From Alphaproteobacteria bacterium (GTDB taxonomy: Bacteria; Pseudomonadota; Alphaproteobacteria; JAAXGF01): DNA of 64,000 bases. Positions 1 through 64,000 of the stretch are shown one piece after another. The translations under genes were made by a program, and so were the position numbers. Position 1 is the stretch's first letter, and the number at the start of each line of letters is the position of its first letter. Where the stretch lies: the NCBI GenBank assembly GCA_963555825.3, contig CAUVXB020000002.1:288001-352000 (forward strand), given 5' to 3'. The notes below the pieces were generated by a model that searched no databases, was not told where the DNA came from, and worked only from the letters and a program-made list of their open reading frames with translations.

Positions 1-1
1 A

Positions 2-1315
2 CAATTCGCCGGCGCCAGCGCGGCCGACAAGCGCGCGCTGGTCGCCGCCGCGCTCGTCGCGGCGGACGCCGGGGCCTGTATCCTATCGACGCCCGATTCA
101 CTCGCCTGGCTATTGAACCTGCGCGGCGGCGACGTGCCCTACAGCCCCTTCCCGCTCGGCTTCGTGGTCGCCGACCAGACCGGCCGCGTCGAGCTGTTCA
201 TCGACCGCCGTAAGCTCGCCCCCGAGCTCGGCCGTCATCTCGGCAACGACGTCTCGGTGCGCGATCCGGCCGAGCTGGGCGACGCGCTCGATGCGCTGGC
301 CGCGGCCGGCAAGCCGGTGCTTGCCGATCCGTCGTCGACGTCGGCCTGGGTGTTCGACCGGGTCACGGCGGCGGGCGGCGAGATGCTGCGCGCCGCCGAC
401 CCCTGCGCGCTGCCCAAGGCGCGCAAGAACCAGGCCGAACTGGACGGCAGCCGGGTCGCCCATCGGCGCGACGGTGCATCGCTGACGCGCTTCCTGCGCT
501 GGTTCGCCGAGACCGCGCCGGGTGGCGCGTTGACCGAGATCGGCGCCGCCGAGCATCTCGATGCGTTGCGCGCCGAGAACCAGCACTTCCGCGGCCTGAG
601 CTTCCCGACCATCGCCGGCGCCGGGCCCAACGGCGCGATCGTGCACTACCGCGCGAGCGAGGCGACCAACCGCCGGATCGAGCCGGGCGCGCTGTTCCTT
701 GTCGATTCGGGTGGCCAATACCTCGACGCCACGACCGATGTCACGCGGACCATCGCCGTCGGCGCGCCGAGCGACGATCAGCGCCGCCACTTCACCGCCG
801 TCCTCAAGGGTCATATCGCGATCGCCACGACGCGCTTCCCGGCCGGCACCTCGGGCAGCCAGCTCGACGCGCTGGCGCGCCACGCGCTGTGGCAGATGGG
901 TCTCGACTACGACCACGGCACGGGCCACGGCGTGGGCAGCTACCTGGGCGTCCACGAAGGGCCGCAGCGCATCTCCAAGGCGCCCAACACGGTGGCGCTC
1001 GAGCCCGGCATGATCGTCTCGAACGAGCCGGGCTATTACAAGACCGACGCCTACGGCATCCGCATCGAGAACCTGGTCTGCGTCGTCGAGGCGCCCGACA
1101 TCGAGGGCGCCGAACGACCGATGCTCGGCTTCGAGACGCTGACCCGCGCGCCGATCGACCGCGCGCTGATCGACGCCGCGCTGCTGACCGAGGCGGAGAC
1201 CGCCTGGCTCGACGAATACCACGCCGAGGTGCGCGAGGCGTTGACGCCGCTGGTCGACGGCGAGACCGCAGCATGGCTGGCGCGAGTCACCCGGCCGCTC
1301 GCCGAGGGATCGTGA
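2..1315 (+). CDS. pepP: Xaa-Pro aminopeptidase (aminopeptidase P, M24), 5' end outside window
   Basis: M24 motifs DSGGQYLDATTDVTRT, HGTGHGVG, VHEGPQ, SNEPGYY, GIRIEN; frame is open from the window start. Confidence 0.93.
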   Translation, partial: QFAGASAADKRALVAAALVAADAGACILSTPDSLAWLLNLRGGDVPYSPFPLGFVVADQTGRVELFIDRRKLAPELGRHLGNDVSVRDPAELGDALDALAAAGKPVLADPSSTSAWVFDRVTAAGGEMLRAADPCALPKARKNQAELDGSRVAHRRDGASLTRFLRWFAETAPGGALTEIGAAEHLDALRAENQHFRGLSFPTIAGAGPNGAIVHYRASEATNRRIEPGALFLVDSGGQYLDATTDVTRTIAVGAPSDDQRRHFTAVLKGHIAIATTRFPAGTSGSQLDALARHALWQMGLDYDHGTGHGVGSYLGVHEGPQRISKAPNTVALEPGMIVSNEPGYYKTDAYGIRIENLVCVVEAPDIEGAERPMLGFETLTRAPIDRALIDAALLTEAETAWLDEYHAEVREALTPLVDGETAAWLARVTRPLAEGS

Positions 1316-2442
1316 CCAACCCGCACCACGCAACGCCCGGCGGCAAGATCCGGGCCCGCGCGCTGGGCGTGCCGTTCGACGGCGCGCCGGGGCCGAACAA
1401 CGCGATCACCGACATCGCCGGCATCGAGGTCGGCTACCAGACGATCATCCGGGGCGACGGGGCGCTGGTCGTCGGCGAGGGCCCGGTGCGTACCGGGGTC
1501 ACGGCGATCCTGCCGCGCGGGCGCGCTGGCGTGGCGGCGCCCTGCTTCGCGGGCTGCTTCTCGCTCAACGGTCGGGGCGAGTTCACCGGCATGCACTGGG
1601 TCGAGGAAGCCGGCCAGTGCGAGGGGCCGATCACGATCACCAACACGCGGTCATGCGGCGCTGCCTACGACGCGACGCTGCGCTGGCTGCTGGCCAACTG
1701 CGACACCCTGTCGCCGTCCTGGGGCCTGCCGATCGCGGGCGAGACCAACGACGGCCTGCTGAACGACATCAACGGCTTCCACGTTACCGCCGAGCACGTC
1801 TTCGCGGCGATCGACGCGGCGCGCGGCGGACCCATCGAGCAAGGCAGCGTCGGCGGCGGCACCGGCATGGTGACGTACGACTTCAAGGGCGGCTCGGGCA
1901 GCGCCTCGCGCGTCGTCGAGGTCGCCGGCGAGCGCTACACGGTCGGCGCCTTCGTGCAGTCGAACTTCGGCGTGCGTAGCGAGCTGGTCGTCGCCGGCGT
2001 GCCGGTCGGCCGCCACATCACCGGCGGCGAGGTGCGCGCCCGGCCGGGCAGCTCGATCATCGCCATCGCGGCGACCGACGCGCCGCTGCTGCCGCACCAA
2101 TGCAAGCGGCTGGCGCGGCGCATCGGCCTCGGCATCGGCCGTTCGGGCTCGGTCTCGCACAACGGCTCGGGCGACATCTTCCTGGCCTTCTCGACCGCCA
2201 ACCGCGACTCGTTTCAGGACGGACACGCGGCGCGGCCGGCCGACTGCCTGCCCAACGACGCGCTCAACCCGCTCTTCGAGGCCGTCGTCCAGGCGACCGA
2301 CGAGGCGATCATCGATTCTATGGTCGCCAACGAAACCATGACCGGGCGCGACAGCACGACCGTCATCGCCCTGCCCCACGCGAGGCTCCTCGAGGTGCTC
2401 GCCGCCCACGGCCGTTCGGCGGACCAGGAGAGGCGCCCATGA
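1312..2442 (+). CDS. DmpA/P1-family (S58) aminopeptidase, copy 1
   Basis: NNAITD, VRTGVTAI, LNDING, GGGTGM, FKGG, SIIAIAATDAPL, GSGDIFLAFST; GTG start overlaps the pepP stop (GTGA). Confidence 0.9.
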   Translation: MTNPHHATPGGKIRARALGVPFDGAPGPNNAITDIAGIEVGYQTIIRGDGALVVGEGPVRTGVTAILPRGRAGVAAPCFAGCFSLNGRGEFTGMHWVEEAGQCEGPITITNTRSCGAAYDATLRWLLANCDTLSPSWGLPIAGETNDGLLNDINGFHVTAEHVFAAIDAARGGPIEQGSVGGGTGMVTYDFKGGSGSASRVVEVAGERYTVGAFVQSNFGVRSELVVAGVPVGRHITGGEVRARPGSSIIAIAATDAPLLPHQCKRLARRIGLGIGRSGSVSHNGSGDIFLAFSTANRDSFQDGHAARPADCLPNDALNPLFEAVVQATDEAIIDSMVANETMTGRDSTTVIALPHARLLEVLAAHGRSADQERRP

Positions 2443-3560
2443 CCAACCCGCACCACGCCACACCCAGCGGCAAGCCCCGGGCCCGCGCGCTGGGCGTCCC
2501 GTTCGACGGCACGCCGGGCGTCAACAACGCGATCACCGACGTCGGCAACGTTTCCGTGGGCTATTCGACGATCATCGAGGGCGACGGACCGCTGGTCGTC
2601 GGCCAGGGGCCGGTGCGCACCGGAGTCACCGCGATCCTGCCGCGCGGGCACGCCGGCGTCGCTACGCCGGTCTTCGCCGGCACGTTCTCGCTCAACGGTA
2701 ACGGCGAGCTGACCGGCACCATCTGGGTCGAGGAATCGGGCGCCTGCGAGGGCCCGGTCACGATCACCAACACGCATTCCTGCGGCGTCGCGCGCGACGC
2801 CACGATCCGCTGGCTGGTCGACCGTCTGGGCGGCGCCACCGCGCAGGCCTGGGGCCTCCCCGTCGCGGGTGAGACCTACGATGGTGATCTCAATGATATC
2901 AACGGCTTCCATGTCACTGTTGAACATGTACTCGAAGCAATAGACGGTGCCGCCGGGGGCCCTATCGAGCAGGGCAGCGTGGGCGGCGGCACAGGCATGA
3001 TCGCTTACGACTTCAAGGGCGGCTCGGGCAGCGCCTCGCGCGTCGTCGAGGTCGGCGGCGAGCAATACACCGTCGGCGCCTTCGTGCAGGCCAACTTCGG
3101 CATGAGACGCGAATTGACGATCGCCGGCGCGCCGGTCGGCCGCCACATCACGGGCAACGAGATCCGTTCGACGCCGGGCGGTTCGATCATCGCCATCGCG
3201 GCGACCGACGCGCCGCTGCTGCCGCACCAATGCAAGCGGCTGGCGCGCCGGGTCGGCCTCGGCGTCGGCCGTTCGGGCTCGATCTCGCACAACGGCTCGG
3301 GCGACATCTTCCTGGCGTTCTCGACCGCCAACGCCGACGCGCTCGCCGTGACGCCCGGCGCGCGCGCCGCCGAGTTTCTGCCCAACGACGCGCTCGACCC
3401 GATCTTCGAGGCGGTCGTCCAGGCGACCGACGAGGCGATCGTCGATTCGATGGTCGCCAACGAGACCATGGTCGGGCGCGACGGCACCACCGTCATCGCC
3501 CTGCCCCACGACCGGCTGATCGAAGTGCTCGCCGACTACAACCGGCTGGCGGCGGAATAG
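2439..3560 (+). CDS. DmpA/P1-family (S58) aminopeptidase, copy 2
   Basis: Same motifs, with NGNGELTG, NTHSCG and GSII processing site; ATGA overlap with copy 1. Confidence 0.9.
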   Translation: MTNPHHATPSGKPRARALGVPFDGTPGVNNAITDVGNVSVGYSTIIEGDGPLVVGQGPVRTGVTAILPRGHAGVATPVFAGTFSLNGNGELTGTIWVEESGACEGPVTITNTHSCGVARDATIRWLVDRLGGATAQAWGLPVAGETYDGDLNDINGFHVTVEHVLEAIDGAAGGPIEQGSVGGGTGMIAYDFKGGSGSASRVVEVGGEQYTVGAFVQANFGMRRELTIAGAPVGRHITGNEIRSTPGGSIIAIAATDAPLLPHQCKRLARRVGLGVGRSGSISHNGSGDIFLAFSTANADALAVTPGARAAEFLPNDALDPIFEAVVQATDEAIVDSMVANETMVGRDGTTVIALPHDRLIEVLADYNRLAAE

Positions 3561-3592
3561 GCGCGGGGATTTCGATCGATCGACGACCGCCG

Positions 3593-4153
3593 TTACGCCG
3601 CGACGATGCGGTCGTTCGCGGCCTCGAACAGGCGCAGGGTCTTCTCGACGTCGTAGGGTTGTTCGGTCAGCGCCTCGGGGTCCCATTCGCTGCGCTCGAC
3701 CTCGTAGAAGTCGCCGCCGTAGACGTGGATCGCGCCGGTCAGCCGCGGGATCGGGTTGGTCACCGAGTGGATGATGTCGGGGCCGAGCGGTATGGCGTCC
3801 TTGACGCACATCGCCGTCGCGCCCGCCGCCTCGATCTGGCGGCCGTCCTCGGCGTCGTCGATGCGGCGCCAGAACATGTTGTCCTCGCGCCCCGTATAGA
3901 TGCCGATCACCGCCCACATTTCGTGGTTGTGCGGCATGACGGTCATGTAGGGCGCCCAGACGACGTTGATGATCGTCAGCTCGGGCGATTGGTAGAGTTT
4001 CTGGACCTCGCCCCGCTTCGGCTCGCCGAGGCCCTCGATCACGGCGCTGGGTTCGGCGACGGCCCGGGCGAGCACCTCGCGCGCGGCCATATGCGTCGGG
4101 TCTTGCGCCACCGCGGCGCGGCAATCGGCAACGAACTGGTCGACGTCGAACAT
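3593..4153 (-). CDS. Cupin, cysteine-dioxygenase-like metal-dependent protein
   Basis: PHNH...W..IGIY.G.E.N and IHSV.NP...AIHVYGG metal-ligand pattern. Confidence 0.75.
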   Translation of the reverse strand: MFDVDQFVADCRAAVAQDPTHMAAREVLARAVAEPSAVIEGLGEPKRGEVQKLYQSPELTIINVVWAPYMTVMPHNHEMWAVIGIYTGREDNMFWRRIDDAEDGRQIEAAGATAMCVKDAIPLGPDIIHSVTNPIPRLTGAIHVYGGDFYEVERSEWDPEALTEQPYDVEKTLRLFEAANDRIVAA

Positions 4154-4196
4154 GGTTCCAGGCTCTTCCCTTGCTTGACTGGTATGCGGCCGATAT

Positions 4197-4235
4197 TAGC
4201 CCGGAATCTTCACCATGGACAGACGCCGCACGGCG
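4197..4235. repeat. Solo terminal-repeat remnant of the fold-back element at 47409-47951
   Basis: tagcccggaatcttcaccatggacagacgccgcacggcg matches the reverse complement of 47912-47950 at 33/39 positions. Confidence 0.75.
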
Positions 4236-4336
4236 ATAGACCCCGAAATTATTGTGAATTTGGCGCCGATGGGCTGGACGCGCGGCGCAGGTGGCTTATC
4301 ATCCGCGGCTGATTGGGGAGACGGGAGCGAGACGCG

Positions 4337-5722
4337 ATGAGCCTGACCGACTGCCGGGGCGTCCCCGTATCGACCGAAAATCGTGACCTGATAGATCGCC
4401 TCGAGGCCGCGCATGAGCTGAGCCTCGGCTTCGCCGGCGACGCGGTCGGCGCGATCTCCGAGGTGCTCGCCGCACACCCGGACTTCGTCATGGGCCACTG
4501 CTTCAAGGCCGGCCTGCTGACCCAGGCGATGGAAACCCGCATCTACGACGACATGGTCGCCTCGGTCGTCGCGGCCGAGGCGCTGTGGGACGGCGCGAAT
4601 GCGCGCGAGCGCGGCCACATCGAGGCGGTGCGCGCCTGGGTCGAGGGCGATTTCCATGGCGCGGTGGAGCATTGGGGATCGGTGTTGGTGGCCTACCCGC
4701 GCGACCTCCTGGCGCTCCAGCTCGTCCATCTCTCCGACGTCCTGCTCGGCCATATCGTCGAACAGCGCGATTGCGTCGCCAGCGTGCTGCCGCAGTGGGA
4801 CGAGGGCGTGCCGGGCTACGGCTACGTGCTCGGCTTTTACGCCTTCGGGCTCGAGGAGAGCCGCGATTTCTCGCGCGCGGAGGAGACCGGCCGCCGCGCG
4901 GTCGCGATCAACCCAAAGGACGCCTACGCGATCCACGCGGTCGCCCATGTCATGGAGATGCAGGGCCGCCAGGCCGGCGGCATCTGGTGGATGACCAGCC
5001 GCGAGGACGACTGGGCGCACGGCAACTTCGCCAGCCACCTGTGGTGGCACCTGTCGCTGTTCCACCTCGACCTCGGCCAGATCGACCGGGTGCTCAAGAT
5101 ATTCGACCAGAACCTGCGCTCGTCGGACACCTCGGGCGACAAGTACGAAGAGCTCGACGCCGCGGCGTTGTTGTGGCGGCTCAAGCTGCTCGACGTCGAC
5201 GTCGGCGACCGCTGGAGCGATCTGGCCGACAAGTGGGAGCGAAGCGCCACCGACACGCTCTACGCCTTCAACGACGTGCACGCCATGACGACCTTCGTCA
5301 GCGACGGGCGCGACGATGTCGCCGAGCGGGTGCTCAATGCAACCGAGCGCTATGCCGATCAGGCCAACGACGCGAACGTCGCGATGACGCGCGACATCGG
5401 CCTGCCGTTCTGCCGCGCGCTGCAGGCCTTCGCCAAGGCCGAATACGACGAAACGGTCGAGCGCCTGCTGCCGACCCGATACCGCACCCACCGGCTCGGC
5501 GGCAGCCACGCCCAGCGCGACATCATCGCCTGGACGTTGGTCGAGGCGGCGTTGCGCGCCGGGCGCTTCGAGCTGGCCCGCTCGCTGGCCAACGAGCGCA
5601 CCGCGGTCAAGCCGACCAGCCCGCAGAATTGGAAGCTGGTCGCACGCGCTCACCAGGGCCTTGGCGACTACGACGCGGCCGAGAAGGCGCGCGCCCGCGC
5701 CCAGTCATTGATGCCGCAATAG
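4337..5722 (+). CDS. TTC38-like tetratricopeptide repeat protein
   Basis: D.YAIHAVAHVMEM, H.WWH.SLFHL, DAAALLWRL, LGGSHAQRD motifs typical of TTC38-like proteins. Confidence 0.85.
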   Translation: MSLTDCRGVPVSTENRDLIDRLEAAHELSLGFAGDAVGAISEVLAAHPDFVMGHCFKAGLLTQAMETRIYDDMVASVVAAEALWDGANARERGHIEAVRAWVEGDFHGAVEHWGSVLVAYPRDLLALQLVHLSDVLLGHIVEQRDCVASVLPQWDEGVPGYGYVLGFYAFGLEESRDFSRAEETGRRAVAINPKDAYAIHAVAHVMEMQGRQAGGIWWMTSREDDWAHGNFASHLWWHLSLFHLDLGQIDRVLKIFDQNLRSSDTSGDKYEELDAAALLWRLKLLDVDVGDRWSDLADKWERSATDTLYAFNDVHAMTTFVSDGRDDVAERVLNATERYADQANDANVAMTRDIGLPFCRALQAFAKAEYDETVERLLPTRYRTHRLGGSHAQRDIIAWTLVEAALRAGRFELARSLANERTAVKPTSPQNWKLVARAHQGLGDYDAAEKARARAQSLMPQ

Positions 5723-5731
5723 ACCCGACTA

Positions 5732-6900
5732 ATACCAACGGGCATTAATCAGAACCCATGGGCCCATTTTCGGCGTCCGATCGACATGATCTTCCAGGGT
5801 TGATCGATGAGCCTGTTCCAGGCTTCGCAACACAGCGCGACGATATCGTCGTAGGTCTTGAATATCCTGTTGGAAAGCCAGTTATCGCGCATGAACTGCC
5901 ATATGTTTTCGACGGGGTTCAGCTCGGGCGCTCTTGGTGGCAAGAACATCAATGTGATGTTGGATGGGATCTCGAGCCTGCCGGTGGTGTGCCATCCGGC
6001 CCGGTCGATGATGAGTACAGCGTGAGCGCCTGGTGTCACCAGGGCCGAGATTTCATCAAGATGCCATTGCATGGCCTGAGTGTTGCAGCGGGGCAGGACA
6101 AGGCCCGCACCGACACCGCGCGCGGGACAGATGGCACCAAAGATATAGGCCGACTTCGTGCGTTGGTCCCGGAGCGCCGTGGGTCGGCTGCCGCGTCGCG
6201 CCCAGCGCCGGGTGAGCATGGTTTTCTGGCCGACCCGGGCCTCATCTTGCCACCAAATTTCTATCGCGGTGTTGACCGGGAGCCTGGCTCGGATCTCCCC
6301 CAACCCGGCGGGGAAGTTTTTTTTAAATCCTCGACGGCAAACTCGTTCTGCCCCTTGTGGCGTGGTCGCGCCGATATCTTGCGAAACCCCAGCGCCCTCA
6401 ATTCACGGCCCACCGTCGTCTCATCAACCGAAATGCGGAACTCTTCGAATATCCAATGCGCCAGGTCCTTTCGGCGCCAACGCACGACACCGTGGATCGC
6501 CGGAATCGGTCCGCTCTCAACAAGCCGAGCGAGCGCTTGTCGCTGCCTGTCATTGAGCTTGGCCGGCTTGCCTGTCGCCTTGCCGTCAATCAGACCATCC
6601 GGCCCCTTGGCGTTGAAACGGAGAACCCAGTCACGGACCACCTGGAGCCCGACAGTACCGATCCGCGCCGCCTCCGTGCGACGGCCACCATCGTAAATCT
6701 CAGCCAGCGCAAGAAGCCGCCGGCTCTGTCCAGCATCCTTCGACGCCTTGGCTAACCGCCGAAGCGCCGGACCATCAAAATCTTCCCGTAACGCAACCGC
6801 TCTGCCCATGGCGAACCTCCGTATCAGTTCGCCTCATTGATTCAGACTTCTTGCCGCTTGGGAATCCCCTAAATGAGTCTCCTTCAATGCTCGATGGTAT
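5732..6900 (-). mobile_element. IS630-family insertion sequence
   Basis: Imperfect TIRs ATACCAACGGGCATTAA / ATACCATCGAGCATTGA with TA at 5733-5734 and 6898-6899; two-ORF transposase. Confidence 0.9.
5749..6809 (-). CDS. IS630 transposase (orfA 6261-6809 plus orfB 5749-6303, joined by -1 frameshift)
   Basis: HTH-containing orfA; DDE motifs WQDE, IDRAGWH, PELNPVE in orfB; slippery TTTAAAAAAAAC at 6316-6327 (minus strand) in the ORF overlap. Confidence 0.88.
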
Positions 6901-6998
6901 AACACACGATCCAACCGATTGGCCTCGGTCGAATGTCTTCAGCCCGCGACTGCGGGCCGCCGACCGTTCGGCGGAAGCATGCGCGGCGATTGAGCGCA

Positions 6999-7025
6999 GG
7001 TCGTCTTTACGACGTAAAGACGACC
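6999..7025. repeat. Perfect inverted repeat just downstream of the crotonase gene; possible terminator or stability hairpin
   Basis: ggtcgtctttacg-a-cgtaaagacgacc; no U-tract on the minus strand. Confidence 0.5.
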
Positions 7026-7035
7026 GGAAACAAAT

Positions 7036-7788
7036 TTACCTTTTAAACCCAGCGACCAGCGCCGCGGTTTCTGGGTCAGTGAACGAACGCACTGTAGCCT
7101 CGGTCTCGAGCGCCATAGCGTCCTCGACGGTGCCCGTGCAGGCACGATCGAGGATCCGCTTGACGTCGCGCGCCGCCCGCGCCGGCAGGGCGGCGATGCG
7201 TTCGGCCAGCGCCTGCGCTTCGTCGAACAGCGCGTCCTCGGGCACGATCCGCCAGGCGAGCCCCATGGCCAGGGCCTCGCGGGCGTCGATCTTCTCGCCC
7301 AGCAGGATCATCGCGCGGGCGCGCTGCGCCCCGACGATGCGCGGCAACAGCGCGGTCACGCCGCCGGTCACCATCATGCCCCAACCGGTCTCGGGGAAGA
7401 AGCAGCGGGTCCCCTCGGCCATCAGCAGCAGATCGCAGTCGATCGCCCATTCGAAGCCGCCGCCGGCCGCCCAGCCGTGCACCGCACCGACCACCACCTT
7501 GTCGCCGTGGACGATGCGGCGCGTGACCTCCTGCAGGTCCTCGATATAGCGCTGTGCGACCGCCGCGTCGCCGCTCTGCTGGTCGAACTCCTTGAGGTCG
7601 TCGCCCGAGCAGAAGGCGCGCCCGGCGCCGCGCAGCACGATCGCGCGCACCGCGTCGTCGGCGTTGGCATCGGCCAGCGCGGCGTTGAGCTCGTCGATCA
7701 TCGCCGCGTTGATCGCGTTGAGCCGGTCGGGCCGGTTGAGCGTCAAGCTGCAGACCGCGTTCTCGACGGTGCTGAGCACGGTGGTCAT
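7036..7788 (-). CDS. Enoyl-CoA hydratase/isomerase (crotonase) family protein
   Basis: LTLNRPDRLNA, AFCSGDDL, AAGGGFE, FPE; both catalytic Glu positions present. Confidence 0.9.
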   Translation of the reverse strand: MTTVLSTVENAVCSLTLNRPDRLNAINAAMIDELNAALADANADDAVRAIVLRGAGRAFCSGDDLKEFDQQSGDAAVAQRYIEDLQEVTRRIVHGDKVVVGAVHGWAAGGGFEWAIDCDLLLMAEGTRCFFPETGWGMMVTGGVTALLPRIVGAQRARAMILLGEKIDAREALAMGLAWRIVPEDALFDEAQALAERIAALPARAARDVKRILDRACTGTVEDAMALETEATVRSFTDPETAALVAGFKR

Positions 7789-9095
7789 GATCGATCCTCC
7801 CTGAAGACACGGCGCGTCTTGCCCGCCGAGCGCGGCAGTTCGAACGGCGCGAGCAGCGTCACCTCGGCCGAGGCGCGCGTCGCCTGCTTGATCGCCTCGG
7901 CAAGGGCGTCGGCGAGCGCCGGCGTGGCGGCGTTGCCGGACGCCAGTTCGGCGTCGACCGGCAGCCGGTGATAGGGCGCCGGCCCGCGGAGCCTGATACG
8001 AAATTCGCCCGACAGCTCGGCAAAGCGCGTCACCACCGCCGCGACATCGCCGGGAAAGACGTTGACGCCGCGCACCACCACCATGTCGTCGGCGCGCCCG
8101 ACGATGTGGATTCGCGGTGCCGTGCGGCCGCAGGCACAAGCATCCGTCGCGGTGACCGTGACGATGTCGCCGGTGCGGAAGCGCACCAGCGGCTGGCATT
8201 CGCGATTCAGATGGGTCAGCACCAGCTCGCCGGTCGCGCCGGCGGCCCAGTCGATCGGCGCATCGCCGTCGGGCGCGACCAGCTCGGCATGGAGCGCGTC
8301 CAGGGTGACGACGTGGAGGCCCGCGCCCTCGCCGCACTCGACGGCGACGGTGGTGAGCACGTCCGAGATGCCATAGAGGTTGCGTGCCGCGAGCCCCCAA
8401 GTCGTCTCGATGCGCTCGCGGAAGCTCCGATTCTCCAAGCCGGGCTCGCCGCCCAGCAGCGCGAGCGCGAGGCCGAGGTCGGCTGGCGCCAAGCCGTCGA
8501 AGCGCTCGTCGATGACCTTTTCGAGCACCGCCGGGTACGACGGCGTGCAGTAGATCGCCGTGACGCCGAGCTCGCGGATCGTGCGGATCAGGTGTTCGCT
8601 GTCGCCGACGCCGAACGGCACCACCGTCGCGCCGGTCGCCTCGAGCGTCGCGTGGTCGGTATAGCCGCCCATCCAGAGCTGATAGTTCAGGCAGTGCACG
8701 ACGAGATGGCCGGGACCCAGTCCGCCGGCCTGCATGGCGCGGCCGCTTACGGTCGCGAACATCGCGGCATCGGCGGCCGACAGCGCGATGTTCAGCGGCC
8801 GGCCGCTGGTGCCCGAGGTGCGATGCAGGCGCATGACGCGCTCGGGCGGCGTCGCCAGGTAATCGCCGAACGGCGGTCGGGCGGCCTGGCTGTCGCGCAG
8901 CATGGCCTTGGTGGTCAGCGGTAGTTCGGCCAGGTCGTCGAGCCGCGCCGGCGGGCGCCTGCCGGCCCACAGCCGTTTGTAGAACGCCGAGTTCGCTGCC
9001 AGGTGGGCGCGCTGCTTGCGCCAGCGCCGCGCGCGAAACGCGGCGAGCCGCTCGGCCGGCCAGAAATCGTGGTCGCCGAGCCGCGGGCGAGCCAC
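7785..9095 (-). CDS. Phenylacetate-CoA ligase family (PaaK-like) acyl-CoA ligase
   Basis: TSGTSG P-loop, YGISD, RFRTGD, GRADDM..VRGVNVFP, GK. Confidence 0.85.
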   Translation of the reverse strand: MARPRLGDHDFWPAERLAAFRARRWRKQRAHLAANSAFYKRLWAGRRPPARLDDLAELPLTTKAMLRDSQAARPPFGDYLATPPERVMRLHRTSGTSGRPLNIALSAADAAMFATVSGRAMQAGGLGPGHLVVHCLNYQLWMGGYTDHATLEATGATVVPFGVGDSEHLIRTIRELGVTAIYCTPSYPAVLEKVIDERFDGLAPADLGLALALLGGEPGLENRSFRERIETTWGLAARNLYGISDVLTTVAVECGEGAGLHVVTLDALHAELVAPDGDAPIDWAAGATGELVLTHLNRECQPLVRFRTGDIVTVTATDACACGRTAPRIHIVGRADDMVVVRGVNVFPGDVAAVVTRFAELSGEFRIRLRGPAPYHRLPVDAELASGNAATPALADALAEAIKQATRASAEVTLLAPFELPRSAGKTRRVFREDRS

Positions 9096-9096
9096 C

Positions 9097-12880
<3,784 letters not shown>

Positions 12881-12902
12881 GGCGAGGGGCGCGCCCTCCG
12901 GG

Positions 12903-13742
12903 CTAAAAGATCGAGTTCCAGGATTGCGAGATCCACGATTCGTCGCTCGCCTCGGGCCTGAGATCACGGCCGGTCAGCAGCGCGTATGAATCGAGGTACC
13001 ACTCGCTGCCCGGAAAGTTGTGGCCGAGCACGGCCGCCGAGGCCTGCGCCTCGTCGATCACGCCGAGCGCCAGATAGGCCTCGGTCAACCGGTGCAGCGC
13101 CTCGGGAACGTGGCTCGTCGTCTGGTAGAACTCGATGACGCTGCGGAAACGATTGATCGCGGCGATGTACTGCCCGCGCTCGAGATAGAACCGGCCGACA
13201 CTCATCTCCTTGCCTGCCAGATGGTCGCGGGTCAGATCGATCTTCAGCCTGGCGTCGCGCGCGTAATTCGAATCGGGAAAGCGGCGCACCAACTCGTCGA
13301 GCGATTCGAGCGCCCGCTGGGTCATCATCTGGTCGCGCCCGACGTCCGAGATCTGCTCGTAGTAGCAGAGCGCCGTGATGTAGTACGCATAGGCCACCTC
13401 GCGGCTGCCCGGATGAAGCTGGATGAAGCGCTCGGCGGCGAGGATCGCCTCGTCGTAGTTGTTCGATAGATAATGCGCGTAGGCCGACATGATCTGCGCC
13501 TTGTTGGCCCACACCGAATAGGGATGCTGGCGCTCGACATCGTCGAAGCCGGCCGCGGCGGCGTTCGTGTTGCCGGCCTCGAGGTCGTCCATGGCGCGGT
13601 TGTAGAGCTCCTCGACGGGCCGCTCGAAATAGCTGTCTTGGTCGCTGCTACAGGCGACCAGCGCCAAAGCGAAGAGCGATATCAGGCCGAGGCGGGCGGC
13701 GAGGACTCCCATCCGGAAGCCGCGGATACGAGACGGGTTCAT
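12903..13742 (-). CDS. bamD: Outer membrane protein assembly lipoprotein BamD (start may be 13712)
   Basis: Lipobox LVAC; ERQHPYS.WA, HLAGKEM..GRFY, HVPEALHRL; dcw context. Confidence 0.93.
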   Translation of the reverse strand: MNPSRIRGFRMGVLAARLGLISLFALALVACSSDQDSYFERPVEELYNRAMDDLEAGNTNAAAAGFDDVERQHPYSVWANKAQIMSAYAHYLSNNYDEAILAAERFIQLHPGSREVAYAYYITALCYYEQISDVGRDQMMTQRALESLDELVRRFPDSNYARDARLKIDLTRDHLAGKEMSVGRFYLERGQYIAAINRFRSVIEFYQTTSHVPEALHRLTEAYLALGVIDEAQASAAVLGHNFPGSEWYLDSYALLTGRDLRPEASDESWISQSWNSIF

Positions 13743-13817
13743 GAGCACCTTATACCAAGGATCAGTGATAGAGGCCCATAGAGATCGTATCCGCCGCACG
13801 AATTCAACGGCACGCCG

Positions 13818-13847
13818 GACAAACGAAAACGGCGCCAGGGCGCCGTT
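13818..13847 (-). terminator. Probable intrinsic terminator after lpxC
   Basis: Stem aacggcgc-cctg-gcgccgtt followed by ttcgtttgt on the minus strand. Confidence 0.6.
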
Positions 13848-13879
13848 CACGAATTCACGTCCAGAGCAGTGATTGCCGA

Positions 13880-14803
13880 TCAGGCCGAGACGGCGACCTT
13901 GGCGGCGGGCCAGGACGCGGCGTCGTCGAGCGTGACGTAGCGCCAGGCGTCGTCATCGTCGAACAGCGCCGTCAGCAATTGGTGGTTCATGCTGTGGCCC
14001 GACGCGAACGCGTCCAGGTGGCCGATCACGGGGCCGCCGGCGAGATAAAGGTCGCCGATGCAGTCGAGCGCCTTGTGACGCACGAACTCGTCGGCATAGC
14101 GCAGGCCCTCGTCGTTGATGACCTTGTCGTCGGACAAGACGACGGCGTTGTCGAGCGAGCCGCCGAGTGCGAAGCCGCGCTCGCGCAGCGCCTCGACGTC
14201 ACGCATGAACCCGTAAGTGCGCGCCCGGCAGATCTCGCGCTTGTAGACGTCGCCGCCGATCTCGAAATAGCAGGTCTGTTCGCCGATCACCGGATGGTCG
14301 TAGGTGATCGTCATCGACACCGAAAAGCGGTCCGACGGCGTCAGCGACGCCGAACGATCGCCGTCCGAGACCTCGACCGTCTTGAGCACCTGTATCGCCT
14401 TGCGCGGCGGCGCCTGCTCGGCGAGGCCGGCGCATTCGACGAGAAAGACGAACGGCGCGGCACTGCCGTCCATGATCGGCACCTCGGGGCCGTCGAGTTC
14501 GACCTCGACATTGTCGACGCCGAGACCCGCGAAGGCCGACATCAGATGCTCGACCGTCGCCACGCCCGTACCGTTGCCGTCGCTCAGCGTCGTGCACAGC
14601 ATCGTCGCCGAGACGTTGTCGTGATGCGCGGCGACCGTCGCCCCGCCCAAATCGGCGCGGCGGAATACGATTCCGGTGTCAGGATCGGCAGGATGCAGGG
14701 TCATCGCGATCCGCTCGCCACTGTGGAGGCCGATGCCCGTGCAAGCGATCGCGGTCTTGAGTGTATGTTGTCGAATGAAGCTCAACGAATGATACCTGTT
14801 CAT
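13880..14803 (-). CDS. lpxC: UDP-3-O-acyl-GlcNAc deacetylase (start approximate)
   Basis: GIGLHSG, TVEHLMSA, PIMDGSA, HKALD.IGD. Confidence 0.96.
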   Translation of the reverse strand: MNRYHSLSFIRQHTLKTAIACTGIGLHSGERIAMTLHPADPDTGIVFRRADLGGATVAAHHDNVSATMLCTTLSDGNGTGVATVEHLMSAFAGLGVDNVEVELDGPEVPIMDGSAAPFVFLVECAGLAEQAPPRKAIQVLKTVEVSDGDRSASLTPSDRFSVSMTITYDHPVIGEQTCYFEIGGDVYKREICRARTYGFMRDVEALRERGFALGGSLDNAVVLSDDKVINDEGLRYADEFVRHKALDCIGDLYLAGGPVIGHLDAFASGHSMNHQLLTALFDDDDAWRYVTLDDAASWPAAKVAVSA

Positions 14804-14957
14804 CTCCAAAACAAACCGGGTAGACCCGGGTGAGATTATTGACTCCCCCACGTGAACAACGCGTGGGCTTCGAGGGTTTCTAACAACTTCCCCCGAAGCC
14901 CACAATTCACGTTTTGTGACAGATTGTTACGCCCAATTACTGGAAGTTACGCACCAT

Positions 14958-16625
14958 CTAGTTGGTTTGACGTCGCAGGAACGCCGGGATGTCGAGCAGG
15001 TCATCCTCGGGCCGTTGGGGCTTGGGCCCCTCGACCGAGGTGGACTGGCTCTCGGCGCCCGCCGTTTCGAGAACCGGTTCGAGCACCGGCGCCGGCACTA
15101 CCGGCTTCGACGCTACCGGCTTCGACGCTACCGGCTTCGACGCTACCGGCTTCGACGCTACCGGCTTCGACGCTACCGGCTTCGACGCTACCGGATCCGG
15201 CGCCGACGGCATCGGCGCCTTAACCGTGTCGCGCACCGACCCGAAGACCGGTTCCCGTTGCGGCTCGGGACGCCCGTCACGGGCGCGGCCTGTCCCGGTG
15301 ACGCGCTCGAACAGCGTCGGACCACGACGTGGCTCGAGCTTGGCGCGCGGTGCCGCCGCCGAGCCGTTCTCCATGGCCGCCTCGGCGAAGGGCTCCGGGC
15401 GCGCCGAGAACGGCCACCTAGGGCCCGGCTCGACCGGCGGCGGCGGGATGAAGCTGTCCTCGGGATCGCTTGCCGTGGTGGCCGGCGCATCGACCGTTTG
15501 GGCAACCAGCTCCGACTCGGCGACCTCGGCAACGTCCGGCTCGTCGACGATCTGGTCGATCGGCGCGCCGTCGATCTCGGCCCCCGGCTCGAGATACTGG
15601 GGCACCGGGGCATCGCGGCGCGACGCCTCGACCGTGACCGGGCGGACGATCGCCTCGCCGTTCGCCGTGATCCCGGTCGCGACGACCGAGACACGCATCC
15701 GGCCGGCGAGCGAATCGTCGAATGTCGAACCGAAGATGATGTTGGCCTCGGGATCGACTTCCTCGCGGATGCGGTTGGCCGCCTCGTCGACCTCGAACAG
15801 GGTCATGTCGTAACCGCCGGTGATGTTGATCAGCACGCCCTTGGCGCCCTGCATCGAGATCTCGTCCAGCAACGGGTTCGAGATCGCCGATTCGGCCGCA
15901 TCGACAGCGCGTCGTTCGCCCTCGGCCTCGCCGGTGCCCATCATCGCCTTGCCCATCTCGGCCATCACCGTTCGCACATCGGCGAAGTCGAGATTGATCA
16001 GACCCGGCATGACCATCAGGTCGGTCACGCCGCGCACGCCCGAAGACAGCACGTCGTCGGCCATCTTGAAGGCGTCGGCGAAGGTCGTCTTGTCGTTCGC
16101 CACGCGGAACAGGTTCTGGTTGGGAATGATAATCAGCGTATCGACATACTGCTGCAGCTCGGTGAGGCCCTCCTCGGCGATCTGCATGCGGTGGATGCCC
16201 TCGAACTGGAAGGGCTTGGTCACCACCGCGACGGTCAGGATGCCCTGCTCGCGCGCCATCTGGGCAATCACCGGCGCGGCGCCCGTGCCGGTGCCACCCC
16301 CGAGGCCCGCGGTGATGAACACCATGTTCGAGCCGGTCAGGTGCTCGACAATCTCGTCGATCGACTCCTCGGCGGCGGCGCGGCCGATGTCGGGCCGCGA
16401 GCCGGCGCCAAGCCCCTCGGTGATGCTGACGCCCAGCTGGGTACGCCGCTCGGAAAGCGACTGCGCCAGCGCCTGGGCGTCGGTGTTCGCGACGACGAAC
16501 TCGACACCCTCGAGATGTGAGGTGATCATGTTGTTGACCGCATTGCCGCCGGCGCCGCCGACGCCGACTACGGTGATTCTCGGCTTCAGCTGATGTGTCG
16601 CCGGCATACTCAAATTAATCGTCAT
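14958..16625 (-). CDS. ftsZ: Cell division protein FtsZ with long linker
   Basis: GGGTGTG, NLDFAD, C-terminal [10 protein letters not shown]. Confidence 0.98.
15098..15194. repeat. Perfect 15-bp tandem repeat x6 inside ftsZ, encoding (PVASK)6
   Basis: ccggcttcgacgcta in six identical copies at 15101-15190, plus partial flanks. Confidence 0.97.
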
Positions 16626-16715
16626 CCTTGCCTCCAGAGAATGGACGTTGCGGGGGTACCGGTCCGCTCCGGTAATGCTCTACTCCCGACGCCCCCACGC
16701 CGGGTCGATGTCGCA

Positions 16716-17963
16716 CTAAAAGTTCTCACGTAACCATTGGCCGACACGGCCGAACCGGCCGCTCGACGCCTCCTGCGCGGCGATCGTCTCGGGTGGTACC
16801 TCGAGACGCTCCTTGACCGCGTAGTTCAACAGGCCGGCGCAGGTCGAGAACGCCGGCCCGGCTGTTGCTTCGGCGAGACCCGAGAAGCCCAAGGGCCGTC
16901 CCAGGCGCACCTGCTTGCCGAGAATGTCGCTGGCCAGGTCGGCGGCGCCTTGAAGCTGGCTGGCGCCGCCCGTGAGCACCAGCCGGCGGCCCGCCGACTG
17001 GCCGAATCCACTGGCCTCGAGCCGGTTGCGCACCAGCTCGAATGTTTCCTCGATGCGCGGCCGGATGATGCCGGTAAGCTGCGCGCGCGGCACCGGGTTG
17101 GTGCCGGCGCCGTCGCTCTCGCCGACGCGGCGCACATCGATCGTCTCGCGCTCGTCGGCCGCGCCGGCGACCGCGCTGCCATAGAGCACCTTCATGCGCT
17201 CGGCGTGGTTGATCGGTGTCGATAGGCCGTGCGCGATGTCGTTGGTGACGTGGTTGCCGCCGATCAGGATGACGTCCGAATGCACCACGTCGCCGTCGTC
17301 GAACACCGCGACCGACGTCGTGCCGCCGCCCATGTCGATGAGCGTGACGCCAAGCTCCATCTCGTCGTCGACCAGGCATGCCAGCCCGGCGGCATAGGGC
17401 GAGACGACGCAGGTCTGGATGTCGAGGTGGCAGCGCGCGATGCAGCTCGTCAGATTGCGAATCGGGCCGGCGTCAGCGGTCACCATGTGGATCGCGACAC
17501 CCAGCCGGTCGCCGTACATGCCCTGCGGGTTGCGGATGCCGCGGTTGCCGTCGATGGTATAGCCGAGCGGTATGGTGTGAATGATCTCGCGATCGCCAGG
17601 CTCGCAGCGCGCGCGGCCCTGGCCGAGCACGCGGCGCAGGTCGTTGGCGCCGATCTCGTGGCCGTTGACGGCGACCTCGACCTCGATGCGTTGCGACTGC
17701 GGGTTGCCGACCGAGAAGTTGACATAGGCGTCGCGGATGGTGTCGCCGGCCATCTGCTCGGCGGCATGGACCGCGGCAAGGATCGACTGTTCGGCCGCCG
17801 CCATGTCGACCACGGCGCCGGCGCGCAGGCCGTGCGAGATCTGATGGCCGATGCCGGTGACGCGCAGAGCATCGCCGTCGACGCGCGCAATGAAGCAGCA
17901 CACCTTGGAGGTGCCGACGTCGATCGCCGCGATGCGGCCGTTACGGACCTTACCCTTGCTCAC
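16716..17963 (-). CDS. ftsA: Cell division protein FtsA
   Basis: DVGTSK, DMGGGTT, LTGGASQ, C-terminal WLRENF. Confidence 0.97.
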   Translation of the reverse strand: MSKGKVRNGRIAAIDVGTSKVCCFIARVDGDALRVTGIGHQISHGLRAGAVVDMAAAEQSILAAVHAAEQMAGDTIRDAYVNFSVGNPQSQRIEVEVAVNGHEIGANDLRRVLGQGRARCEPGDREIIHTIPLGYTIDGNRGIRNPQGMYGDRLGVAIHMVTADAGPIRNLTSCIARCHLDIQTCVVSPYAAGLACLVDDEMELGVTLIDMGGGTTSVAVFDDGDVVHSDVILIGGNHVTNDIAHGLSTPINHAERMKVLYGSAVAGAADERETIDVRRVGESDGAGTNPVPRAQLTGIIRPRIEETFELVRNRLEASGFGQSAGRRLVLTGGASQLQGAADLASDILGKQVRLGRPLGFSGLAEATAGPAFSTCAGLLNYAVKERLEVPPETIAAQEASSGRFGRVGQWLRENF

Positions 17964-18002
17964 CTGTCTGTCACCTTCATGTCGATCGTCATTGCCGCGT
18001 CC

Positions 18003-18878
18003 CTACGTGTTCTTGCCTGATTCGTCTCGCCGGGTCGCCGCCGGCGGCCGGCGCACGACCAGGCGGTCGGGCAGGCGCAAATCGACGCTGGCGATGTCGC
18101 GTGCCAGCAGCCGGTGCCGGCGTTCGTAGTCGGCCAGCCGGCGCCAGGCGTCGGCGATGCCGTCCTCGGGCAGCTGCACGTCGATGCCGTTGTCGAGGTG
18201 CAGGTTCCAGCGCCGGCCGCCGACGCGTACCGCAGCCTCGACGCGCTTTACCAGCGTCGGCTCCGACGACATGATGCCGATCAGGCTGACGACGTTGACC
18301 GGCGCGTCCTCGCCGACGACGACCAATAGCTTGGCGAAGCGCTCGGCCTCGGCGCCGTCGATCACCACGCCGTCGCGGTCGACGACGATGAGCTGGCCGT
18401 CGCGCTGCCAAAGCGCGAGCGGCGTGCGCTCGTCGAGCCGCACGAAGACGGTGTCGGGAAAGTGCCGCTCGACGGTCGCCGCGCGAACCCAGCCGATCGT
18501 CTCGAGACGCGCGCGCGCGGCGTCGGGATCGAAGTTCAACAGCGGCGTGCCGCGTTCGACCGCCAGAGCGGCGAGCACCGCGTCGCGCGGTGTCCAGTGC
18601 CGCCCGCTGACGTACACCTCGCCGACGATCAGGCCACCGGCGACCGACGCCTCGATCAGCGTGGCGTGCGCCTGCTCGATCGCCGTCGTCACGCGCCCTG
18701 AGGTCCACAGCCAATTGGCCGTGCCGGCGATCAGAACCAGCGCCAGCGCCGTACCGCCATAGCGCAGCGTCGGGCGCAGCCAGCGCGGCATGACCCGGCG
18801 CCGGGTCTTTACCTTGGCCGGGCGGCGCTTGCTGCTTTTCGGCAGCAGCCGCTCGAATCGAGCCATCAATCGTCGCAT
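18003..18878 (-). CDS. ftsQ: Cell division protein FtsQ
   Basis: Single TM, POTRA (V.R.FPDT..V.L.ER), DLRLPDR. Confidence 0.93.
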
Positions 18879-19786
18879 TGCGCTTCCTCCACCATCCAAC
18901 TGACCAGCGCGCCGAAATCGATCCCCGCATGGGCCGCCTGCTCGGGCACCAGCGACAACGGCGTCATACCCGGCTGGGTGTTGATCTCGAGCATGTAGAG
19001 ACGGCCCGGCTCGCCTTCGGTGTCGTCGTAGCGGAAGTCGGCGCGACTCACGCCGCGACAGCCGAGCGAGCGGTGCGCCGCGACGGCATAGTCCATCGCG
19101 CGGCAGCTCACGTCGTCGGGCAAGGGCGCGGGGCAGAGATGCGTCGTCTTGCCGTCGGTGTATTTGGCCTCGTAGTCGTAGAAGCCTTCGTGCGGGCGCA
19201 GCTCGGTGACGCCGAGCGCGCGGTCGCCCATCACCGCGACGGTCAGCTCGCGGCCGGGGATGAATGGCTCGATCAGCACGGCGTCGCCGAACGGCCACTC
19301 GGCGGGATCGATGCCCGGGTAGTTGTCGCCTTCGAGGACGATCCGGACGCCGACGCTCGAACCCTCGTTGGCCGGCTTGACGACATAGGGCGGTTCCATG
19401 ACGCCACCATTGGTCGCGTCAGCGAGGCTCACCACGACGCCTTCGGGACAGGGGATGCCGACGCCGGCGAAGACGCGCTTGGCGATCGGCTTGTCCATCG
19501 CCAGCGCCGAGGCGAGCAGGCCCGAATGGGTATATGGCAGGCCGAGGATATTGAGTACGCCCTGCACGCAGCCGTCCTCGCCATAGCGACCATGCAGCGC
19601 GTTGAAGGCGACGTTCGGGCGTGGCTCGAGGGCGATCAGCGTCGCCGCCAGGTCGCGGTCGACGTCGATCTCGGTGACGCGGTAGCCACGCTCGCGCAGC
19701 GCCTTGGCGCAGGCCTTGCCCGAGACCAACGAGACCTCGCGTTCGGCGGACCAGCCACCCATCAGCACGGCGACATGCTTGCTCAT
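18866..19786 (-). CDS. ddl: D-alanine--D-alanine ligase
   Basis: [38 protein letters not shown]. Confidence 0.97.
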
Positions 19787-20727
19787 GAGCCGGCCTCCGA
19801 AAAGCCCGCGGCGTGCCGGCCGATGCGGCGGATTTCCCACTCCAGCGTCACGCCGGTCGCCTCGGCGACACGGCGGCGGACCTCCTCGCCGAGCGCCTCG
19901 ATGTCGGCGGCGGTCGCGGCGCCGGTGTTGATCAGGAAGTTGCAGTGCTTTTCCGAGACCATGGCGCCGCCGCGCGCGAGCCCACGACAACCGGCCGCCT
20001 CGATCAGCTCCCAGGCGCTCGTCCCCGGCGGGTTCATGAACGTGCTGCCGCCGGTCTGCGTGCGCAGCGGCTGGGCGGTGTCGCGGTCGCGGGCGATCTG
20101 GGCCAGGCGCACATCGATCGCCGCGCGATCCTCGGCATGGCCGTCGAGTGTCGCCTCGGTGAAGATCCAGCCCTCGGGCACCGCCGAGGCGCGGTAGCTG
20201 AAGCCGAGCTCGGCCGGGCCAAGCACATGGGCGACGCCGGCCGGGTCGATGGCGCGCGCGCCGCGTGTCACGTCGACGACCTCGCCGCCGAAGGCGCCGG
20301 CGTTCATGCGCAGCGCGCCGCCGATCGTCCCCGGCACGCCCGAGAGGAATTCCAGACCGCCGACGCCCGCCGCCGCGGCCGTGCGCGCGACGTTGACGTC
20401 GAGCGCCGCGGCGCCCGCCGTGACTCGGGCTCCGTCGACCGAAACCTTTGCGAACGCGCGGCCCAGGCGGATCACCACGCCGTCGACGCCGCCGTCGCGC
20501 ACCAAGACGTTCGAGCCGACGCCGAGCGCCGTGACCGGTACGTCGGCCGGTTTGGCGGCGAGGAAGCCGGCCAGATCGTCTTCGTCGGCCGGGCGGAACA
20601 CCACCTCGGCCGGGCCGCCGACGCGGAACCAGGTGATGCGATCGAGCGCCACGGCCTCGCGGTAGCGCCCGCGCACCGCAGGCAGGCGATCGATCAGGCG
20701 GTCGGTGCGCTCCCGGGCGGCCATCAT
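19783..20727 (-). CDS. murB: UDP-N-acetylenolpyruvoylglucosamine reductase
   Basis: GVGSN, PGTIGG..MNAGA, GSTF.NP, HCNF. Confidence 0.96.
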
Positions 20728-22160
20728 GTCCGCGCCTCCGCGTTGCCGCTGGTCGCCAACGCACGCGCCAGCTCATCGGGCAGCGCGTTCGCCCAGGCCG
20801 TCGAGGTGCCGGCGCCCAGGCAGATGACGACGTCGCCCGGCGCCGCGATGTCGGCGATCATGGCGGCCAGGTCCTCGGGCGCGCCGAGCGCCTCGACGCG
20901 GCGGTGGCCGCGGTCGCGCAACCCGCCGACCAGCGCGTCGCGGTCGACGCCGTCGATCGGCGCCTCGCCGGCCGAAAAGACGTCGGCGACGATGACCGCC
21001 GTGGCGTCGTTGAAACAGGTACAGAAGTCTTCGAACAGGTCGGCGAGCCGGCTGTAGCGGTGCGGCTGGACGACGGCGATGATGTTGCCGTCATAGGCGT
21101 TGCGCGCCGCCTCGAGGACCGCGGCGATCTCGACAGGGTGGTGGCCGTAGTCGTCGATTACGGTGATGCCGCCGGCCTCGCCGGTCTTGGTGAAGCGCCG
21201 CTTGACACCCTCGAACTCGGCCAGCGCGCGGCTCAGCACTTGCTCGTCGATGCCCATCTCGACGGCCACCGCGATCGCCGCCAGCGCATTCTGCACATTG
21301 TGCCGACCGTGCATCGGCAGCCGCAGGTTCTCGATGACGCGCTCGGCGTGGTCGACGCGGTCGGTGACGACGGCCTCGAAGCGCATGCCGCCGGGCGACG
21401 GTTCGACATCGACGGCGCGCACCTCGGCCTGCGGGCTGAAGCCGTAGGTAACGATCCTGCGGTCCGAGACCCGGCCGATCAGCGCCTGCACCTCGGGGCT
21501 GTCGATGCACAAGACGACGAAGCCATAGAACGGGATGTTCTCGACGAATGCCTCGAAAGCGGTGCGCAGCGCGTCGTATGAGCCGTAGTGGTCGAGGTGC
21601 TCGCGGTCGATATTGGTGACCACGGCGATGGTCGCCGGCAGCTTGACGAAGCTGCCGTCCGATTCGTCGGCCTCGACGACCATCCATTCGCCGTCGCCGA
21701 GCCGGGCGTTGGTGCCGTACGCGTTGATGATGCCGCCATTGATCACCGTCGGGTCGTAGCGCGCCGTGTCGAGCACGGCGGCGATCAGCGAGGTCGTCGT
21801 CGTCTTGCCGTGGGTGCCGCCGACCGCGATAGACCAGCGCAGGCGCATCAGCTCGCCGAGCATCTCGGCGCGTTTGACGACCGGCACGAAGCGCGCCCGC
21901 GCGGCCTCGACTTCCGGATTGTCGGGCTTGATCGCCGACGACACGATGACCACCTTGGCGTCGCCCAGATTGTCGGCGTCGTGGCCGATGCTGACCGTGA
22001 CGCCCATGTCGCCGAGGCGCCGGACGTTGGCGTTTTCCGACTGGTCGCTGCCCTGCACCTGGTAACCCAGATTGTGCAGCACCTCGGCGATGCCGCTCAT
22101 GCCGATGCCGCCGATGCCGACGAAGTGGATCACGCCGATTTCGAGGGGCATCGACTTCAT
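20724..22160 (-). CDS. murC: UDP-N-acetylmuramate--L-alanine ligase
   Basis: [30 protein letters not shown]. Confidence 0.97.
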
Positions 22161-23308
22161 GCCGCGATCTCCCCCGCGATCGGGCCGCCCAGCGCCCGAT
22201 TGGTGCCGCGCCCGCCGTTCGCCGGCATGCGCCGCTCGACCAGATCGGCGAGCCGTGTGGCGGCCTCCGGCACGCCGATCGAGCGCGCCTTCTTGGCGGC
22301 GTCGATCAGCCTGGGCGGCGCGATCAGGAAACTCTCCATGCGGCTCGCCAGCGCATCCGGGGTGAACGTCGGCTGCGACATCGTCCAGCCGCCGCCAGCC
22401 CGCTCGATGGCGCGCGCGTTGGCCGACTGATGGTCGTCGGCGGCCAAGGGATAAGGCACCAAGATTGCCGGCCGCCCGGCCGACGTGAGCTCGGCGACGG
22501 TCGAGGCGCCGGCGCGCGCGATGACCAGCTGTGCCTTGGCCAAGCGCGCCGGCAGATCGTCGAAAAAGCCGGCGAGTTCGGCGCCGATGCCCGCCGCGCG
22601 GTAGATTTCGCGCACCCGGTCGAGGTCGTCCGCGCGGCACTGTTGCACGACATCGAGGCGCGCCCGCAGTTGCTCGGGCAGGGCGGCGAGCGCCGCCGGC
22701 ACGACCTCGGACATAACCGCCGCGCCCTGACTGCCGCCGATCACCAGCAGCGAAAGCAGCCCGCCGCGCTCGGGCGCCGGGTAGGGTCGCTCGGCGAGCG
22801 CCGCGATCGCCGCGCGCACCGGGTTGCCGGTATGCTCCGCCTTGGCCCGGTCGGCCGGGCACAGCTGGGCGGTATCGGCGAAGGCGGCCGCGATGGCGCG
22901 CACGCGGGGCGCCATCAGCCGGTTGGCGCGGCCGAGCACGGCATTCTGCTCGTGGATCACCGTCGGCAGGCCGATCCGCGTCGCCGCCAGCATGGTCGGC
23001 ACCGAGGCGTAGCCGCCGAAGCCGACGACGCCGGCGGGCGCCAGACGGCGCAGCACGCCATGTGCCTGGATGGCGCCGAAGGCGATCTGGCCGAGCCCCA
23101 TCAGGCGGCCCGAAAGGCCCTGGCCGCTGACCGTGCCGGCGCTCACGGTCAGGACCGTTTCGGCGATCGCGCTGCCATACGCCGCGCCGCGCCGGTCGGT
23201 GACCAAGACGATGTCGCGGCCGCGCTCGGCGAGCGTACCGGCGAGCGCCTGCGCGGGAAACATGTGGCCGCCGGTGCCGCCGGCGGCGATGATGATGGGC
23301 CCGCTCAC
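22157..23308 (-). CDS. murG: Lipid II GlcNAc transferase
   Basis: [29 protein letters not shown]. Confidence 0.96.
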
Positions 23309-24429
23309 AGCATGCCTCCGTCGCCCGTGCGCCGACGCGTCAGCGCCAGCACCATGCCCATGCCGAGCGCCACGGCGATAATCGAGGAACCGCCGTAGGA
23401 GACGAAAGGCAGCGTCATACCCGTGGGTGGCAGCAGCCTGAGCGTCACGCCCATGTGGAACAGCGCCTGCAGGCCGAACTGGGTCAGCAAGCCGCTGACC
23501 GCCAGCATGACGAACAGGCTCTTGTCGTTCATCGCGCGCGAATAGCCGCGCAGCACGACGAACACGAAGAGCGCCACCAGGGCGAGGCAGAACAGCAGCC
23601 CGAACTCCTCGCCGGCGACCGCGAAGACGTAGTCGCTGTGGGCGTCGGGCAGCGCCTGTTTGACGACGCCCTCGCCCGGGCCGCGGCCGATCAGGCCACC
23701 GTTCATGAAGGCCTCGAGCGCGGTGTCGGCCTGGTAGCTGTCGCCCGACGACGGGTCGAGGAAGCTGTCGATGCGCCTGGCGACATGCGGCATGAACAGA
23801 TAGGCCGCCGCGGCGCCGGCGGCGCCGACGATGCCGAACAGCGCGACCCAGCGCAGTGGCAGGCCGGCGAAGAAGGACTGCGTGAACCACACCGCGGCGA
23901 CAACCACCGCCATCGAGAAATCGGGCTGCAACATCAAGAGCCCGACGACCAGACCGCACAGCGCCACGCAGATCAGATGCGACGGGAACCGCGGATTGAA
24001 ATGATAGGCCGCGAACAGCCATGCGGTGACCACGGCGAAGGTCGGCTTGACGAATTCCGAGACCTGCAGGGATACCGGCCCGAGACGGATCCAGCGGCGC
24101 GCGCCGTTGATCTCCGCGCCGGCCACCAGGGTGACGACGAGCAATGCGAGGCAAATCAGAAAGCCACCCACCGCGACGCGGCGCAGCCGCAGCGGCGAGA
24201 GCATCGAGGCGGCCAGCAGGACCGCCAGTGCCGGCGCCATGAAGGCCATCTGGCGGCGCACGAAATAGAAGGTGTCGACGCCCATGCGGTCGGCGACCGC
24301 CGTGCTCGACGCCATGGTCAGCACCGCGCCGAGGGCCATCAGCAGGCCGACGGCCAGCAGCGTCCAGCGGTCGACGGTCCACCACCAGCGGCCGACCAGG
24401 CTGGTATCGGTGCGCGCGAAGACGCTCAT
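23305..24429 (-). CDS. ftsW: SEDS peptidoglycan polymerase FtsW
   Basis: [30 protein letters not shown]. Confidence 0.96.
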
Positions 24430-25865
24430 CGTCCGCGCCCCGCGGCCGCGCCGTCGGTGATCGCCTCGTCGATCGCCTCGCGCGTGCCGGGCAGCGCGGC
24501 GACCAGCCCGCGGAATGCGTCGCCGCGCGCCTCGAAGTCGGCGAACTGGTCGAACGAGGCGCAGGCCGGCGATAGCAGCACGACCGGCGCGTCGCGCCCC
24601 TCGGCGCCGGCCAAGCGTTGGGCGGCGGCGACCGCGGATGCGAGGTTGCCGCAAATCTCGTGTCGCACCGCATCGCCCAAGGCGGCGGCGAAGTCGTCCG
24701 CCGCCTCGCCGATCAGGAAGGCGTGCGCGATGTTGGTGAAGCGGACCGCGAGGTCGGCGATGCCGCCTTCCTTGGGCAGACCGCCGGCAATCCAGTAGAC
24801 GTTTTCATAGCACGCCAACGCCTTGTCGGCGGCGGCAGCATTGGTCGCCTTGCTGTCGTTGACGTAGCGCACGCCGTCGACGATGGCGACGAGCTCCATG
24901 CGGTGGGCGAGGCCGGGGAAGCTCTGCAGGCAGGCCGCCACGACCGGCGCGTCGACGTCGATGGCGCACGTCATGGCATAAGCCGCGGCGGCGTTCTGCC
25001 AGTTGTGGGCACCCGGCAGGCTGGCAATCGCCGTCAAATCCAGGACCGGCGTCGCGCCGTCGTCGATATCGTCGTAGAGCGTCCCGTCGAGCACATAGAC
25101 GCCGCCCTCGACCCGACGCCCGACAGCGACCGGTATGATCCGCTGGTCGCCCTTGGCGGTGAGCGCGTCGAACAATGCGCGGCAAGGCTCGTCATCGATG
25201 CAAACGACCGCTGAGCGCGGCTCGGTCTGGCGGTGGAATATCTTCTTCTTCGACGCGACGTAGTTCTCGAAGCCGCCGTGGCGGTCGATGTGGTCGGGCG
25301 TCAGATTGAGCAGCACGGCGACGTCGAAGGTGATCGAATAGGTCAGATCGAGCTGGTACGACGACATCTCGATGACGTAGACGCCATCGCTCGTGATCGG
25401 CCGGAGGTCGAGCACCGGGATGCCCAGATTGCCGCCGACCTCGACCTCGCGGCCGGCGAGCCGCAGGATATGGCCGACCAGCGCCGTGGTCGTCGACTTG
25501 CCGTTGGTCCCGGTGACGCCGATGAACTGGTGGTCGCGCATGGTGCGGGCCAACAGCTCGACGTCGCCAATCACCTCGCAACCGGCGGCGCGCGCGATCT
25601 TGACGACCCGGTGCGGCTCGGGATGGTCGAGCGGCACGCCGGGGCTCAACACCAGCGAGGTCACCTCGCCAGCCACCCAGTCGCGCTCGTAGAGATCGAC
25701 CAGCGGCACGCCCGCCTCGCCGGCCCTGGCGCGCTGACCCTCGTCGTCGTCCCACGCCCAGACCTCAGCGCCGGCGGCGCCGAGCGCGTGCGCGGCCGAC
25801 AGGCCCGAGCGGCCGAGGCCGAAGACGGCGATGGGGAGACCGGCGAAGGGAAACGGTTCGATCAT
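24426..25865 (-). CDS. murD: UDP-MurNAc-L-Ala--D-Glu ligase
   Basis: GLGRSG, GTNGKSTT, EMSSYQL, NDSKATN, SPACASFD. Confidence 0.97.
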   Translation of the reverse strand: MIEPFPFAGLPIAVFGLGRSGLSAAHALGAAGAEVWAWDDDEGQRARAGEAGVPLVDLYERDWVAGEVTSLVLSPGVPLDHPEPHRVVKIARAAGCEVIGDVELLARTMRDHQFIGVTGTNGKSTTTALVGHILRLAGREVEVGGNLGIPVLDLRPITSDGVYVIEMSSYQLDLTYSITFDVAVLLNLTPDHIDRHGGFENYVASKKKIFHRQTEPRSAVVCIDDEPCRALFDALTAKGDQRIIPVAVGRRVEGGVYVLDGTLYDDIDDGATPVLDLTAIASLPGAHNWQNAAAAYAMTCAIDVDAPVVAACLQSFPGLAHRMELVAIVDGVRYVNDSKATNAAAADKALACYENVYWIAGGLPKEGGIADLAVRFTNIAHAFLIGEAADDFAAALGDAVRHEICGNLASAVAAAQRLAGAEGRDAPVVLLSPACASFDQFADFEARGDAFRGLVAALPGTREAIDEAITDGAAAGRGR

Positions 25866-25869
25866 CCGC

Positions 25870-26958
25870 TCACCTCAGCTTCAGGGTGGCGAGGCCGAGC
25901 AGCGCCAGCACGAATGCGATGATCCAAAAGCGGATGACGATGGTCGCCTCGGCCCAGCCCTTCTGCTCGAAATGATGATGCAGCGGCGCCATGCGGAAGA
26001 CGCGCCGCCCGGTGAGCTTGAACGAGACGACCTGCACGATGACCGAAACCGTCTCGAGCACAAACAGGCCCCCGACGATCAAGAGCACCAGCTCGTGCTT
26101 GGTGATTACGCTGACCGCGCCGATCGCACCGCCCGCGGCCAGGCTGCCGGTATCGCCCATGAAGACCATCGCCGGCGGCGCGTTGAACCACAGGAAGCCG
26201 AGGCTCGCGCCGACCAGCGCGCCGCACACGACCGCCAGCTCGCCCGAGCCCGGCACCGGGTGGAGCTGCAGGTAGTTGGCGAACACCGCGTTGCCGACCA
26301 GATAGGCGATCAGCGCGAAGCAGGCCGCGGCGATCATGATCGGAACGATGGCCAGGCCGTCGAGACCGTCGGTCAGGTTGACCGCGTTCGAAGTTCCGAC
26401 CATGACGCAGACCGCGAACGGCACGAAGAACCAGCCGAAGTCGACCAGCACGTCCTTGAGGAACGGCACGGCGACCGTCGAGGCCAACGGGTCGCGCGTC
26501 AACTGCATGATCCAGAGCGTCGCGCCGACGCCGATGGCGACCTCGAGCGCCAGCTTGAGTTTGCCCGACAGACCATGGCTCGACCGCCGCTTTACCTTGA
26601 GATAGTCGTCGATGAAACCGACGCCGCCGAAGCCCAGCGCGACGAGCAGCACGACCCAGACATAACCGCTGGTGACGTCGGCCCACAGCAAGGTAGAAAC
26701 GGTCAGCGCGAGCAGGATCAGGAAGCCGCCCATAGTCGGCGTCCCGGCCTTCTCGATGATGTGCCGCTCGGGCCCGTCGTCGCGGATCGGCTGGCCACTG
26801 CCCTGGCGCGCGCGCAACCAGCGGATCACCGCCGGGCCACAGATGAAGCTGACCAGAAGCGCGGTCAGCACCGCGCCGCCGGTGCGGAAGGTGAGATAGC
26901 GGAACAGGTTGAACGCGCTGAATTCGTCGGCCAGCGGGAACAGGACGTTGAAAAACAT
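25870..26958 (-). CDS. mraY: Phospho-MurNAc-pentapeptide transferase
   Basis: [36 protein letters not shown]. Confidence 0.98.
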
Positions 26959-26970
26959 CGGCCCGCCCCC

Positions 26971-28428
26971 TCACCCGCTGCCCGCGGCGCGCGGTGACGG
27001 TTCGCCGTCGCGCGCGCGCAGCGCGTCGATGATGACGCGCATCGCCGGGCGCACGCCGCCGCCGCGCGAACCCTTGACCAGCACGACGTCGCCGCTGCGC
27101 ACGACGGCCGCGACGGGCATCGCGATATGGTCGGGGTTTTCGGCGTGGCCGGCGCGCATGCCGGCCGGCAGAACGTCGCGCAGCTGCGCCATGTGCTGGC
27201 CCACGGTGAACACTTGATCGACGCGCGCGCCGATCAACGCGTCGGCGAGCGTGACGTGCTGTTCGGGCGCCGCCTCGCCGAGCTCGCGCATGTCGCCCAG
27301 CACTGCGATGCGACGGCCGCTCTCGCCCGGCGGCGTGCCGCCCAACAGCGCGATGGCGGCGCGCATCGAGGCCGGGTTGGCGTTGTAGCTTTCGTCGATC
27401 AGCGTGAAGCCATCGCCGTCCAGCGTGATCCGCTCGCGCGCGCCGCGGCCGGCGAGCGGGCGCAGCTCGGCGAGTCCTGGCGCGAGCGTGGCGGCGTCGG
27501 CGCCGGCGGCGTGGACGGCCGCAAGCGCGGCGAGACTGGTCGTCACCCAATGGCGGCCCGGCGCGCCGAGCCGGTAGACGATGCGCGCGCCGTCGAGCGC
27601 GACGGTGACATCGCTGTGCTCGGTTGCAATCTCTGCATCGACGAGACGCAGCGTGGCGTCGGCGTGCTCGCCGAACGAGACCACCTTGGTGACGCCGCAG
27701 GCGTCCGCCGCGATGACCAGGCGGTCGTAGAACCGGTTGTCGCGGTTGAGCACGGCCGTGCCGCCAGCGCCCATGCCCTCGAAAATCTCGGCCTTGGCGT
27801 CGCAGATCGCCTCGAGCGACGCGAAGAATTCGGTGTGTACCGGCTCGACATTGGTGACCACGGCGACGTCGGGCCGCACCAGGCCCGTCAACGGCGCGAT
27901 CTCGCCGGCGTGGTTCATGCCGATCTCGAAGACGCCGAAGCACGCCGCGCGCGGCAGCGCGGCGAGGCTCAGCGGCACGCCCCATTGGTTGTTGAAGCTC
28001 GCCGGATTGGCGAAGCTCGGCCCGGCGGCCGAGAGCAGCAGTCTCAGCGCCTCCTTGGTGCCCGTCTTGCCGACACTGCCGGTAACCGCGATGACGCGCG
28101 CCTGGGCGCGTTCGCGCGCCGCCCTTGCCAGCTTCTCGAGCGCCGCCATGGTGTCGTCGACGACGAGCAGCGGCGCATCCTCGGCAACGCCTTCGGGGTG
28201 ATGGCCGACCAACGCGGCGACCGCGCCTGCGGCCAGCGCATCGGCGACAAAATCGTGACCATCGGCGTTCGGCCCCTCGATGGCGACGAACAGATCACCC
28301 GCCTCGACGTTGCGGCTGTCGGCCGAGACGCCGGAACATGCCCACGCGGCCGCGCCGCGCCCCCCCGTCGCCGCGACCGCCTCGGCCGAGGTCCAAAGCG
28401 GTGCGCCTGCTTGCGGCGTCGGGCTCAT
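26971..28428 (-). CDS. murF: UDP-MurNAc-tripeptide--D-Ala-D-Ala ligase
   Basis: TGSVGKT, EIGMNH, DESYNANP, GDMRELG, KGS. Confidence 0.96.
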   Translation of the reverse strand: MSPTPQAGAPLWTSAEAVAATGGRGAAAWACSGVSADSRNVEAGDLFVAIEGPNADGHDFVADALAAGAVAALVGHHPEGVAEDAPLLVVDDTMAALEKLARAARERAQARVIAVTGSVGKTGTKEALRLLLSAAGPSFANPASFNNQWGVPLSLAALPRAACFGVFEIGMNHAGEIAPLTGLVRPDVAVVTNVEPVHTEFFASLEAICDAKAEIFEGMGAGGTAVLNRDNRFYDRLVIAADACGVTKVVSFGEHADATLRLVDAEIATEHSDVTVALDGARIVYRLGAPGRHWVTTSLAALAAVHAAGADAATLAPGLAELRPLAGRGARERITLDGDGFTLIDESYNANPASMRAAIALLGGTPPGESGRRIAVLGDMRELGEAAPEQHVTLADALIGARVDQVFTVGQHMAQLRDVLPAGMRAGHAENPDHIAMPVAAVVRSGDVVLVKGSRGGGVRPAMRVIIDALRARDGEPSPRAAGSG

Positions 28429-29885
28429 GGCGCCGCGCTCTCGAGTGCCGCGACCGCGTCGCGGGCGGCGGTCGCGTCGTCGAACGGGATAACGCGGTCG
28501 CCGATGATCTGGCCCTGCTCGTGCCCCTTGCCGGCGATGACCAGCACATCGCCCGCGGCGAGACCCGCGACGGCAGCGCCGATCGCGTCGGCGCGGTCGC
28601 CGATCTCGGTCGCGTCGGGGCAACCGGCAAGGATCTCGCGGCGGATCGCAACCGGGTCCTCGGTGCGCGGGTTGTCGTCGGTGACGATCGGCCAATCGCC
28701 TAGCGCGGCGGCGATTTCACCCATCATCGGCCGCTTGGCGCGGTCGCGGTCACCGCCACAGCCGAACACGACGACCAGTCGGCCGATCGCCTGCGGTCGC
28801 AGCGCGCGCAGCACGTTGGCGAGCGCATCGGGCTTGTGCGAATAGTCGACGTAGATCGGCGCGCTGGAGGGATGGCGGGCGACCAGCTCGATGCGGCCGG
28901 GCACGCCGGCGAGGTCTTCAAGCGCGCCGAGCGCGGCGTCGGCGGCGACCCCGGTGGCGATCGCCAGGCCCGCCGCGCAGACCGCGTTGAGCGCCTGATA
29001 GTCGGCGGCGAGCGGGAACGCCAGGTCGCGGCGCGCGCCGTCGACGACGACGGTGAGACGCTGGCCGTCGCCGTCGGCCGTCGCCGAAACGAGCTGCAGA
29101 TCGCAAGCGCCGCGGCCATAGCCGACGACGCGGTGGCCGCGCATCTCGCAGGTCTCGCGCACACGCGCGTATTCGGGCGCGTCGACATTGATCAGCGCGG
29201 TGCCGCCCGGCGCCATCACCGTGTCGAACAGGTGCAGCTTGGCGGCAAGGTAATGCTCGAGCGTCGGGTGGTAATCGAGGTGGTCCCGCGACAGGTTGGT
29301 GAACGCGCCGGCGGCGACGCGCACGCCGTCCATGCGGCACTGGTCGAGCCCGTGGCTCGACGCCTCGATCGCCAGATGGTCGATGCCGGCGCCGGCGATC
29401 CCAGCCAGGCACTGGTGCAGCGTGACCGGGTCGGGCGTGGTGTGCGGCAGCTTGCGCGCGACGCCCACGCCGATGACGCCGAGGGTGCCGAGCGAGGCCG
29501 CCGCGTGGCCACTGTGCGTCCAGATCTGGCGCAGGAAATCGGCGACCGAGGTCTTGCCGCTGGTGCCCGTGACGGCGGCGACGACGTCGGGCTGGACGCC
29601 GTAGAAACGCGCCGCCATAAGCGCCAGACGCCGGCGCGGGTTGGCGTCGGCGACCAGCAGGGCGCGATCGGCCGGCACATCGAGGCGCGGCTCGTCGGCC
29701 GCCAGCACCACGACGGCGCCGCGGACCAGCGCGTCGGCGACATAATCGGCGCCATCGGCGTGACTGCCACGCAGAGCGGCGAAGAGATAGCCAGGCCTGA
29801 CCTCGCGCGAATCGGCGGTAAGGCCGAGAACCTCGACGTTCCGGGCGCCGTCGACCGCGCTGTCGAGCAGTTCAGAAAGCAACAC
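28425..29885 (-). CDS. murE: UDP-MurNAc-dipeptide--meso-DAP ligase
   Basis: TGTSGKT, EASSH, DHLDYH, DNPR (meso-DAP specificity), AGKGHE. Confidence 0.96.
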   Translation of the reverse strand: MLLSELLDSAVDGARNVEVLGLTADSREVRPGYLFAALRGSHADGADYVADALVRGAVVVLAADEPRLDVPADRALLVADANPRRRLALMAARFYGVQPDVVAAVTGTSGKTSVADFLRQIWTHSGHAAASLGTLGVIGVGVARKLPHTTPDPVTLHQCLAGIAGAGIDHLAIEASSHGLDQCRMDGVRVAAGAFTNLSRDHLDYHPTLEHYLAAKLHLFDTVMAPGGTALINVDAPEYARVRETCEMRGHRVVGYGRGACDLQLVSATADGDGQRLTVVVDGARRDLAFPLAADYQALNAVCAAGLAIATGVAADAALGALEDLAGVPGRIELVARHPSSAPIYVDYSHKPDALANVLRALRPQAIGRLVVVFGCGGDRDRAKRPMMGEIAAALGDWPIVTDDNPRTEDPVAIRREILAGCPDATEIGDRADAIGAAVAGLAAGDVLVIAGKGHEQGQIIGDRVIPFDDATAARDAVAALESAAP

Positions 29886-31614
29886 CCAGGCCCTCCTCGC
29901 CGGCGACCTTGATGTAGAGCCCCTGGCCGCCATCCGGCGCGGCGTCGTCGATCGGCGCAACGCCCAGCATCGGCCCGATTCGCCGGATGACACGCCCGAC
30001 CGCGGGCGCCGCGGTCCAGCCGCCGGTCGCGTAATTGAAGGTCGCCTCGGTGCCCTGCGGCTCGTCGAACATGACGAAGACGACGTAGCGCGGCGCGTTC
30101 ATCGGAAAGGCGGCGACGAATGAGGAGATCAGCGACTTCTCGGCGTAGCCGTTGGCCGACGCCTTCTCGGCGGTTCCGGTCTTGCCGCCAACCATATAGC
30201 CGGGCACCGCCGCCTTGCCGCCGGTGCCGCTGGCGACAACGAGATGCAGCAGCGCGCGCATTTTGAGCGACGTCTCGGGCGAGATCGCGCGCCAGCCGAT
30301 CAGCGGCTCGCCGCCGCTACGCTTGATGAGCGTGGCCGGGTGATAGACGCCGCCGTTGACCACCGAGGCGACCGCCGAGGAGAGCTGCAAGGGGCTGACC
30401 GCGACGCCATGGCCGAAAGCGATCGTCATGGTGTTGATCTCGCGCCACGGGCTCGGCACGATCGGCGCCGCGACCTCGGGCAACTCGATGTCGGCCGGGC
30501 GCAACAGGCCGAAGCGCGCCAGGTAGTCGCGCTGCACCTCGGTGCCGACGTCGAGCGCCATCTTGGCGCTGCCGATATTCGATGAGTAGGCAAAGATCTC
30601 CGAGACCGTCAGCCAGCGGTTCTTCGGCTTGTAGTCGCGGATGACGAAGCGCGCGACGCGCAGCGGTTTGCTGGCGTCGTATTTGTCGGTCAGGCCGGCG
30701 ATGCCCGAATCGAGCGCCATCGCCGTGTTGAACACCTTGAAGGTCGAGCCCATCTCGTAGGCGCCGAGGGTGGCGCGGTTGAAGCGCGCCTCGCCGTCCC
30801 CCGGACCGAGATGATTGGGGTCGAAGTCGGGCAGCGACGACAGCGCCAGCACCTCGCCCGACGTGACGTCGAGCACGACGCCGGCGGCGCCGAGCGCGCT
30901 GAACTCGGTCATGCCGGCGCGCAGCTCCTCGCGCAGCACGTGCTGGATGCGCGCATCGAGCGACAGCCGAAGCGGCTCGGCCGGGCCACGCGGCGGCGCG
31001 CGCAGAACATCGTCGAACGCCTTCTCGACGCCGGCGAGCCCGCGGTTGTCGATGTCGGCGAAGCCGGCGACATGGGCGAACAGCGAACCGAGCGGATAGG
31101 CCCGGCGCTCCTCGCGCTGGAAGCCGACGCCGGGCAGCCCGAGCCGGTTGATCGCGACCTGCTGGCGCGGTGTCAGATTGCGCTTGAGCCAGACGAAGCG
31201 GCGCTCGCTGGTCAGCTTGCTCAAGAGCTCGGCGTGGCTGACGCCGGGCAGCACGGCGGCCAGCTCGTCGGCGGTCTCGCGCGCATCCATGACGCGCTTG
31301 GGATCGGCGTAGAGCGAGGCGGTCAGCAGGTTGGTGGCGAGCAGCACGCCGTTGCGGTCGACGATGTCGGAGCGCGCGAAACGCGCATGGCTCTCGGCGG
31401 CGGTCGGCGTGAAGCGCGGCTCGAAGCCATCCTTGAACAGCGTCACGTCGACGAGGCGGACACCGATCACGAGATAGGCGAGCGAGAGCAGCGCGCCGGC
31501 CAGGACCAGACGGTGGCGGCCCATCTTGAGCGCGCGGCTCGCGGTGCCGTCGATCGTCACGCGGCCGTGGACAACGGCGTCTCGGTCGAGGCGGCTGTCG
31601 TCCTTAGGGTTCAT
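29872..31614 (-). CDS. ftsI: Class B PBP, peptidoglycan transpeptidase FtsI
   Basis: STFK, SSN, KTG motifs. Confidence 0.96.
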   Translation of the reverse strand: MNPKDDSRLDRDAVVHGRVTIDGTASRALKMGRHRLVLAGALLSLAYLVIGVRLVDVTLFKDGFEPRFTPTAAESHARFARSDIVDRNGVLLATNLLTASLYADPKRVMDARETADELAAVLPGVSHAELLSKLTSERRFVWLKRNLTPRQQVAINRLGLPGVGFQREERRAYPLGSLFAHVAGFADIDNRGLAGVEKAFDDVLRAPPRGPAEPLRLSLDARIQHVLREELRAGMTEFSALGAAGVVLDVTSGEVLALSSLPDFDPNHLGPGDGEARFNRATLGAYEMGSTFKVFNTAMALDSGIAGLTDKYDASKPLRVARFVIRDYKPKNRWLTVSEIFAYSSNIGSAKMALDVGTEVQRDYLARFGLLRPADIELPEVAAPIVPSPWREINTMTIAFGHGVAVSPLQLSSAVASVVNGGVYHPATLIKRSGGEPLIGWRAISPETSLKMRALLHLVVASGTGGKAAVPGYMVGGKTGTAEKASANGYAEKSLISSFVAAFPMNAPRYVVFVMFDEPQGTEATFNYATGGWTAAPAVGRVIRRIGPMLGVAPIDDAAPDGGQGLYIKVAGEEGLGVAF

Positions 31615-31624
31615 GGGCCGGCCC

Positions 31625-31942
31625 TCACTCGGCGCCGTCGAGATCGGCGACGACGGCGCCGTCGATCGGCCGGGGCGGCAATGCGGTGATGGCGCCGACC
31701 TGGTTCGGCGCGACCGGGACGAGCGCGAGATGGCGGCCGGCGAGCCGGCTCAGCCGGTCGGGCCGGTTCAGATAGCTCCACTCGGCACGCAGCACGTGGA
31801 TCGATTCCTGGCTCGTGATCAGCTCGCGCTCGAGCTGCGCCAGCGCACCCTCGGAACGCTGCACCGCGTGCTTGAGCTGGTAGAGCCCGAACGCCATCGA
31901 ACCGATCACGCCGACCCACACGACCTTGGAGGACACGCTCAT
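31625..31942 (-). CDS. ftsL: Cell division protein FtsL-like
   Basis: TM plus coiled coil, [15 protein letters not shown]; position between rsmH and ftsI. Confidence 0.85.
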
Positions 31943-32907
31943 GCCGCCGCCTCCCAGGCCGCCGCGCCGGTGCGCTCGGCAACGCGCAGCTTGGCCGAAC
32001 GGGCGCGCGGGTTGGCCGCGGTCTCGTCGGCGGCCGGCGTCTGCGGCCGGCGGGTGATCAACCGGAACGACGGCGCGCGGTGGTCGGTGCTTTCAGGCGC
32101 GTGGCGGCTCGGCCGCGGCGTGCGGCCCGCGCGCGCGCCCAAGAACCGTTTGACGCGCCGGTCCTCGAGCGAATGGAACGCGACGACGGCCAGCCGGCCG
32201 TTCTCGGCGAGCAGCCGCTCGGCCGCGCGAAGACCGCGGTCGAGCTCGCCGAGCTCGTCGTTGACGTGGATGCGCAGCGCCTGGAAGGTGCGCGTCGCCG
32301 GATCGATGCCGTCGGCCGAGGGCCGCACCATGCGCCGGACGATGGTCGCCAGCTCGGCGGTGCGCGTGATCGGCCGCTCTGTGCGCGCGGCGACGATGGC
32401 CTTGGCGACGCGGCGCGCCCAGCGCTCTTCGCCGTATTCGAAGATGATCGTCGCGAGCTCGCGTTCGTCGCGCCCGTTGACCACGTCGGCGGCGCTCTCG
32501 CCGGCCTGTTCCATGCGCATGTCGAGCGGTCCGTCGCGGCCGAAAGAGAAGCCGCGCTCGGCGATATCGAGCTGCATCGACGACACGCCGAGGTCGAGCG
32601 CGACGCCGTCGACGGCCTCGACGCCTTGGGCGGCGAGCAATCGGTCCATCTCGCCGAAGCGACCGGCGAGCACGCTCAGCCGGCCGGTGAATTCGCGCAC
32701 CAGCGGCGCCGCGCCGGCGACCGCCGACGGGTCGCGGTCGATCGCCCAGACGGTGCAGCGCGCCGCCTCGAGGAGCGCCCGGCTGTAGCCGCCCGCGCCG
32801 AAGGTGCCGTCGACGTAGATGCCGCCGTCGCGTGGTTCGAGTGCGGCGGCGACCTCGCGCAACATGACCGGCTGGTGGCCGCCGCCACGGCGTCCGGCGC
32901 TAGCCAT
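31939..32907 (-). CDS. rsmH: 16S rRNA m4C1402 methyltransferase
   Basis: [37 protein letters not shown]. Confidence 0.97.
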
Positions 32908-33376
32908 CGCCGGCGCCCTTCGGCGGCTCGAGCGAGAGCGTCGCGCGCGCGGCCTGCGCGCGCTGGCGCGCCGCCGTCTGGAAGGCCTGCAGCGCGTCGG
33001 GCTGCCAGATCTGGAAGGTCGCGCCGCGGCCGACGAAGGCGGCGTGCTCGGCGATCTTTGCGCGCTCGATCAAATGGCGCGGCAGGATGACCCGGCCCTC
33101 GCCGTCGAACGGCAGCTGGACCGAATCGCCGAAGATGGTGTTGGCGAAGTCGCCATGTTCGTCGGAGAACGGGTTCAGCCGATCGACGCTGGCGCTCAAC
33201 TGCTCCATCCGGTCGATGCCGCATGCCTCGATGGCGTCGTAGTTTTCGTTGAGCGACGGGAAGGCGACGATGCCCTGGAAGCTCTGCGACCCGAGCGCGG
33301 CGCGGAACGGCGCCGGCACGGACACCCGCCCCTTGCGATCGATGCGATTGATGAACGTGGACAGAAACAGCGCCAC
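32900..33376 (-). CDS. mraZ: Transcriptional regulator MraZ
   Basis: Two DxxGR motifs (DRKGR, DGEGR); first gene of the dcw cluster. Confidence 0.95.
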
Positions 33377-33461
33377 GTCGTCGCTCCCCAGCCAGTTGTC
33401 ATCCCATCCGCGGCACGATTACGGCCCATGCCCAGCCCGCGCGTCCCATGGATGATCGGCT

Positions 33462-33501
33462 TGGGACTATTTGGGATATCATGGGATACAATGGGCGTCA
33501 A
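33462..33501 (-). promoter_or_regulatory. dcw promoter with four MraZ boxes
   Basis: TGGGN at 33462, 33472, 33482, 33492 (10-bp period); TTGACG on the minus strand at 33496-33501. Confidence 0.75.
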
Positions 33502-33569
33502 TGCCAAACCCTATGGAAAATGCGGTTTCTGTTAAGAAATTTCGGGGCTTAGAAAGCAGCGTCGATCCA

Positions 33570-33584
33570 GAACATGAATAGAAC
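33570..33584. promoter_or_regulatory. Alphaproteobacterial LexA-type box
   Basis: GAAC-ATGAATA-GAAC (GAAC-N7-GAAC). Confidence 0.6.
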
Positions 33585-33652
33585 GAAGTTAAACCGACAC
33601 TCTAACTTCGCGAGTCCTTCGTGACACTAGGCGAAGAATGTGGCGAATTTAT

Positions 33653-33667
33653 GTTCGTTCTATGTTC
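33653..33667. promoter_or_regulatory. Alphaproteobacterial LexA-type box, opposite orientation
   Basis: GTTC-GTTCTAT-GTTC. Confidence 0.6.
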
Positions 33668-33861
33668 CTGATGAGCCGCAATTTATGGTGTCCCGCGTCG
33701 GTCGGCGATCAATCACTGGCGTTGCGCTCCGAAAACGCGCCGGGCGGTCTGTCGGCGCCCGTCGGTTCGCCGGGTGGAGTGGCCCGACGCGCCGAGCTGT
33801 GTTAGCGTCGTTCATCAACACGAAATCCTGATCCATACAGCCGGTTGGCAAGGAGAGGCAA

Positions 33862-36800
33862 ATGCCCAATCCAGCCACGATCCGGGAGCAGCGCCTTCGC
33901 AAGACGAAGGCGCAACTGATCGACGAGATCGATACGCTCGAACGGCGCGACGCGGCGTTTGAAGTCGGACGAGATGGCTATGCGTCCGGGGGCGGGAAAC
34001 CGCCGTCGAGCGACGATTACCTGGCCAGTCAGGCGCTCCTTGATCTCGCCAAGTTCCCTTCCGAGAACCCCAATCCCGTTCTAAGAGTGACACCCGAAGG
34101 TGGGCTGCTTTATGCCAACGACGCCGCGCAGGCGGTTAAGGGTCTGGTAACGGGCAGGAAGAAAGACCGGCTTCCGAGCAAGCTCGCGAAACTCGCCACC
34201 AAGGTCTCGCGTACGGCCGCGGCTCGGCAGCCCGAGTTCCGTAGCGGTGACCACATCTTCGCCCTCGCGCTGACGCCCGTGGGCGGTGAGTCCTACATCA
34301 ACATCTACGGCCGCGACATCACCGAGCGCAAGCGGGCCGAAGAGGCGCTGCGGGAGAGCGAGCGGCGGTTCAGGTCCATCCTGAAGGACAGCCCCATCGC
34401 CGTCGCCGCTGTCCGCTCGTCGGATAGAGAGATCATCTATGCCAACCCGCGCATATATGAAATGTTCCGAATCGACGAGCAGCAACTGGGTACCCAGGGG
34501 GCCAAGAGCTATTACGTCGATGACGCGGACAGAGAGCGCATGGCCGAGCTCTTGAAGAGCGACGGGTTCGTCCACGACGAGGAAACGCGGCTCAAACGAG
34601 GCGACGGGACCGAGTTCTGGGCGACGGTTTCGTTCATGGACATCGACTACGCCGGCGAGCCGGGAAGCTTGGCCTGGTTCTACGACATCACCGAGCGCAA
34701 ACAAGCCGAGGAGGAACTGGCGGAGAAGGAAGCGCAACTCCGGGTCGCGCTGGACAACATGCCGGGCGGCATGATGCTTGGCGATCAAGACCTGAACTAT
34801 GTGCTCTTCAATGGGCAGTACAGCGAACTGCACGATTACCCGGAGGGTTTTCTCAAGGTCGGGATGTCTTTGCGCGAGGAGGCGCGCTTTCAGGTCGAGC
34901 GCGGCGACTACGGCCCTGGGAAGAAGGACGAGTTGGTGGAACAGTTGCTCGACCTTTACCAGGGAGGTCAAGCGACAAGTTGGGAGCGAACCCTCCCCAA
35001 CGGACGGACACTCCGCTTCAACATGGCGCCAACGCCGGAGGGCGGCAATGCCACGATCGCCACTGACATCACCGAGATCAAGCAGGCCGAACAGGCGGCA
35101 GCCGAGGCGCAGGCGTTACTGAACGACGCGATCGACTCTATCTCGGAGGGCTTCGCGCTGTACGACGCCGACGACCGGCTCGTGCTGTGCAACAAGACGT
35201 ACAGGGACCTCTGGGGCTACTCCGACACCGAGGCCGCGCCCGGCGTCCATTGGGACGATCTCGATCGCCTCGACGTCGAGCGGGGCACCGTCATCGGCGA
35301 GGGCAGCGGCATGGCTGGCTCACCTTGGCGTATTGCATTATCTCGGCGGCGACAGAGACAATCGATCGAGATCCAATTCACCGATGGCCGCTGGGTGACG
35401 ATCCGCGATCGTAAGACGGCGGCCGGCGGCAGCGTCAGCATCCAGACCGACATTACCGAGCTCAAGCGGGTCGAGGAGGCGCTGCGTGAGCAGACGAAAA
35501 CCGTGGGCCTCCTGCACCAGACCGCGTTCGACGCCAATCAGGCCCAGGACGTCGAACACGCGCTGAAGGGCTGTCTCGATTCGATTTGCGCCTATACCGG
35601 CTGGCCGGTGGGACATGTTTACGTCCGGGCACCGGGTGAGCTGGCCAAGCTGGTCCCCTCGATGGTCTGGCACCTCGACAAGCCCAGGCGGTTCGCCAAC
35701 TTCCGCAAGGTCACCGAAAAGGCCACGTTCGAGTCCGGCGTCGGCCTGCCCGGCCGCGTGCTGGAGACCGGCGAGCCTGCCTGGATCGTCGACGTCACCA
35801 AGGATAAGAACTTCCCCAGGGCCAAGCTGGCAAAGAACATCGGTGTCAAGGCCGGTTTCGCGATTCCGGTGCTGACCGGGTCCGAGGTGGTGGCGGTGCT
35901 GGAGTTCTTCTCCCCAGAAGCCGTCGAACCGGACGAGGCGCTGCTCGACGTCCTCAACAACATCGGCGGGCAAGTCGGCCGGGTAATCGAACGCAAACGC
36001 GCCGAAGAAGAGCTGGCCAGGAAGGAGGCGCAGCTTCGTGTCGCCTTGGACAACATGCCGGGCGGCATGATGCTTGGCGATCAAGACCTGAACTACGTAC
36101 TCTTCAATGCGCAGTATAGCCAGTTGTTCGATTTACCCGAGGGCCTCATCCGGGTGGGCGGGTCGGTGCTGGACGTGTTGCGCTATCGGGCCGAACGCGG
36201 CGACTTCGGCCCAGGCGATGCGGGCGAGCTGATAGAGCAGGTGGTCGATCGTTACCGGCGTGGCGAGGCGAACAGCCTCGAGCGAAATATCCCCGGCGGA
36301 CCGACGCTTCAAGTCGACATCGCGCCGACGCCCGAGGGCGGCTACGTCACGATCGCGACCGACATCACCGAGCGCAAGCGAGCAGAGGAGGCGCTGCGCG
36401 AGGCGAAGCGACGGTCGGAGGAAGCCAGCAAGTTGGTTGCCGAAAAGAACCAGATGCTCGAATCGCTGTCGAACCAGCTCGCGAAATACCTCTCGCCGCA
36501 GGTCTACGACTCGATCTTCGCCGGCAAACAGAGCGTCGAGATCGCGTCGAAGCGGAAGAAGCTGACCGTCTTCTTCTCCGACATCGCCGATTTCGCAGGG
36601 ACCACTGACAGCCTGGAGTCCGAGGAACTGACCAACCTCCTGAACCACTATCTGACCGAGATGTCGAAGATTGCCCTCGACCACGGCGCGACGATCGACA
36701 AATACGTCGGCGACGCCATCATCGCGTTCTTCGGCGACCCGGAAACTCGCGGCGTCAAGGAAGACGCGAGAGCTTGCGTGAACATGGCGATCGCTATGCA

Positions 36801-37104
36801 GCGCAGGATGCGCGAACTCCGGTCCGAATGGCTGGACATGGGGTTGGAACAGCCGTTCCAGGTGCGCATGGGCATCAACACGGGGTTCTGCACGGTCGGC
36901 AACTTCGGCAGCGGCGACCGCATGGACTACACCATCATCGGCAACGAGGTGAACCTCGCCGCCCGACTTGAGGCGCTCGCCGAGGTCGGCGGCATCCTGC
37001 TGGCCCACGAGACCCATTCGCTGGTCAAGGCGACGGTGATGGCCGAAGAGGGCGACGCCGTGACCGTCAAGGGCTTCGCCAAGCCGGTGCGGACGTACTC
37101 GTGA
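33862..37104 (+). CDS. Cytoplasmic multi-PAS/GAF class III adenylate cyclase, C-terminally truncated by IS21
   Basis: Repeated PAS/PAC (DITERK), GAF (GLPGRV), cyclase motifs FSDI, DKYVGDA, DYTIIGNEVNLAARLE; stop codon comes from the IS end. Confidence 0.9.
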   Translation: MPNPATIREQRLRKTKAQLIDEIDTLERRDAAFEVGRDGYASGGGKPPSSDDYLASQALLDLAKFPSENPNPVLRVTPEGGLLYANDAAQAVKGLVTGRKKDRLPSKLAKLATKVSRTAAARQPEFRSGDHIFALALTPVGGESYINIYGRDITERKRAEEALRESERRFRSILKDSPIAVAAVRSSDREIIYANPRIYEMFRIDEQQLGTQGAKSYYVDDADRERMAELLKSDGFVHDEETRLKRGDGTEFWATVSFMDIDYAGEPGSLAWFYDITERKQAEEELAEKEAQLRVALDNMPGGMMLGDQDLNYVLFNGQYSELHDYPEGFLKVGMSLREEARFQVERGDYGPGKKDELVEQLLDLYQGGQATSWERTLPNGRTLRFNMAPTPEGGNATIATDITEIKQAEQAAAEAQALLNDAIDSISEGFALYDADDRLVLCNKTYRDLWGYSDTEAAPGVHWDDLDRLDVERGTVIGEGSGMAGSPWRIALSRRRQRQSIEIQFTDGRWVTIRDRKTAAGGSVSIQTDITELKRVEEALREQTKTVGLLHQTAFDANQAQDVEHALKGCLDSICAYTGWPVGHVYVRAPGELAKLVPSMVWHLDKPRRFANFRKVTEKATFESGVGLPGRVLETGEPAWIVDVTKDKNFPRAKLAKNIGVKAGFAIPVLTGSEVVAVLEFFSPEAVEPDEALLDVLNNIGGQVGRVIERKRAEEELARKEAQLRVALDNMPGGMMLGDQDLNYVLFNAQYSQLFDLPEGLIRVGGSVLDVLRYRAERGDFGPGDAGELIEQVVDRYRRGEANSLERNIPGGPTLQVDIAPTPEGGYVTIATDITERKRAEEALREAKRRSEEASKLVAEKNQMLESLSNQLAKYLSPQVYDSIFAGKQSVEIASKRKKLTVFFSDIADFAGTTDSLESEELTNLLNHYLTEMSKIALDHGATIDKYVGDAIIAFFGDPETRGVKEDARACVNMAIAMQRRMRELRSEWLDMGLEQPFQVRMGINTGFCTVGNFGSGDRMDYTIIGNEVNLAARLEALAEVGGILLAHETHSLVKATVMAEEGDAVTVKGFAKPVRTYS

Positions 37105-37219
37105 GAACGGCAGAGCAATAATCCCCCACTGAAGCGGCCGGTCGATCCGGCTGCGGCGGACCAAAATGGGACCGCGTATAGCCTTCTGTCAGGGTTGCTC
37201 TGACTGGAAGGCGGGGGGG

Positions 37220-38719
37220 ATGTATCGGGTGGAGTTGTACGCACGGGTTCGGCGGGCGTGTCATGTCGAGGGGATGAGCACCCGCGAGGCCTCGCGGGTG
37301 TTTGGTGTAGACCGCAAGACGGTCCGTAAGATGCTGTCGTTCTCGGTGCCGCCAGGGTATCGCCGAAGCGCGCCGCCGAGGCGGCCAAAGCTGGGTCCGT
37401 TCACGGGAATCATCGATCGGATCTTGGAAGACGATCGGACCAGCCACCGCAAGCAACGGCACACTGCGAAGCGCATCTTCGACCGCCTCCGGGACGAGTA
37501 CGGTTTCACGGGCGGCTACACCATCGTGAAGGACTACGTTCGTGAGCAGGGGCTTCGGTCGCGTGAGGTGTTCGTGCCACTCTCCCATTCCCCCGGTCAC
37601 GCCCAGGCGGACTTCGGCGAAGCGATGGCGGTGATCGGCGGCGCGTTACGGAAGATCCACTTCCTTGCCTTCGACCTTCCCCACAGTGATGGTTGCTTTG
37701 TTGCGGCCTATCCGGCGGAGACGACCGAAGCATTCTGCGATGGCCACAACGCGGCGTTTGCCTTCTTCGGCGGCGTCCCCCGATCCATCCTGTACGACAA
37801 CACCAAGCTGGCGGTTGCCCGGATCCTGGGCGATGGGAAGCGGCAGCGAACGCGCGTCTTCACGGAGCTTCAGTCCCACTATCTGTTCGAGGACAGGTTC
37901 GGCCGGCCGGGCAAGGGCAACGACAAGGGCAAGGTCGAGGGACTGGTCGGCTTCATCCGGCGGAACTTCCTGGTCCCCGTCCCGCGTGCCGAGAGCTTCG
38001 CGGCCCTCAACGATGCTCTCGCCGAACAGTGCCGCCGGCGCCAGGCGGCGCGGCTGCGGGGCCACAAGGAGACCATCGGCGAGCGTCTCGAGCGGGATCG
38101 TCAAGTTCTCTTGCCATTGCCGCCTGCTCCCTATGATGCCTGCGATAAGCGCCCTGGACGGGCGAGTTCGCTGTCGCTGGTGCGTTACCGCAGCAACGAC
38201 TATTCCGTGCCCGTGGCCTACGGCCACCGTGAGGTGCTCATCCGGGGCTACGTCGATGAGGTGGTGATCAGCTGCGGGGCCGAGGTGATCGCCCGGCACC
38301 GCCGGTCCTACGACAGCGAGGACCTGATCTTCGACCCGCTGCATTACCTGCCCTTGATCGAGCAGAAGATCGGCGCCCTCGACCAGGCCGCGCCATTGGC
38401 GGGCTGGGACCTGCCCGAGGCCTTCATCACTCTGCGGCGGCTCCTCGAAGCTCGTATGGGCAAGGCAGGCAAGCGCGAGTACGTCCAGGTGCTCCGTCTA
38501 CTGGAGACCTTCCGGCTCGAGGAGGTCGAGGGTGCGGTCGGCGACGCCCTGCGGCTCGGCGCAATCGGCTTTGATGCGGTGAAGCACCTGGTACTGTGCC
38601 GCATCGAGCGGCGGCCGCCCAGGCTCAACCTCGACGTCTATCCGTATCTGCCGCGCGCCCGGGTCGCGATGACGTCCGCCAAGTCGTACATGAGCCTGCT
38701 GTCGGGGCTCGGCGCATGA
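37220..38719 (+). CDS. istA: IS21 transposase
   Basis: HTH, QADFG, YDN, KGKVE. Confidence 0.95.
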   Translation: MYRVELYARVRRACHVEGMSTREASRVFGVDRKTVRKMLSFSVPPGYRRSAPPRRPKLGPFTGIIDRILEDDRTSHRKQRHTAKRIFDRLRDEYGFTGGYTIVKDYVREQGLRSREVFVPLSHSPGHAQADFGEAMAVIGGALRKIHFLAFDLPHSDGCFVAAYPAETTEAFCDGHNAAFAFFGGVPRSILYDNTKLAVARILGDGKRQRTRVFTELQSHYLFEDRFGRPGKGNDKGKVEGLVGFIRRNFLVPVPRAESFAALNDALAEQCRRRQAARLRGHKETIGERLERDRQVLLPLPPAPYDACDKRPGRASSLSLVRYRSNDYSVPVAYGHREVLIRGYVDEVVISCGAEVIARHRRSYDSEDLIFDPLHYLPLIEQKIGALDQAAPLAGWDLPEAFITLRRLLEARMGKAGKREYVQVLRLLETFRLEEVEGAVGDALRLGAIGFDAVKHLVLCRIERRPPRLNLDVYPYLPRARVAMTSAKSYMSLLSGLGA

Positions 38720-39480
38720 CCGACACACCGCAAGTGCTGCTCGCCCACCACCTCAAGACGCTGAAGCTGCCGACCTTCCTGCGCGAGTACGACAAGATCG
38801 CCCGGCAGTGCGCCTCGGAAGGCGTCGATCACGTCCGCTACCTGTTGAGACTCGCCGAGCTCGAGCTGATCGACCGCGAGCGCCGCATGGTCGAGCGGCG
38901 CATCAAGGCGGCGCGCTTCCCCGTGGTCAAGAGCCTCGACAGCTTCGACTTCAAGGTCATCCCCTCGCTCAACAAGGCGCTGGTCCTGGAGCTGGCCCGC
39001 TGCGAGTACATCGAGCGCCGCGAGAACCTCATCGCGCTCGGCAACAGTGGGACCGGCAAGACCCACATCGCCCTCGGTCTCGGCCTGGCGGCCTGCCAGA
39101 AGGGCCTCTCGGTCGGCTTCATCACCGCCGCCGCGCTGGTCCACGAACTCATCGAGGCCCGCGATGACAAGCAGCTGCTGAGGTTCCAGAAGAAGCTCGC
39201 CACCTACAAGCTTCTGATCGTCGACGAACTCGGCTTCGTGCCGCTGTCGAAGACCGGCGCCGAGCTGTTGTTCGAGGTGTTCAGCCAACGCTACGAGCGG
39301 GGCTCGACCCTGGTCACCACCAATCTGCCCTTCGACGAATGGACCGAGGTGTTCGGCTCCGAGCGCCTCACCGGCGCGCTCCTCGATCGCCTCACCCACC
39401 ACGTCAACATCCTCGAGATGAACGGTGACAGCTACAGGCTCAACCAGAGCCGCAGGCGTCAAACCCCGACTGCTAACTGA
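38716..39480 (+). CDS. istB: IS21 helper ATPase
   Basis: GNSGTGKT, VDELG, LLDRLTHH; ATGA overlap with istA. Confidence 0.95.
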   Translation: MTDTPQVLLAHHLKTLKLPTFLREYDKIARQCASEGVDHVRYLLRLAELELIDRERRMVERRIKAARFPVVKSLDSFDFKVIPSLNKALVLELARCEYIERRENLIALGNSGTGKTHIALGLGLAACQKGLSVGFITAAALVHELIEARDDKQLLRFQKKLATYKLLIVDELGFVPLSKTGAELLFEVFSQRYERGSTLVTTNLPFDEWTEVFGSERLTGALLDRLTHHVNILEMNGDSYRLNQSRRRQTPTAN

Positions 39481-39679
39481 ACCGACCACCCAGCCCACGC
39501 TTGACCCCGTGGGCCCACAGGTCCCTCCCGCGCGCGCCGCCGCGTCAGCCTGTTGAGGGCACGCCGCGTCGCGCGCGGGGCCCTCCCGTGGACTACGGGG
39601 ACAAGCCCGCAGCCGCCAAGCGGTCCCTTCTTACACCGCCGAGGTGGTCCCTTTTTGCTCCGCCATTGACACGTACTCG

Positions 39680-39838
39680 GTCGTCGGCCTCTACGACGAC
39701 TTGGCGGCGCAGGGAAGAGTTATCCTCCGCGACCAGGAGGGCCTGGCGCTGGTCATCGACCGCGACAAGCTGACCAAGAAAGGCAAGGCCGAGGCGATCA
39801 AGGCGCTCGAAGAGGCGGCGGCGCAGCTCAAGGACTGA
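39680..39838 (+). pseudogene. Detached 52-codon C-terminal tail of the adenylate cyclase
   Basis: Removing the IS and one target copy restores ...PVRTYS-VVGLYDDL...QLKD* in frame. Confidence 0.9.
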
Positions 39839-39911
39839 TACACCCGTCAACGACCGCGGCGCGGCGCATCGACGGCCGTCGCCGCGCGGGGTTATCGGTA
39901 AAAAGAAAAAC

Positions 39912-40319
<408 letters not shown>

Positions 40320-40324
40320 ACGCA

Positions 40325-40355
40325 TAGACCTATGCCGCGCGGCCCTGAAAATCAA
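40325..40355 (-). promoter_or_regulatory. Probable rnpB sigma70-type promoter
   Basis: TTGATT-N17-TAGGTC immediately upstream of the RNA 5' end. Confidence 0.55.
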
Positions 40356-40440
40356 GCGCCGTCGGGCCGTGTCACAGCGTGAAAATCTGCTGCAATTACG
40401 CCCGGGGCCCGAAGCAGACATCGCACAAATGATCAGCCGA

Positions 40441-41385
40441 TTAGGCTTCGCTGAATTTGCGGTAGGCCACAGCGGCCAAGGCGAGGTCGCCAAGGGCATG
40501 GCCCCGGAATATGAAGGCGGTACGATCATCGGCCCGATTACGGCCATTGAACTTGCCCAGTATCAATCCGGACAGATCGCCGGTCACATGTTCCGGCGCG
40601 GCAAGTTTGTTTGGAAGCGCGGCCTCTTGCTCCAAATCGTCAAGCGCGATCTGATCGAATGCGGCAAAACTTTCCTTGTCCCATGGCGCGGCCAGATCGG
40701 TTATCGCGGCAAAGCATCCGGGGGCGAGATCGTTTGCATCCAGAGGCGGAACGAGTTGCGCCGAAAAGGTAACGGACGTGACAACCACGTCAGCGTCTTC
40801 GATGGCATCCTTGCCCGAATCGCACACCTCGGATGCCAGGCCAAGCTCATCCGCGAAATGGCACAAGCCGTCGATGTTGGCCTGTCCACGGCCAAATGCT
40901 TTTATCTTCTGCAGCGGAAACATGTCGGAGAACGCTCTCAAATGGCTTCGTGCCTGAACACCACAGCCGATGAACGCACAAACCGCCGAATCCTTTTTCG
41001 CCATGTATTTCGCGGCGACCGCGCTCAACCCCGCCGTTCGCACCGCGGTGATCCAGTTGCCGTCTAGGATGGCGACAGGCAGTCCCGTTTCACTGTCGAG
41101 CATGGTAACGAGGCCATTGATTTGCGGGAGCCCCTGGTCGGTATTGCGTGGATTCAGGACGACCGTCTTAACGGCCAGCAGCGACGGGTTATCCATCGCC
41201 GCAAGCGCGGCCATCATATAGCGACCATCGGAAGGCAGGATAACCGCCTTAGGGGCGCTCCAGACGGTGTCCTCGGCGATTCCGCGGACGAGCGTTTCGA
41301 TACTTTCGATGACATCGCCCGTCGTGATGCCTAACCCTTCAAGGGTCGATTCCGATAGATAGGGAATGTTCTCTGCCGTGTTCAT
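40441..41385 (-). CDS. Ornithine cyclodeaminase/mu-crystallin family imine reductase
   Basis: LDSETG.P.A.LDG..ITAVRTA, IGCGVQA, G.ALGDLA. Confidence 0.88.
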   Translation of the reverse strand: MNTAENIPYLSESTLEGLGITTGDVIESIETLVRGIAEDTVWSAPKAVILPSDGRYMMAALAAMDNPSLLAVKTVVLNPRNTDQGLPQINGLVTMLDSETGLPVAILDGNWITAVRTAGLSAVAAKYMAKKDSAVCAFIGCGVQARSHLRAFSDMFPLQKIKAFGRGQANIDGLCHFADELGLASEVCDSGKDAIEDADVVVTSVTFSAQLVPPLDANDLAPGCFAAITDLAAPWDKESFAAFDQIALDDLEQEAALPNKLAAPEHVTGDLSGLILGKFNGRNRADDRTAFIFRGHALGDLALAAVAYRKFSEA

Positions 41386-41404
41386 CTTGCGCTCGCTGGA
41401 TGTG

Positions 41405-41527
41405 TCGGGATGGCCGAATGTATTGGTCGCGGTGGAATAGGTTGGCCGGATTGTACCCGCCCTTAAGGGTCAGCAGGCAGCCAAGATTGTGGCCGAGCGA
41501 CCCAACGGTGCGATGAGCTTCATGGTT
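41405..41527 (-). pseudogene. Possible remnant of an FAD-linked oxidase C-terminus (BBE domain)
   Basis: SLGHNLGCLLTLKGGYNPANLFHRDQYIRPS resembles the BBE consensus YG.N..RL..LK..YDP.NLF..NQNI.P. Confidence 0.5.
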
Positions 41528-41625
41528 AACTCGGAATGTCCATCCTGCGACTGTGAGGTCGAATTTTGCACCCAATAAATTTGAAGCGCCATAGCCAAGT
41601 TGGTATTTTCATTATACAAATATGA

Positions 41626-42516
41626 ATGAGAACGAATTGGGACGACCACCGCTATTTTCTCGCCATTGCCCGCGAGAGTTCCCTGACCGCTGCCGGAAAA
41701 GCGCTCGGTGTCAGCCAGCCGACGATCTCCAGACGTCTGAAAGCGATGGAAGCCAAGCTGAAAGTTCGGCTTTTCGACCGCACACCGCAGGGCTACGAGT
41801 TGACCGCGATCGGCATGGACTTGTTCGATACCGTTCAGCGTGTCGAGGAAGATCTGGCCGAAGCCGATCGCAAAATTTATGGCAAGGATCAGGATCTGAC
41901 CGGCGGCTTGCGCATCACCTGTACCGAGATACTTCTCAATGGTTATCTGTCGCCGTTCGTCTGGCAGTTTTTGAGCCAAAATCCCGGCATTGAGTTGAGT
42001 GTTGTTTGCACCGATTCACAGTTGAGCCTCAGCCGCAGTGACGCAGATCTGGCGATCCGCTTTACGCAGCGCCCGACCGAGACGCTGGCCGGCCGCCGAC
42101 TGGCCTCGGTGGCCTATGGTGTCTATACTGCCAGCGGCACGGCGGGTGACCGCTTCACATCGTCGAATCGGGCGGAATGGGACTGGATTGGCGTCCATGA
42201 CGAGATGCACAATCGGATACTCTTTGGGGCCGTGTTCCCCGAAGGCCGTTTCAAACACCGGGTCGAGAGTGTGGCGGCGATGCAATCGATGGTGCGCAGT
42301 GGCCTCGGTGTCACCGTGCTGCCATGTTACCTCGCCGACCGAGACGAGAGCCTGCGCCGAGCCGAACCAGAGCCATTTATGGACAACAAACTTGATCTCT
42401 GGATCCTGTACCATCCCGACGTCCGGCGCGTGCATCGCGTTCGGCTCTTCGCCGATTTCATAACCGACTTGATCAGTTCGGACCTGGACCTCTTCGAGGG
42501 CCGCAGCCCGAATTAG
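41626..42516 (+). CDS. LysR-family transcriptional regulator
   Basis: N-terminal HTH (SLTAAGKALGVSQPTISRR, LFDR), ADLAIR; divergent from the OCD-family gene. Confidence 0.93.
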   Translation: MRTNWDDHRYFLAIARESSLTAAGKALGVSQPTISRRLKAMEAKLKVRLFDRTPQGYELTAIGMDLFDTVQRVEEDLAEADRKIYGKDQDLTGGLRITCTEILLNGYLSPFVWQFLSQNPGIELSVVCTDSQLSLSRSDADLAIRFTQRPTETLAGRRLASVAYGVYTASGTAGDRFTSSNRAEWDWIGVHDEMHNRILFGAVFPEGRFKHRVESVAAMQSMVRSGLGVTVLPCYLADRDESLRRAEPEPFMDNKLDLWILYHPDVRRVHRVRLFADFITDLISSDLDLFEGRSPN

Positions 42517-42524
42517 AATGGACC

Positions 42525-42844
42525 CTACCCACCGTCAAAAACCCTGAAGATGAGCTGCGCGGTCTCGGGATCGACGATGCCGTCGATCTGGCGCGGGCGG
42601 AAGTGGCGCTGGAAGGCGGCGACGACCGCGCCGGTCGCCGCGTCGAAGGTGCCGTCGGTCGGCACGCCATAGCCGAAACCGGCGAGCGCCCGTTGGATCT
42701 CGGCGACAGGCGCGCCGCCGTCGCCCGGCCCAAGCGTCAGCCCCATCTCGCCCCGCGCGACCTTCGCCGTGGGCCACAGGCCGACGCCGGCGGCGGCGAG
42801 CCGCGCCCAGTCGAACAGCTCGCCGGGGTCCCGGCGGCACCCGG
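42525..42844 (-). pseudogene. Diverged duplicate of the amidase 3' half (peptidoglycan-binding domain)
   Basis: Ungapped similarity to 44845-45164 at constant offset 2320; DPGELFDW...AFQRHFRP. Confidence 0.92.
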
Positions 42845-42940
42845 ACTTTCCTCCCCCCGGCTTGCGCCGAAAGGCGGCCATCCGACCGTCTGGCGCCCCT
42901 AGACCTATGCCGCGCGGACCCGGAAATCAGGCGCCGTCGG
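42840..42940 (-). repeat. Duplicate of the rnpB promoter and first ~55 nt
   Basis: 93/101 identical, ungapped, to 40265-40365. Confidence 0.95.
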
Positions 42941-43520
42941 CTACCAAGATGCGCTGCGCCAGCGACTTGAGCGTCGCGATGTAGTCGTCCTGCTGCCAAC
43001 CGCATTCGATGGTCAGCAGTTCCCAACTGCGGACAGACAGCATCGTCCAAAGGATATCGGTCGCCTGTTTCGGCGCGTGGCGGGACGACAGCATGTTGTC
43101 GCGGTTCAGCGCTTCGATCGCCGCTTCGCAGCCTTCCCGCATATCCTGCATGCGCTCGTCCCACGCCTTCGCCGCCGCCGCGTCGGTGTCCCTCATGGCG
43201 AGAAGCGCTCTGGCGACACCATGGATTTCCGGGATGTAACCGCCCCATGCCTCGATAAAGGCGTCGAGACGTTCGGTTCCGGTCTGCGCCGTGCGGCTCG
43301 GCACCAGGCGTTCCTCGCTCCCCTTCAGTTCATCGAGATAGTGCGTCGTAGCAATCAAAAGCCGCGATCGTGTGCTGAAATGAAGATAGAGCGCCTGCCG
43401 GCTGATGCCCGCGCGTTGGGCGATGTCCGTCATACGCACGCCCCTACCCCGGCTCGCTTCCAGCAGCGCCAAGGTAGCTTTCAAAATTCGGTTTCGGGTA
43501 TCGACTTTTCCTCTTGACAT
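42927..43520 (-). CDS. TetR/AcrR-family regulator
   Basis: HTH DIAQRAGISRQALYLHF. Confidence 0.92.
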   Translation of the reverse strand: MSRGKVDTRNRILKATLALLEASRGRGVRMTDIAQRAGISRQALYLHFSTRSRLLIATTHYLDELKGSEERLVPSRTAQTGTERLDAFIEAWGGYIPEIHGVARALLAMRDTDAAAAKAWDERMQDMREGCEAAIEALNRDNMLSSRHAPKQATDILWTMLSVRSWELLTIECGWQQDDYIATLKSLAQRILVADGA

Positions 43521-43569
43521 AGTGTCAAGTAACACTTACTTGTCATCATATCAATTGACACGGTGTCAA
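43513..43569. promoter_or_regulatory. Probable TetR operators TTGACA-N3-TGTCAA
   Basis: Perfect copies at 43514-43528 and 43555-43569; degenerate copy at 43540-43554. Confidence 0.75.
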
Positions 43570-43586
43570 GCAAATTGGAGTCGGCA

Positions 43587-44216
43587 ATGAAGCTAGTCAT
43601 TTTTGGCGCGACAGGAACGATCGGGCGCCAACTGGTCGATCAGGCGCTCTCGCAAGGCCATCGGGTAACGGCATTTGCGCGCAGCCCTGAAAAGTTCGGC
43701 CGAACCAATGAAAACCTTCGCGTGGCGCAGGGCGACGTCTTGGATCCTGCTTCGGTAAAGAGCGCGGTTCAAGGACAGGATGGCGCGCTGTGTGCGCTGG
43801 GCATGCCGATGGTGAACAAGGAAAATCTGCGGGCAAACGGCACGAAGAACATTATCCGCGCCATGCAGGAAACTGGCGTCAATCGGTTCGTCTGCTTATC
43901 GGCGCTTGGCGCTGGCGATAGCCGGGACATACTGCCGATTCACTTCAAGCATCTCATCATCCCGCTCGTTATGCGCCACCTCTATGCCGATCACGAGCTC
44001 CAGGAAAGCTATGCCAAGGACAGTCGGTTGGATTGGGTGATCGTTCGCCCCGGCAGCTTTTCAAACGGCAAATACACTGGCGCGTACCGCCACGGCTTTA
44101 CCGCCGTTGACAGGTCGCTCAAGCTCAAAGTGTCGGCGGCAGATGTTGCCGACTTCATGCTGAAGCAGCTTATCGACGACACCTATCTGCGCCAGACCCC
44201 CAGCCTGTCGTACTGA
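43587..44216 (+). CDS. Atypical SDR, biliverdin reductase B/flavin reductase-like
   Basis: GATGTIG, LDWVIVRP, DVADFM. Confidence 0.88.
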   Translation: MKLVIFGATGTIGRQLVDQALSQGHRVTAFARSPEKFGRTNENLRVAQGDVLDPASVKSAVQGQDGALCALGMPMVNKENLRANGTKNIIRAMQETGVNRFVCLSALGAGDSRDILPIHFKHLIIPLVMRHLYADHELQESYAKDSRLDWVIVRPGSFSNGKYTGAYRHGFTAVDRSLKLKVSAADVADFMLKQLIDDTYLRQTPSLSY

Positions 44217-44258
44217 CGCATGAACACTGACAACATCATCTCGTCACGGAGGACTAAC

Positions 44259-44768
44259 ATGACGTCAACTTGGTTTCTGATCCTATGCCAAATCTCCATT
44301 ATCGCCTGCGGACTGGTCTCCGGCGTCTTTCTGACGTTTTCGGATTTCGTCATGAAATCGCTGGCCGCGGCAAGCCCGGCCGGCGGCATCGAAGCCATGC
44401 AGATCATCAATCGCAAGGTCTTCAAATCGGTGTTCATGGTCCTGCTTTTGGGGATGTCCGCCTTCGCACCTTTTCTGATCGGCTACGCTCACCTCAACGT
44501 TACGGGGCCCGCGTCTGCCTGGATCGTTGCCGGCGGGGCCATCTATCTAGCCGGCGTGTTTCTTGTGACGCTCGCATTCAATGTGCCGATGAACCAACGC
44601 CTTGCCGCAATGGATTATTCCGCCGCCGACACCGTGCCTTACTGGCGGACCTATGTGCCATCATGGAGCTTTTGGAATCACGTTCGCGCAATCTCGTCTA
44701 CGGCATCGGCGATCTGCTATCTGGTTGCGTGTTCGTGGCTGGCTCAAGGGGCGATCGCAACTGGATAG
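44259..44768 (+). CDS. DUF1772/anthrone oxygenase-like membrane protein
   Basis: GVFLTFSDFVM, AMQ.IN, FNVPMN..L, W..WNHVR. Confidence 0.85.
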   Translation: MTSTWFLILCQISIIACGLVSGVFLTFSDFVMKSLAAASPAGGIEAMQIINRKVFKSVFMVLLLGMSAFAPFLIGYAHLNVTGPASAWIVAGGAIYLAGVFLVTLAFNVPMNQRLAAMDYSAADTVPYWRTYVPSWSFWNHVRAISSTASAICYLVACSWLAQGAIATG

Positions 44769-44844
44769 GTGACGGGTTCTTTCGGCCACGGTTGACCGAC
44801 CGCTTTGCGACCCGAAAGCCGCGTCACATGGCAAAACCGAGACA

Positions 44845-45575
44845 CTACGCGCTGGCGAGAACCTGGAATATAAGCTGCGCGGTCTCGGGATCGACGACGC
44901 CGTCGACGTTGCGCGGGCGGAAGTGGCGCTGGAAGGCGGCGACGACCGCGCCGGTCTTGGCGCCGAACGCGCCGTCGACCGTCACCTCATAACCGAACTC
45001 GGCGAGCGCCCATTGGAACTCGACGACCGGCTTGCCGGCGTCGCCCGGCCTGAGACTCAGGCCCATCTCGCCGCGCGCGACCTTCGCCGTCGGCCACAGG
45101 CCGACCCCGGCGGCGGCGAGCCGCGCCCAGTCGAACAGCTCGCCGGGGTCCTGGCGGCGCCCGGGCGCGACATCGGAATGGCCGAGCACGTGGCGCGGCG
45201 GGATCGGCTGGCGCGCGACGATAGCGCGCCCCAGCGCCTCGACCGCCGCCATCTGCGCCTCGGGGAACGGCCGGAAGCCGAATTCGTGACCCGGGTTGAC
45301 GATCTCGACGCCGATCGAGCAGCCGTTGATGTCGCGGCGCCCGCGCCACGACGAAACGCCGGCATGCCAGGCGCGGCGGTGCTCGCCGACCAAGCCATAG
45401 ACCGCGCCGTCCTCGTCGATCAGATAATGCGCGCTGACCTTGGCCGCCGGATCGCAGAGCCGGGCCAACGCGGCCGCGGCGCTGGTCATGCCGGTGTAGT
45501 GCAGCACCAGCATGTCGATGGCGACGCCGGCCGGCCGGCCGTCGTGGTTGGGCGACGGGCGCTCGATCACGTCGC

Positions 45576-45579
<4 letters not shown>
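44845..45579 (-). CDS. N-acetylmuramoyl-L-alanine amidase (Amidase_2, AmpD/AmiD-like) with peptidoglycan-binding domain
   Basis: LHYT, VSAHY, AWHAG, SIGVE, GHSD, DPG. Confidence 0.94.
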
Positions 45580-47405
<1,826 letters not shown>

Positions 47406-47408
47406 GGC

Positions 47409-47951
47409 CTAGCCCGGCCTTCTCACCATGGACAGGCGCGTCATCGCGTCGGGCGGAGCCGAGCCGCCAGGAGAAGGCCGCCGAGCGTAGCCTGGGCTAC
47501 GCGCAAGGCCTTCGACGCCGCGGGCGGCCCGCCCGGCGCGACCCTTAAGGGCGGCGGATCTCGGACGACAGGCCGCGTCAAAGCGCTTGCCCGATGCGCG
47601 AGTACTCACTTGCACGATTCCACGGTACGTAGGACGGCCTTGCGCGGTCGTCCGGCAAGGCGCCCGGCGCGCCGTGATGCTGGGCGCATCACAAGCGCCG
47701 GGCAACGCCGCCGGCGGCCGCGCAAGGCCGCCCTGCGGGTCGCGTTTCCCGTCCCCTCGGGGCGTCGGGAACGCTCTGCGATGCCCAGGCATCGCCGTCA
47801 CGCCCCCGCCTGCCGAGGAAACGGGAAACGCGATCCTGCGTGCCGTGGAATCGTGCAAGGGAGTACTGGCATCGTGGCCTGCACGCTTTTCCTCGCCTGT
47901 CGTCCGATATCCGCCGTGCCGCACCTGTCCATGGTGAGAACTCCGGGCTAG
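47409..47951. mobile_element. Non-autonomous fold-back element (MITE-like, nested palindromes)
   Basis: 32-bp TIR (29/32) with CTAG at both ends; multiple internal long inverted repeats; no recognisable protein. Confidence 0.8.
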
Positions 47952-48676
47952 CCGGCGCCGCGGCCGCGGCGAATCCGGGCGTAGGCCTCGTTGATCGTGG
48001 CCAGCTTGGCGTTGGCCACGTCGATGAATTCCTGCGGCATGCCCTGCGCCATCAGCTTATCGGGGTGATACTCGCGTACCAGCTTGTGGTACGCCGCCTT
48101 GGCCTCGGCGGCGCTGGCGCCGGGCGCGAGTCCGAGAATATCGTATGGATTGGTCGCATCCGGCGCGTCGTGGCCGGCCGAAATTCGATCGAAGGTCTCC
48201 TGATCGAAACCGAAGATCTCGGCAACGCGCCGCAGGAAGGCGAACTCGTTGGGATGGATGACGTTGTCGGCGCGGGCGATCTGGAACAGCCCGTCAAGCA
48301 ATTCCTCGAGCACGTGCGGACTGTCGCGGAACAGCTTGGCGACTTGGCGCGCATAGGGCTCGTAGCCGGCGGCGGCGCGCTTCGCCTGGTCGTAGAGCCG
48401 GCCGACGTCGCGCGTCGCCTGGGGCGGCACGCGGAACAGCCGTTTGAAGGTATCGACCTCGTCGCGCGTGACGACGCCGTCGGCCTTGGCCATCTTGGCG
48501 GCGAGCACGATCACCGCGACCGAGAACGCGGCCTGGCGCTGCTCTTCGCTGACCGGGCCCTTGGCAGCGCGCATCTTGTCGACGGCGTGTCCGGCCACCG
48601 TGCCGACGAGCGCGCCGATCGGGCCGCCGAGCGCGAAGCCCGCGGCACCGCCGACAATCTTTCCCCAAATGCTCAT
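47948..48676 (-). CDS. djlA: DjlA-like co-chaperone (TerB-like plus J domain)
   Basis: N-terminal GG.AGF..GGP.G, AKMAKADG, YHPD. Confidence 0.85.
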   Translation of the reverse strand: MSIWGKIVGGAAGFALGGPIGALVGTVAGHAVDKMRAAKGPVSEEQRQAAFSVAVIVLAAKMAKADGVVTRDEVDTFKRLFRVPPQATRDVGRLYDQAKRAAAGYEPYARQVAKLFRDSPHVLEELLDGLFQIARADNVIHPNEFAFLRRVAEIFGFDQETFDRISAGHDAPDATNPYDILGLAPGASAAEAKAAYHKLVREYHPDKLMAQGMPQEFIDVANAKLATINEAYARIRRGRGAG

Positions 48677-48893
48677 CGACCCAGGTTACCGCCCGTCCGT
48701 TGCACGGCGCGCATACTGCCACAACGGCCGCTGCGCGGAAGAATTTTCCCGCACCCCGTATCGGCCTGAGGACTCGCGTTTTGCTTTGCCTTGGGTAACT
48801 ATAACGGCTTCGCTGCCTTCGCCGCATCGCGGATGGAAGCCGGGCGACACCGGCACGGGGCGGCCCTGTGACACGTACCAATTGGGAGGATGC

Positions 48894-50918
48894 ATGAGCG
48901 ACAAGCGTAACATTGCCATCGTCGGACCGTCGCTGAGCGGCAAGACGACGTTGTTCGAGAGCCTGCTGTTCGCCAGCGGCGCGATCGGCCGCAAGGGCAC
49001 GGTCAAGGACGGCACCACGGTGGGCGACAGCGCCCAGGAGGCACGCGACCGTCAGGTTTCGACCGAGGTCTCGGCGGCGAGCACCGAGCACAACGGTATT
49101 TCTTTCACCTTCATCGACTGCCCAGGCTCGATCGAATTCTCGGCCGAGGCGCGCAACGCGCTGATGGGCGTCGACGCGGCCCTGGTCGTCTGTGAGCCGA
49201 CACCCGACCGCCTTATGATGCTGGCGCCGACGCTCAAGTTCCTCGACGACAACGACATCCCGCATTTCGTCTTCGTCAACAAGATGGACCGCGCTAACGT
49301 CATGATGCGCGAGTTCATGCCGGCGATGCGCGCGGTCTCGGCGCATCCCTTGGTGCTGCAGCAGGTGCCGATCCGCGACGGCGAAGCGATCTCGGGCTAT
49401 GTCGAACTGATCAGCGACCAGGCCTACGCTTACCAGGGCAATGGTGCGTCCGAGCAGGTCGCCGCGCCCGAGACGGTGCAGGACCGCAAGGCGGCGGCGC
49501 GCACCGAACTCTTGGAATCGCTCGCCGACTTTGACGACACGTTGCTCGAGAAGCTGCTCGAGGACGAGGTGCCCTCGTCGTCGGAAATCCTCGAGTTCAT
49601 CAGGTCCGAGGTCGCCGAAAATCAGGTCGTCCCGGTGTTCATCGGCATCGCCGAGCACGGCAACGGCGTGCGCCGCCTGCTCGACCATCTCGCCGAGATG
49701 ACGCCGGCGCCGTCGAACACGCTGGCCCGGCGCGGCATCGACGCGGCGGGCGATGCGCTCGCCCAGGTGCTCAAGACCTACATGACGCCGCATGGCGGCA
49801 AACTCTCGCTGATCCGCGTGTGGCGCGGCAAGATCACCGATGGCATCACGCTCAGCGGCGTCCGCGTCGCCGGCATCTATCGGATGACCGGCGCAAACCA
49901 GGAAAAGCTGAGCGGCGCCGAGGGCGGCGATATCGTCGCCTTGGGCCGGCTCGAGGGCATCGCCACGGGCGACACCCTGGCGCTGGGCGGCAACGCGCCG
50001 GCGCAAGGACTGCCGAGCGCCGCGCCGCTGGCGCCGGCCTTCGCCAAGGCGATCACCACCGAAAACCGTGACGACGAGGTCAAGCTGTCGGCGGCGATCG
50101 CGAAGGTGCTCGAGGAGGATACGTCGCTCTCGGTCGGGCAAAACAGCGAGACCCACGAGTTCGTCATGTGGGGCCAGGGCGAGATCCATATTCAGGTCGC
50201 GATCGACCGCCTCAGGAACAAGTACAATCTGTCGATCAACACGGCGACGCCGAAGGTCGCCTACAAGGAGGCGATCCGAAAGTCGACCTCGCAGCATGGC
50301 CGCTTCAAGCGCCAGACCGGCGGCCACGGCATGTTCGGCGACGTCCACCTCGACATCAAGCCACTGCCGCGCGGCAGCGGCTTCGAATTCGTGCAGAAGA
50401 TCGTCGGCGGCTCGGTGCCCAGGCAGTACATCCCGGCGGTCGAGGCCGGCGTGCGCGAGTCGCTCAACAAGGGCCCGCTCGGCTTCCCGCTGGTCGACGT
50501 CTCGGTGACGCTGACCGACGGCGCCTTCCACGCGGTCGATTCGAACGAACAGTCGTTCAAGCTGGCCGCCCGGGTGGCGATGACCGAGGGCATCCCGAAC
50601 TGCAGACCGGTGTTGTTGGAGCCGATCTGCAACGTCACCATATCGATACCCAACGACGCGACCTCGAAGGTCCACGGCGTGATCAGCGGCCGGCGCGGCC
50701 AGATCCTCGGCTACCAGGCCAAGGAAGGCTGGGACGGTTGGGACGAGATCGAGGCCCACATGCCGCAGTCCGAGCTTCACGACCTGATCGTCGAGCTGCG
50801 CTCGTTGACGCTCGGCGTCGGCTGGTACACCTCACAATTCGACCACCTGACCGAGCTGACCGGCCGCCTGGCCAGCGACCTGCTCGCCCGGCACGCGGCG
50901 GAAAACGAGAAGCATTAG
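48894..50918 (+). CDS. Elongation factor G-like paralogue (EF-G2 type)
   Basis: GPSLSGKTT, DCPG, NKMD, GQGEIH, KRQTGGHG, LLEP. Confidence 0.92.
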   Translation: MSDKRNIAIVGPSLSGKTTLFESLLFASGAIGRKGTVKDGTTVGDSAQEARDRQVSTEVSAASTEHNGISFTFIDCPGSIEFSAEARNALMGVDAALVVCEPTPDRLMMLAPTLKFLDDNDIPHFVFVNKMDRANVMMREFMPAMRAVSAHPLVLQQVPIRDGEAISGYVELISDQAYAYQGNGASEQVAAPETVQDRKAAARTELLESLADFDDTLLEKLLEDEVPSSSEILEFIRSEVAENQVVPVFIGIAEHGNGVRRLLDHLAEMTPAPSNTLARRGIDAAGDALAQVLKTYMTPHGGKLSLIRVWRGKITDGITLSGVRVAGIYRMTGANQEKLSGAEGGDIVALGRLEGIATGDTLALGGNAPAQGLPSAAPLAPAFAKAITTENRDDEVKLSAAIAKVLEEDTSLSVGQNSETHEFVMWGQGEIHIQVAIDRLRNKYNLSINTATPKVAYKEAIRKSTSQHGRFKRQTGGHGMFGDVHLDIKPLPRGSGFEFVQKIVGGSVPRQYIPAVEAGVRESLNKGPLGFPLVDVSVTLTDGAFHAVDSNEQSFKLAARVAMTEGIPNCRPVLLEPICNVTISIPNDATSKVHGVISGRRGQILGYQAKEGWDGWDEIEAHMPQSELHDLIVELRSLTLGVGWYTSQFDHLTELTGRLASDLLARHAAENEKH

Positions 50919-50974
50919 CGGCACGGATCGTCGAATTCTGGTTTTCAATCGGGCCACCCAAGGAGCGCTGCGAC

Positions 50975-51379
50975 ATGTCCGACGTCGAGGTCCTGTACAG
51001 CCCGAAGATCGGCCGCGGCTATTCGACGACCACCGCGCATGGCACCAAGGCGGGCGGCTTCGTCTTCGTGACCGGGCAGGTCGCGGTAAAGCCGGGCGAG
51101 CACGGCGTCGAGGCGCGCGGCGAAATCGGCGAAATGGGCACGCTCGAAGAGCAGACGGTGCGGGTCATGGAGAACGTCGAGGCGATCCTCGCCGAAGCCG
51201 GCACGACGCTCGCCCACGTCGTCAAACGCAACGTCTACCTGACCCACGCGGGCGACTTCGATGCCGTTCACGCCGTGCTGGAGCGCTACTTTCAGCCGCT
51301 CGCCACGACCACCGTCGTCGCCGGCCTGATACCGCCGAGCGCCCGGCTCGAGATCGACGTCATCGCGGTGCTGCCCTAG
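50975..51379 (+). CDS. Rid (YjgF/YER057c/UK114) family protein
   Basis: FVTGQ, N.E.IL..AG.....VVK..VYL, LEIDVIA. Confidence 0.88.
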   Translation: MSDVEVLYSPKIGRGYSTTTAHGTKAGGFVFVTGQVAVKPGEHGVEARGEIGEMGTLEEQTVRVMENVEAILAEAGTTLAHVVKRNVYLTHAGDFDAVHAVLERYFQPLATTTVVAGLIPPSARLEIDVIAVLP

Positions 51380-51838
51380 AACGGCGCTCTGCTCATCGAC
51401 GGCATGCCCGCCGAGGCGTTCGGCATCCCGCCGCGCGCGTCCCGTCCGACCACGAACACGGCCCCGATGTCTGCTGTCGGAGGGTAAGCGGACCAAATTT
51501 TTGGTAGCGCGAAACGTCTCAAGTTGATCCAGAGCAGAATATACATTCACTCGATTGCCTTGAGCATGTCACATTGCATGTTTATCATTGAACACATAAA
51601 CTTCAGTATGTGGGTCGTTGTTTTCTCGGCGTGCTTCCCAATCGACTTGACCATGAACAGAAACGAACCAAACAAAGAGACAAACTTTAAACGCGAGCAT
51701 GATTTCAGAACTCCGAACATTCAGAGAAAAACCATTACACAGCGAGGTACAGTGTTGGCACCCAAGCGCAATACGCAGCGCCTGAAGAGCAGCGTACTTT
51801 TGGTGTATCGCACCCGGTTCCTTGGACACAAGTTTGTC

Positions 51839-52750
51839 TCATGCGGCGGGCCTGAGTGACATCGCGGTGTGCCACGCCTGACGAGCTTGAGCGGGGCTCA
51901 GGTAGCCGTTCTTCTCCACGATCCACTGGGCATTGTACTGTTCGACGAACCCGCGGACGGCGTTCCGCAGCTCCGCGATGTTGCGGTAGATGCGGCCATG
52001 GATGATCTGTTCCTTGAGCGTGCGATTGAACCTCTCGGCGACGCCGTTGGTCTGGGGCTGTTCGACGAAGGCGTAGGACGGCTGGATGCCCCAGAACTTG
52101 ATCTGGTTGGTGAAGTGGTCCGACAGATACTGGGAGCCGTGATCCATCCGCAAGGCCAGCCCCCGCGCCGCACCGGCGGAGGTCGAGGCATACAGCCTCG
52201 CAAGCCCCATGGAGATCGGCTGAAGGGCGGCGAAGCGGTCGCCTCGCTTGCACACATGCCAGCCGACGCACTCGGCGTTCCAATGCTCGATGGCGGTGAA
52301 TATCCAGCCCCAGCCGTCGTCCACCGTGAACACCCGAACGCCGTCCGTGCCCCACATGAGGTTGGGGGCATGGGTGATGATCTCACCGACATGGGGATTT
52401 CCGCCACGGCGGCGGCAGCGATGGGGCGAGAGCAGGTTGTTCTCGCGCATCACCCGGAGCCCCCGCTTGCGGGAAACACGGATGCCACGACAGACCCGAA
52501 GCCGAGCCCAGACCTTGCGGTGTCCCTCGCCCTCCCAGGGGGATGCCTCCAGGTCGGCCTCGATGGCCACCAGCAGAGCCTCGTCCGAGATCGAGGGCTT
52601 CGGTCCCCGGCGCTTTGCTGGTGGGCGCTCAGCGGTGGCCTGCTGCCGGGATTTCATGGCGTAGAACGAGGAACGGGCAAAACCCCAGGCCGCACAGACC
52701 CGCTGGAGGCCGTAGGCCAAACCCGTGCCGGGAGAGGTGGCGGCACTCAT
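51839..52750 (-). CDS. IS3-like OrfB, rve integrase core
   Basis: WGTD, DHGSQY, NGVAERFNRTLKE. Confidence 0.92.
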   Translation of the reverse strand: MSAATSPGTGLAYGLQRVCAAWGFARSSFYAMKSRQQATAERPPAKRRGPKPSISDEALLVAIEADLEASPWEGEGHRKVWARLRVCRGIRVSRKRGLRVMRENNLLSPHRCRRRGGNPHVGEIITHAPNLMWGTDGVRVFTVDDGWGWIFTAIEHWNAECVGWHVCKRGDRFAALQPISMGLARLYASTSAGAARGLALRMDHGSQYLSDHFTNQIKFWGIQPSYAFVEQPQTNGVAERFNRTLKEQIIHGRIYRNIAELRNAVRGFVEQYNAQWIVEKNGYLSPAQARQAWHTAMSLRPAA

Positions 52751-53157
52751 CGCCGCGACCTCCGCCGCCCCAAAGGGCCGGACGTCTCCGTCTTGGCCTC
52801 CAGCAGTTCCACCTGCATGATCAACTCCCCGATCCGCTTCATGGCGATGTCCAGTTCCGCCTTCACCGGATCGCCCTTGCGTTCCTTGAGCGAGGCATCG
52901 ATCCCGGCGATCGCCTTCTCACGCCACTGCTCGAGCCGGAAAATCTCCACGCCCAACTGCCGCGACAAAAGTTCCACCGGCTCGCCACGCAAAAGCCGCA
53001 GGGCAACCTCACGCTTGCGCGTCACCGTCCACCGCTGGCCAAGTCCCAGCGGGCCTGCCGGCGAAACCTGGCCCGGGGAAAACGTGGACGAGCCAAGCTC
53101 GCCCTCGTTTACCACAGGCCCATCAACAGCAACTTTGTTCTCAAAATTGTCGGTCAT
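52747..53157 (-). CDS. IS3-like OrfA (HTH plus zipper)
   Basis: KREVALRLLRGE...LSRQLGV, KRIGEL; RBS AAGGAGG; ATGA overlap with orfB. Confidence 0.85.
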   Translation of the reverse strand: MTDNFENKVAVDGPVVNEGELGSSTFSPGQVSPAGPLGLGQRWTVTRKREVALRLLRGEPVELLSRQLGVEIFRLEQWREKAIAGIDASLKERKGDPVKAELDIAMKRIGELIMQVELLEAKTETSGPLGRRRSRR

Positions 53158-54046
53158 GTTCCGGTCCTCCTTGGACACTTCGATTAAGCCAATTCTGTGT
53201 CCAAGGAAATCGGGTCCGACTCACAGCGTACTTTTGGCGATGGGGTTTCTGATGGTGATGGCAGCCTTGGGGCAATCGGCTCACGCTCTAGACGATGATC
53301 CGACGGAGTTCCGGCGCATTCCGACGCAGTTCATCGCGGCGTTGGGTGATCCGGGTGCGACCTCCGGGATTGGCGCACAATTGTGGGGTCTGTGGCGTCT
53401 GGATCCGGGTCCGCGGGGGGTGCGGCTGGCCAACTTCGAGCAATTGAAGGCCGCAGGTGGAGTCGCCCCGGCACAATGGGAATTCGACAGCACGGATTGG
53501 TGGCTGGAAGAAAACGGCTTGATCATGGAGCCGCCAGACTTCTCGGTCCCCGCCGGTAAATACGTCGTCACAGGTAACCGCGAGGTGGTGAGCGTGCTGA
53601 CCATTCATCCCGCAGACGACGATGGTGCTCAGTACTGGGAGCTTGACGATGGCGCGACGCTTTATGATGTGACGCACTTGCGATGCCGCTCCGCGCGCTA
53701 TACATCGACGACGAGTGATGGTTCGTGTTCGCCAGCCAACGCGCAGATGACTGCATTTCCAGTTACGCCGGGAGGCCCGATGCCCCCAGTCGAGGGCTGC
53801 AATAAGCAAGACTACACAGTTCTCTTCATGATTGGTGTAGCTGTGGAAAACTGATCGTCGCTGATTTGTGCTGCATGACGACAGCGCGCTTTACGAAATT
53901 GTGAACCATCAAAATTGTCTGTGCGGAATGGCCGCTTATATGAGGCGCGCCACGCCACGGGGTCTGCTTCGTGCTCGTAAGCCAACGTGAGTTTCGTCAA
54001 AATTGGAAGTTGCGTGTTCCAGTCCGGTTACCGCTCAGTCCGGCGC

Positions 54047-54946
54047 CTATAACAAGTCCTTCACCGCCGCGAAAAACTCGCGAGCTGCGGCGGCGTGATC
54101 GTCGAAGCTCCGCCCCGCAATGCGTCGGTGGTGGCCGACATCGAAAGCGGTGTTGAGAGTGATGTGGGTCGCGCCCAGTTCGCGCCAGCCCGATACCTCC
54201 CGACACCAGTCCTCCGCTGTCGCGGCGCCCATCGAGACCCAGGCGTCGATACCGATCTCGTCCCGGCTGCGCCCTTCGGCCTCGGCGTAGCCCATCAGGG
54301 TCTCGATCTCGCGCCGGGCGGTCTCGCCGGCGGCACAGTGCAGCGGCATCCAGCCGTCACCCACCCGGGCGATACGTCGCAACACATTGTCGTGCTTCCC
54401 TCCGAACCAGACCGGTAAGGGTTTACGGGTCGGCAGGGGATTGATCCCGGCATTGGGGATATGGTGCCACTTGCCCTCGAACAGCACATACGGTTCGCTC
54501 CACAGCGCCTTCATCACCTCGACCTGTTCCTCCGAGCGTACGCCCCGGTTGGAGAAGTTTTCGCCGAGCGCGACGAACTCCGCCTCGTTCCAGCCGATCC
54601 CCACCCCCAAGCGGAGCCGCCCGCCGCTCAGAATGTCCACTGAGGCCGCCTGCTTGGCGACCAGCGCGGTCTGACGCTGGGACAGGACGAGCACCTGCAC
54701 CGAGAGCTCGATGGTTCTGGTCTGGCCCGCCAGATACCCGAACAGGACAAAAGGGTCGTGGTAGATATCATCGGAGGAATCGACGCCGTCCCAGTCGGGG
54801 CGGCTCGTCGGATCGACCCCCACCACGTGGTCGTAAACGACCAAATGATGGTAGCCGATCCCCTCAGCGAGCTGGGCAAAATCCCGGAGCACCGCCGGGT
54901 CGGCGCCGAGGTCGGTCTCGGGCAGGCTGATTCCCAGTTTCATCAT
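54047..54946 (-). CDS. LLM-class (putative F420-dependent) oxidoreductase
   Basis: YDHV, DPFVL, AKQAASVD.LSGGR..LGVGIGW, GDGW. Confidence 0.85.
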   Translation of the reverse strand: MMKLGISLPETDLGADPAVLRDFAQLAEGIGYHHLVVYDHVVGVDPTSRPDWDGVDSSDDIYHDPFVLFGYLAGQTRTIELSVQVLVLSQRQTALVAKQAASVDILSGGRLRLGVGIGWNEAEFVALGENFSNRGVRSEEQVEVMKALWSEPYVLFEGKWHHIPNAGINPLPTRKPLPVWFGGKHDNVLRRIARVGDGWMPLHCAAGETARREIETLMGYAEAEGRSRDEIGIDAWVSMGAATAEDWCREVSGWRELGATHITLNTAFDVGHHRRIAGRSFDDHAAAAREFFAAVKDLL

Positions 54947-55048
54947 CCGACATTCCCCAGATAGCCCCCAATTTCAGGGAAATCGTACCACCGTTCCACC
55001 GCCAACAGAACGGCATCCCGTCCGTAGCCATCCGATGCCCTTATTTGG
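54947..55048 (-). mobile_element. Orphan diverged right end of an IS1380-family element
   Basis: Reverse complement aligns with 57374-57476, ending ggggaatgtcgg. Confidence 0.85.
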
Positions 55049-55067
55049 GGCATCCAAGGTGCCGGCG

Positions 55068-55144
55068 AATGTCCGTTCGTGGCTATGAACGGACGTCCAG
55101 CGGAAAGGTTCGCGGTGTCCGTTTCCTGCTCGTAAGCGGAAGTT
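55068..55144. repeat. Pair of short palindromes of the GTCYGYT...ARCGGAM family (related copies at 51467-51494 and 53927-53988)
   Basis: atgtccgttcgtggctatgaacggacgt and tgtccgtttcctgctcgtaagcggaagtt. Confidence 0.65.
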
Positions 55145-55181
55145 ACAATTCTGAATCTCCGGGCGCCAGGCGCCAAATGGT

Positions 55182-55239
55182 CGGCCTGATACGCCCGAGC
55201 GCCCGGCTCGAGATCGAGGTCATCGCGGTGCTGCCCTGA
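55182..55239 (+). repeat. Duplicate of the rid gene 3' end
   Basis: 53/58 identical to 51322-51379, including the stop position. Confidence 0.92.
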
Positions 55240-55834
55240 TCCTTGGTATCAATCCCGCCGGCACACCACCTTGATGCCGGGCTTGAAGGCGATCCTACAC
55301 CGGATGACCTGAATGCCGTGCCCCGCCAAGAGCAGTCTCAGGCTGCCCGGATTGAAATAGACGCAGTGCGATGGCGGGCTGAAGCCGTCCCAGCTCGTCA
55401 GATCGCGAGGCCGGCGCCAATGGCTGATGTCGGGCGTCGTGATGAAGATCACGCCGCCCGGCCGCACCAGCCTGGCAATCGCCGAAACGAAACTATGGAC
55501 ATCGGGGACGTGTTCGATCACTTCCGAGCAGTAGGCGAGATCGAATTGGGGCGCATCGGTCGCGAACGCTTCGACGGTGCCATGATAATAGTGATTTTCC
55601 GGATAGTGCTGCCGCGCATACGCGATCGATACGCCGTCGAGGTCGAGACCGTGGGCCTCGAAGCCGCGCTCTCTGGCCGCTTCGACCATGAAGCCGCCGT
55701 TGCAACCGATATCGAGAAAAGAACCGGCGGCGACGTACCGCGACAGATACCGCATGCGCTCACGCGAACGCCGCAGCTTCCTGTCGACCTTGGCAAAATA
55801 GCCGGTCGCGGCGCCGTCGTAGGCGTCGTGATAG

Positions 55835-57476
55835 CCCGCATTTCCCAAGTATCGTCGATATTCAGTGCGGCGAGAAGGCGATTCTGCTATAAGAATCATG
55901 AAGTTGTAGCATACATGGAGCGGCGGATATGGCACACCCGATGGGTGAATCGAAACCGGGGTGCCTTCGGGTCGTTTTTGACCGTCGATTGAAGCTTGAA
56001 TTCCACGGTTCCAAGATCACCTCTGATGCCGGGTTGCTCGCCTACCGGGAGCTTGACGATGCCCTCGGCCTGACTGAGATGGCCGAGGGTGTTTTCCAGG
56101 ATAGCCGTACCGGCAAGAACGGATGGCACGGCATGACGGGTCAGTTTCGCCAGTCCGTTTTCGGGCGCCTTGGCGGCTATGACGATGTGAACGACGCCGA
56201 CCGTCTGGGACGCGATCCCGCCATGCGCTGGATTGTTGGCGGCAAGGCCATCGAAAGACAGGCCGCTTCCACCAGCCAGATGGGACGCTTCGAGACGGAG
56301 CTATTGGCCACCGACGAGAACGTTGAAGCCTTGGTCGACATGAACGGGGTGTGGATCGACAAGGTTCATGACCGCCATCCGCCGAAGATGATCATTCTCG
56401 ACATGGACAGCAGCGTCAGCCCGACCCATGGCGAACAAGAGGGAACAGCGTACAATGGTCACTTCGGCTGTACCTGCTAGCATCCGCTATTCCTGTTCAA
56501 CCAGTTCGGCGACTTGGAGAGATGTTCCCTGCGCCCCGGTAATGTTCACAGTGCCGACGGATGGCGGAATGTTCTGGAGCCGGTGGTGATGCGCTATAAG
56601 GAAAGGAAGGTGCGGCTGTATTTTCGTGGCGATGCCGCCTTCGCCTCACCGGAGATATACGAATATCTCGAAGCCGAGGGATTACTCTACGTCATCCGCC
56701 TCAAAGCGAACGCGATTCTCCAGCGGAACATTGCCCATCTGCTTACGCGACCTGTCGGTCGCCCGCCCGACCATGTTCGCCGTTTCCACGCCAGCTTCAG
56801 CTATCAGGCCGGATCGTGGAACAAGAAGCGCCGTGTCGTGGCCAAAGTGGAGTGGCACCCCGGCGAGCTGGTTCCTCGCGTCGGTTTCATCGTCACTAAT
56901 CTGTCGCGCCCTACCAAGCGGGTGGTGGCGTTCTATAATCACCGTGGCACGGCGGAGCAGCACATCAAGGAAGGCAAGAACGCCATCAACTGGACCCGTC
57001 TGTCATGTCGCAAGTTCCGCAACAATGCCGTTCGGCTCCAGCTTCACGCCCTGGCCTACAATCTGGGCAACTTCATGAGGACACTGGCTTTGCCGAAGGA
57101 GGTGGAGCACTGGTCGATGACGACGTTGCGCGACAAGCTGGTGAAGATCGGGGCCAAGGTTGTCCGACATGGCCGCTACGTTACGTTCCAATTGGCTGAG
57201 GTGGCGGTGCCGAGGGACCTGTTCCGGAAAATCCTGAGCTTGATTGATGATCTGCGACGAAGACCCGCTCCGGCGTAGGCCGAGGGAATCGACGGCGAGG
57301 AGAAAGCGACAGGAGAGGTGTGTCTGGATGGCGAGAAAAATGACCGAGTGGCCTTCCAAGCGCGGGCCGATTACCAAAATCATGCCATCGGATGGCTGCA
57401 TAGGGGATACAGTTCCCTTGGCGGTGGGAAAGTGGTACGATTTCCACGAATTTGGATGGTATATGGGGAATGTCGG
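55835..57476 (+). mobile_element. IS1380-family insertion sequence
   Basis: TIRs cccgcatttcccaa / ccgacattccccat; 5-bp target duplication GATAG at 55830-55834 and 57477-57481. Confidence 0.92.
55929..57278 (+). pseudogene. IS1380 transposase with one in-frame amber stop at 56478-56480
   Basis: TSDAG, LDMDSS, RGD, RG.AEQ.IKEGK; both ORF halves are in the same frame. Confidence 0.88.
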
Positions 57477-57800
57477 GATAGATATCGACGACCTCGTCGG
57501 CCGTCGGCGGCGGGTAAAGGAATACCGTGGCGCAGTGCTCGCAAGCGTAGAGTTCCATGCCCTCGTGCGTGAAGTAGTCGCGGCACTCCATCGTGCGGCA
57601 GACCGGGCAAGCGGGTTCGACGGTCTCGTTGGGCGCCCGGCGGCTCAAGGCGCCACCCGCCGTTCTCCATCTACCAAGGTCATTCGCCATAGTAGGACAG
57701 CGTGAACCGACATTCACGCATCACCTGGGCGACGCGATGCCCGCTGCCGGGACCCGTGGATCGGTGACCGCGAGCGTGCCGACCTGCGTCCCATTATCGA

Positions 57801-58607
57801 TCAGACTGAATTCGAGATGTTCAGCTTCCTGTCATTCGGTGGAATGAACATCTGCTGAAAGGACAGTGGCGCGCCCCGCAGGGTGTGCAACAGGATCTCA
57901 TGCTTGATGGCCGGTGTTTCAGCTGCGCATCCGATGACCTCGGCGATCGCCGGCGGTGGGGTCACAAGCTCGATGTTCTGGGTGAAGCCGAGCGTCGGGC
58001 AGTTGAACCGATCGTGCAAGATCATCCGCAGGTGAAGCTTTTCGAACGTCTCCGGCGCAAAATCGAGAAACGGCCGGAAGCGCGAGCCATCCAGAAAAAA
58101 TTCATTGTAGATGGTAAATTCTCCGGCAACGTCGATATAGCGGACAATGCGGATATAGCTGACCGGTGTGCCTAGGTAGGCCGACCACAGACCCCGCTCA
58201 AATGTCTCCTCGACCGATTTCAGCCTAATATCGAGTGGCAACAGCGATTCGCCGTCATCGGCGATGAACCGGACATGTTTTGGTTCCTGGCCCGGGTCGT
58301 ACGATGTAGCGATCCTCGTACCCTGGCCACGAGTACGCTTGATGATGCCATCGCCCGCCAACCGCCTGAGTGCGATTTGCACAGTCCCAAGGCTGACCGG
58401 AAGAACGGCGGAAATTTCTTTTTCGGTCGGCACGAAATCGCCTGGCCGCCAGTAACCGCTCTCGATCGTCTTGACGAAGGCCTCGCAGCATTTGTCCGCC
58501 TTTCGCCACGGTCTGTCCTTTATCGTGGCATAGGCGTCGGCCAGGGCCTCGAGCCGAATATCCTTGCCAATTCCCGTTTGAATTTCTTCCGTGGCGGTTT
58601 CCGTCAT
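57801..58607 (-). CDS. GntR-family regulator (HutC/UTRA-like)
   Basis: wHTH PTEKE...VSLGTVQ.AL..L..DG...R..G.GT. Confidence 0.85.
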   Translation of the reverse strand: MTETATEEIQTGIGKDIRLEALADAYATIKDRPWRKADKCCEAFVKTIESGYWRPGDFVPTEKEISAVLPVSLGTVQIALRRLAGDGIIKRTRGQGTRIATSYDPGQEPKHVRFIADDGESLLPLDIRLKSVEETFERGLWSAYLGTPVSYIRIVRYIDVAGEFTIYNEFFLDGSRFRPFLDFAPETFEKLHLRMILHDRFNCPTLGFTQNIELVTPPPAIAEVIGCAAETPAIKHEILLHTLRGAPLSFQQMFIPPNDRKLNISNSV

Positions 58608-58830
58608 GGCGTGCTCCGCCGCCCGCCTTTCCCCATGCGCCATACAGACATGCCGACCAGGATCAGGAAAACTAGGACGATCGGACTGGTCAGAAAGATC
58701 GTGAAGTCGGACCCGTGCATCAAGATGGACTGGCGCAAGGGCATCTCGAACATCGGCGCCAAAAGCAATCCGATTGGGAGACAAACCATTGGGAATTGCG
58801 TCTCGCGCATGATGTAACAGAACATCCTCA
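58604..58830 (-). pseudogene. C-terminal remnant of a TctA tripartite tricarboxylate transporter permease
   Basis: YIMRETQFP...IGLLLAPMFE..LRQS.L...SDFTIFLTSPI resembles the TctA C-terminus; stop overlaps the gntR ATG. Confidence 0.65.
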
Positions 58831-58925
58831 GCCTCACTTTCGGCATCGATTCGAACCGGTAGGCGATCGAGCTGCCGGGCCTCGGCGGGGTCCGTTTCCC
58901 GTCGCGGAACGCGGCGTGATTCCGC

Positions 58926-59639
58926 TCAGCGCGCCGCGAAGCTTTCGCCCTGGTCGGCCCGGTCGCGCTTATGGCCGGACCAGCTATATTCGAGTTTCCT
59001 GAACCCCCAGAGCATAGTGTAGGTCACGATCAGGTAGAGGATGCCGGCGGTGATATAGATCTCGTAGACCGCGAAGCTGCGGGCGACGATGATTCGCGCC
59101 ACGCCGGTCAGGTCGAGCAGGGTGATGATGCTGACCAGCGAGGTCGACTGGAATAGGAAGATGACCTCGTTGGTGTAGGCTGGCAGGGCCAGGCGGAACG
59201 CCAAGGGCAGGATGATCCGGCGGTAGAGCAGGCTGCGCGACATGCCGCAGGCGCGCGCTGCCTCGACCTCGCCAAAGGGCACGTTCTGAATCGCGCCGCG
59301 CAGGATATAGGCGGTGTAGGCGGCGGTGTTGAGGGTCAGCGACAGCACCGCGCAGAAGTACGGCTCGCGGAAGAAGGTCCACAGCCCGGCGGCTTCGAAG
59401 ACGGCGCGGAACTGGCCGCTGCCGTAGTAGATCAGGAATATCTGCACCAGCAGCGGCGTCCCCCGGAAGTAAAACACATAGGCGCGCACCGGCAGCGAGA
59501 GCAGCGGGTTGCGGGCCAGATAGAGGATCGCCAGCGGCACCGCGAAGCACAACCCGATGACGACGCTGATCGCGGTGAGCTCGATGGTCAGCCAGCCGCC
59601 CTTGAGCAGGCGGGGCATGCTGTCCCAAATGAGTTCCAT
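58926..59639 (-). CDS. Polar amino acid ABC permease (HisM-like)
   Basis: FRGTPLLVQ, EAARACGM. Confidence 0.93.
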   Translation of the reverse strand: MELIWDSMPRLLKGGWLTIELTAISVVIGLCFAVPLAILYLARNPLLSLPVRAYVFYFRGTPLLVQIFLIYYGSGQFRAVFEAAGLWTFFREPYFCAVLSLTLNTAAYTAYILRGAIQNVPFGEVEAARACGMSRSLLYRRIILPLAFRLALPAYTNEVIFLFQSTSLVSIITLLDLTGVARIIVARSFAVYEIYITAGILYLIVTYTMLWGFRKLEYSWSGHKRDRADQGESFAAR

Positions 59640-59660
59640 ATCGGCTCGGCCTCCCCCGCC

Positions 59661-60350
59661 TCAGGCCTGGCGGATGCCGCGCGAGGCCCAGGCCTCGGCG
59701 CGCTGCTGCAGCCACATCGAGACGATGGTGATGGCGAGGTACATCAGCGAGGCGGCGAAATAGAAGGTAAAGGGCGTGCGCACGGCGCGCGCCGCGATGT
59801 CGGAGTTGCGCAACAGCTCGGGCAACTGGATGACCGAGATCAGAGCGGTGGCCTTGATCAGCACGATCCAGACGTTGCCCAGACCGGGCAGGGCGAAGCG
59901 CCACATCTGCGGCAGCAACACGCGCCGCGCCACCAGCATCCGGTTCATGCCGATCGCCTGGGCCGCCTCGATCTGGCCCCTGGGTACGGCGAGATAGGCG
60001 CCGCGGAAGACTTCCGTGGCGAAGGCGCCGTAAATGAAGCCGAGCGTTATGAATCCGGCCAGGAAGGGGTTGATGTCGAGGATGATGTCGATGCCGAAGT
60101 TCTCCAGGCTGTCCTGGATCAGGGTCGGCGTGCCATAGTAGACGATCAGGATGAGGATCAGCTCGGGCACGCCGCGGATCACCGTGGTATAGGTGTTCGC
60201 GCTTGCGCGCGCGGCGTTCGACTGGGCCATCTTGCCCCAGGCGCCGACGATGCCGAGAACCAGCGCCAGGCCCATGGCGCAGACCGCCACCGTCAGGGTG
60301 ACCAGCAAGCCGTCCCACAGCATCCAGCCGTAGCCTTGCAGGTCGAGCAT
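59661..60350 (-). CDS. Polar amino acid ABC permease (HisQ-like)
   Basis: RGVPEL, EVFRGA, GQIEAA, ALPGLGN. Confidence 0.93.
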   Translation of the reverse strand: MLDLQGYGWMLWDGLLVTLTVAVCAMGLALVLGIVGAWGKMAQSNAARASANTYTTVIRGVPELILILIVYYGTPTLIQDSLENFGIDIILDINPFLAGFITLGFIYGAFATEVFRGAYLAVPRGQIEAAQAIGMNRMLVARRVLLPQMWRFALPGLGNVWIVLIKATALISVIQLPELLRNSDIAARAVRTPFTFYFAASLMYLAITIVSMWLQQRAEAWASRGIRQA

Positions 60351-60384
60351 CTCTCAGCCTGTCCGAATGAAATTAAACGTCGAA

Positions 60385-60418
60385 GCGCCATGGCCCGTAC
60401 TCGGGCGAGCCATGGCGC
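60385..60418 (-). terminator. Stem-loop after the binding-protein gene (partial terminator or mRNA stabiliser)
   Basis: gcgccatggc...gccatggcgc followed by a T-rich tract on the minus strand. Confidence 0.55.
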
Positions 60419-60445
60419 CTCTCGTCGTGTGTACCGTCGCTTCGA

Positions 60446-61216
60446 TCAGTCGCCGAAGACGTCGAAGTCGAAGTATTTGTCGTTGATCTTCTGGTAGGTG
60501 CCGTCGGCGCGGATCTTATTGATCGCCGCGTCCAACTTCATGCGCAGGTCGTCCTCGCCCTTGCGTATGGCGATGCCGGCGCCGACGCCATGCCACTCGG
60601 GCACGTTGTAGTCGGGGCCGACGAACTCGAAACCCTTGCCCAGGTCGGTTTCGAGGAACCCGTCCATGAGCGCCACCGAGTCCGCGTGGCCGAGATCGAC
60701 CCGGCCCGAGGCGAGATCGGCATTGGCTTCGTCCTGGGTCGCGTAGACCCGGATGTCGAGGCCAGCGAAGTTGTCGCGCAGGAAGTTCTCGTGTGTGGTG
60801 GCGCGCTGCACCGCGACGCTCTTGCCGGAGAGGCCTTCGGGCGTGATGGTGTATCCCGCGCCCACCGGGGCCACGAACTTGGCCGGCGTGTTGTAGTACT
60901 TGCCGGTGAAGTCGACCTTCTTCTTGCGCTCCTCGGTGATCGACATCGAGGCGATGATGGCGTCGTATTTCTTGGCCAGCAGCCCGGGGATCATGCCGTC
61001 CCAGTCTTGGACGACGAACTCGCACTGAAGCCCAGCGGCGTCGCACAGCGCGTTGGCGATGTCGATATCGAAGCCGATCAGATTGCCGTCCGAATCGATC
61101 GAGTTGAACGGCGGATAAGCGCCCTCGGTTCCGATGCGCACGGTCTGTGCCGAAACGCCATTGGCCGCGAAAGCGAAGGCGGCCATCGCGATGACCGCGG
61201 TAACAAGCTTCTTCAT
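60446..61216 (-). CDS. Lys/Arg/Orn-type ABC substrate-binding protein (ArgT/HisJ-like)
   Basis: Signal peptide; EGAYPPF, GFDID, SMSITEER. Confidence 0.92.
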   Translation of the reverse strand: MKKLVTAVIAMAAFAFAANGVSAQTVRIGTEGAYPPFNSIDSDGNLIGFDIDIANALCDAAGLQCEFVVQDWDGMIPGLLAKKYDAIIASMSITEERKKKVDFTGKYYNTPAKFVAPVGAGYTITPEGLSGKSVAVQRATTHENFLRDNFAGLDIRVYATQDEANADLASGRVDLGHADSVALMDGFLETDLGKGFEFVGPDYNVPEWHGVGAGIAIRKGEDDLRMKLDAAINKIRADGTYQKINDKYFDFDVFGD

Positions 61217-61291
61217 GGTCCTACTCCCTAGTGGTGTTGTACCTGGTGGTATGGTGGTTATGTCCTGGTTGAACGGCGCCCCGTCTCGCAC

Positions 61292-62068
61292 CTATTGCAG
61301 ATGCGAGGCCAGGAACTGTCTGAAGCGTTCCGATTTCTGTTTGCCGAAGACCTCCCGCGGCGGGCCTTCCTCCTCGATTCGGCCTTCGTGCAGGAAGACG
61401 GCGTGGTTCGAGACCTCGCGCGCGAAGCCGACCTCGTGGGTCACCACGATCATGGTGCGGCCCTCGGCGGCGAGCTGGCGGATGACCCGCAGCACCTCGC
61501 CGACCAGCTCGGGGTCGAGCGCCGAGGTCGGCTCGTCGAACAGCATGACATCGGGCTCCATGGCGAGCGCCCTGGCGATCGCCGCGCGCTGCTGCTGACC
61601 ACCCGAGAGGTGGGCCGGATAGTCGTCGAGCTTGTCGTCGAGGCCAACCTTGGTCAGCACCTCCCTGGCCTTCGCGTTGGCCTCGGCCTTGGGCACCTTT
61701 TGCACGTGGATCGGCGCCTCGATGACGTTCTGCAGCACGGTCATGTGGGACCACAGGTTGAACTGCTGGAACACCATGCCGATGCGCGAGCGGATGCGGT
61801 CGACTTGGTCGTGGTCCTCGGGCGCCGCCTTGCCGGCCTTTTCGTGGGTCATGCGAATCAGCTCGCCACGGACGTAGACCTGGCCCGAATCCGGCGTCTC
61901 GAGCAGATTGATGCAGCGCAGGAAGGTGCTCTTGCCCGAGCCGCTGGAACCCAGCATGGCGATGACGTCGCCCTCATTGGCGGTCAGCGAGACGCCCTTG
62001 AGCACCTCGAGCGCGCCGAAGCTTTTGTGCATATCCTCGACCACGAGCGCGGGCGTCGCCTCGGTCAC
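61292..62068 (-). CDS. Polar amino acid ABC ATPase (HisP-like)
   Basis: GSSGSGKST, LSGGQQQR, DEPTSALDPEL. Confidence 0.94.
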   Translation of the reverse strand: MTEATPALVVEDMHKSFGALEVLKGVSLTANEGDVIAMLGSSGSGKSTFLRCINLLETPDSGQVYVRGELIRMTHEKAGKAAPEDHDQVDRIRSRIGMVFQQFNLWSHMTVLQNVIEAPIHVQKVPKAEANAKAREVLTKVGLDDKLDDYPAHLSGGQQQRAAIARALAMEPDVMLFDEPTSALDPELVGEVLRVIRQLAAEGRTMIVVTHEVGFAREVSNHAVFLHEGRIEEEGPPREVFGKQKSERFRQFLASHLQ

Positions 62069-62147
62069 GCCGTTTCCTTCCCGGATGGAACTCGAACGCG
62101 CGACGTTAGAAGCCCCGCGCGTGCGAGGCAACTTGTTTTCCCGCCAG

Positions 62148-62186
62148 ACAAACGAAGGGCCGGCACGCGCTCAGCGCACCGGCCCC
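62148..62186 (-). terminator. Probable intrinsic terminator after the polyamine-binding gene
   Basis: gggccgg...ccggccc stem followed by ttcgtttgt on the minus strand. Confidence 0.55.
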
Positions 62187-62207
62187 AGATGACCATTCGT
62201 AGCCGGA

Positions 62208-62944
62208 CTAGAAGCCGGCTTTGATCTCCTCGAACAGGGTGATGTACTTCTCGCGCACCGCCGGGTCGATCTCCTCGAAGTACTTGCTGCCCTCGATATG
62301 GCTGACCGGGTCGGAGACGCCGAGTTCGGCGAGGCGTTCCTCGGGCACCAGCCCGAATGCCTTCACGTTCGAGTGGCCGTAGCCGTACTCGTTGATCAGG
62401 AAGGCGCCGACCTCGGGTTCCATGGCGGCGTTGAGGTAATCGTAGACTAGGTCCTCGTCGGCCTCGCCGCTAGAGATCAGCGCGAAACCGCAGACCCAGG
62501 TATAGATGCCTTCCTTGGGCTTCATATACTTGACCGGAATGCCTTCCTTCTTGAGCGCCACGTATGCGTCGTTCCAGGCGTAGGACGCGATCAGCTCGCC
62601 CGAGGCGAGCGCTTGCTGGACCGAGGTCTGGTCGGTCCAGTAGTAGCGCAGGAGTTCTCGCTGCTTGCGCAGCATCACGGTGGCGCGCTCGAGCTCCTCG
62701 TCGGTCATGTTGAACGGGTTCTCCGCGCCGATGACCAGACCGACGACACCCATCACGCCGTCGACCGAATCATAGATGCCGAGCCGGCCCTTGTAGCGTT
62801 CGTCGAAGAGGATCATCCATGACTCCTCCTCGATGTACTCGGGATCGACGAGATCGGTGCGGTACAGCACCGACGAGTTGCCCCAATCCCACGGCACGAA
62901 ATAGTTCTTGCCGTCTGGACCGACGCTGCCGGCCAGCGTCTTAA
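62208..62944 (-). pseudogene. 3' part of a PotD/PotF-like ABC binding protein, interrupted by IS1182
   Basis: VPWDWG, SGE...AW.D, PKEG...W; similarity stops at the TTAA junction. Confidence 0.8.
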
Positions 62945-64000
62945 CAGCCCGTTGACGAAGTCTTCCCTGGACGAAGTCGGCATGGTCTGATTCTCTGGTG
63001 TCCTGGCCTGAAGGGGGGTTCGCTGATGGCGATGGGACAGCAGAAGGATCGTCAGGGGGACTTGATGGTGAGCTGGTCGGAGATGCCGCGCTCGCCAGGT
63101 CATGTATTTTACGACCGCCTGCAGTTGGTACTGATCGAGGGCGGCTTCGACGGCTTCGCCGAGGCGGTCTGCCAGCCCTATTACGCGGCCAGGATGGGGG
63201 CGCCTTCGGTGCCACCCGGGCGCTACTTCCGTATGCACCTGGTGGGCTACTTCGAGGGTATCGACTCTGAGCGTGGGCTGGAGTGGCGGTGCTCGGATTC
63301 CCTGTCGCTACGGGAGTTCCTGCTGTTGGAGAGGCGGGAACGGGTGCCGGACCATTCCTGGCTGTCACGGACCCGCGCGCGCCTGCCCCATGAAGTCCAC
63401 ACGGCGGTGTTTGACTGGGTCCTGGCGCTGATCGCCGAGGCGGGTCTGGTGAAGGGCGAGCGCATCGGGGTGGATGCCTCGACCATGGAGGCCAACGCGG
63501 CGCTGCGCAACATCGTGCGGAGGGACACGGGCGAGGGTTACCGGGGGATGCTGGAGCGCTTGGCCCAGGAGAGCGGTATCGAGACACCCACGGCTGAGGA
63601 CCTGGCGCGTCTGGACCGCAAGCGCAAGGGCAAGAAGCTCTCGAACCAGGACTGGGTTTCCAGGAGCGACCCCGAGGCCAAGATCGCCAAGATGAAGGAC
63701 GGCACCACGCACCTGGCCTACAAGCCCGAGCACGCGGTGGATCTGGACACCGGCGCGGTGGTGGCGGCGGAGCTGCACCCGGCCGACGAGGGCGATACGA
63801 CAACGCTTCCCAAGACCCTGGCGGCGGCCGAGGCAAACCTCGAGGCGGTGGATGTGGCGCCGACGGCCGAAGATCCGGCCGAATGTGTGACCGATAAGGG
63901 CTACCACTCACGGTTGGTCTTGAAGGCGCTCGACGACGGCCCCTGGAAGAGCCGGATCTCCGAGCCCAAGCAGAAGGGTTTTGCGCGCTGGCACGGAGAT
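62945..64000 (+). mobile_element. IS1182-family element, runs off the window
   Basis: End CAGCCCGTTGA follows TTAA; transposase starts just inside. Confidence 0.8.
63026..64000 (+). CDS. IS1182-family transposase (partial)
   Basis: MAMGQQ..., GIDSER, PDHS.LS..R, VDAST..ANA, DPEA, DKGY. Confidence 0.85.
   Translation, partial: MAMGQQKDRQGDLMVSWSEMPRSPGHVFYDRLQLVLIEGGFDGFAEAVCQPYYAARMGAPSVPPGRYFRMHLVGYFEGIDSERGLEWRCSDSLSLREFLLLERRERVPDHSWLSRTRARLPHEVHTAVFDWVLALIAEAGLVKGERIGVDASTMEANAALRNIVRRDTGEGYRGMLERLAQESGIETPTAEDLARLDRKRKGKKLSNQDWVSRSDPEAKIAKMKDGTTHLAYKPEHAVDLDTGAVVAAELHPADEGDTTTLPKTLAAAEANLEAVDVAPTAEDPAECVTDKGYHSRLVLKALDDGPWKSRISEPKQKGFARWHGD

Follow-up and report, generated by a model that had tools for sequence, protein, structure and literature searches.

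In the window (the whole stretch of 64,000 nucleotides that was analysed), a 543-base fold-back parts a djlA-like gene from an uup-like gene, which raises the question of what it is, how it came there and whether it serves to control uup. The fold-back consists of two small non-coding mobile elements, one lodged within the other, and is selfish DNA of a familiar kind. We put at about 85% the probability that it is a MITE, A, carrying an unrelated MITE, B, in the loop of a small hairpin, that it was moved in trans and that any effect on uup is only incidental. A preliminary description of this DNA had read it as a mobile, TA-flanked, non-autonomous, palindromic composite, as we do, but had derived it from the nesting of a single unit. 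That derivation we could not uphold: arms 2 and 3 together form one B core, arm 1 belongs to A, and the three arms, described as related, showed no significant similarity (same-orientation local alignments, z = 1.3, -0.7 and -0.4 against 300 dinucleotide shuffles). The best likeness was that of arm 1 with reversed arm 2 (z = 3.0, 2/300 shuffles as good). The features of the locus are as follows.

45576..47405, minus strand: uup-like ABC-F ATPase gene, 609 aa (NCBIfam NF050005, Uup, 596 bits, cut-off 900)
47410..47411, no strand: left duplicated TA, part of the CTAG at 47409-47412 (TA counts in the A copies)
47412..47948, plus strand: whole composite (A carrying B), 537 bp between the TAs; 16 colinear genomic copies of 531-577 bp, 88-100% identity
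47412..47443, plus strand: left terminal inverted repeat of family A, 29/32 complementary to the right end when CTAG is included; kept in all 50 copies
47444..47541, plus strand: arm 1, the long internal hairpin of A, in both folds and in short A copies without B
47552..47572, plus strand: left half of the sub-terminal stem of A, pairing with 47896-47916 (20/21)
47593..47601, plus strand: left half of the small A hairpin that carries B in its loop; uninterrupted in short A copies
47600-47601, plus strand: decayed left target copy of B, GA; same junction in all 16 composites
47602..47866, plus strand: family B MITE, 265 bp, with a 33-bp terminal stem and a two-hairpin core (arms 2 and 3)
47630..47735, plus strand: arm 2 of the B core (helices 2-3 of alignment A1; 17/37 pairs change on both sides)
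47736..47838, plus strand: B core, arm 3 (helices 6-9 in alignment A1; 19/32 pairs change on both sides)
47867..47875, plus strand: decayed right target copy of B, TG (47867-47868), then the right half of the small A hairpin
47896..47916, plus strand: right half of the sub-terminal stem of A (repeat search and recount)
47917..47948, plus strand: right terminal inverted repeat of family A (pairing recount, copy alignment)
47949..47950, no strand: right duplicated TA, which with 47948 makes the djlA stop codon, TAG on the minus strand
47948..48676, minus strand: djlA-like co-chaperone gene, 242 aa (NCBIfam NF006948, 146 bits, cut-off 162)

The pairings given in the preliminary description were borne out exactly when recounted by coordinates. 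Segment 47409-47440 is complementary to 47920-47951 at 29/32 positions, 47601-47629 to 47839-47867 at 27/29, and 47552-47572 to 47896-47916 at 20/21; the repeat search listed the same arms, and the palindrome at 47542-47551 is also present. Folded as RNA, the minus strand reached -420.1 kcal/mol against -274.0 (s.d. 7.3) in shuffles (z = -20.0, 0/100 as good) and the plus strand -411.8 kcal/mol (z = -21.2, 0/100 dinucleotide shuffles as good). Both predicted folds contain the closing stem, arm 1 and a three-way junction with arms 2 and 3.

The element sits in a CTAG at the djlA stop codon, as had been noted, and taking out the element together with one TA leaves djlA TAG, GCC and uup ATG on the minus strand. 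The djlA-like open reading frame stops at TAG, which overlaps the right TA of the element; the uup ATG lies 3 nt past the left CTAG, and the distance from the djlA TAG to the uup start is 543+3 nt. Read on the minus strand, the right A end is directly upstream of the uup start. The uup-like frame also matched NF000355 (ribosomal-protection-like ABC-F) at 425 bits, above the cut-off of 380. The composite, or an A copy that gained B later by recombination, would have landed in the TA of this CTAG, 3 nt before uup. The first letter of A is G and its last is C, so that a copy entering C-TA-G restores CTAG on either side of itself; this accounts for the TAG that djlA keeps. The insertion would thus have recreated the stop codon and left both reading frames intact, and its outcome would be a very stable palindrome of 543 nt parting two formerly almost contiguous genes. 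Taken by itself, the locus is nothing unusual: selfish DNA arrived at a TAG stop codon and parted two near-contiguous genes, both of which stay unbroken.

Contigs from two runs of different studies bridge both junctions of element and flank with 0-3 differences, showing the site filled. A third run, a metagenome, contains a relative that is about 6% diverged (26 differences in 418 nt). The preliminary description had proposed looking for an empty site in relatives, and one contig appears to show the site empty as expected, joining 47408 to 47950 with two letters between, which gives a 4-nt site; it is a single contig with a shorter side of 30 nt and 90% likeness, and such joints can stem from other organisms or repeats. 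In this contig (depth 19.9) djlA ends in TGA and there is no TA, which suggests that the TAG allele created the target. The distance from djlA stop to uup start in the relative without the element is 3 nt. A second contig from run X15 joins 47413 to 47948 with five letters between two TAs and a side of 58 nt. This remnant, from a single contig, resembles an IS630-type excision footprint, yet is one letter over the simple expectation and carries no weight in our reading; IS630-type excision is described as proceeding by 2-nt staggered cuts (PMC2170065). Among 12 genomes of family-level relatives, 10 gave matches (that of G008 weak), djlA was found in 9 and uup lay within 1.5 kb of it in none; with the two genes not adjacent, these relatives can supply no empty site. 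Paralogous empty sites were uninformative, as only 1 of 61 reconstructed sites was matched elsewhere, with a 12-nt indel at the junction.

Copies of A and B in the genome

Further copies had been anticipated, and a search of the element's own genome (6.04 Mb, two contigs) returned matches at 79 places, among them 16 near full-length copies with 88-100% identity and dozens of shorter ones. The shorter copies fall into two kinds: dozens match only positions 1-194 and 461-543 of the element, and two match only positions 193-461. By anchoring on the ends we delimited 50 paired A copies, leaving a few further short or broken copies unpaired. Of these, 16 are composites of 531-577 bp; the remainder are short, mostly 267-271 bp. 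The A unit is about 270 bp long, with a long and a small hairpin between its 32-bp inverted ends. In the alignment, short A copies have the small hairpin at the place where composites carry the insert.

Position, orientation and flanking letters of the B insert agree in 16/16 composites. Its two solo copies in the genome have flanks unrelated to A. The flanks of B are decayed here, reading GA...TG in 15/16 composites and TA...TG in the two solo copies; one composite, at C2:2908702, retains TA at the right B junction. The terminal inverted repeats of A (29/32) and B (27/29) are conserved in all copies. A further family, C, has 11 copies of about 264 bp, with a two-hairpin core that resembles that of B (about 77% identical) and with different ends.

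The longest open reading frame across the element (171 aa) matched no Pfam family, and neither A nor B encodes a protein. Rfam covariance models gave no family match to the element; all three matches returned came from a single plant microRNA model and reached 22-24 bits, far below its gathering score of 268 (E = 0.09-0.34). A search of a plasmid collection with the element gave no match, and a search of the open-access full-text literature found no description of A, of B or of the conserved core of B. A and B appear to be families that have not been described, though of an ordinary kind. Besides hundreds of insertion sequences, this genome of 6 Mb carries at least three MITE families. Palindromes of 270-540 bp at gene boundaries create long spurious open reading frames and break short-read assemblies, which is a warning for annotation.

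TA is present on both sides of 28/50 A copies, on the left of 42/50 and on the right of 35/50. Among the 22/50 with an imperfect TA/TA, most have one side changed, and the commonest departure is the same transition at either end. Outside the left TA stands a Y in 49/50 copies and outside the right TA an R in 44/50. Both outer bases complete CTAG in 23/50; the other combinations include T...G in 11 copies, C...A in 5 and T...A in 5. Because the outer bases vary independently, the duplication is one of 2 bp, TA within Y-TA-R, not of 4 bp. CTAG is scarce in this genome, with an observed-to-expected ratio of 0.14. Targets of the Y-TA-R type are provided by TAG and TAA stop codons, and 8/50 copies, including the one at this locus, have their TA within the stop codon of a high-GC3 open reading frame of at least 100 codons. 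Of the other copies, 13 are intergenic and 29 overlap stop-to-stop open reading frames, a count in which genic positions are over-represented.

The history of the composites is finely balanced. A single nesting followed by transposition as a unit would give equal divergence in A and B, but across the 16 composites likeness is 97.0% in the B part and 91.8% in the A part, so simple nesting and amplification fits poorly. An alternative, to which we give an even chance, is that B spread among A copies already in place, through gene conversion or recombination or through repeated site- and orientation-specific insertion, with no transposition of the unit. Besides the unequal likeness, three observations favour such a spread: composites are scattered among short copies on a tree of the A part (about 260 sites, calculated without support values); paired end variants at mirror positions are common to composites and short copies (for example 3+3 at 19/525); and a 42-bp hairpin insertion, 100% identical, occurs in two composites and one short copy and in those three A copies only. 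That 16/16 junctions are identical, down to the decayed left target, speaks against independent insertions but is compatible with conversion, and the conservation of the B core across genera means that slower change in B could explain part of the difference between 97% and 92%. Likeness among the short A copies is 90.7%. The family C copies are only 93.7% alike across 11 copies, an observation that counts against slower change in B as the explanation. The history that fits best has B entering A a single time and spreading afterwards through recombination or gene conversion, perhaps with transposition of the composite as well; it stands at about even odds with simple amplification of the unit and slower change in B.

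The B superfamily and its core

B belongs to what appears to be an undescribed, widespread superfamily of alphaproteobacterial MITEs with an unusually well conserved, Y-shaped palindromic core. It has homologues in relatives and in a large number of MAGs. Scanning species-representative genomes for the conserved tip of arm 2, we obtained at least 112 loci. Among the matches listed, nearly all are MAGs labelled Alphaproteobacteria, Rhodospirillales, Rhodospirillaceae, Kiloniellales, Thalassospiraceae, Sneathiellales or Rhodobiaceae; four matches lay in MAGs with other labels, at least three of them unlike the element, and none was counted. We fetched 80 loci, of which 63 had enough flank and 57 yielded delimited elements, a few of these truncated or spurious (for example, L091, L099 and L112). 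A typical member is about 262-280 bp long, flanked by TA and built on the same core; outside this genome, TA stands both left and right of the B-type elements. The terminal 33 bp are of several unrelated types. One of these end types is identical at 27/33 and 26/28 positions to ends of the IS630-family (DDE_3) elements of the genome, and another at 21/24. These comparisons scored 36-42, against a null with a mean of 12.4, a standard deviation of 2.5 and a maximum of 31 in 1600 trials.

For the core we aligned 32 non-redundant elements, the B of the window and 31 loci, leaving out two family C copies of the same genome, which did not belong to the loci. The preliminary description had suggested looking for covariation among copies, and the B core has it: 66 of the 105 pairs in the consensus structure show compensatory change on both sides. 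Pairing holds in 95.9% of cells across the 32 sequences, compared with 78.8% in shuffles, and the covariation score is 0.470 against 0.144; none of 500 shuffles reached any observed measure, and sliding the partners lowered pairing to 34-42%. Covariation is strongest in the terminal stem (29/33 pairs), where it may reflect the need of both ends to fit one transposase. It extends into the internal arms, with 14/21, 9/12, 4/8 and 5/6 pairs in helices 2, 6, 7 and 8, respectively. Many unpaired core positions are invariant, those under the search pattern by selection of the matches.

The two strands carry this structure alike. In the pairs common to both strand folds we counted 32 G-U and 36 A-C cells, with no strand bias, and the fold was better on the analysed strand in only 11/32 sequences. 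An excess of G-U in the plus orientation (136 vs 43) proved to be a folding artefact, since the reverse fold mirrors it and the common pairs show none. Constraint that is alike on both strands would point to any role of the core being at the level of DNA, not RNA.

For a MITE it is unusual that conservation is stronger in the core than in the ends and that these ends come from different IS630 lineages. It is possible, though less likely than not, that the B core (about 200 nt, arms 2 and 3 on a 33-bp stem) is no passive filler but a selected, portable module, kept in sequence and pairing over several orders of Alphaproteobacteria and repeatedly re-equipped with the ends of different IS630-family elements. 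Its role in the DNA might then be that of a hairpin or cruciform aiding excision or integration, or of a scaffold for protein binding, and nested composites and the spread of B among A copies may be intermediates by which the core swaps ends. In this superfamily the core is conserved above the transposase-binding ends, the reverse of what MITE biology predicts. This makes it testable whether MITE cores are functional in transposition, and whether MITEs change their mobilising enzyme by nesting and recombination.

Candidate mobilising enzymes

The most likely movers of A and B are cut-and-paste DDE transposases of IS630/Tc1-mariner type acting in trans, enzymes that would insert at TA and duplicate it. 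ISY100, of the IS630 family, is described as inserting almost exclusively at TA and duplicating it (PMC2170065), and a precedent for a bacterial MITE driven by an IS630 element is RUP, which has been attributed to IS630-Spn1 (PMC2229807). The genome contains at least 150 matches each to DDE_3 (IS630 family) and DDE_Tnp_1, and four IS630 groups could be delimited, with 72, 71, 17 and 7 copies of about 1.16-1.19 kb each. As the ends of some of B's relatives match IS630-family ends, the attribution of B to an IS630-type enzyme is reasonably grounded. That of A draws on two features, the TA duplication and the target preference, and here an IS5-family enzyme is possible.

A transposase with matching terminal repeats, proposed as a check in the preliminary description, did not turn up for A or B in this genome. 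Scanning with up to 5 mismatches in 21-22 nt, we found none enclosed by A, B or C ends. The pairs returned were neighbouring MITEs or a single A copy interrupted by an IS5-family element (DUF772 + DDE_Tnp_1); one candidate parent, C1:1432601-1434489, holds CBS and CoA-transferase open reading frames and no transposase. Compared with the four IS630 groups, the A, B and C ends scored 8-20, within the null; they shared matches of only 9-13 nt with low-copy IS loci and, read by eye, were not convincingly matched by any end among 19 DDE_Tnp_1 representatives. For the C end, a match of 12 nt proved to lie in a 123-bp mini-element upstream of an IS5-like gene and not in an IS end. In other MAGs, solitary A ends at two loci (L039 and L035) are remnants. 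One genome, G041, has about 110 B-type MITEs; its 1629-bp forms with MITE ends as boundaries, considered as parents, are MITEs with an IS110-family element in arm 2, and a MITE beside a DDE_3 gene there is not bounded together with it.

We weighed two other classes of enzyme against the IS630 type. IS5 groups of the IS427/IS1031-like kind favour targets of the Y-TA-R type, which is the target consensus of A, and besides the abundance of DDE_Tnp_1 matches there is a 939-bp IS5-like element in 6 copies that, by eye, has a terminal word of 9 nt in common with A. A GC-rich match of that length is, however, within chance, the null maximum corresponding to about 15 matches; a duplication of 4 bp would need matching flanks, and C and G stand outside the TA in only 23/50 copies; and the superfamily of the nested partner B has other members with IS630-type ends. 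We therefore regard mobilisation of A by an IS5-family rather than an IS630-family transposase as unlikely. REP/BIME-like palindromes moved by a RAYT (Y1) transposase, or an association with palindromes of the IS200/IS605 type, would account for the strongly palindromic character of the elements, and the genome has three Y1_Tnp matches. REPs lack the long terminal inverted repeats and the duplicated TA seen here, the elements measure 270-540 bp, and, by comparison of coordinates, none of the three Y1 genes adjoins a listed copy of A, B or C; this origin is barely credible. A definition of REP/BIME as short palindromes without terminal repeats or target duplication, beside a Y1 transposase, does not describe these elements. 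For A and B alike, an IS630-type enzyme acting in trans is the preferred reading.

Effects on uup and related systems

A regulatory consequence of the insertion for uup is plausible; a regulatory purpose for the element is not supported. Any such effect would be a side effect and not a designed function. The 3-nt spacing of djlA and uup in the relative without the element suggests translational coupling, and candidate effects are the loss of this coupling, the burial in the terminal stem of the 35 nt before the uup ATG, and cleavage of the long duplex. In the predicted fold of the minus strand, those 35 nt form one side of the terminal stem. We found no promoter-like or terminator-like sites at the element.

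Alternatively, the djlA-uup transcript might contain the element as a functional structured RNA, retained for its control of uup, whether it acts as a substrate of RNase III, as an attenuator or as an insulator of translation. Its predicted fold is very stable, it stands between a stop and a start codon on the template of the coding strand, and base pairs in the B core covary strongly. RNase III is reported to cut the Correia elements of Neisseria. A contig of 258 nt from an RNA-seq library runs from 47817 to 48076, over the junction of element and djlA, which is weak evidence of read-through there; it has a depth of 3.3, with 6 differences and 2 gaps, and could be DNA carry-over. In runs X15 and X17 (RNA), the depth over the element is not readable as expression, as it comes from contigs and multi-copy sequence. 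Against a function as RNA stand the at least 50 copies in varied contexts, the equal G-U and A-C cells together with the 11/32 sequences folding better on the analysed strand, which is the pattern of a DNA palindrome and not of an RNA, the result of the Rfam scan at E up to 1, with microRNA noise as its only yield, and the lack of promoter- or terminator-like sites found. Without a strand bias in the wobble pairs, nothing supports an RNA function, and we consider a regulatory RNA highly unlikely. A selfish composite, whose effects on uup, if any, are incidental, remains our reading of the element.

Small size with no conserved open reading frame, terminal inverted repeats, TA duplication and many dispersed copies, all observed here, are the marks of a MITE. 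Of the marks of MITEs derived from IS630, the A and B of the window have TA duplication and IS630-family transposases in the genome, whereas their ends are unlike those of the four IS630 groups delimited and of the low-copy IS loci. Palindromic repeats in intergenic regions or at gene ends, with TA termini, are also described as ERIC/IRU and Rickettsia palindromic elements (PMC2229807), which are shorter (about 100-200 bp) and occur in other taxa; the Rfam scan, in a collection that may not include such DNA repeats, revealed no similarity to them.

Like A and B, RUP lacks coding capacity, is bounded by terminal inverted repeats, inserts at TA, is present in many copies and has been attributed to an IS630-family enzyme in trans (PMC2229807). 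The duplicated TA and the IS630-type ends carried by members of the B superfamily are the RUP-like traits here. RUP differs in its length of 107 bp and in having ends that match a known element, IS630-Spn1, whereas the units here are 265-270 bp long (537 bp when nested), have long GC-rich hairpins and have no cognate IS among those found. The Correia or NEMIS elements of Neisseria, compared by description and not by sequence, are likewise TA-flanked fold-back MITEs at gene ends, described as co-transcribed with their neighbours (PMC2229807). They too have long and short forms differing by an internal segment, but measure about 107 and 155 bp and are confined to Neisseria. The long Correia form differs by a 50-bp internal sequence, whereas the composite here differs by a second complete MITE. 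Nested insertions are familiar from the Stowaway-type plant MITEs, derived from Tc1/mariner, which are non-coding, fold back and duplicate TA. A and B share with Stowaway the TA duplication, the fold-back, the lack of coding capacity and the placing of one MITE inside another; Stowaway elements are eukaryotic, whereas the genome studied here has a single composite junction in 16 copies, on several A backgrounds.

Insertion sequences of the window's genome

The genome that contains the window (G000; contigs C1 and C2) carries an extreme insertion-sequence load. Genome-wide, there are at least 150 matches to DDE_3 and at least 150 to DDE_Tnp_1, and the IS630-family groups include two of 72 and 71 near-identical copies. 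Both domains are represented in the window:
about 5842-6258 (C2:293842-294258), DDE_3 match
56382-57065 (C2:344382-345065), DDE_Tnp_1 match

The latter belongs to an element present in about 25 copies, every one of which has a single in-frame TAG within the transposase match (another example is C1:305421-306104). This TAG could reflect an arrangement of two ORFs, a defect shared by the copies or recoding.

Insertions and mini-elements associated with the MITE families

A hairpin insertion of 42 bp, 100% identical throughout, occupies the same position in three copies of family A, the outer, TA-flanked MITE of about 270 bp. Two of these are composites, with the 265-bp family-B MITE inside, and one is a short copy lacking it. 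Within G000, the insertion is present only in these three copies:
C2:1554307-1554348
C2:2908883-2908924
C1:608695-608736

We also observed a 123-bp mini-element that has CTAG flanks and termini of the type found in family C, a MITE related to family B, and that lacks the two-hairpin core common to families B and C:
L081:1033-1155 (G000 C2, about 746557-746679); an IS5-like transposase ORF, present as a single copy, begins a short distance downstream

In G041, another alphaproteobacterial metagenome-assembled genome rich in B-type MITEs, arm 2 of the MITE holds a 1361-bp IS110-family element (Transposase_20 and DEDD_Tnp_IS110). Because at least three copies, each with a total length of 1629 bp, carry it at the identical point of arm 2, our data suggest that this element targets the conserved hairpin of the MITE. 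Such copies lie at:
L195 (G041:C4:147541-149369)
G041:C9:165259-166887
G041:C16:163520-165148

Possible horizontal spread of family A and the state of MITE ends

Family-A copies in G004, a genome of the same family but a different genus, are 88-93% identical to the window copy. DjlA proteins from relatives within the family are far less alike, at 63-73% identity, and the search for DjlA gave no match in G004. The contrast hints that the MITE or its driver spread horizontally.

Where the flanking TA is changed in G000, its outer base has in most cases undergone one and the same transition. The left flank of family A is CA in 6 of 50 copies and the right flank TG in 7 of 50; for family B, nearly all right flanks are TG. 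The frequency of CTAG in G000 is 0.14 of expectation, and the recurrent transition may mean that mutation at (C)TAG is biased in this CTAG-poor genome.

At the djlA-uup site, occupied in the window by the composite element at 47409-47951, a second contig of a relative diverged by about 6% (sequencing run X15) joins 47413 to 47948, with five letters between two TAs. Although one letter beyond the simple expectation, this single contig resembles in shape an IS630-type excision footprint.
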